A DNA stretch of 32,000 nucleotides from Byssovorax sp. Lineage in GTDB: Bacteria > Myxococcota_A > Polyangia > Polyangiales > Polyangiaceae. Position 1 is the stretch's first letter; each line of letters begins with the position of its first letter. The stretch lies in contig JBDTXR010000004.1 in assembly GCA_040006075.1 (NCBI GenBank), positions 21,457 to 53,456 on the forward strand, given 5' to 3'. Shown here piece after piece: positions 1 to 32,000 of the stretch. The notes below the pieces were generated by a model. That model was not told the DNA's origin, did not search any database, and worked only from the letters and a program-made list of their open reading frames with translations. Both the position numbers and the translations under genes were made by a program.

Positions 1-1
1 G

Positions 2-1438
2 GAGAGCTTCGAGTTTCCGCTGGTGCGCAAGCTCTGCCTCTCCCGCAACCACCTGATCCGCATGTACCCGAGCACGGTGCAGGAGATCCGCTTCTACACC
101 GCCCACGAGCGCAGGTTCCGTCATGGCCTCTGGAAGCTCTTCCTCGGCACCTGGCTCTACTGGCTCATCGGCAGCTTCTTCACCAGGGCTCCCCGCCTGC
201 TCTCGAAGTCGACCATGGCCTCGGAAGAGCCGATCATCAGCCTCGACGCCTGCGACGGAGGATTCGAGTACTCCGACGCCTACCTCCACGACAACGACGC
301 TCGCTTCGTGTGGAACTTCGTGCGATCGGCCCTGGATAAAGGCTGCGTCGCCGCCAACTACGTGGAGTCGCTCGGCGCGGTGCGCGAGGGCGACACCTGG
401 ATCGTGCGGACGAAAGACCACGTGAGCGGCCGCGAGGGCACGGTCCGCGCGAGGGCCCTGATCAACGCCTGCGGACCGTACGTCGACACCCACAACGCGC
501 TCACCAAGGAGGAGACGGGGACTCACCACATCTTCTCCAAGGGCATTCACCTGATCGTCGACAAGCTCACGCCGCACCGGCGGGTGCTCACCTTCTTCGC
601 CGACGACGGCCGCCTCTTCTTCGTGATCCCGATGGGCACGCGCACCTGCATCGGCACCACCGATACCAAGGTAGAGCGCCCCGAGACCCGGGTGACCGAC
701 GAGGATCGTCGCTTCGTGCTCTCGAACATCAACAAGCGCCTGCGCTTGCCCCGCCCGCTCACCGAGGCCGACATCATCGCCGAGCGCTGCGGCGTGCGGC
801 CCCTCGCGGTGCAAGGCTCGTCGGGCGCTTCGGACTGGATGCAGCTCTCGCGCAAGCACGTGATCGAGGTCGACGCGAAGAGCGCCCACGTCAGCGTCTT
901 CGGCGGCAAGCTCACCGACTGCCTCAACGTCGGCGAAGAGCTCTGCGCCGAGATCCGCGGCCTCGGGATCACCCTCGCCGATCCGAAGAAGCGCTGGTAC
1001 GGCGAGCCCGGCGACGACGTGCGCGATCGCTTCTTCGCCGAGGCCAGCGCCATGAAGCTCGACGAGATGACCTCGCCCAGCTCGTCCGAGAAGCTCTCCA
1101 CGCGCCTCTGGCGGCGCTACGGCGAGCAGGCCTTTCGCCTGCTCGAGAGCATCCGCCACGATCGGCAAATGGCCGACGTGCTGATCGAGCGGGCCGAGTA
1201 CCTGCGCTGCGAGATCGCCCACGCCGCCGAGCGCGAGATGATCATCAAGCTCGACGATTTTCTCCGCCGCCGCTCGAAGATCGCGCTGGTGATCCGGCGC
1301 GAGCACCTCCGCGACGCGCCGGGTCTGCGCGAGGCCTGCCGCCTGCTGTTCGGCGCCGAGGCCGACGCGCGTCACGACGAGTATTTCGCCGACGAGGCCG
1401 CGCCGGCGCTAGCGTCGAGCGTCGCCGCTCCGGCCTGA
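2..1438 (+). CDS. FAD-dependent oxidoreductase, glycerol-3-phosphate dehydrogenase (GlpD)-like; 5' end lies outside the window
   Basis: The frame is open from the window edge and no dinucleotide-binding N-terminus is present, so the gene is truncated by the window. Blocks DACDGGFEYSDAYLHDNDARFVWNFVRSALDKG, INACGPYVD, FFVIPMG and AERCGVRPL resemble the central and C-terminal parts of GlpD-type enzymes. Third codon positions are GC-rich. Confidence 0.65.
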   Translation, partial: ESFEFPLVRKLCLSRNHLIRMYPSTVQEIRFYTAHERRFRHGLWKLFLGTWLYWLIGSFFTRAPRLLSKSTMASEEPIISLDACDGGFEYSDAYLHDNDARFVWNFVRSALDKGCVAANYVESLGAVREGDTWIVRTKDHVSGREGTVRARALINACGPYVDTHNALTKEETGTHHIFSKGIHLIVDKLTPHRRVLTFFADDGRLFFVIPMGTRTCIGTTDTKVERPETRVTDEDRRFVLSNINKRLRLPRPLTEADIIAERCGVRPLAVQGSSGASDWMQLSRKHVIEVDAKSAHVSVFGGKLTDCLNVGEELCAEIRGLGITLADPKKRWYGEPGDDVRDRFFAEASAMKLDEMTSPSSSEKLSTRLWRRYGEQAFRLLESIRHDRQMADVLIERAEYLRCEIAHAAEREMIIKLDDFLRRRSKIALVIRREHLRDAPGLREACRLLFGAEADARHDEYFADEAAPALASSVAAPA

Positions 1439-1505
1439 ACCACGCACGAAACAAGCCTCGAGCCCTCTCGCGACGCGCGGACGGTCGTGGTACGCGTGGC
1501 GCACC

Positions 1506-3191
1506 GTGCAGACCGCCAAGGCCTTCCCCGAAGAGCTCAACCTCGCCGACTATTTTCTCTTCGATCGCCTCGCCGAAGGGCTGGGCGACAAGGTCGCGGT
1601 CCTCTTCGGCGAGCAGCGGCTCACCTACGCGGACGTCGCCGATCGCGTCCGGGCCCTCCGTGGCTTCTTCGCGACCTCCGGAGTCCGCCGCGAAGAGCGG
1701 GTGCTCATTGCCCTCCACGACACGCCGGCCTTCGTGTACGCCTTCTTCGCGACGCTCCACCAGGGCGCCGTCGTGGCCATGGGCAACCCCGACGCGCCCC
1801 CCGACGATCTCGCGTACCTGGTCGAGTACACCCGCGCTTCGGTGGTGGTAACCAACCCTCGCGCCGCCGCCGCCATTCGCCCCGCGCTCGCCGCCGCGGG
1901 CCTGCGCGCGCTGATCCTCGTCCCCGAGGTCGCCACCGGCGCCGACGTCGAGGCCGATATCACGCCGCCGCTCGCGCTCGCCGCGCTCTCACCCATCTCG
2001 CTCCGCGACGCGATCGACCAGGGTCGTTACAGCCAGGCTCGGCCGCCGCGACCGACCCGGCGCGACGACATCGCCATCTGGCTCTTCACCTCGGGATCGA
2101 CCGGCCGGAGCAAGGCGGCAATCCACACCCACCGCGATTTTGCCTTCAACACCGAGCATTACGCCAAGAGCACCGTCGGTTACCAAGCGGGCGACGTCAC
2201 CGTGTCTGTCCCGCGGCTCTTCTTCGGCTACGCCACCGGGACGAACCTGATGTTCCCGTTCGCGGTGGGCGCGACGACGGCCCTCTTCGCCGAGCGGCCC
2301 ACGCCGGAGGCGCTCACGGCGGCGATCGAGCGCCATCGTCCCACGGTGGTCACCAACGTCCCCACCATGATGGGCAAGCTCCTCGAGCTCGACGACTCCC
2401 GCGCTGCCACGGGCAAACCCCGCCTCGACTTCTCCAGCGTGCGATTCCACCTCTCCGCCGGCGAGGCGCTCCCACCCGCGCTCCTGGTGCGCTTCACCGA
2501 GCGGTTCCCGTCCGACGTCTACGACGGCATCGGATCGGCCGAGATGTTTCACATCTACTGCTCGAACCGCCCCGGCGACATCAAGCCCGGATCGCTCGGG
2601 CGGGTGGTGGAGGGCTATCAGGTCAAGGTCCTCTCCTCGGACGCGACGGCGCCGGGAGAGCCCGAGCTCCCGCGCGGCGAAACGGGCGTGATGTGGGTCA
2701 AGGGCGACTCGGTCGCTCTCGGCTATTTCCAGGATCGCGACAAGAGCTGGGCCACGTTCTCCGGCCACTGGTGCCGCACGGGCGATCTCTTCCGTCTCGA
2801 CGACGAAGGCTACCTGTGGTTCAGCGGCCGCGCCGACGATCTCCTCAAGGTGGGTGGCATCTGGGTGGCCCCGACCGAGGTCGAAGAGTGCCTGATGCGC
2901 CACCCGGCCGTCTCGCTCGCTGCGGTGATCGGCGCCGAGGAAGAAGGCCTGGTGAAGCCCAAGGCCTACATCGTGGTGCGCGAAGAAAAGCGGGCCTTGT
3001 GCGCGACGGAAGAGGGGCAGCGGGCCCTCGCGGCCGAGCTCAAGGACCACGTGAAAGAGCGCCTGAGCAAGCACAAGTACCCGCGCTGGGTGGTCTTCAC
3101 CGACGACGTCCCCAAGAACGATCGCGGCAAGGTGGACAAGAAGACGCTGAAGGCCCAGGAGGCCTCCGGCGAGAGCCCGAAGGGGCACTGA
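1506..3191 (+). CDS. AMP-dependent acyl-CoA ligase, benzoate/4-hydroxybenzoate-CoA ligase family
   Basis: 561-aa ORF with a GTG start. It carries the adenylate-forming signatures LFTSGSTGRSKAAIHTHRD, FFGYATGTNLMFPF, YDGIGSAEM, WCRTGDLF and GRADDLLKVGGIWV. Confidence 0.8.
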   Translation: MQTAKAFPEELNLADYFLFDRLAEGLGDKVAVLFGEQRLTYADVADRVRALRGFFATSGVRREERVLIALHDTPAFVYAFFATLHQGAVVAMGNPDAPPDDLAYLVEYTRASVVVTNPRAAAAIRPALAAAGLRALILVPEVATGADVEADITPPLALAALSPISLRDAIDQGRYSQARPPRPTRRDDIAIWLFTSGSTGRSKAAIHTHRDFAFNTEHYAKSTVGYQAGDVTVSVPRLFFGYATGTNLMFPFAVGATTALFAERPTPEALTAAIERHRPTVVTNVPTMMGKLLELDDSRAATGKPRLDFSSVRFHLSAGEALPPALLVRFTERFPSDVYDGIGSAEMFHIYCSNRPGDIKPGSLGRVVEGYQVKVLSSDATAPGEPELPRGETGVMWVKGDSVALGYFQDRDKSWATFSGHWCRTGDLFRLDDEGYLWFSGRADDLLKVGGIWVAPTEVEECLMRHPAVSLAAVIGAEEEGLVKPKAYIVVREEKRALCATEEGQRALAAELKDHVKERLSKHKYPRWVVFTDDVPKNDRGKVDKKTLKAQEASGESPKGH

Positions 3192-3195
3192 GCCC

Positions 3196-3957
3196 GTGGC
3201 CCGACGGATCGCCGAGCTGACCACCGAGTCCCTGAAGGCTCTCCTGGCGACGCACGCGGTCGTCGCCCTGGTCCCGGTCGGATCGGTCGAGCCGCACGGC
3301 CCGCACCTGCCGCTCGGGACCGACACGGTGATCAGCGAAGCGGCGATTGCCCGCGCGGCGATCCTCCTGGAAAACCAGCCTGAACGGCCGATAGCGGCCC
3401 TCCTCGCCCCCCCGATCCCCTACGGCGTCACCTGCTTTGCAGAGGGCTTTGCCGGGGCGATCTCCGTCCCCGCCGAGGCGCTCACCGCCTTTGCGCGGGC
3501 CGTCGTCGCGGGCTATCTGGCCACCGGGTTCACCCATGTTTGCCTGGTCAACAACCACCTCGAGCCGGCGCACGACGCCGCCGTCCGCGCCGCGGTGACG
3601 GGCTTTCCCGCGGGCCGCGCCTCGATCGCCTGCCCCCTCTCGCGCCGCTGGGGTCGTACCCTCTCGGCCGAGTTCAAGAGCGGTGCTTGCCACGCCGGCC
3701 GCTACGAGACTTCGCTGGTGCTCGCCGCGGCGCCTGCCACGGTGGACACCGCGGCTGCCAGCGCTCTCCCCGATCTCGCGGTGAGCCTCTCCGACGGAAT
3801 CAAGGCCGGAAAGCACAGCTTCAAGGCCATGGGGCTCGATCATGCGTACACCGGCGCTCCCGCCCGCGCGACCGCCGCCGAGGGCGCCGAGCTGCTCTTG
3901 CTCCTCGGTACGATGATCGCGACCGAGGTCACCGAAGGGCTCGCCGCGATCTCGTAA
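3196..3957 (+). CDS. creatininase-family amidohydrolase
   Basis: 253-aa ORF with a GTG start 4 nt after the previous stop. The N-terminal block PVGSVEPHGPHLPLGTDTVISEA and the later NNHLEPAH and CHAGRYETS blocks are typical of the creatininase fold family. Confidence 0.7.
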   Translation: MARRIAELTTESLKALLATHAVVALVPVGSVEPHGPHLPLGTDTVISEAAIARAAILLENQPERPIAALLAPPIPYGVTCFAEGFAGAISVPAEALTAFARAVVAGYLATGFTHVCLVNNHLEPAHDAAVRAAVTGFPAGRASIACPLSRRWGRTLSAEFKSGACHAGRYETSLVLAAAPATVDTAAASALPDLAVSLSDGIKAGKHSFKAMGLDHAYTGAPARATAAEGAELLLLLGTMIATEVTEGLAAIS

Positions 3958-4034
3958 ACGCCCGACAGAGCGGGCGCGACGGGATCCGGTCTTCCGCCCC
4001 CTCACGCGAGCGGAGCAGATATAGTGCGCGCCCC

Positions 4035-6068
4035 ATGAATCCGGCCGCACCCGATGACGACGCGCTCGAGGGCCTGATCGGCGCGGTCGTGCCGTCGGCG
4101 GTCGTGGCCGGCGTCGGGTATCGCATCGTGTGGCGCATCGGCGAGGGCGCGATGAGCGTCGTCTTCTACGCGATCCGGATCACGCCGCAGGGCGAATCGC
4201 CGGTGGTGGTGAAGGTGCTCCGGCCCTCGTTCGTCCAGCGCGCCGGGCCCACCGCGGCGCTGATCATCAAGAAGGAATCGATCGCCCTCGGCCGCCTCAA
4301 CGAGCGCGTCCCGCCCACGCCGTTCGTCATTCGCTTCATCGACACCGGGACCTTCGGGGTGACGATCGGCGAGCGCCGCGTCGAGCTGCCGTGGGTCGTC
4401 GTCGAGTACGTGCACGGCGGGGCCGAGGGCACCACGCTCTCCGAGCGCGTCGAGCACAGCCTCCGCGCCACCGGCTCGGGCTTCGATCCTTCCCGCGCCG
4501 CGCACGCCGTCGAGTGCCTCGCGAGCGGCCTCGTCGCGGTCCACGAGGTCGGGGTGATCCACCGCGATCTCAAGCCCGACAACGTCCTCTGCTGCGGCTT
4601 CGGCGCCGAGGAGATCTTCAAGATCGCCGACTTCGGCGTGGCCCGCCCGACCGGGATCGCCACCTTCAGCGGCGCCATCGTCGGCACCCCGGGCTTCGTC
4701 GCGCCCGAGCTGACCGCAGGCGATTCCAAGGCGATCGGGCCCTGGAGCGACATCTTCAGCCTCGCCGCGGTGATCTTCTACATGCTCACCGGCGAAGAGT
4801 ATTTCATCGCCAAGAACCCGGCCGAGGCGATCATGCAGGCCGTCAGCCCCAGGCGGCGCAGCATCCGCGACACCGCCGGGCTCTCGCCCGAGCTCCGCGG
4901 CAACGCCGAGGCCTGCCGCGCGATCGACTTCGCCCTCGGCTGCGGCAGCTCGGCGAAGATCGACGCTCGCCCCCACCGCGCCGACGCCCTCGCGGCGATG
5001 CTCACCCCGTGGCTCCGCGTCGAGGCGCCGCGCCCCAGCCTCATGGCGCGCCGCCTCGATCAGATCCGCGAGGACGACGATCCCACGCAGATCCAGCGCT
5101 GGACCTGGACCACGCTCCGCAACGCCGTGCAGGGCATGGTCGTGCGCAGCGTGGCCTGGGACGCCGACGGCCGCGCGATGGCGGCCACCGGTCACGGCAT
5201 CGCGTTCTGGAACGGCGACGCGTGGCGCGACGTCAGCCTCGAGGGCTTTCCCAGCCCGGGCGGCGTGCGCTTCGTGCAGCGCGTCGGCGCGGGCGAGTGG
5301 CTGATCGGCGGCGACAACGCCACGTTCGCCACCGTCGGCGCGAACGGCGTCACCGGCGTACGCATGCTCCAGCCCGGCAACATCACCCGCTTCGATCGCA
5401 TCAGCGGCGACTTCGACGATCTGGCGATCCTCGTCGGCTCGGGATCGAGCGGCCCGCCGCACCTCTGCGCGCGCACCGGCAAGCGCTGGCTCAAGCCGTT
5501 CCCGCTCCCCGACGTCGCCGTCGTCACCTCGCTCGCGCGGGTCGAGGACGCGAAGTGGATCGTCGCCGGGCGCCTCACCGAGGGCGAGGGCTTCGCCGCG
5601 GTCTACTCGCCGCTCGACGCCGAGATCGAGCGCCTCCCGGGCGCCAGCGTGCGCGCGTTCCTCTCGTGCGCGGGCCTCTGGGATCGCTCCACGGCCATGG
5701 CCACCGGCGCCGACGGCGCGGTGATCTGGCGCCAGGGATTGCTGGTCACCAACGAAATAGTGTCCGGTGGACACGATCTCTCGGCCTCGGGCATCGACGC
5801 GGTCGGCCGCGGGTGGGCCGCGAGCGCGGGCAAGATCTGGCTCCGCCGCACCGTCACCATCTCGGCGCGCGCGCTGACGACGGCGCGCTGGGACTGCGTG
5901 TGGGACGAGCCGCGCTGGACGATGCCGATCGTCTCGCTCTTCGCCGACCTCGGCGTGGTGATCGGGATGACGGCCGAGGGCGGCGTGATCGAGGGCCGCG
6001 TGCTCAACGTCACGCTCATCGACGACGGCGACGTCGCCGACGCGCCGGAGAGCCTCGTCCGGCGCTGA
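4035..6068 (+). CDS. Ser/Thr protein kinase with a large C-terminal domain of unknown function
   Basis: Hanks-kinase motifs are present: GEGAMSVVF, VVVKVL, HRDLKPDNVL, ADFGVA, GTPGFVAPE. I chose ATG 4035 because the in-frame extension back to 3540 overlaps the creatininase gene. About 380 C-terminal residues have no recognisable motif and may form a repeat or beta-propeller fold. Confidence 0.8.
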   Translation: MNPAAPDDDALEGLIGAVVPSAVVAGVGYRIVWRIGEGAMSVVFYAIRITPQGESPVVVKVLRPSFVQRAGPTAALIIKKESIALGRLNERVPPTPFVIRFIDTGTFGVTIGERRVELPWVVVEYVHGGAEGTTLSERVEHSLRATGSGFDPSRAAHAVECLASGLVAVHEVGVIHRDLKPDNVLCCGFGAEEIFKIADFGVARPTGIATFSGAIVGTPGFVAPELTAGDSKAIGPWSDIFSLAAVIFYMLTGEEYFIAKNPAEAIMQAVSPRRRSIRDTAGLSPELRGNAEACRAIDFALGCGSSAKIDARPHRADALAAMLTPWLRVEAPRPSLMARRLDQIREDDDPTQIQRWTWTTLRNAVQGMVVRSVAWDADGRAMAATGHGIAFWNGDAWRDVSLEGFPSPGGVRFVQRVGAGEWLIGGDNATFATVGANGVTGVRMLQPGNITRFDRISGDFDDLAILVGSGSSGPPHLCARTGKRWLKPFPLPDVAVVTSLARVEDAKWIVAGRLTEGEGFAAVYSPLDAEIERLPGASVRAFLSCAGLWDRSTAMATGADGAVIWRQGLLVTNEIVSGGHDLSASGIDAVGRGWAASAGKIWLRRTVTISARALTTARWDCVWDEPRWTMPIVSLFADLGVVIGMTAEGGVIEGRVLNVTLIDDGDVADAPESLVRR

Positions 6069-6106
6069 ACTTGGCCCCGTGACGCCGGAGCCGATACGGC
6101 CGTCGC

Positions 6107-7729
6107 ATGCGCGCGCGGTTCGCTCTCTTCCTCTCGGCCTTCGCGGCGAGCACCCTCAGCGCGGGGTGTCCGATCCGCGACGACGCTCCCGTGAAGGACG
6201 TCGCCCGCGCGACTCCGAGCCCGGCGCCGCCGTCGCTCCCGCTGCCTGCGCCGCCGCTGCCCGCGCAGGCCACGCCGATGATCGCGCCCCCGACGATCGC
6301 CGCCGATCCAACCGATCTCGCGACGCTCCCGCCGGACCTCGTCGACGACGGCTCCGACGACGTCCTCGACGCCGAGCCCACGCCGCCTCCCGTCGTTCAC
6401 GGCGAAGTCGACGAGCTCGCCAGCACCGCGAAGGAGACCTGGATCTTCGCGGAGCCGAGCTGGAAGGCTCGCCGGATTGGCTATCTCCGCGCCGGCGCCG
6501 TGGTCCCGCGCCGGGCCGAGCCCGCGCTGAAGAGCAGCGCGTGCGCCGAGGGCTGGTATCGAATCGAGCCGCGCGGCTACGTCTGCGTCGGCGCGACGGC
6601 CACGCTCAACGTCTTCGATCCCGTCGTCGAAGCCTCGGTGAAGCGCCCTCGCCGCGACGGCCTCCCGTACACCTACGTGATGTCGCGCTCGCCGCCGCCG
6701 CCCTTCTACGCGCGGCTCCCCGGCGCCGAAGAGGCCCGATCGGTCGAGTCGGATCTCCCGAGCCATCTCCGCCAGGCCGCCCGCTCCGCGCTCGAGCCGG
6801 GCTACGTCGCGCCGCCCACCGCCGAGTCGGTCCCGGGCTTCTTGCTCTATGGCGGCAACGCCCCCGGCCTCTCGGGCGTGCATCGATCGCTGCACGCGCT
6901 CGATCTCGGCCACGCGCACGCCCGCTCCGGCTTCGCGCTGCTCTCGACCTTCGACTACGAGGGTCGCCGCTACGGCCTCACCACCGAGCTCGCGGTGCTC
7001 CCGCTCGATCGCACGCGGGTGATCAAACCGAGCACGTTTTCAGGCAAGAAGCTCGACGACGAGGCCACCCTCCCGGTGGTGTTCGTACGCAGCCACCACG
7101 CCTCGCGCTTCGTCTCCGGCGCGGGCGGCGCGCTCACGCCGGGCGACGCGATCGGCTTTCGCGAGGCGATCCCGATCACCGGCACGAGCCGCCGCGCCTC
7201 GGGCGTGACGTACCTCGAGGCCCGCGACGGCACGCTGATCCGCGAAGAGCAGACGGTGCGCGTCGACAGGCTCCATCACCCGCCCGCGTGGGCCACGGGC
7301 AAGCGCCGCTGGATCGACGTCTCGATCCTCCGCCAGACCCTCGTGGCCTACGAGGGCGCAAAGCCCGTCTACACCACGCTCGTCTCCACCGGCGCCGACG
7401 GCCTGGGCGATCCGAAGAAGACGCACTCCACCATCCAGGGCGCGTTCCTGATCCACACCAAGCACCTCTCGGTGACGATGGATGAAGACCGCGTCGGCGA
7501 CGAGTTCGACTTCCGCGACGTCCCCTTCGTGCAGTATTTCACCGAGGGCTACGCCTTCCACGCGGCCTACTGGCACGACGAGTTCGGCACGCCCCGCAGC
7601 CACGGCTGCGTCAACCTCTCGCCCCTCGACGCGGCCTGGCTCTTCAACTGGACCGATCCCGAGGTGCCCGCCGCGTGGCACGGCGCGCTGTCGCTGAAGA
7701 AGGGCACGCTGGTCTTCATCCACCCTTGA
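6107..7729 (+). CDS. L,D-transpeptidase (YkuD) family lipoprotein
   Basis: The signal peptide has a lipobox (FAASTLSAGC) followed by a Pro/Ala-rich linker. The C-terminal catalytic block is FHAAYWHDEFGTPRSHGCVNLSPLDAAWLFNW, with the His and Cys of the YkuD fold. Confidence 0.8.
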   Translation: MRARFALFLSAFAASTLSAGCPIRDDAPVKDVARATPSPAPPSLPLPAPPLPAQATPMIAPPTIAADPTDLATLPPDLVDDGSDDVLDAEPTPPPVVHGEVDELASTAKETWIFAEPSWKARRIGYLRAGAVVPRRAEPALKSSACAEGWYRIEPRGYVCVGATATLNVFDPVVEASVKRPRRDGLPYTYVMSRSPPPPFYARLPGAEEARSVESDLPSHLRQAARSALEPGYVAPPTAESVPGFLLYGGNAPGLSGVHRSLHALDLGHAHARSGFALLSTFDYEGRRYGLTTELAVLPLDRTRVIKPSTFSGKKLDDEATLPVVFVRSHHASRFVSGAGGALTPGDAIGFREAIPITGTSRRASGVTYLEARDGTLIREEQTVRVDRLHHPPAWATGKRRWIDVSILRQTLVAYEGAKPVYTTLVSTGADGLGDPKKTHSTIQGAFLIHTKHLSVTMDEDRVGDEFDFRDVPFVQYFTEGYAFHAAYWHDEFGTPRSHGCVNLSPLDAAWLFNWTDPEVPAAWHGALSLKKGTLVFIHP

Positions 7730-7774
7730 GCTGGAGCCTTTCCGGCGGCGCGCGGGCGCGGTACACGCGAGCGC

Positions 7775-8962
7775 ATGGCCACCACCCCCGAGCCGCTCTC
7801 GCTCGATCAGCTCATCTCCATCGACCCGCTCCTCACCGAGGAAGAGCGGATGATCCGCGACTCCGTGCGCCGCTTCGTGCGTGAGCGCTACCTCCCGCGC
7901 GCCGCGGATCTCTTCGCCAACGAGCAGTTCGCGACCGACCTCATCCCCGAGATCGCGGCGATGGGCCTGCTCGGCGGATCGCTCACGGGGTACGGCTGCG
8001 CGGGGATGAACACCGTCGCCTACGGCCTCGCGGTGCAGGAGCTCGAGTACGGCGACAGCGGCCTCCGCAGCTTCGTCAGCGTGCAAGGCTCGCTCGCGAT
8101 GTGGCCGATCTGGAAGTACGGCTCCGAGGAGCAAAAGCAGCGCTTTTTGCCGCGGATGGCGACCGCCGAGCTCATCGGCTGCTTCGGCCTCACCGAGCCG
8201 GACAGCGGCTCCGACCCCAGCTCCATGAAGACCCGCGCTCGCACCGACGGCGACGACTTCGTCCTCACGGGCACCAAGATGTGGATCACCAGCTCGCCGA
8301 TCGCGCACCTCGCGGTGGTGTGGGCCAAGGTCGACGACGGAGGCGCCGAGTCGATCCGCGGCTTCATCGTCGAGCGAGGAATGAAGGGGTTCGAGACCCC
8401 CACCGTGCACGGCAAGATGAGCCTGCGCGCGAGCCCCACGGGAGAGATCGTGCTGAGCGAGGTGCGCGTCCCGAAGGCCAACATGCTCCCCGACGTGATC
8501 GGCTTGAAGGGCCCGCTCGGCTGCCTCACGCAGGCTCGCTTCGGCATCTCGTGGGGCGCGCTAGGCGCCGCGCGCGCCTGCTACGACGCCGCCCTCGCGT
8601 ACGCGCGCGAGCGCGTGCAGTTCGACAAACCGATCGCCTCGAAGCAGCTCATCCAGGAGCAGCTCGTCGAGATGGCCATGGAGATCGCCAAGGGCCAGAT
8701 CATGGCGCTGCACTACGGGCGGCTGAAGGACACGAGCGGCATCAGCCCGGTCCAGGTCTCGCTCTGCAAGAAGAACAACGTGGCCTGGGCGCTGAAGATC
8801 GCCCGCACCGCCCGCGGGATCCTCGGCGGAAACGGCATCCTCCTCGATTACCCGGTCATCCGTCACATGCTGAACCTGGAGAGCGTCTACACCTACGAGG
8901 GGACCAACGAGGTCCACACCCTCATCCTCGGGAACGCCCTGACCGGACACAACGCGTTCTAG
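7775..8962 (+). CDS. gcdH: glutaryl-CoA dehydrogenase (acyl-CoA dehydrogenase family)
   Basis: 395-aa ORF. The blocks GCFGLTEPDSGSDPSSMKT, KMWITSSP, QFDKPIASKQLIQEQL and YTYEGTNEVHTLILG match the glutaryl-CoA dehydrogenase subgroup of acyl-CoA dehydrogenases. Confidence 0.85.
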   Translation: MATTPEPLSLDQLISIDPLLTEEERMIRDSVRRFVRERYLPRAADLFANEQFATDLIPEIAAMGLLGGSLTGYGCAGMNTVAYGLAVQELEYGDSGLRSFVSVQGSLAMWPIWKYGSEEQKQRFLPRMATAELIGCFGLTEPDSGSDPSSMKTRARTDGDDFVLTGTKMWITSSPIAHLAVVWAKVDDGGAESIRGFIVERGMKGFETPTVHGKMSLRASPTGEIVLSEVRVPKANMLPDVIGLKGPLGCLTQARFGISWGALGAARACYDAALAYARERVQFDKPIASKQLIQEQLVEMAMEIAKGQIMALHYGRLKDTSGISPVQVSLCKKNNVAWALKIARTARGILGGNGILLDYPVIRHMLNLESVYTYEGTNEVHTLILGNALTGHNAF

Positions 8963-9075
8963 GCATCTTGCGTAAATGGTTGAAAGAACAGCCAAAATAC
9001 GGCGGATTTCACCATAAAAACCGGACGGACCGTCCCCATCGCGAAAAATAAAAGCGCAAGGGCGAAACTTTTCTC

Positions 9076-9104
9076 TTGCCCGCTCCGTCGAAGACCCGTA
9101 TTAA
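9076..9104 (+). promoter_or_regulatory. sigma70-like promoter P1 (TTGCCC - 17 nt - TATTAA)
   Basis: The -35 is TTGCCC at 9076-9081, the spacer is 17 nt, and the -10 is TATTAA at 9099-9104. An A/T-rich tract (about 9038-9070) lies upstream. The same layout is conserved in the second copy at 10245-10273. Confidence 0.5.
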
Positions 9105-9124
9105 TCAGCCACTAGGAATTCGCC

Positions 9125-9313
9125 ATGACACCCCGCCTGACCAACGACCAACCTCTGAACAAGAAGCCCACCATGTGGGATAGTCTTGCCCAGGGGGCGT
9201 CCTTGGCCGGGCGCGTCGAAAGCGGATATCACTTCACGTTTGCCCATGCCTTCGGTTGTCAGGTCGCGTCGCGAATTGCGCGCAGGCTCGGTACCCCGGA
9301 GGATGGCTCCTAG
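9125..9313 (+). CDS. small conserved ORF, 62 aa, copy 1 (unknown function)
   Basis: AGGAA lies 6 nt upstream of the ATG. A paralogue at 10294-10482 has the same length and an aligned stop. The two 6-nt indels between the copies keep the frame. Five of 7 substitutions across the ...FGCQVASRIA... segment are synonymous. Confidence 0.5.
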   Translation: MTPRLTNDQPLNKKPTMWDSLAQGASLAGRVESGYHFTFAHAFGCQVASRIARRLGTPEDGS

Positions 9314-9348
9314 AGCGGCACCAACACCCGTCATTCCGTGACGATTGT

Positions 9349-9380
9349 GAAGGCCGCCCAGGGAAACCCAGGCGGCCTTC
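9349..9380 (+). terminator. conserved GC hairpin, copy 1 (terminator/attenuator or processing hairpin after small ORF 1)
   Basis: A 10-bp stem GAAGGCCGCC/GGCGGCCTTC encloses a loop that can pair further (GGG-AAA-CCC). It is followed by GGCGTTTCC, which is only a weak U-tract. Homologous hairpins lie at 9784-9816 and 10518-10550. Confidence 0.4.
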
Positions 9381-9783
9381 GGCGTTTCCGGGGTCCGGTT
9401 CTCGAACCGGATCTCGGCGCGGCGAGCCGCTCGGTCTCCGGAGTCATCAACAGCGTGGGCCGGTCGACCAGACCAGCGATTTATTTGTGCGCCCGGGGTG
9501 CGAACCAGGGGTGTGCAACAGGGGAGTAGTGCGTCCAGCGGGGGTGAGATGGGGAGTCTCATCTGGTCTGCTGGGCTTCGGGACAACCATTATGAAGCGG
9601 TGGACTACCATTAACGTCGCATTGAGCGCGAGCGATCTCCATCGCCCGCAGCATTGCGAATTCAATGGTTTGGCGTCATCGCGACCAATCGCCTCCAGCG
9701 GAGCGCAAGCGCGCTCGTTCGGCCTCGCCGGGCAGCTCGGGGATCGCTCCTAGGGCACCATTCGCCGTCGATTTCGACGCGCG

Positions 9784-9816
9784 GAGGGCCGCCCCGGGAC
9801 ACCGAGGCGGCCTTCG
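9784..9816 (+). terminator. conserved GC hairpin, copy 3 (orphan 3' fragment of the small-ORF module)
   Basis: The stem is GAGGGCCGCC/GGCGGCCTTC. An A-U pair in copy 1 is replaced here by G.U. The flanks GCTCCTAG...CACC upstream and TTCGCCGTTTCAGGGTC downstream align with the ends of copies 1 and 2 (region 9745-9829). Confidence 0.35.
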
Positions 9817-9889
9817 CCGTTTCAGGGTCAGGGGTAGTGACAGACACGTCGTGTGCGCGGCGTGGTCGGGGAACGTGCGCCATTTCTAT

Positions 9890-14271: not shown

Positions 14272-14344
14272 GCTGCTGAGGCCCAGATAGCGGGGCACCT
14301 GCCTGGTATGCAGGAGAGGGCGCGTGCAATTCGCGCGAGCAGCT
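14272..14344 (+). tRNA. tRNA-Thr (GGT) with unusual T-loop
   Basis: Acceptor GCTGCTG/GAGCAGC (G7.G66). D-arm GCCC-AGATAGCG-GGGC. Anticodon arm CCTGC-CTGGTAT-GCAGG. T-arm GCGCG-TGCAATT-CGCGC, with G at position 55. CCA encoded. Confidence 0.65.
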
Positions 14345-14398
14345 CCACGAGACGAGGAGAAAGGAGAGAAGCACGAGAACAGTCTGGAACGAGGTTTC

Positions 14399-14469
14399 GC
14401 GGGCATCGTCCAAGGGTAGGGCCACGGTCTTCCACACCGTCGATGCGGGTTCGATTCCCGCTGCCCGCT
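14399..14469 (+). tRNA. tRNA-Gly (TCC)
   Basis: Acceptor GCGGGCA/TGCCCGC. D-arm GTCC-AAGGGTA-GGGC. Anticodon arm ACGGT-CTTCCAC-ACCGT. T-arm GCGGG-TTCGATT-CCCGC. U73. Confidence 0.85.
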
Positions 14470-14487
14470 TCGCGAAGTCTGAAATTT

Positions 14488-14558
14488 GCGGTGGTAGCTC
14501 AGTGGTAGAGTCCGAGCGTGCCAAGCTCGGGACGGGAGTTCGATTCTCCTCCACCGCT
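14488..14558 (+). tRNA. tRNA-Gly (GCC)
   Basis: Acceptor GCGGTGG/CCACCGC. D-arm GCTC-AGTGGTA-GAGT. Anticodon arm CGAGC-GTGCCAA-GCTCG. T-arm GGGAG-TTCGATT-CTCCT. U73. Confidence 0.85.
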
Positions 14559-14576
14559 CTCGGTGTTTGGTTTCAC

Positions 14577-14645
14577 GAGCCGGATCTCTGGCGAGGAACG
14601 GGGTCTGCAAAACCGCGGTTCCGGGTTCGATTCCCGGTCGGCTCT
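14577..14645 (+). tRNA. tRNA-Cys (GCA)
   Basis: Acceptor GAGCCGG/TCGGCTC. Compact D hairpin TCTC-TGGC-GAGG. Anticodon arm GGGGT-CTGCAAA-ACCGC (one G.G). T-arm CCGGG-TTCGATT-CCCGG. U73. Confidence 0.7.
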
Positions 14646-14664
14646 CCGATAGAAGAAGGGAAAT

Positions 14665-14736
14665 GCCCTCGACGCCCAGCGGAAGGGCCGCCGTCTTCTA
14701 AACGGCACTTTGCGGGTTCGACTCCCGCCGAGGGCT
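14665..14736 (+). tRNA. tRNA-Arg (TCT)
   Basis: Acceptor GCCCTCG/CGAGGGC. D-arm GCCC-AGCGGAA-GGGC. Anticodon arm GCCGT-CTTCTAA-ACGGC. T-arm GCGGG-TTCGACT-CCCGC. Confidence 0.85.
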
Positions 14737-14763
14737 CTCGCTACCGTGCTCACGATTTGCCAT

Positions 14764-14838
14764 GTCCCCATCTTGCTAGATGGCCCAGGCAGCCAGATTC
14801 TCAATCTGGAAACGCGGGTTCGACTCCCGCTGGGGACG
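14764..14838 (+). tRNA. tRNA-Glu (CTC)
   Basis: Acceptor GTCCCCA/TGGGGAC. Glu-type D-arm TGC-TAGATGGCCCAG-GCA. Anticodon arm CCAGA-TTCTCAA-TCTGG. T-arm GCGGG-TTCGACT-CCCGC. G73. Confidence 0.85.
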
Positions 14839-14980
14839 CCGGGCTGATTTGCCGACCTGTGGTCCTCTTCGGGGGCCCGCGCCTCGGCGGTCGAGCCTGC
14901 CAACGTAGCATCACCCTGTCCGCTCCGCGGAGGACGGCACGGCGGCGCTCGCGAGCTGCGGCACGATCCGCAGCTCTGTT

Positions 14981-15049
14981 CTCTCTGTCCCGGCGGCCGG
15001 GCATCGGGCTACGAACTCGATTGGCGAGGTTCGACTCCTCGCAGAGAGG
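14981..15049 (+). tRNA. tRNA-Arg (ACG)
   Basis: Acceptor CTCTCTG/CAGAGAG. Compact D hairpin CCCGG-CGG-CCGGG. Anticodon arm TCGGG-CTACGAA-CTCGA. T-arm CGAGG-TTCGACT-CCTCG. G73 and CCA encoded. Confidence 0.7.
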
Positions 15050-15087
15050 CCAATCCATCAGCGCCGCGTTCTCACGCGCGGCGCCCT

Positions 15088-15158
15088 GCCCTCGTTCTCG
15101 TGGCACGAGACACAAGCCTCCGAAGCTTGTTGCCCAGGTTCGATTCCTGGCGAGGGCG
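15088..15158 (+). tRNA. tRNA-Arg (CCG)
   Basis: Acceptor GCCCTCG/CGAGGGC. Compact D hairpin CTCG-TGGCA-CGAG. Anticodon arm CAAGC-CTCCGAA-GCTTG. T-arm CCAGG-TTCGATT-CCTGG. Confidence 0.75.
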
Positions 15159-15159
15159 C

Positions 15160-15228
15160 CGCAGGAAGGGACGGTCCCAACCGAGGCTCATAATCTCGAC
15201 TCCGCGGGTTCAATTCCCGCTCCTGCAT
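15160..15228 (+). tRNA. tRNA-Met (CAT), initiator-like C1.A72
   Basis: Acceptor CGCAGGA/TCCTGCA with an unpaired C1.A72. Compact D hairpin GGGA-CGG-TCCC. Anticodon arm CGAGG-CTCATAA-TCTCG, without the three G-C pairs typical of initiators. T-arm GCGGG-TTCAATT-CCCGC. Confidence 0.65.
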
Positions 15229-15229
15229 C

Positions 15230-15298
15230 CGCGGCGCCTCGAGGCGAGCGGCGGCTCTCATAAGGCTGTCCGTGGAGGTTCGATTCCTCCCGTCGCGA
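15230..15298 (+). tRNA. tRNA with CAT anticodon (elongator Met or lysidine-dependent Ile2; not distinguishable by eye)
   Basis: Acceptor CGCGGCG/CGTCGCG. Compact D hairpin CTCG-AGG-CGAG. Anticodon arm CGGCT-CTCATAA-GGCTG (2 G.U). T-arm GGAGG-TTCGATT-CCTCC. A73. Confidence 0.65.
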
Positions 15299-15303
15299 CT
15301 CAT

Positions 15304-15377
15304 CTGGGTGTGGCTCAATCTGGCAGAGCACCGGTTCCGGGCACCGGGGACTGGAGGTTCGAATCCTCCCATCCAGA
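15304..15377 (+). tRNA. tRNA-Pro (CGG) with C33
   Basis: Acceptor CTGGGTG/CATCCAG (C1-G72). D-arm GCTC-AATCTGGCA-GAGC. Anticodon arm CCGGT-TCCGGGC-ACCGG. T-arm GGAGG-TTCGAAT-CCTCC. A73 and CCA encoded. Confidence 0.75.
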
Positions 15378-15400
15378 CCATTTCAGCAGTACAATTCCAT

Positions 15401-15475
15401 CTGGGTGTGGCTCAATCTGGTCAGAGCACCGGTTCGGGGAACCGGGGACTGGAGGTTCAAATCCTCTCACCCAGA
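15401..15475 (+). tRNA. tRNA-Pro (GGG) with C33
   Basis: Acceptor CTGGGTG/CACCCAG. D-arm GCTC-AATCTGGTCA-GAGC. Anticodon arm CCGGT-TCGGGGA-ACCGG. T-arm GGAGG-TTCAAAT-CCTCT. A73 and CCA encoded. Confidence 0.75.
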
Positions 15476-15479
15476 CCAC

Positions 15480-15552
15480 GCGGGACGAGCAAGCTGGTGA
15501 ATGCGCCGGTCCCACAAACCGGTCTCGCAGGGTTCGATCCCCTGGTCCCGCA
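15480..15552 (+). tRNA. tRNA-Val (CAC) with C33
   Basis: Acceptor GCGGGAC/GTCCCGC. Anticodon arm CCGGT-CCCACAA-ACCGG. T-arm CAGGG-TTCGATC-CCCTG. A73. Confidence 0.75.
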
Positions 15553-15574
15553 CGAACGAAGGAGTATTTACGTC

Positions 15575-15646
15575 GGGGCAGGACGGTACGGTGACCTGAG
15601 CTCTCTGATAAGGAGCTCGCTCCGGGTTCGACTCCCGGCTGCCCCA
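15575..15646 (+). tRNA. tRNA-Ile (GAT)
   Basis: Acceptor GGGGCAG/CTGCCCC. D hairpin GGT-ACGGTG-ACC. Anticodon arm GCTCT-CTGATAA-GGAGC, extendable to 7 bp. T-arm CCGGG-TTCGACT-CCCGG. A73 and CCA encoded. Confidence 0.75.
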
Positions 15647-15660
15647 CCATCGCGACAAAC

Positions 15661-15732
15661 GCAGGGCTCGCTCTCTGGGAGAGCACCGGCTCGACAAGCC
15701 GGATCAGGTGAGTTCGATCCTCACGCCCTGCA
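15661..15732 (+). tRNA. tRNA-Val (GAC) with C33
   Basis: Acceptor GCAGGGC/GCCCTGC. D-arm GCTC-TCTGGGA-GAGC. Anticodon arm CCGGC-TCGACAA-GCCGG. T-arm GTGAG-TTCGATC-CTCAC. A73. Confidence 0.8.
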
Positions 15733-15748
15733 CCGTTCGAGGTTTCAC

Positions 15749-15821
15749 ATCCATGTGGCGTAACTGGCAACCGCGGCGGTCTCAGAAACCGTTTTTGGGG
15801 GTTCGACTCCCCCCATGGATA
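15749..15821 (+). tRNA. tRNA with Leu anticodon CAG but short (5-nt) variable loop
   Basis: Acceptor ATCCATG/CATGGAT. D-arm GCG-TAACTGGCAAC-CGC. Anticodon arm GCGGT-CTCAGAA-ACCGT. Variable loop TTTTG. T-arm GGGGG-TTCGACT-CCCCC. A73. Confidence 0.65.
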
Positions 15822-15827
15822 TTTCAC

Positions 15828-15909
15828 GGCACTGTGGCGAAATGGCAAACGTGGCGGACTGAGATTCCGTGCCCGAGAGGGTTTGTGGGTTCGATTCCCA
15901 CCAGTGCTA
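15828..15909 (+). tRNA. tRNA-Leu (GAG), class II
   Basis: Acceptor GGCACTG/CAGTGCT. D-arm GCG-AAATGGCAAA-CGT. Anticodon arm GCGGA-CTGAGAT-TCCGT. 15-nt variable arm GCCC-GAGA-GGGT-TTG. T-arm GTGGG-TTCGATT-CCCAC. A73. Confidence 0.8.
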
Positions 15910-15925
15910 CCGATCGATGAACCAT

Positions 15926-15999
15926 GCTCGGGTGACGTAAATGGCAAACGTGGCCGCCTCAAAAACGGTCGATTGCGGGTTCGAGTCCCGCCCCGAGCA
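15926..15999 (+). tRNA. tRNA with Leu anticodon CAA but short variable loop
   Basis: Acceptor GCTCGGG/CCCGAGC. D-arm ACG-TAAATGGCAAA-CGT. Anticodon arm GCCGC-CTCAAAA-ACGGT (C.A at 31-39); an alternative fold is a 9-nt loop closed by GGCCG/CGGTC. Variable loop CGATT. T-arm GCGGG-TTCGAGT-CCCGC. A73. Confidence 0.6.
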
Positions 16000-16114
16000 C
16001 CGGGTGGATCTTCTGGGCGATGGTCGCTCAGGGGCTGCCCATCTCCCGTTCGGCGCGCGAGCGCCTGGAGAGCTGTGATGAAGATGAGGCGAAGCTAGAG
16101 GAACGAGGTGGACC

Positions 16115-16618
16115 ATGATCGCGCTGACGCTGTTGCTCACTCCGTGGATGAGGCCCCACAAGATCATTTCATGGCAGGTCGCCGTGACGATGAGCTTCCT
16201 GGGAAAGGTCGAGGTCATCGAGGAGTACGACGAGGAGATCGCCTCTCCGTCGCTCTCCATCCGCGCGCCCGCCGTGGTCCGCTTGAAGCGGCCCCTCGGC
16301 GGGATGAAGCGTGGAGTGAAGTTCTCGCGCAACAATGTCTTCGCGCGCGACGATTTTCGCTGCCAGTACTGCGGCGCGCGGAAGTCGGCGCGGGAGCTGA
16401 ACTACGACCACGTCGTGCCCCGCGTTCAGGGCGGCGCGACGGTCTGGGACAACATCGTCGCCTCTTGCTACGACTGCAACGGCAAGAAGCGTGGTCGGAC
16501 CCCGGAGCAAGCCGGGATGAAGCTGCTCCGGACCCCGGTGAAGCCCCGCTCGCTGCCGATGACCACGGTCCTCTCGCGGGAGGGAAACCACCCGGAGTCG
16601 TGGCTCCACTACTGCTGA
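16115..16618 (+). CDS. HNH endonuclease
   Basis: 167-aa ORF with GAGGTGG upstream of the ATG. The HNH/zinc-finger core is FRCQYCGARKSARELNYDHVVPRVQGGATVWDNIVASCYDCNGKK. Confidence 0.8.
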   Translation: MIALTLLLTPWMRPHKIISWQVAVTMSFLGKVEVIEEYDEEIASPSLSIRAPAVVRLKRPLGGMKRGVKFSRNNVFARDDFRCQYCGARKSARELNYDHVVPRVQGGATVWDNIVASCYDCNGKKRGRTPEQAGMKLLRTPVKPRSLPMTTVLSREGNHPESWLHYC

Positions 16619-16623
16619 GCCAA

Positions 16624-16663
16624 CCTCGCTCCCGCTCGCCGTTCTTGCAGAGCGGGAGCGAGG
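16624..16663 (+). terminator. 12-bp GC hairpin after the HNH gene
   Basis: CCTCGCTCCCGC-16 nt-GCGGGAGCGAGG, followed by the pyrimidine-rich TCTCTCCTCTCG. There is no clean U-tract. Confidence 0.4.
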
Positions 16664-16683
16664 TCTCTCCTCTCGAATCTGCT

Positions 16684-16770
16684 GGAAGATGAATCGGCCA
16701 GGGGCCGGACCTGCTTGGAAAGCAGCGTGCACCTCGACAGGGGTGTGGGGATCGAGACCTCCATCTTCCG
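16684..16770 (+). tRNA. tRNA-Ser (GGA) with 8/4 (Sec/allo-tRNA-like) architecture
   Basis: 8-bp acceptor GGAAGATG/CATCTTCC. D-arm with a 6-bp stem and 3-nt loop (TCGGCC-AGG-GGCCGG, T.G closing pair). Anticodon arm CTGC-TTGGAAA-GCAG. Long variable arm (CACC...GGTG). 4-bp T-stem GGGG-ATCGAGA-CCTC. G73. Confidence 0.6.
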
Positions 16771-16786
16771 CTCTCACGTTTCACAT

Positions 16787-16871
16787 GGAAGCTGAACCGG
16801 CATGGTGTCGGGCCCGGTTGCTACCCGGTGCGTGCCCTCCAGGGTATGGTGTTCGATTCACCCGGCTTCCG
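16787..16871 (+). tRNA. tRNA-Ser (GCT) with 8/4 architecture
   Basis: 8-bp acceptor GGAAGCTG/CGGCTTCC (1 G.U). D-arm with a 5-bp stem and 5-nt loop (CCGGC-ATGGT-GTCGG). Anticodon arm CCGG-TTGCTAC-CCGG. Long variable arm (CCCT-CC-AGGG). 4-bp T-stem GGTG-TTCGATT-CACC. G73. Confidence 0.65.
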
Positions 16872-16899
16872 CCGACGGGCCGTGATGATCGCGTTCCAT

Positions 16900-16970
16900 T
16901 CGGGGATCGTCCAAGGGCAGGACGGGGGTTTTTGACACCTCAAATCGTGGTTCGAATCCACGTCTCCGAG
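16900..16970 (+). tRNA. tRNA-Gln (TTG)
   Basis: Acceptor TCGGGGA/TCTCCGA (U1-A72). D-arm GTCC-AAGGGCA-GGAC. Anticodon arm GGGGT-TTTTGAC-ACCTC. T-arm CGTGG-TTCGAAT-CCACG. G73 and CCA encoded. Confidence 0.85.
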
Positions 16971-17001
16971 CCAGCCTTCCAGTCTATCGTTCGCTCGGGT
17001 G

Positions 17002-17610
17002 TCAGGGGTCGATCTTCTTGCGGCCCTGGCCGATGACGAAGACCTCGACGCTGCTGGCGCGCGTGCCCTCGGGCTTGATGGTCCGCACCTCGTCGAAGAG
17101 GGCGCGCAACGCCTCGCGCGCTTTGATGAAGTCTTCGCTCATGAAGAGCTTGCCGACGAACGAGCCGCCGGGCGCGCCGAGCGCCTTCGCGATCTCGACG
17201 GCGCGCATGAAGAGCTCGAAGCTGCGCGCCTGATCGGCGACCTTGCTGCCGCTGGTGGAGGGCGCCATGTCGGAGAGCACCACGTCGTAGGGCGCGAACA
17301 GCGCGAGCGCGTCGTTGGCGAGCGAGAGCGCGTCGCCCTGCACGATGTGCGCGTTGGGGCCGAGGCTGCCCTGGATCTCCGAGAGATCGATCGCCAGGAG
17401 CTTGCCGCTCGGCGCGATCTTCTTCGCGGCGTACATCGACCACGAGCCGGGGGCGGCGCCGAGATCGAGCACGCGCTGGCCGCTCTTGAGCAGGCGGACG
17501 CGGCGATCGATCTCTTCGAGCTTGAAGACGCTGCGCGCGGGATAGCCCTGCGCCTTGGCCGCTTTCGTGAACGAGTCGGCGCGCTGGTACAGGTTCTTCG
17601 ACTTCGACAT
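17002..17610 (-). CDS. rlmE: 23S rRNA (uridine2552-2'-O)-methyltransferase RlmE/FtsJ
   Basis: 202-aa ORF. The blocks YPARSVFKLEEID, VLDLGAAPGSWSMYA and DVVLSDMAP are typical of the FtsJ/RlmE SAM-dependent methyltransferase. Confidence 0.85.
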   Translation of the reverse strand: MSKSKNLYQRADSFTKAAKAQGYPARSVFKLEEIDRRVRLLKSGQRVLDLGAAPGSWSMYAAKKIAPSGKLLAIDLSEIQGSLGPNAHIVQGDALSLANDALALFAPYDVVLSDMAPSTSGSKVADQARSFELFMRAVEIAKALGAPGGSFVGKLFMSEDFIKAREALRALFDEVRTIKPEGTRASSVEVFVIGQGRKKIDP

Positions 17611-17688
17611 GGCGGGCTGCTCTCCAAAAAGAAGAAGCCCCCCTCACCGCAAAGGGCAAGGAGGGCTTCGCTCAGAAAAGCCTGGGAA

Positions 17689-18357
17689 TCAGGCCTTCTT
17701 CTTGCCGGCGTTCTTCTTCTTCACCGCGCCGCGGATGACGACGAGGCCGCCGTCGGGGCCCGGGACCGCGCCCTCGATCAGGACGAGATCGTCCTCGAGG
17801 ATGAGCTTGGCGACCTTGATGTTGAGCATGCTCACCGTCTCGGCGCCGTAGTGGCCGGGCATCTTGAGGCCGGGGAGCGTGCGACCGGGGGTCATGTTGG
17901 TACCGATCGAGCCGCCGTGGCGGAAGTACTCGTGCGTGCCGTGCGAGCTGACGCCGCCGGCGAACCCCCACTTGCGAACGACGCCGGTGAAGCCGCGACC
18001 GCGCGAGGTACCCTGCGCGTCGACGATCTGGCCAGCCTCGAAGATCTGATCGAGCGGCAGCTTCTGGCCGACCTCGTACTTGGCGGCGTGCTCGGCGGAG
18101 CAGCGCATCTCTTTGATCCAGCGCTTCGGCGTCTGGCCGGCCTTCTTGAGGAAGCCGAGGACGGGCTTCTTCGTGCTCTTCTCTTTGCGCTCGCCGAGGC
18201 CGAGGATGAGGGCGCTGTACTTGTCCTTCTCGAGCGTGCGCTTGCCGAGGACGACGCAGCCGCCCTGAACGACGGTCACGCGGATGACCTCGCCCTTGTC
18301 GTCGAAGATCTGCGTCATGCCGATCTTCTTGCCGATGATGCCGGGATTCTGGTTCAT
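17689..18357 (-). CDS. rplC: 50S ribosomal protein L3
   Basis: 222-aa ORF. GIIGKKIGMTQIF, GTSRGRGFTGVVRKWGF and GSIGTNMTPGRTLPGLKMPGHYG are the conserved L3 blocks. It has a Lys-rich C-terminal tail. No other S10-operon genes are adjacent. Confidence 0.85.
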   Translation of the reverse strand: MNQNPGIIGKKIGMTQIFDDKGEVIRVTVVQGGCVVLGKRTLEKDKYSALILGLGERKEKSTKKPVLGFLKKAGQTPKRWIKEMRCSAEHAAKYEVGQKLPLDQIFEAGQIVDAQGTSRGRGFTGVVRKWGFAGGVSSHGTHEYFRHGGSIGTNMTPGRTLPGLKMPGHYGAETVSMLNIKVAKLILEDDLVLIEGAVPGPDGGLVVIRGAVKKKNAGKKKA

Positions 18358-18652
18358 GATTCGGTCTGTCTCTTCGCTCCGAAGCGTGATGCGCTGGACG
18401 CGCGTGATGCCGCAGGGTGCGGACCCTCTTCGCCTCCGTGAGGCCGGTTCGGAGCGGTGAACCGGGGCGGCAATGCGCCAGGCAGGTCGGGGGCGCGCAT
18501 TCTACTCACGGGAGGCCGAAGGGAAAGCGAAAGCGTCGCGGCTCGCGCTCGCTCGCAGGAACCTGCTCGAAATGCGCGGTGATTCCGCGCTCCCGCCGCG
18601 CCGGAGGCGAAGGAGATCGCGCTGACCCCGGCGACCGGCGCCGCGAAGCAAT

Positions 18653-18680
18653 AAAAAAGGCCGGGATCGCCGGCCTTTTT
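18653..18680. terminator. bidirectional intrinsic terminator
   Basis: AAAAAA-GGCCGG-GATCG-CCGGCC-TTTTT. A GC stem is flanked by A- and T-tracts, 33 nt downstream of the minus-strand cupredoxin gene stop. Confidence 0.75.
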
Positions 18681-18712
18681 CGCGGATTGGGCAGCTCACT
18701 GCCCCTGTCGGT

Positions 18713-19138
18713 TCAGCTGCCTACGTTGATGGTCCCCTTCACCATGGCCATCCCGCACTGGAAGCCGTACTTGCCCTCTTTGTCGAACTTCACCGGGATC
18801 TCGACCGGGGTGTTCTGGGGCAAGTCTTTCTTGATGTTGAGGTCGGGGATCACGACCTGAGCGAGGCAGTCGGCCTTCGTGGTTCGAGTGAACACGAGGA
18901 CGACTTGCTCCCCCTTCTTCACGTCGACCGTCGCGGGCGAGTAGCCCTCGACGGTGGCGGTGACGGGGATGCGGCGACCGACGACGGTCGACGTTTGAGC
19001 GACGGTGGCGGTGTTCGTCGACGCTTGCGCGGTGGCCTCGGAGGGCTTGCTGCAGGCGGCCTGGACGAAGACGGCGGTGGTGGCGAGGAGGAGAGCGGCG
19101 AGGCCGCTGATCGTGTGTTGCTTACCTGGTGGCATCAT
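18713..19138 (-). CDS. cupredoxin-like domain lipoprotein
   Basis: I chose start ATGATG at 19138 because the listed 338-aa ORF is an upstream extension. Lipobox FVQAAC. The block GYSPATVDVKKGEQVVLVFTRTTKADCLAQVVIPDL...GKYGFQCGMAMVKGTI resembles cupredoxin_1-type metal-associated domains. Confidence 0.7.
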   Translation of the reverse strand: MMPPGKQHTISGLAALLLATTAVFVQAACSKPSEATAQASTNTATVAQTSTVVGRRIPVTATVEGYSPATVDVKKGEQVVLVFTRTTKADCLAQVVIPDLNIKKDLPQNTPVEIPVKFDKEGKYGFQCGMAMVKGTINVGS

Positions 19139-19247
19139 GGAGGCTCGTTTTTCCCCCACCCTCGCGCCCGCGTCAAGGCGATCGACGCGCTCGTGGTCTT
19201 GACCGTACTCTTTGCCCGGGATGCCTGGTCCGGTAGAGGAAACGGTC

Positions 19248-21173
19248 ATGCTTCGCCGGATCCTGGCCTCGTTCGCCCTCGCGCTCGCCGCGTGCTCGAA
19301 CGTCGCGCCGCCGGCTCCTCCGCTCGGCGAGCCCGCTCCGCGCGCGCCCTCGGTCGCCTCGGCTCCGCCCGTCGTCGCGGCCGCGGCGTTCACTCCGCTG
19401 GCCGCGCCGACCGAGTGCGCCGACAGCCCGGCGATCGCTGTGTTCGCCGCGCCGCTCGCGCCTCGGGTCGGCGCGCCGCTGCGGATCCTCGCGGTCGCGA
19501 GCGCCCCGCTCGACGCCGCGCTCGTGGTCCACGATCCCTCGGGTGCGCCCGTCGTCGTCGCGACCGAGCGCCATGGAGCCGCGCCGTTCTGGTGGTACGC
19601 CGAGCTTCCGGCCGCCGCCGTCGGCGAGTACCGCGTCGTCCTCCAGCGCGTTGGGGACGCCGAGGCGTCCCCCATCGCCGCGTGCCGCACCCTCTCCGTC
19701 GAGGTCGATCCCGCGCCGCCGAAGCGCACCGCGTGGAGCGCCGCGTGGGGCGTGCGCGCCGCGTGGACCGAGGCCTACGAGAACCTCTACTCGGCGTGGA
19801 TCGAGAAGCTCTTCGACGCCCCGCTCGCCGAGCAGCCCGCGTGGCCCGCGCTGCAGGAGGTGCTCCACGATCGCGCTCGCAACTTCCTCCACGACGATCG
19901 CGGCGAGGGCGAGGACGACGACGGCCAGGGCGCCCCGGTGCTCCAGCCCGACTGCGCCGATTTGCCCTATTTTCTCCGTGGTTATTTCGCTTTCAAGCTC
20001 GGCTTGCCCTTCGCGTACTCCACCTGCACGCGCGGCGGCTGGGGCTCGCCGCCGACCTGCTCGCACCGACGATCGAACCTCAACCCGGTGCCGCAGCGGA
20101 CGAGCGCGGTCTCCACCTTCACCGACTTCCTGCGGATCACAGTGGCCAACACCGTCCACTCCGGTACCGGTCGTGCTCCAGCGGAGGACGATGGTGGCGA
20201 CTATTACCCGATCCGCCTCTCGTTCGAGGGGCTGCGGCCGGGCACCATCTACGCCGATCCGTACGGGCACATCCTGGTCGTCGCCAAGCGCATCCCGCAG
20301 ACGGCGGAGTCCGGAGGCGTGCTCCTCGCGGTCGACGGTCAGCCCGACGGTACCGTCGCGCGCAAGCGCTTCTGGGCGGGCAACTTTCTCTTCGCCGTCG
20401 ATCCGGCGCTCGGCAGCGCGGGGTTCAAGCGCTTCCGTCCTCTCGTGATCGATCACGCGCAGGTGAAGGCGCTCTCCAACGCGGAGATCGCCGCGGCGCC
20501 GGTGTACGGCGACTTCGCGCTGGATCAGTACGCGGCCGGCGCCACGGGCTTCTACGATCGCATGGACGACGTGCTCTCGCCCTCGCCGCTCGATCCGGCG
20601 ACGGCGATGCTCGAGCGGGTGCAGGCGCTCGACGAGCAGGTGCGCGCGCGGGTGCTCTCGGTGCAGAACGGGCAGAAGCATTTTGCCGGCGGCCACGGCG
20701 CGCGGATCGCGATGCCGAAGGGCGCGACGATCTTCGAGACCGACGGGGACTGGGAAGATTTCTCCACGCCCTCGCGCGATCTGCGGCTCCTGATCGCGGT
20801 CGATCTCGTGCAGGGGTTCCCGGCTCTCGTGGCGCGTCGTCCCGCCCGCTTCGCGATGCCGACGGGCAAGAGCGTCACGGATCTCGAGGGCGAGCTCGAC
20901 GCGCTCCTCGACGCCGAGCTCCACAAGCGCTCGGTGAGCTACGCGCGCAGCGACGGCGCGCCGTTCACGATCACCCTCGCCGACGTGGTCGCGCGCGCGC
21001 CCGATCTCGAGGTGGCCTACAACCCCAACGACTGCCCCGAGGTGCGCTGGGGCGCGCCGGCCGGGAGCGCCGAGATCGCCACGTGCAAGCGCCGCGCGCC
21101 CGCAGGCCAGGCCGCGCAGATGCGGGCGGTGCGCCCCTGGTTTCACGATCGCAAGCGGCCGCCGCGCGGATAA
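19248..21173 (+). CDS. hypothetical lipoprotein (about 640 aa)
   Basis: ATG 19248 has GAGGAA upstream. Signal peptide plus lipobox MLRRILASFALALAACS. It has coding-like GC3 bias, and I recognise no family motif. Confidence 0.6.
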   Translation: MLRRILASFALALAACSNVAPPAPPLGEPAPRAPSVASAPPVVAAAAFTPLAAPTECADSPAIAVFAAPLAPRVGAPLRILAVASAPLDAALVVHDPSGAPVVVATERHGAAPFWWYAELPAAAVGEYRVVLQRVGDAEASPIAACRTLSVEVDPAPPKRTAWSAAWGVRAAWTEAYENLYSAWIEKLFDAPLAEQPAWPALQEVLHDRARNFLHDDRGEGEDDDGQGAPVLQPDCADLPYFLRGYFAFKLGLPFAYSTCTRGGWGSPPTCSHRRSNLNPVPQRTSAVSTFTDFLRITVANTVHSGTGRAPAEDDGGDYYPIRLSFEGLRPGTIYADPYGHILVVAKRIPQTAESGGVLLAVDGQPDGTVARKRFWAGNFLFAVDPALGSAGFKRFRPLVIDHAQVKALSNAEIAAAPVYGDFALDQYAAGATGFYDRMDDVLSPSPLDPATAMLERVQALDEQVRARVLSVQNGQKHFAGGHGARIAMPKGATIFETDGDWEDFSTPSRDLRLLIAVDLVQGFPALVARRPARFAMPTGKSVTDLEGELDALLDAELHKRSVSYARSDGAPFTITLADVVARAPDLEVAYNPNDCPEVRWGAPAGSAEIATCKRRAPAGQAAQMRAVRPWFHDRKRPPRG

Positions 21174-21188
21174 GCTCGCGGGACCGCG

Positions 21189-22085
21189 ATGTTGATCTTG
21201 CCGTACGGCCACGACAAATCGGTCTACGGAAACCAGTGGATCACCTGGCTCCTGATCGCGATCAACGTCGTGGTCTTCGCGGTGGCGACGCTGATGGATC
21301 GCGGCGCCAACGAGCGGATCCGCGCCGCGGTCGACGCGCTGGACAGCGCCCACGAGATCTACCCCGAGGCCCGCGTCCCCTCGTCCGTCTTCGCGCCCCT
21401 CACGCCGCGGCTCCGGGCGGTGCTCGCGTTCATCACCTCCGACGATCCCGACGACGCCGACGCCGACGGTTCGTTCGAGCTGCGCAAGGCGGCGCGGCGC
21501 CTCGTCGCGGCCGTGGGCGACAGGCCCACTGTTCGCTTCGGGTACACGCCGGGGAGGCCGCGCGCTCTCGGCTTCTTCTCCAGTGCCTTCATGCACGCCG
21601 ACATCTTCCACCTCGCCGGCAACATGCTGTTTCTCTGGATCGTGGGGACGGTGATCGAGTGTTACTGGGAGATGCTCCCGTTCGCGATCCTCTACGCGAT
21701 CTCGGCGGCGACTGGCACGCTCGCCCACCACCTCGCGGCGCCGACCAGCATGATCCCGCTGGTGGGCGCGTCGGGCGCGATCGCCGGGCTGATGGGGGCC
21801 TTTCTGGTGGGTCACCCGCGGACCCGGGTGAAGATCTTCTTTTTCCCCTGGATCCTGCGCCCCCACTACCTGACTCGACCCGTGCCCGTCTGGCTGCTTC
21901 TCCCCGGTTGGTTCCTGCTCCAGCTCTACTTTGGAGTCGAGGCCTCCGGCGGAAACGGCGACGGCGTGGCGTACTGGGCCCACGTGGGCGGGTTCCTCAC
22001 CGGGGTGGCCGGCGCGGTGATCATGAAGCTGGGCGGGTGGGTGGTCTACGACGCGGCGGAGCTCCTGAAGAAAGAGAGCGCTTGA
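21189..22085 (+). CDS. rhomboid-family intramembrane serine protease
   Basis: Multiple transmembrane segments. The FMHADIFHLAGNMLFLW (HxxxN) and GASGAIAGLMGA (GxSG) motifs are present. Confidence 0.8.
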   Translation: MLILPYGHDKSVYGNQWITWLLIAINVVVFAVATLMDRGANERIRAAVDALDSAHEIYPEARVPSSVFAPLTPRLRAVLAFITSDDPDDADADGSFELRKAARRLVAAVGDRPTVRFGYTPGRPRALGFFSSAFMHADIFHLAGNMLFLWIVGTVIECYWEMLPFAILYAISAATGTLAHHLAAPTSMIPLVGASGAIAGLMGAFLVGHPRTRVKIFFFPWILRPHYLTRPVPVWLLLPGWFLLQLYFGVEASGGNGDGVAYWAHVGGFLTGVAGAVIMKLGGWVVYDAAELLKKESA

Positions 22086-22126
22086 GGGCGGGTGATCCAG
22101 GCGCCGGTGGTGGTACGCTGCGGCCG

Positions 22127-22429
22127 ATGCGAGACCGGCTCCGGGCGATGGTGGGTGTGGTGCTCTGGAGCGATTTGCAGGCGCACGCGAAGCGCGACGC
22201 GGTGATCGTCGTCGCCGCGGGGCTCGACCTCGTCGACGCCGGCGCGGCGCTGGCCGAGAACGACGCGGCGCGGGTGGAGCAGTGGATTCAGGCGGGGCTG
22301 CTCAACAAGCCCACGGCCGAGGATCTCGAGCGGTGGTCAATCGATCGCGCGGCCCGCTTCGACTCGCTGATCGTGGCGCCCTTCGTGCTGATCCGCGCGC
22401 GCGAGCGGCCGGCCTCCGAGAGCAACTGA
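22127..22429 (+). CDS. DUF2288-family small protein
   Basis: 100-aa ORF. The pattern W..LQ....V.VV..GLDLVD.G.A...ND...VEQWI..GLL.KPT.....W........L.V.PFVL matches my recollection of DUF2288 proteins. Confidence 0.55.
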   Translation: MRDRLRAMVGVVLWSDLQAHAKRDAVIVVAAGLDLVDAGAALAENDAARVEQWIQAGLLNKPTAEDLERWSIDRAARFDSLIVAPFVLIRARERPASESN

Positions 22430-22522
22430 AGCGATCGCCCGCGCCGCTCGGCGCGGTCCGCGTATGCTCCGTCGACCGCGGGGATCGTCGATCGATCACC
22501 GTCCTCGAACCGGAGAGCAAAG

Positions 22523-23911
22523 ATGAGCGGCTATCGAATCATGTCCTTCGACGGCGGTCCGGCGGCGCTGACCGTGGTCCCGTGCCTGATCGAGATCGAG
22601 CGCAAGAACCCGGGATTCATCGCGGCGACGAGGCTCTTCGTCGGCGCGTCGTCGGGCGCGTGGACCGCCCTCTACCTCGCGCGCAACATGCGCCTCGTCG
22701 ACTCGGGCAAGATCACCGGGCTCCAGCTCCTGCAGAGTTGCCTGACGTTCCTGGAGAGCTCGCTCGCGGCGATGATTCCGCCTGACCCCCGCGGGTTGGT
22801 GGACGCGTGGATCAACTTCGTGCTCGGCGAGACTCCGCTCTACTCGTACCAGGGTTACGGCAGCGACGCGCCCTGCGGCGGCGTGCAAGGGTTGATGATC
22901 GAGCCGGCGAACTACGGCAAGGACCAGCTCGGGAGCCTCACCTCGCGGCGCGTGGTGGTGATCGCGGGGCGGATGAGCGCGCCCTGGGCGCCCCGGGTCT
23001 ACGACAGCGCCGAGCCCGCGGACGCCGAGGAGGCGCTCTACGACGTCGCGCTGCGCAGCGGCTCGTTCCCGATGGCGTTCCCGATCCGCGACGGGCAGGT
23101 CGACGGCGCGCTGTACACCAACAACGCGGCGATGGTCGGCCTGGTGCAAGCGCTGGCCGGGACAAGGGCGGTCGAGCCGGTTTCACTCGCCGACGCGATC
23201 CTGTTCACGCTCGGTACCGACGACGGGAGCAGCAACCTTTCGAACCTCCTCGTGCCGGGAAGGCGCGAGGACGGCGCCGCGCCCGAGGCCGCAGAGAGCG
23301 AGGAAGACAAGGTCACGCTGGAGGCGCTCTCCGTCGCGAAGAAGGTTCAAGGGATCAGGGATCGGATGCCCGCTATCGAGGCGCAGATGGAGGACATCCT
23401 GCGCGCCCTCACCCACGGCCAGAAGCCGCTCTTCGACGATCGCACCGCGGAAGCCTTGAGGCAGATGCGGCTGCGGATCGGCCTCCGCACGAGCAAGCTG
23501 GCGTCGGATCTCGCCGGCCCGAAGGGGAGCCCCGCGCCCGACGGGACAGCGCCTTCGCCGCCTCCGCCGGAGCAGGGCTGGGGGTGGATCCCCTGGCTCG
23601 TTTCCCCGGTGAATGTGCTGTTTCTCGCTCAGGTGCTGTTCAACAGCCAGGGTCGTGGCGTGGGCGATCAGTGCCAGAAGCTGCTTGGCAATCGATCGCT
23701 TCGCCTCGGGCCGGTCACCCTCCTCGCCAGCAACGAGGCGGCTTTGCTCCTGCTCCTCGGCGCCCACGACGTCGTGAGCAAGCTCGGCGATCTGACCGCC
23801 TCGCTGTGGCGGGTGACGTGGCCGGCGTTCGTGGTGCGGGATCTGGGGTTCGTGCCCGGGTTCAAGCAGTCGAACACCTGGGTGACCTCGGTGTGGATGA
23901 AGGGGCCTTGA
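22523..23911 (+). CDS. patatin-like phospholipase family protein
   Basis: N-terminal SFDGGPAA (oxyanion region), GASSGAW (GxSxG nucleophile) and DGALYTNNAA (catalytic Asp) are present. A long C-terminal extension includes a Pro-rich linker. Confidence 0.7.
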   Translation: MSGYRIMSFDGGPAALTVVPCLIEIERKNPGFIAATRLFVGASSGAWTALYLARNMRLVDSGKITGLQLLQSCLTFLESSLAAMIPPDPRGLVDAWINFVLGETPLYSYQGYGSDAPCGGVQGLMIEPANYGKDQLGSLTSRRVVVIAGRMSAPWAPRVYDSAEPADAEEALYDVALRSGSFPMAFPIRDGQVDGALYTNNAAMVGLVQALAGTRAVEPVSLADAILFTLGTDDGSSNLSNLLVPGRREDGAAPEAAESEEDKVTLEALSVAKKVQGIRDRMPAIEAQMEDILRALTHGQKPLFDDRTAEALRQMRLRIGLRTSKLASDLAGPKGSPAPDGTAPSPPPPEQGWGWIPWLVSPVNVLFLAQVLFNSQGRGVGDQCQKLLGNRSLRLGPVTLLASNEAALLLLLGAHDVVSKLGDLTASLWRVTWPAFVVRDLGFVPGFKQSNTWVTSVWMKGP

Positions 23912-24016
23912 AGCCTCGGAAGGCCGCGTCGAGCGCGAGCTCGCCGGTCACGCCCACCTGATCGGGGGGAGGATCCTTCCGCGGCGGCGCGCTCTTTCCG
24001 GCGAGGAGAGCGAGGC

Positions 24017-24577
24017 TTGGACGCCCGCTCGCGTGGGGGCTACGCTCCCTCGGTGCCCCACCTCCCCCGACTCGCCCGAGTCACCCGCGCGCTCGCCCTC
24101 GCGGGCCTCGTGGTCGCCTCGGCGGCCTGCGTCCAGAAGCCGACCATGAAGCTCGATCACGCCGAGATCTCGGGCGTGCGCGTCGGCTTCCCGCCGAGCC
24201 TCGGCGTGCTCATGAACATCGTCGTCGCGGTCGATAACCCGAACTCGTACGACATCGCGATCCGGGCCGTGCGCGGGCAGGTCGTCCTCGCGAACATGTA
24301 CACGCTGCCCGTGAATTTTCGCGCGCCGAACAACGGCGTCTGGCTGCGCTCGGGCGTGATCTCGCGCATGGCCGTGCCGGTCGACATCCCGGTCCAGCTC
24401 GCGGTCCAGCTCCTTCAAAACGGGATGTCGATGCCGACGATCTCCTACCGCTTCATCGGCCACGCCGACGTCACCGCGACCAGCACGCTCCAGCTCGAGA
24501 AGGACGACTATTCGGTGAACGAGTGGGGGATCATGACCCGGCAGCAGCTCGCCGCGGCGCTGGGCTGGGGCTTTTGA
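24017..24577 (+). CDS. LEA_2/NDR1-like (LEA14-type) lipoprotein
   Basis: Signal peptide plus lipobox LVVASAAC. The text KLDHAEISGVRVGF...LMNIVVAVDNPNSYDIAIRAVRGQVVL resembles the water-stress/hypersensitive-response (LEA_2) fold. The start is uncertain (TTG 24017 or GTG 24053). Confidence 0.55.
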   Translation: MDARSRGGYAPSVPHLPRLARVTRALALAGLVVASAACVQKPTMKLDHAEISGVRVGFPPSLGVLMNIVVAVDNPNSYDIAIRAVRGQVVLANMYTLPVNFRAPNNGVWLRSGVISRMAVPVDIPVQLAVQLLQNGMSMPTISYRFIGHADVTATSTLQLEKDDYSVNEWGIMTRQQLAAALGWGF

Positions 24578-25267
24578 TCAGGGCTTCTTGACGCCGAGGA
24601 AGCTGGCGAGAGCAGGGTAGTCGCGGTCCTCGACGGCGCCCTCGATCACGCAGGCCACCTGGCCGCTGGGGGCGACCAGGGCTTGCAGCGGGAGCTGCGG
24701 AGGATCCTTGACGTTGAGCGCCGCGAGCCAGCCGGAGCGGCCTTCGCCCTCGGGGAGCCAGTACGAGGCGCGCACGCCGTTCTTCGGTTGAGCCTCGATG
24801 AAGCGCTGGAGCTGGCGCTCGTCGTCGTCCATCGAAACAAAAGCAAAGTCGATGAGCACGCCGGCGGCAGCGAGCTTGTCGCGCCAGCTCACGAGGCGCG
24901 GCATCTCTTCCTTGCAGGGGCCGCACCAGGCTGCCCAGAAGTTGACCCAGACCCATTTGCCGACGCCGAAGGGCACGGGGACGGGCGGAGCGTCGTTGCC
25001 TGGAGCGGCGACGGCCCGGGGGTTTCCCTTCGGCGCGGGGCGCGGCGACTGCCCCGCACAGAGCTGGCGAGGTGCGGTGTTGACCGGGGCGACCGGGTGC
25101 GCGGTGGGCGGGGGAGCGCCCGAGTCGCGCGCGGCGACGGCGTCCCCGCCGCGGCCGGTGGGAGGCGGGGGAGGAGGCAAGCTGCTCTTGCCGCCGCCGC
25201 CGTCGCAGCCGGAGAGCAGGGCCGCGACGAGGGCGGTGACCGTCAGGGAAGGGCGCAGGGAGATCAT
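24578..25267 (-). CDS. TlpA/ResA-like thiol:disulfide oxidoreductase lipoprotein
   Basis: Start ATG is at 25267 (MISLRPSLTVTALVAALLSGC lipobox). It has a Pro-rich linker and a thioredoxin motif FWAAWCGPCKEEMP. The listed 503-aa ORF extension overlaps the upstream gene in another frame and is rejected. Confidence 0.75.
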   Translation of the reverse strand: MISLRPSLTVTALVAALLSGCDGGGGKSSLPPPPPPTGRGGDAVAARDSGAPPPTAHPVAPVNTAPRQLCAGQSPRPAPKGNPRAVAAPGNDAPPVPVPFGVGKWVWVNFWAAWCGPCKEEMPRLVSWRDKLAAAGVLIDFAFVSMDDDERQLQRFIEAQPKNGVRASYWLPEGEGRSGWLAALNVKDPPQLPLQALVAPSGQVACVIEGAVEDRDYPALASFLGVKKP

Positions 25268-26568
25268 CAACGCTTCTCCGCGGTGGCGGCGGGGGCGAGC
25301 GGGTAGGAGAGCGTATCGAACAGCCACTCTTTGTTCTTCGCGACCTCGCCCGTGAGCTTCTCGACCATGCCAGAGCGGCGCTCGAAGAGGCGGTATCCCT
25401 CGCGTGGGCGGAGGTAGCCGCGGGCCTTGGGGTGCTTCTCGAACAGGGCCTCTTCGCCCATCTTCTCGGCCCAGCTCGCGTAGCGGGCGCGGTTCTCGAG
25501 GAGCGCCTTGACCAGGAAGGGCATGATCACCGAGAAGTCGCCCTGCATGCTCTCGGTGGTGCTCTGGTAGGTGGCGCGGTCGACCTTGCCCCAGGTGACG
25601 GCCTCGGAAGGCGGGCACGAGGACAGCGATCCATCGGTGATCGGCGCCGAGACGATCTGCACGTCGAACGAGTAGCCCTGGATGTTCGGGAGGCCAAGGA
25701 CCTGGCCGAGGGCGGGCTCGGGCTGGAGGTTGTAGTTCTTGGGGACGCCGCCGCCGAGGACCAGCGTGGCGAGGGCCTGGGTGGGCTGATCGAAGAGGCC
25801 CCAGAAGTGGTAGGCGCAGGCCTCGAACACCTCGGCGTGGAGGTCGAGATCGAAGTCGTAGCTCTTGATGAGCCCGGCCTTCTTCATGGCCCAGAGCTTC
25901 ATGGAGTTGAGGAAGACGCTGCCGTCGCCCGGGGCGCCGACGAAGATGGGAATGGCCATCTGGTGGCAGCGGGCGAGGAGGCCGGTCGCGACGCCGTTCT
26001 GGGCCTCTTGCGCGGCGTATTTCGCGCCCAGGAGATACCGCATCTCGGTGCCCGTCATCCGCTTCTGGAACTCCGGGAGCTGCAAGCACGCGCTGATGAA
26101 GCGGTCCTGGTGCAACAGCACGTCTTCGTCGAAGGCCATGTCGGTGACGCGGATGGTCTTCTCGTCGCGGAGCGCGCCGTCGTCGCCGAAGATGGGGACC
26201 TCGTGGATCGGGCCCTCTTTGTAGGCGTCGAGGCTCCGGTGGCCGTCGTGGTAACAGATGGCGTCCGTCATGCTGAGGTAAGCGACCCAGCCCGTCTCGA
26301 TCAGCGGATTCAACCAGACCTGGTGCTGTCCCGAGACGGTGATCGGCCCCGAGACGGCGACCGTGAGCGGGCAGCCCGAGCCGATGGCCTCGTCGAGGAT
26401 CCCGTAAATCCGGCGGAGAAACGCGCCGCCGAAGGCCGGGAGACAGTGGGTGAGGAGATCGCCCGTCGTGGTGGTCTCGTCGATGCGGCGAACGACGACC
26501 GGGCGGCGGGGACCGCCTTGAGCCGGGGCCTGGCCACCGGGTTCCTGACAGGGATGCTTGGCGCTCAT
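25267..26568 (-). CDS. deoxyhypusine synthase-like (homospermidine synthase-like) protein
   Basis: 433-aa ORF. Blocks such as VAVSGPITVSGQHQVWLNPLIETGWVAYLSMTDAICYHD and GGGVPKNYNLQPEP resemble the deoxyhypusine synthase family. Its stop overlaps the TlpA-like start by 1 nt (TGATG). Confidence 0.65.
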   Translation of the reverse strand: MSAKHPCQEPGGQAPAQGGPRRPVVVRRIDETTTTGDLLTHCLPAFGGAFLRRIYGILDEAIGSGCPLTVAVSGPITVSGQHQVWLNPLIETGWVAYLSMTDAICYHDGHRSLDAYKEGPIHEVPIFGDDGALRDEKTIRVTDMAFDEDVLLHQDRFISACLQLPEFQKRMTGTEMRYLLGAKYAAQEAQNGVATGLLARCHQMAIPIFVGAPGDGSVFLNSMKLWAMKKAGLIKSYDFDLDLHAEVFEACAYHFWGLFDQPTQALATLVLGGGVPKNYNLQPEPALGQVLGLPNIQGYSFDVQIVSAPITDGSLSSCPPSEAVTWGKVDRATYQSTTESMQGDFSVIMPFLVKALLENRARYASWAEKMGEEALFEKHPKARGYLRPREGYRLFERRSGMVEKLTGEVAKNKEWLFDTLSYPLAPAATAEKR

Positions 26569-26628
26569 GGTGGCGCGACTATGGCAAATCCCGGGGCAAA
26601 TCGCAATTCGCGAATGCCCTCAGGCGAG

Positions 26629-27327
26629 TCACAATTGACAGTCGACCCACGAGACGAATGCGCTGCGGTTGATGGCCTCGGCGGCGCATTTCTTTGGATC
26701 GCGCGAGACGTTCCACTGGCAGTACTCGGGGCCGAGCTGGGCGAACTCGTTGCCGAGCCAGAGCATGCCTACCTGCTTGTCGAGATCGGCGTCCTTGAAC
26801 TTGTCGCCGATCTCGAAGAGCACGGAGTTGGCGCGCTTGTGGGAGAGGGCGCGGTTGAGATCGGGAGTGCCGGTCTTCGAGGCGCGCGCCACCACGAAGA
26901 AATAGCGGCCGCCGCGGCGGTCGACCCAGAGATCGTCGATGACCTTCTTGCCGCCCTCGTCGAGCTTCTCCGAGCCGTCGTCGAACATGATCACCGCGCC
27001 GCGGTCCTTGAGCGGGGTGAAGAGGGCGTTGAAGTCCTCGTCGCTGATCGAGGCCAGCGTCTTCACGTCGGCCGGCTGGCAGCCGTGGCGCGAGTCGGCT
27101 CCGACGAGGCCACACGCGTTGAGGACGCGCTGGAGCACCTGCTTGAACGGAGGGGTGCAATACGGTGCCTCCGCGTCGTTGGCGATGGCGACCTTGTCCT
27201 TCGGCTCTTCGGTGGCGCCGGTCTTCAGGCGCTCTCCCGCGGCCGAGACCTGGCCCTGGAGCGCGAACACCGAGGCCACGAGAGCGACGCAGCCGGCCGA
27301 GAGCCCGACGATGCCTGAACCCTTCAT
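26629..27327 (-). CDS. secreted protein with OmpA-like C-terminal signature
   Basis: Start is at MKGSGIVGLSAG... (signal peptide). The block FVVARASKTGTPDLNRALSHKRANSV resembles the peptidoglycan-binding OmpA/MotB motif. Several Cys residues are present. Confidence 0.5.
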   Translation of the reverse strand: MKGSGIVGLSAGCVALVASVFALQGQVSAAGERLKTGATEEPKDKVAIANDAEAPYCTPPFKQVLQRVLNACGLVGADSRHGCQPADVKTLASISDEDFNALFTPLKDRGAVIMFDDGSEKLDEGGKKVIDDLWVDRRGGRYFFVVARASKTGTPDLNRALSHKRANSVLFEIGDKFKDADLDKQVGMLWLGNEFAQLGPEYCQWNVSRDPKKCAAEAINRSAFVSWVDCQL

Positions 27328-27328
27328 G

Positions 27329-28642
27329 TCACTTGACCTCCAGCGCGGGCGCGAGCTTGCGCATGGTGTAGGCGAGGCCCATGTCGGCGTCCTCGTCGCA
27401 GAGCTTGGTGTCACCGACGAAGAGCTGAGGCGTGGTGACCGGGAGCTTGTTGTTGACGATGAAGCGAAGCACCTTGTCGAGCCGGAGCTTGGTCTCCTTG
27501 CTGTCGATGCAGGCGTCGAGGCCGGGGTAGCGGGCGTTGATCATCGCCCGGACGCTGGCGGGGCCGGCGGCGGTCTTGGCCGTAGCGAGGATGTCTTCCT
27601 GGTTCTCGTACGCCCACTCGAGGACCTGCATGGCCCGGTGATCGCTGCACAGAATGGCCTTCGACACCGCGCAGGAGCCCGGGTGGAAGGGGCGCTCGAC
27701 CATCCAGTTGCAGTCGTTGTCGAGAGGGAAGAGGACCAGGGTGATATCCAGTTTGTCGAGGAAACCCTCGGCGGCGAGGCGCTGGTGAACGGCCTTGCAC
27801 GTGGGGCAGAGGGGGTCGACGAAGAAGGTCACGGGCTGGACGGCGCCCGGAGGAGTGATGTGGATCAGCGGATCGGCGGCCGTGGCCGGCTTCTCGAGCT
27901 TTCCACACGAGGTGATGTACGTGGAGTAGCTGGGCAGGGCGCTGATGTAGAGCAGCGCCGGGGTGATGGTGAAGAGGCCGAGCGCCGCGAACCAGAGCGG
28001 GACGAGCCAGGTGCCGTCGGGCCGCGCCTCGTTCTTGCGGGCCTCGGCGCTGAGTCCGTACGGCTCTTCGTCGATGAGCGTTTTGTCGGCCCCACCGCCA
28101 GGATACCCCGGGCGCGCCGGCCGTGGAGTCGGCGGCTGCGCGCGCCGATCGAGGACGAAGAGGGCGATCGCGGCGATGGCGAGGACGGTGGAAGAGACGT
28201 AAATCCCGACGCAGACCTTGCAGAAATGGCCGAGGCGGAGCGCGGAGATGGTCCCCATCAGGATCGACGCGAGCAGGGGAGTGACCCCGACCAGCGCGAA
28301 GAACAGGGGCGCGCGGCGCGGCGCGGTGCGGCCCGCGAGGAGCAAGTAGAGCGCGAACGCGGCGAAGAAGCAGAAAGAGCCGACCGCGAAGAGGGCGATG
28401 GGCACGCCGCCCCAGTACTTGTCGCGGAACAGCGCCGCGAAGGGGCTGTACATGGCGACGCGGCAGGCGTTGTCGGCCGTGGCCTCGGCGCCGAGACCCG
28501 GGACGTAGCTGCAATGCACGTCGTGGATCTGGCGATCGAGGTGCTTGGTGTAGTCGACCGACGAGAGCGCGGCGAACGTGAGGCCGAGGAGCGAAGCCGC
28601 CAGCGCCACTGCGGCCGGCAAGCGAGGAGAGGCGCCGGACAT
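27329..28642 (-). CDS. VKOR (vitamin K epoxide reductase)-family membrane protein fused to a DsbA/thioredoxin-like domain
   Basis: The N-terminal half has multiple transmembrane segments with paired Cys (HCSYVPG..., CKVC). The C-terminal half has FFVDPLCPTCKAVHQ (CxxC). The gene ends 1 nt before the downstream gene start. Confidence 0.65.
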   Translation of the reverse strand: MSGASPRLPAAVALAASLLGLTFAALSSVDYTKHLDRQIHDVHCSYVPGLGAEATADNACRVAMYSPFAALFRDKYWGGVPIALFAVGSFCFFAAFALYLLLAGRTAPRRAPLFFALVGVTPLLASILMGTISALRLGHFCKVCVGIYVSSTVLAIAAIALFVLDRRAQPPTPRPARPGYPGGGADKTLIDEEPYGLSAEARKNEARPDGTWLVPLWFAALGLFTITPALLYISALPSYSTYITSCGKLEKPATAADPLIHITPPGAVQPVTFFVDPLCPTCKAVHQRLAAEGFLDKLDITLVLFPLDNDCNWMVERPFHPGSCAVSKAILCSDHRAMQVLEWAYENQEDILATAKTAAGPASVRAMINARYPGLDACIDSKETKLRLDKVLRFIVNNKLPVTTPQLFVGDTKLCDEDADMGLAYTMRKLAPALEVK

Positions 28643-28735
28643 GGGTCAGGCCTTACGCGCATCGGCGAGCAGGGTCAATTGGGTCCCAGGATTGGCATTT
28701 GCGTCTCGATCTCCCGAGCGTTTCTTCTCACGACG

Positions 28736-29071
28736 TCACGCCTTCGCCGCCTTGGTCTCGATGTGGAAGGCCGGCGGCGCGATGCGTTCGCTCTGGCACT
28801 TCGGGCAGCTCCCCGGGGCCGTGTAGCGGTGGCGGTCCTTGAAGACGAAGCTGCACGAAAGGCACTCGGCCGGCTTGACCACGAGGCGTTCGCCCTTCGC
28901 TTTGAGGGATTTCTCGAGGTGCTCGAGGTGCTTCGGGATCTCTTTCTCGCTCATCCCGGCGCGGGCGGAGAGATCTTTCGAGGTCTTCGGGGCGCCGAGG
29001 AGGGCCTCGTGGAGGGCCGCGCGCGGCGTGACGGTGCGCTCGGGCGCGAGGGCGGGAGGTTTGCTCGGCAT
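28736..29071 (-). CDS. small HTH + zinc-ribbon putative transcriptional regulator
   Basis: 111-aa ORF. TSKDLSARAGMSEKEIPKHLEHLEKSL is HTH-like. CLSC...17 aa...CPKC is a four-Cys ribbon. Confidence 0.55.
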   Translation of the reverse strand: MPSKPPALAPERTVTPRAALHEALLGAPKTSKDLSARAGMSEKEIPKHLEHLEKSLKAKGERLVVKPAECLSCSFVFKDRHRYTAPGSCPKCQSERIAPPAFHIETKAAKA

Positions 29072-29119
29072 GGCGCGACGAGCGTACGGCAGGCGCGGCG
29101 CGGCGACGAGCGCGGCCGA

Positions 29120-30613
29120 TCAGAGCTCGACGAAGGTGAGGCCGCCGCCGGGGGCGGGATCGAGGAGGTAGCTCGCGCGCTCGAGGACCAGGAGGCAGAG
29201 CGGGCTCTCGCTCGATGGGCGAGCCGTGCGCGTGCCGGCGCCCGCGGCGGCGTGGACCGCGCCGTCGACCGAGCGGATGGCCCAGTCGCGGCGGTGGCCG
29301 TCGTCGCGGCGGCAGGTGCCGAGGCGCGCGGCGACCGCGGGCGAGGGGAGATCGATCGGCGTTACCGCCTCGACGGTCGCGCCCTCGTGGCGCGGCGCGA
29401 AGGCGAGATCGACGAGGCGGCAGCGGGCGCGATCGCCGGGCGCGGCGACGAGGATCGCGACGTGGAGGACGCCGGATCGCTCGGCGAAGAGGGCCGGCGG
29501 CCCTTCGTCGAGCGGCTCGGCGTCGTCCACGGTGATCTCGTCGAAGCGCCGCGGAGGGCCGCGGCCGTCGATGAGGGCGTGGTGGATCCGGACGCGTCCC
29601 GCGGCGGATTCGACGAGCACGACGTGACGGAAGCGCGAGCCGGTACCGGGCTGCGCGGCGACCGCGCCGCTCACCGCGACGAACGAGAGCGCCAGGCTCC
29701 ACGCGACGCGCCCCTCGGCGTCGGAGGCGAACTGGCCGTCGCTGAAGCGGGTGAGCGCGAGGAGCCCGCCGGCGGGATCGCGCCCGATCACGAAGAGATC
29801 GAGATCGTGATCCGGGTGCTGCACGGCCGGGGCGAGCACGGCGTCGGGCGTGAAATCCAGGGCGAGGCGCGCCGGGGGATCGCCGTTCGTTGGAGCAGCA
29901 ACGATCGCCGCGCCCTCGCCGAACGCGACCCACCCGAACCAGTCGTCGCGCAGGGACTGCTCGGCGAGGGGGCTGGCGAGGCCCGAGGCCGACGGCGCCG
30001 CGGCGACGAGGCGGGTGACGCTGCGCCGGGCGAGGCCGGTGAACGGGGCGACGCGAGGCTCGAACGAGGCGAAGAAGACGGCGCTGTCGTCGCCGTCGCG
30101 GTGGATCCAGGCGGCGGCGATCTCCGGCTCGCCGCCCGCGACGCCGCCGAGGTGGACGACGGCGCTGGCCGCGCGGAGCGGGGTGACCGTGATCTCGAGC
30201 GGCGCGGCGTCGAGGACGAGAGGGCCCCACGCCAGGCGCGATTCGACGACGTAGCGGCCCGGCGCGCCGAGCCGCGCGAGCTCGCCGAGGCAGAGGCGAC
30301 CGCGCCACGCGCCGCCCGGCGGGATGGCGACGAGGACCGCGGCGCTGTCGGGGAGCGGCCGGCTGGGGCGGCCCCGCGCGAGGCTGAGCCGATCGAAGGC
30401 GAAGCGATCGCCGGGGCCGGGGCCGGTGACGCTGAACGTCGGCTGCCAGTTGGCGATCGACTCCGGATCGGGCAGCTCGACGGGGGTGCGCCCGCGGTTC
30501 ACCAGCGCGAGATCGAGGACGATGTCTTCGCCCGCGACGAAGCGCGGCGACGCGGCGCCGAGGAGGTACGCGAGGGCGGGCGCCGCCGGTGGCTCCGATC
30601 CTGGAATGGGCAT
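29120..30613 (-). CDS. hypothetical protein (about 497 aa)
   Basis: It is a long ORF with coding-like GC3 bias. Start ATG 30613 (MPIPGSEPP...) is preferred over the Arg-rich extension to 30730. I recognise no motif. Confidence 0.5.
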   Translation of the reverse strand: MPIPGSEPPAAPALAYLLGAASPRFVAGEDIVLDLALVNRGRTPVELPDPESIANWQPTFSVTGPGPGDRFAFDRLSLARGRPSRPLPDSAAVLVAIPPGGAWRGRLCLGELARLGAPGRYVVESRLAWGPLVLDAAPLEITVTPLRAASAVVHLGGVAGGEPEIAAAWIHRDGDDSAVFFASFEPRVAPFTGLARRSVTRLVAAAPSASGLASPLAEQSLRDDWFGWVAFGEGAAIVAAPTNGDPPARLALDFTPDAVLAPAVQHPDHDLDLFVIGRDPAGGLLALTRFSDGQFASDAEGRVAWSLALSFVAVSGAVAAQPGTGSRFRHVVLVESAAGRVRIHHALIDGRGPPRRFDEITVDDAEPLDEGPPALFAERSGVLHVAILVAAPGDRARCRLVDLAFAPRHEGATVEAVTPIDLPSPAVAARLGTCRRDDGHRRDWAIRSVDGAVHAAAGAGTRTARPSSESPLCLLVLERASYLLDPAPGGGLTFVEL

Positions 30614-30767
30614 GTCTCGTTGGCGCGCGGCCGGGTCGCGTCGGGCGAGGCGGCCGAGAATTCCCCTTTCTTTACCGTGAACTCGCCGCTGTGGGCCGGC
30701 AATAAAGCGGGGAGCAGGAAGTGGCCGCACGTTGACGCCCGCCCGCGCTCGGCTAGACGCTCGCGCT

Positions 30768-32000
30768 GTGTCCCTCGTCCCGCGACGCTCGCCCGATCAG
30801 TCGCTGACCAACCGGCTCGGCTACCGGATCGATCGGTTCCTCGGCTTGCACCCGGCCGTGCAGCTCGCGGCGGTGCTCAACGTCGCCGTCGTCCTGGCCT
30901 TCCTCTTCGGCTGCACGATCTACGTGCTCGACGCGCCGAGCGGCGCCGACGGCGGTGTTCACAGCCTCGCCGAGGGGTTCTGGTGGGCGATCACCAGGCT
31001 GCTCGACGGCGGCACGGTGGCCAGCGACGGGCGCACCGGCTTCGCGCGGCAGGTGTTCGGGATCGGCGTGACGCTGCTCGGGCTGGTCGCGGTGACGGTG
31101 CTCACCGGCGCGTTCGCGTCGAGCTTCTCGGATCGCCTCTCGTCGATCCGGCGCGGCTCGCTCCCGGTCTTCGAGAGCGGCCACGTGCTCTTGCTCGGGT
31201 GGAACGCGCACGCGGGCGTGATCGTGCGCGAGCTCGGCCGGACCGGGAAGCGGATCCGCCTGGTGATCGTGGCCGATCGCGATCGCGACGTGATCGAGGA
31301 GGGCGTGCGCGAGCAGCTCCTCGGGCGGAAGCACCGGCTCACGGTGGTGGTGCGCCACGGCGATCCGGCGACGGTGGCGGCGGTGCGCAAGGCCGCCGCG
31401 CGCCGCGCCCGCGCCGTGGTGATCTTGCCCGACAGCGACGTGGGCCACTGCCACGATCGCGCGGCGCTGCGCTCGCTCCTGGCGCTCGAGCGCGTCCTCG
31501 GCGATCGGGCCGAGCGGCCGCACATCATCGTCGAGGTCGCGAGCCAGAGCGGCCGCGAGATGGTGCGCCTGTGCGAGGGCGCGGGGCGCGACGTCGTCGT
31601 CGTCGAGGCCCACGGCGTCAACGCGCGGGTGCTCGCGCAGTCGGTGCGGCAGCGCGGCGCCTTCGGCGTGGCGCGGGCGATCCTCTCGCTCGACTCGCTC
31701 TCGATTTACGATTACCCGCCGGCGCTCTTCACCGGGCTCACCTTCGACGACGCCCACGCCTCGATCCGCAGCGGGATCCTCGTCGGCCTCCTCCGCGGCG
31801 ACGCGCCGCTGCTCTCACCGCCGGGCGAGACGCTGATCAGCCCCGACGATCAGCTCCTCGTCTTCAGCGATCAGGACGTGCGCCCGCGCATCGCCGGGGT
31901 GCCCGAGCGGAGGTCGCGCCCGCCGACCCTGGCGATCGCCCACGAGCCGCCGCCGCTCTTGCGGCTCTTGATCCTCCGCGTTCGCCCGGGCCTCGTGCGG
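30768..32000 (+). CDS. CASTOR/POLLUX-type (RCK/TrkA-N domain) putative ion channel; 3' end outside the window
   Basis: This frame is open to the window end but is not in the supplied ORF track. The translation is ...LTNRLGYRIDRFLGLHPAVQLAAVLNVAVVLAFLF...FWWAITRLLDGGTVA...GHVLLLGWNAHAGVIVRELG...VVRHGDP..., that is, membrane helices, a pore-like segment and an RCK-like domain. The start is uncertain (GTG 30768 or TTG 30732). Confidence 0.6.
   Translation, partial: MSLVPRRSPDQSLTNRLGYRIDRFLGLHPAVQLAAVLNVAVVLAFLFGCTIYVLDAPSGADGGVHSLAEGFWWAITRLLDGGTVASDGRTGFARQVFGIGVTLLGLVAVTVLTGAFASSFSDRLSSIRRGSLPVFESGHVLLLGWNAHAGVIVRELGRTGKRIRLVIVADRDRDVIEEGVREQLLGRKHRLTVVVRHGDPATVAAVRKAAARRARAVVILPDSDVGHCHDRAALRSLLALERVLGDRAERPHIIVEVASQSGREMVRLCEGAGRDVVVVEAHGVNARVLAQSVRQRGAFGVARAILSLDSLSIYDYPPALFTGLTFDDAHASIRSGILVGLLRGDAPLLSPPGETLISPDDQLLVFSDQDVRPRIAGVPERRSRPPTLAIAHEPPPLLRLLILRVRPGLVR

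Follow-up and report, generated by a model that had tools for sequence, protein, structure and literature searches.

Uridine at position 33 (U33) of tRNA is taught as nearly invariant. Natural departures include the eukaryotic initiator tRNA-Met, which carries C33, and the Candida tRNA-Ser(CAG), which carries G33 and is tied to codon reassignment (PMC5041475). Saccharomyces cerevisiae tRNA-Leu(GAG) has a natural C33 that does not substantially impair its function, and its gene is non-essential and redundant, with a barely measurable cost of C33 (PMC13492127). Among dense tRNA gene clusters, L-arrays and tRNA array units consist of 20 or more tRNA genes that lie close together in a single orientation, redundant isodecoders among them, and the two texts describing them make no mention of an enrichment of C33 (PMC8421152, PMC4758250). 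In several actinobacteriophages (Bixzunavirus phages such as Cali, Gordonia phage Sixama and Streptomyces phage Riptide), an orthologue of Ro60 lies in or beside a block of about 30 tRNA genes. Finally, a set of accessory phage tRNAs with unusual anticodon loops, in which Ser tRNAs are under-represented, carries substitutions at known VapC, PrrC or colicin sites, defined against the host tRNAs and without mention of position 33, and these loop changes are predicted to let the phage tRNAs escape nucleases (PMC10264068).

Here we describe an accessory tRNA array with four C33 genes in a 32,000-nucleotide stretch of DNA (the window), the features of which are collected in the table. With 34 genes in 7.08 kb of a single strand (4.8 genes per kb), the array falls within the definition of an L-array, which requires 20 or more tRNA genes and no fewer than 2 per kb (PMC4758250, PMC8421152). 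Its anticodons represent 19 amino acids, with a preference for the major codons ending in G or C; it has no canonical Ser tRNA and is missing several U34 tRNAs. We infer that it exists in addition to a housekeeping set of tRNAs encoded elsewhere. Syntenic arrays adjoin rsr in Polyangiaceae, Haliangium and Kofleriaceae; those of Sorangium have 7-13 genes, one of them with no Pro or Val gene at all. The genes that flank the array are shared with Byssovorax alone, whereas the array itself is kept next to rsr more widely. One Chloroflexota MAG also has an rsr-linked array, which, together with the presence of similar C33 isoacceptors in the arrays of other phyla, points to possible horizontal transfer.

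Table. Features of the tRNA array and of the C33 genes (positions are those of the window).
Feature	Position	Strand	Evidence and remarks
Accessory tRNA array	9890..16973	+	34 ARAGORN genes and two degenerate tRNA-like genes
rsr (Ro60 orthologue)	11640..13322	+	Embedded in the array, same strand; Pfam TROVE 3.8e-44, vWA_Ro60 7.5e-65
tRNA-like RNA	13445..13587	+	Just downstream of rsr; 7-bp acceptor stem, D and T arms, long conserved helix
Degenerate tRNA-like genes	14272-14347 and 16787-16873		Within the array
tRNA-Pro(CGG)	15304..15380	+	ARAGORN; RF00005 57.4 bits, register unchanged; covariation in Pro alignment
tRNA-Pro(GGG)	15401..15478	+	ARAGORN; RF00005 62.2 bits
tRNA-Val(CAC)	15480..15553	+	ARAGORN; covariation in Val alignment; weak covariance-model match
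tRNA-Ile(GAT)	15575..15649	+	Between both Val genes; ARAGORN; internal control
tRNA-Val(GAC)	15661..15734	+	ARAGORN; RF00005 46.0 bits

The rsr product, the start of which we placed at the first Met after tRNA-His, scored 527 bits against the NCBIfam Rsr model, under the model's cut-off of 900 bits, and is 91% identical to the protein of a Byssovorax MAG, 75% identical to that of Sorangium and 47-49% identical to Ro-like proteins of actinophages. The RNA that follows rsr in all Polyangiaceae loci has an enlarged central arm in place of an anticodon arm. Of its seven acceptor pairs, six show compensatory changes, and we consider it a probable Y RNA. Matches to Rfam YrlA in the window were sub-threshold only, the best of them, near rsr, reaching 28.7-30.9 bits against a threshold of 69, and they overlap tandem tRNAs. 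Upstream of the array, matches to sigma-54 (RtcR-type) and sigma-70 promoters occurred at chance level only, and a conserved ORF at 16108-16692 had no match in Pfam, NCBIfam or PDB. A phage or plasmid origin was rejected: megablast of positions 13300-17000 against phage and plasmid collections returned nothing, metabolic genes flank the array, and the rsr-linked array is kept in myxobacterial chromosomes across Polyangia. The array is chromosomal, the host being a Byssovorax-like myxobacterium of the Polyangiaceae.

The initial annotation had read C33 in tRNA-Pro(CGG), tRNA-Pro(GGG), tRNA-Val(CAC) and tRNA-Val(GAC) and T33 in every other tRNA of the array. ARAGORN gave the same four loops, and T33 is found in the remaining 30 ARAGORN genes as well as in the two degenerate genes, which ARAGORN missed at default settings. 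In Pro-CGG, the anticodon stem CCGGT/ACCGG encloses the loop TCCGGGC, with C33 at 15337 and G37 in the ARAGORN loop table; the gene also has C1-G72 and A73 and encodes CCA, and its orthologue in Byssovorax L021 has C33 too. This gene and Pro-GGG, the loop of which is TCGGGGA with C33 at 15435, are near-identical paralogues, so that C33 in the two Pro genes represents one event. The Pro-GGG loop is kept in Byssovorax, Chondromyces, Sorangium and the MAG L023, and the near-identical loop TCGGGG(T/G/A) is shared by arrays from other phyla and by some stand-alone genes. Val-GAC has the stem CCGGC/GCCGG and the loop TCGACAA, with C33 at 15692. For Val-CAC (loop CCCACAA, C33 at 15512), the sole covariance-model match was to the tRNA-Sec model, which is in the same clan as RF00005, at 29.3 bits, the gathering threshold of RF00005 being 29; despite this weak score, the predicted cloverleaf is backed by its orthologues, which have C33 in L021, L015 and L018 and T33 in L013 and L189. 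The Ile-GAT gene that separates the two Val genes has the loop CTGATAA, with T33, and its orthologues in L015 and L018 have C33. Read from the sequence, the Pro genes retain the synthetase identity elements C1-G72, A73, G35, G36 and G37, and the Val genes A35, C36 and A73, with A37 as the purine at position 37; the choice of relevant elements follows established knowledge of the E. coli enzymes.

The assignment of position 33 depends on the register of the loop, for which covariance models and covariation gave concordant results. The Infernal register with RF00005 agrees for Pro-GGG, Pro-CGG and Val-GAC. Compensatory changes were seen at each of the five anticodon-stem pairs in alignments of array tRNAs (25 Pro and 23 Val), and the share of paired cells was 99%, compared to 32-47% when the register was slid by one to three columns as a control, which fixes the register of the loops. 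A shifted register that would give back U33 is thus ruled out by Infernal and by the slid-register controls. The frequency of C33 in the array (4 of 34 tRNAs) exceeds that among stand-alone bacterial tRNAs (3 of 210; Fisher p = 0.008), and the four genes lie within five consecutive ones (p = 0.003), a clustering that reflects mainly the neighbouring positions of related isoacceptors.

Comparison of nine Polyangia arrays showed that C33, present in 35 of their 257 tRNAs, is confined to particular isoacceptors: Val-GAC (7/8), Val-CAC (4/5), Glu-CTC (5/10), Pro-GGG (5/8) and Pro-CGG (3/10) are often affected, 17 isoacceptors seen at least five times never are, and neither A nor G was found at position 33 in any tRNA. 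Apart from the anticodon, C33 is the most conserved loop position of Val-GAC, and it persists in a Kofleriaceae Val-GAC in which the entire stem has been replaced (CTTCC/GGAAG). The frequency of C33 is higher in tRNAs of four-codon boxes than in others (26/123 versus 9/134, p = 0.0009) and in tRNAs with G34 or C34 than in others (34/199 versus 1/58, p = 0.002). Flips between T33 and C33 also occur between close relatives, as seen for Pro-TGG of Sorangium and also for Val-CAC and Glu-CTC. A purine is present at position 37 in 256 of the 257 tRNAs, and the T-loop invariants are at nearly 100%, a value to be read with the caveat that ARAGORN selects for them. Judged from these arrays, C33 is an inherited, isoacceptor-specific state and no local accident.

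Outside Polyangia, sampled stand-alone genes, taken as pattern matches in database order, revealed that the same feature is common in one of these isoacceptors. The loop UCGACA was present in 13 of 80 Val-GAC genes (about 16%), and among the matches listed this loop was found in over 100 canonical Val-GAC genes that stand alone, from Planctomycetota, Actinomycetota, Bacteroidota, Alphaproteobacteria, Cyanobacteria, Chlamydiota, Spirochaetota and other phyla. The near-invariance of U33, on which the initial annotation had relied, thus stands for the sampled Pro-GGG and Pro-CGG genes (C33 in 0 of 115) and Val-CAC genes (0 of 47) and fails for Val-GAC. The feature that the initial annotation would have taken, in the genome's own housekeeping tRNAs, as a refutation is present in housekeeping Val-GAC genes of other phyla. 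Stand-alone Pro-GGG genes with C33 do occur, for example in Kangiella and Aeromonadales. We found no published account of C33 in tRNA arrays or in the Val or Pro tRNAs of bacteria, and no paper on stand-alone bacterial Val-GAC genes with UCGACA.

Clustered tRNA genes of other phyla and of viruses showed a different distribution. GC-rich long arrays from other phyla had C33 in 31 of their 238 tRNAs (13%) and viral clusters in 43 of 832 (5.2%), compared to 1.4% of the stand-alone bacterial tRNAs, so that C33 is enriched about tenfold in long arrays over stand-alone genes. Arrays from different phyla have C33 in the same isoacceptors, namely Glu-CTC (with CC) and Leu-GAG, Thr-GGT and Pro-GGG (with TC), which suggests maintenance rather than drift. 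Five arrays with AT-rich spacers had no C33. A plain dependence on GC content was rejected, the share of C33 showing no significant correlation with the GC content of the spacers (Spearman rho 0.26, p = 0.14) and the effect being one of threshold only. Nor is C33 a general trait of Ro-linked or of long arrays, as it is absent from the actinophage arrays (0/63) and from the experimentally studied Anabaena array (0/24).

Ordinary decoding is the most likely function of the four C33 tRNAs. We propose, with moderate confidence, that the genes encode intact, chargeable elongator tRNAs, in which C33 is inherited with the isoacceptor and decoding is normal, rather than tRNAs that bear the mark of nuclease evasion. 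They belong to a probably ancient array organised around rsr and its tRNA-like RNA. The Val-GAC gene has the loop of many ordinary bacterial Val-GAC genes and Pro-GGG one typical of GC-rich long tRNA arrays; Pro-CGG probably arose from Pro-GGG by recent duplication and a change of anticodon, and Val-CAC shares a state common in arrays. Charging by ProRS and ValRS is expected, as is normal reading of CCG, CCC/CCU, GUG and GUC/GUU. Replacement of U33 would remove the hydrogen bond of the U-turn between N3-H and phosphate-36, a loss that may tune affinity for the ribosome. C33 is probably tolerated because the tRNAs have G34 or C34, belong mostly to four-codon boxes and form codon-anticodon helices rich in G+C, and it would build up and stay in redundant GC-rich accessory arrays. 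The rarity of C33 in Pro-GGG, Pro-CGG and Val-CAC among ordinary genes and its enrichment in arrays and viral clusters count against this proposal and would also fit selection for an accessory or anti-defence role; the recurrence of the C33 isoacceptors across phyla and the lack of a significant correlation with spacer GC content count against it as well.

Such selection could take the form of escape from a nuclease or toxin. The array would then be a back-up set, in which C33 was selected isoacceptor by isoacceptor to block an anticodon-loop nuclease or modifying toxin that depends on U33 or cuts beside it, with Rsr and the Y RNA clearing the damage, so that translation would continue while the housekeeping tRNAs are under attack. 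We regard this as unlikely, and found no direct support for nuclease evasion by the C33 tRNAs. Several observations would suit it, including the enrichment over stand-alone genes, the isoacceptor specificity of C33 across phyla, and the lack of canonical Ser tRNAs, which the sets of C1 mycobacteriophages largely share. In addition, the Salmonella rsr operon is induced by damaged tRNAs (PMC7790460), tRNA array units are called putative anti-defence systems (PMC12803027), and toxins that cut beside position 33 do exist, CdiA-CT EC536 cleaving between positions 32 and 33 (PMC11724271). However, cleavage by gamma-toxin is unchanged by U33C (PMC2275089), the literature yielded no nuclease aimed at the anticodon loops of Val or Pro tRNAs, and the window showed no recognisable gene for a nuclease or toxin. 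Furthermore, ordinary Val-GAC genes that stand alone have the same UCGACA loop in many phyla, C33 is missing from the Ro-linked actinophage arrays checked and from the Anabaena array, and the flips between T33 and C33 in close relatives look nearly neutral. C33 alone is no signature of anticodon-nuclease evasion. A broader version, in which C33 would be a cross-phylum mark of accessory tRNAs in GC-rich arrays and phage clusters, selected one isoacceptor at a time for escape from U33-dependent anticodon-loop nucleases or modifying toxins and, in Polyangia, expressed under stress together with Rsr and a tRNA-like Y RNA to replace and clear damaged tRNAs, appears unlikely as well.

If C33 were instead a product of decay, relaxed selection on redundant copies in a genome of 68% G+C would have allowed a mildly deleterious step from U33 to C33 on the way to pseudogenes with little or no role in translation. 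Degenerate members of the array are in keeping with this, examples being the low-scoring Val-CAC (29 bits), a pair of Met genes whose D loops are very short, a Thr-like gene with the T loop TGCAATT and a His gene with C37, as are the restriction of changes at position 33 to transitions to C, the shrunken arrays of Sorangium and the lack of C33 in AT-rich arrays. The cloverleaves are nevertheless upheld by many compensatory changes across genera, C33 is the best-kept loop position of Val-GAC outside the anticodon, the identity elements and G37 or A37 are intact, the T-loop invariants are maintained within the limits of ARAGORN's own selection, and natural C33 tRNAs work in yeast (PMC13492127). 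General decay is not favoured as the cause, given the conservation of C33 and the covarying stems, and we consider it improbable. The tRNAs could also serve mainly outside translation, as ligands or substrates of Rsr and the Y RNA or as aminoacyl donors for secondary metabolism, which would make the U-turn dispensable. Myxobacteria are rich in natural-product pathways, and rsr and the tRNA-like RNA lie inside the array and have been conserved along with it. However, this use is very improbable in an array that covers nearly all amino acids with a preference for major codons and keeps signs of decoding fine-tuning in its purines at position 37 and in the A32-U38 pair of Ala-GGC, a pair likewise present in E. 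coli; in addition, we saw no gene for tRNA-dependent biosynthesis in the window. Least credible of all, and highly improbable, is that a C-to-U tRNA editing enzyme restores U33 after transcription and that the mature tRNAs are canonical. C-to-U editing in the anticodon loop of a bacterial tRNA is known at position 32 of Vibrio cholerae tRNA-Tyr, but the occurrence of C33 genes in dozens of unrelated phyla would call for a widespread and unrecognised enzyme, and the window yielded no gene for a deaminase. Swapping C33 for U33 in the yeast gene had minor reporter effects only, a comparison made at the level of the gene rather than of the base in the mature tRNA (PMC13492127).

These results indicate that the textbook rule on U33 needs a qualifier, namely an isoacceptor-specific exception that concerns about one-sixth of the sampled bacterial Val-GAC genes, in which C33 should be taken neither as a sign of a pseudogene nor as one of special function. 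The difference between GC-rich long arrays, where about 13% of tRNAs have C33, and ordinary stand-alone tRNAs, where about 1% do, is one side of an enrichment in arrays and viral clusters that concerns Pro, Val-CAC, Glu-CTC, Thr and Leu-GAG. It may hint at what accessory tRNA sets are selected for, a question now debated with codon supply, endurance of translational stress and evasion of defences directed at tRNAs as the candidate answers. The presence, class-wide in myxobacteria, of rsr and a probable tRNA-like Y RNA within such an array, here of 34 genes, would also offer a good natural system for studying the link between Ro60 and tRNA metabolism.

Like the phage tRNAs predicted to escape nucleases, the C33 tRNAs are accessory, have unusual anticodon loops and are found in a set poor in Ser tRNAs; the phage substitutions, however, lie at known nuclease sites and are defined against host tRNAs, and one C33 variant is widespread among housekeeping genes. 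The Ro-like proteins of the actinophages are 39-49% identical to the rsr product, whereas their tRNA clusters lie in phage genomes, have a different gene order and are free of C33. In density, single orientation and redundancy of isodecoders, the array resembles L-arrays and tRNA array units, the related gene orders of which were found in distant phyla; the Anabaena array has neither rsr nor C33, while the Polyangia array has both and is conserved class-wide rather than sporadic. Among single tRNAs, the eukaryotic initiator tRNA-Met and the Candida tRNA-Ser(CAG) are natural departures from U33 as well, neither of them a bacterial elongator. The yeast tRNA-Leu(GAG) comes closer, with C33 beside G34 in a four-codon box, although it is encoded by a single eukaryotic gene outside any array and belongs to another isoacceptor, C33 forms of which also occur in the arrays of Haliangium and others. 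The stand-alone bacterial Val-GAC genes share with the window gene the loop itself (U32, C33, GAC and A37, TCGACAA being the commonest full form), the 5-bp stem and the canonical cloverleaf; they are single, dispersed canonical genes (GGGCGATTAGCTCAG...), whereas the window holds a divergent copy in an rsr-linked array.

ARAGORN found 34 tRNA genes between 9890 and 16973 of the window, all on the + strand, and its structure strings together with loop extraction placed C at position 33 in exactly four of them, tRNA-Pro(CGG), tRNA-Pro(GGG), tRNA-Val(CAC) and tRNA-Val(GAC), with T33 in the other 30. The raw window sequence agreed with the extracted loops, and Infernal alignment to RF00005 gave the same register for Pro-GGG (62.2 bits), Pro-CGG (57.4) and Val-GAC (46.0); Val-CAC matched only weakly, scoring 29.3 bits with tRNA-Sec, a model from the same clan. 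When Pro (25) and Val (23) tRNAs of related arrays were aligned, compensatory changes appeared at all five anticodon-stem pairs and 99% of cells were paired, compared with only 32-47% when, as a control, the 3' partner was slid by one to three columns. This control and the Infernal register exclude an alternative loop register restoring U33. Since the loops cannot be redrawn, the C33 observation of the initial annotation, which had read the four loops as we do and reported T33 in every other array tRNA, is real and reproducible. Because the Pro genes are near-identical paralogues of each other, the C33 they share represents a single event. All four tRNAs look functional, judging from cloverleaves kept by covariation, a purine at position 37, Pro and Val identity elements and the CCA encoded in the Pro genes.

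Coordinates of features in the array and elsewhere in the window
Feature	Position	Strand	Details
tRNA-His	11266-11339	+	C37; loop CTGTGCA
rsr (Ro60 orthologue)	11640-13322	+	TROVE and vWA_Ro60 domains; interrupts the array
tRNA-like RNA, probable Y RNA	13445-13587	+	directly downstream of rsr; conserved
tRNA-Ala(GGC)	14196-14269	+	A32-U38 pair
Degenerate Thr-GGT-like tRNA	14272-14347	+	T loop TGCAATT; RF00005 39.5 bits
Two abutting tRNA-Met genes	15160-15299	+	very short D arms
tRNA-Pro(CGG)	15304-15380	+	loop TCCGGGC; C33 = 15337
tRNA-Pro(GGG)	15401-15478	+	loop TCGGGGA; C33 = 15435
tRNA-Val(CAC)	15480-15553	+	loop CCCACAA; C33 = 15512
tRNA-Val(GAC)	15661-15734	+	loop TCGACAA; C33 = 15692
194-aa ORF	16108-16692	+	between tRNA-Leu(CAA) and tRNA-Gln(TTG)
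Ser-GCT-like tRNA	16787-16873	+	8-bp acceptor, 4-bp T stem; tRNA-Sec model 35.7 bits
50S ribosomal protein L3 gene	17689-18357	-	full-length; TIGR03625, 228 bits (cut-off 143)
Deoxyhypusine-synthase-like ORF	25267-26568	-	Pfam DS 1.2e-30; on a bacterial chromosome

Across nine non-redundant Polyangia arrays, C33 occurred in 35 of 257 tRNAs and A33 or G33 in none, counts that are biased for invariant positions because ARAGORN relies on the T-loop. The distribution was strongly isoacceptor-specific, with C33 in Val-GAC (7/8), Val-CAC (4/5), Pro-GGG (5/8), Glu-CTC (5/10) and Pro-CGG (3/10), scattered cases in Ala-GGC, Ile-GAT, Thr, Asn, Phe, Leu-GAG and Gly-CCC, and none in Lys, Gln, Tyr, His, Asp, Arg, Met, Cys, Trp, Gly-GCC/TCC, Leu-CAG/CAA or Ala-CGC. 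C33 was retained in orthologues whose stems vary by compensatory substitutions, and it persists in Kofleriaceae Val-GAC even though the stem there (CTTCC/GGAAG) is entirely different. T33 was found in Chondromyces Val-CAC, in Sorangium Pro-TGG of So0157-2 (C33 in most strains) and in the window's Glu-CTC (C33 in five other lineages). With related tRNAs treated as independent, C33 was more frequent in G34/C34 tRNAs (34/199) than in U34/A34 tRNAs (1/58; p = 0.002), and in four-codon-box tRNAs (26/123) than elsewhere (9/134; p = 0.0009).

Pattern scans, which are samples in database order rather than censuses, showed C33 to be an ordinary variant of Val-GAC with a wide distribution. A C33-only Val scan of the genome collection returned at least 101 tRNA-Val(GAC) genes that ARAGORN confirmed. 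Their loop reads TCGACA(A/C/T), and among the matches listed nearly all stood singly within 8-kb stretches; the hosts listed included Planctomycetota, Actinomycetota, Alphaproteobacteria, Chlamydiota, Spirochaetota, Campylobacterota, Bdellovibrionota, Chloroflexota, Bacillota, candidate phyla, Cyanobacteria (Prochlorococcus, Phormidesmis) and Bacteroidota, among them Flavobacterium, Sphingobacterium and Pedobacter isolates. Allowing C or T at position 33 yielded, among the matches listed, 106 new loci, all T33, and 14 earlier C33 loci, with C33 in about 13 of 80 Val-GAC genes (16%) and 0 of 47 Val-CAC genes. Among 120 matches listed in a C33-only Pro-GGG/CGG scan, about 30 were real genes and the others chance matches in Ser tRNAs; about half of the real genes stood alone (e.g. 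Kangiella, Aeromonadales, Dehalococcoidia) and about half lay in long arrays (Thermoguttaceae, Blastocatellia, Burkholderiales, Polyangium, Byssovorax and comparison loci L234, L247, L255 and L260). A metagenome Pro scan allowing either base gave C33 in 0/66 Pro-CGG and 0/49 Pro-GGG among the matches listed. C33 is thus rare among ordinary Pro-GGG, Pro-CGG and Val-CAC genes, for which the premise of a near-invariant U33 holds; being ordinary and widespread in Val-GAC, it makes that premise inapplicable there.

With the tRNA each scan was built to catch omitted, C33 occurred in 3 of 210 stand-alone bacterial tRNAs (1.4%) and in 31 of 238 tRNAs (13%, plus two with A33) in non-Polyangia arrays (Fisher p ~1e-6, related tRNAs treated as independent), which were recruited via a C33 Pro or Val gene and so may be biased towards C33-rich arrays. 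These arrays repeat the Polyangia isoacceptors: Glu-CTC and Thr-CGT with CC, Leu-GAG and Thr-GGT with TC, and Val-CAC. Viral contigs carried C33 in 15/69 Val-GAC and 4/48 Val-CAC among the matches listed, and in 43/832 other tRNAs of the same loci (5.2%). C33 was absent from two Ro-linked actinophage arrays (0/63), from the experimentally studied Anabaena array on pCC7120delta (0/24) and from all five arrays with AT-rich spacers; overall, spacer GC correlated weakly with C33. For Pro-GGG, Pro-CGG and Val-CAC, C33 is typical of GC-rich long arrays and also present in viral clusters, and its isoacceptor-specific enrichment in accessory arrays is apparently unreported. Arrays of 33-41 tRNAs occurred in Thermoguttaceae, Blastocatellia, other bacteria and viral contigs (L151, L164, L247, L255 and L260 in genome_contigs; L380, L425, L450 and L477 in IMG/VR), with C33 in Glu-CTC, Leu-GAG, Thr-GGT/CGT, Pro-GGG and Val-CAC; L151, L247, L255 and L260 have one gene order in common, and some of these arrays contain tRNAs with 6- or 8-nt anticodon loops.

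We give about even odds to C33 being a tolerated, inherited variant of G34/C34 tRNAs that accumulates in redundant, GC-rich accessory arrays. The strong codon-anticodon helices of these tRNAs might allow C33 to be tolerated, possibly tuning affinity, and the variant would be passed on within tRNA gene lineages. Apart from the textbook exceptions, eukaryotic initiators and Candida tRNA-Ser, U33 has been described as almost invariant (PMC5041475), and in yeast tRNA-Leu(GAG), a natural C33 elongator, the effects of C33 are minor (PMC13492127).

The interpretation in the initial annotation is supported in part. It had suggested testing the C33 tRNAs as nuclease-evading or otherwise specialised decoders; we consider escape from anticodon nucleases unlikely. 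Circumstantial support for escape comes from the enrichment in arrays and viral clusters, from the link to rsr and from accessory tRNAs being currently viewed as counter-defence (PMC10264068, PMC12803027), and because the CdiA-CT EC536 toxin cleaves between positions 32 and 33 (PMC11724271), C33 could conceivably affect some enzyme. However, the same variant occurs in housekeeping Val-GAC genes and is missing from the two Ro-linked phage arrays examined, gamma-toxin cleavage is unaffected by U33C (PMC2275089), and our literature search found no nuclease for these Pro and Val isoacceptors. Decay of the array tRNAs, a non-translational role for them and C-to-U editing of C33 are less likely.

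Neither phage nor plasmid records contained a close match to the window (68% G+C). Ordinary metabolic genes lie on both sides of the array (glycerol-3-phosphate-oxidase-like, creatininase and acyl-CoA dehydrogenase before it; cupredoxin, rhomboid and patatin after it); among the loci compared, these flanks were common to the window and Byssovorax only. Relatives of Rsr in a one-genome-per-species collection came without exception from Polyangia myxobacteria (identity 91% in a Byssovorax MAG, 75% in Sorangium, 73% in Chondromyces, 53-72% in other Polyangiaceae MAGs and 54% in Haliangium and Kofleriaceae), and nearly all Polyangia rsr loci compared had a surrounding tRNA array with recognisably similar gene order. 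This synteny, the metabolic flanks and the lack of a phage or plasmid match indicate that the locus is a chromosomal rsr-linked array, old within Polyangia. One locus in a Chloroflexota MAG (L067, JAFAOS010000403.1) carries an rsr fragment, with 53% identity to that of the window, beside 15 arrayed tRNAs in which Glu-CTC, Val-GAC, Val-CAC and Ala-TGC have C33, suggesting that the module moved horizontally or that the contig was wrongly binned.

The tRNA-like RNA after rsr, present in all Polyangiaceae loci and in three copies in one of the loci retrieved (L016), has a covarying 7-bp acceptor stem, canonical D and T arms and 3' UCCA, and is a probable Y RNA unrecognised by Rfam YrlA. A structured insert of ~84 nt containing an invariant GACGGTTATC replaces its anticodon and variable arms. 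ARAGORN wrongly reports this RNA as an intron-containing tRNA-Ser. Default ARAGORN overlooked the Thr-GGT-like and Ser-GCT-like tRNAs, the latter the sole Ser-type gene of the array. The 194-aa ORF lacked Pfam, NCBIfam and PDB matches and occupies the same array position in Byssovorax, Chondromyces, Sorangium and two Polyangiaceae MAGs (45-79% identical). The solitary L3 gene, ~700 bp past the last tRNA, outside any S10 operon and common to Byssovorax loci only (74-97% identical), may be a second L3 paralogue. The deoxyhypusine-synthase-like ORF adjoins thioredoxin-like and VKOR-domain ORFs.

The Ro and tRNA-array arrangement recurs in Gordonia and Streptomyces phages, and the tRNA region of Streptomyces phage Riptide also carries tmRNA, a small uL24 gene and an RNA ligase. 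Actinobacteriophages likewise combine Ro and tRNA genes, their Ro-like proteins being 39-49% identical to Rsr. By its gene number and density, the window array qualifies as a tRNA array unit (PMC4758250), its Ser-GCT-like tRNA resembles in shape the 8/4 'novel cloverleaf' tRNAs (PMC5389517), and the four genes and their array are further examples of natural C33 elongator tRNAs and long tRNA arrays, respectively.
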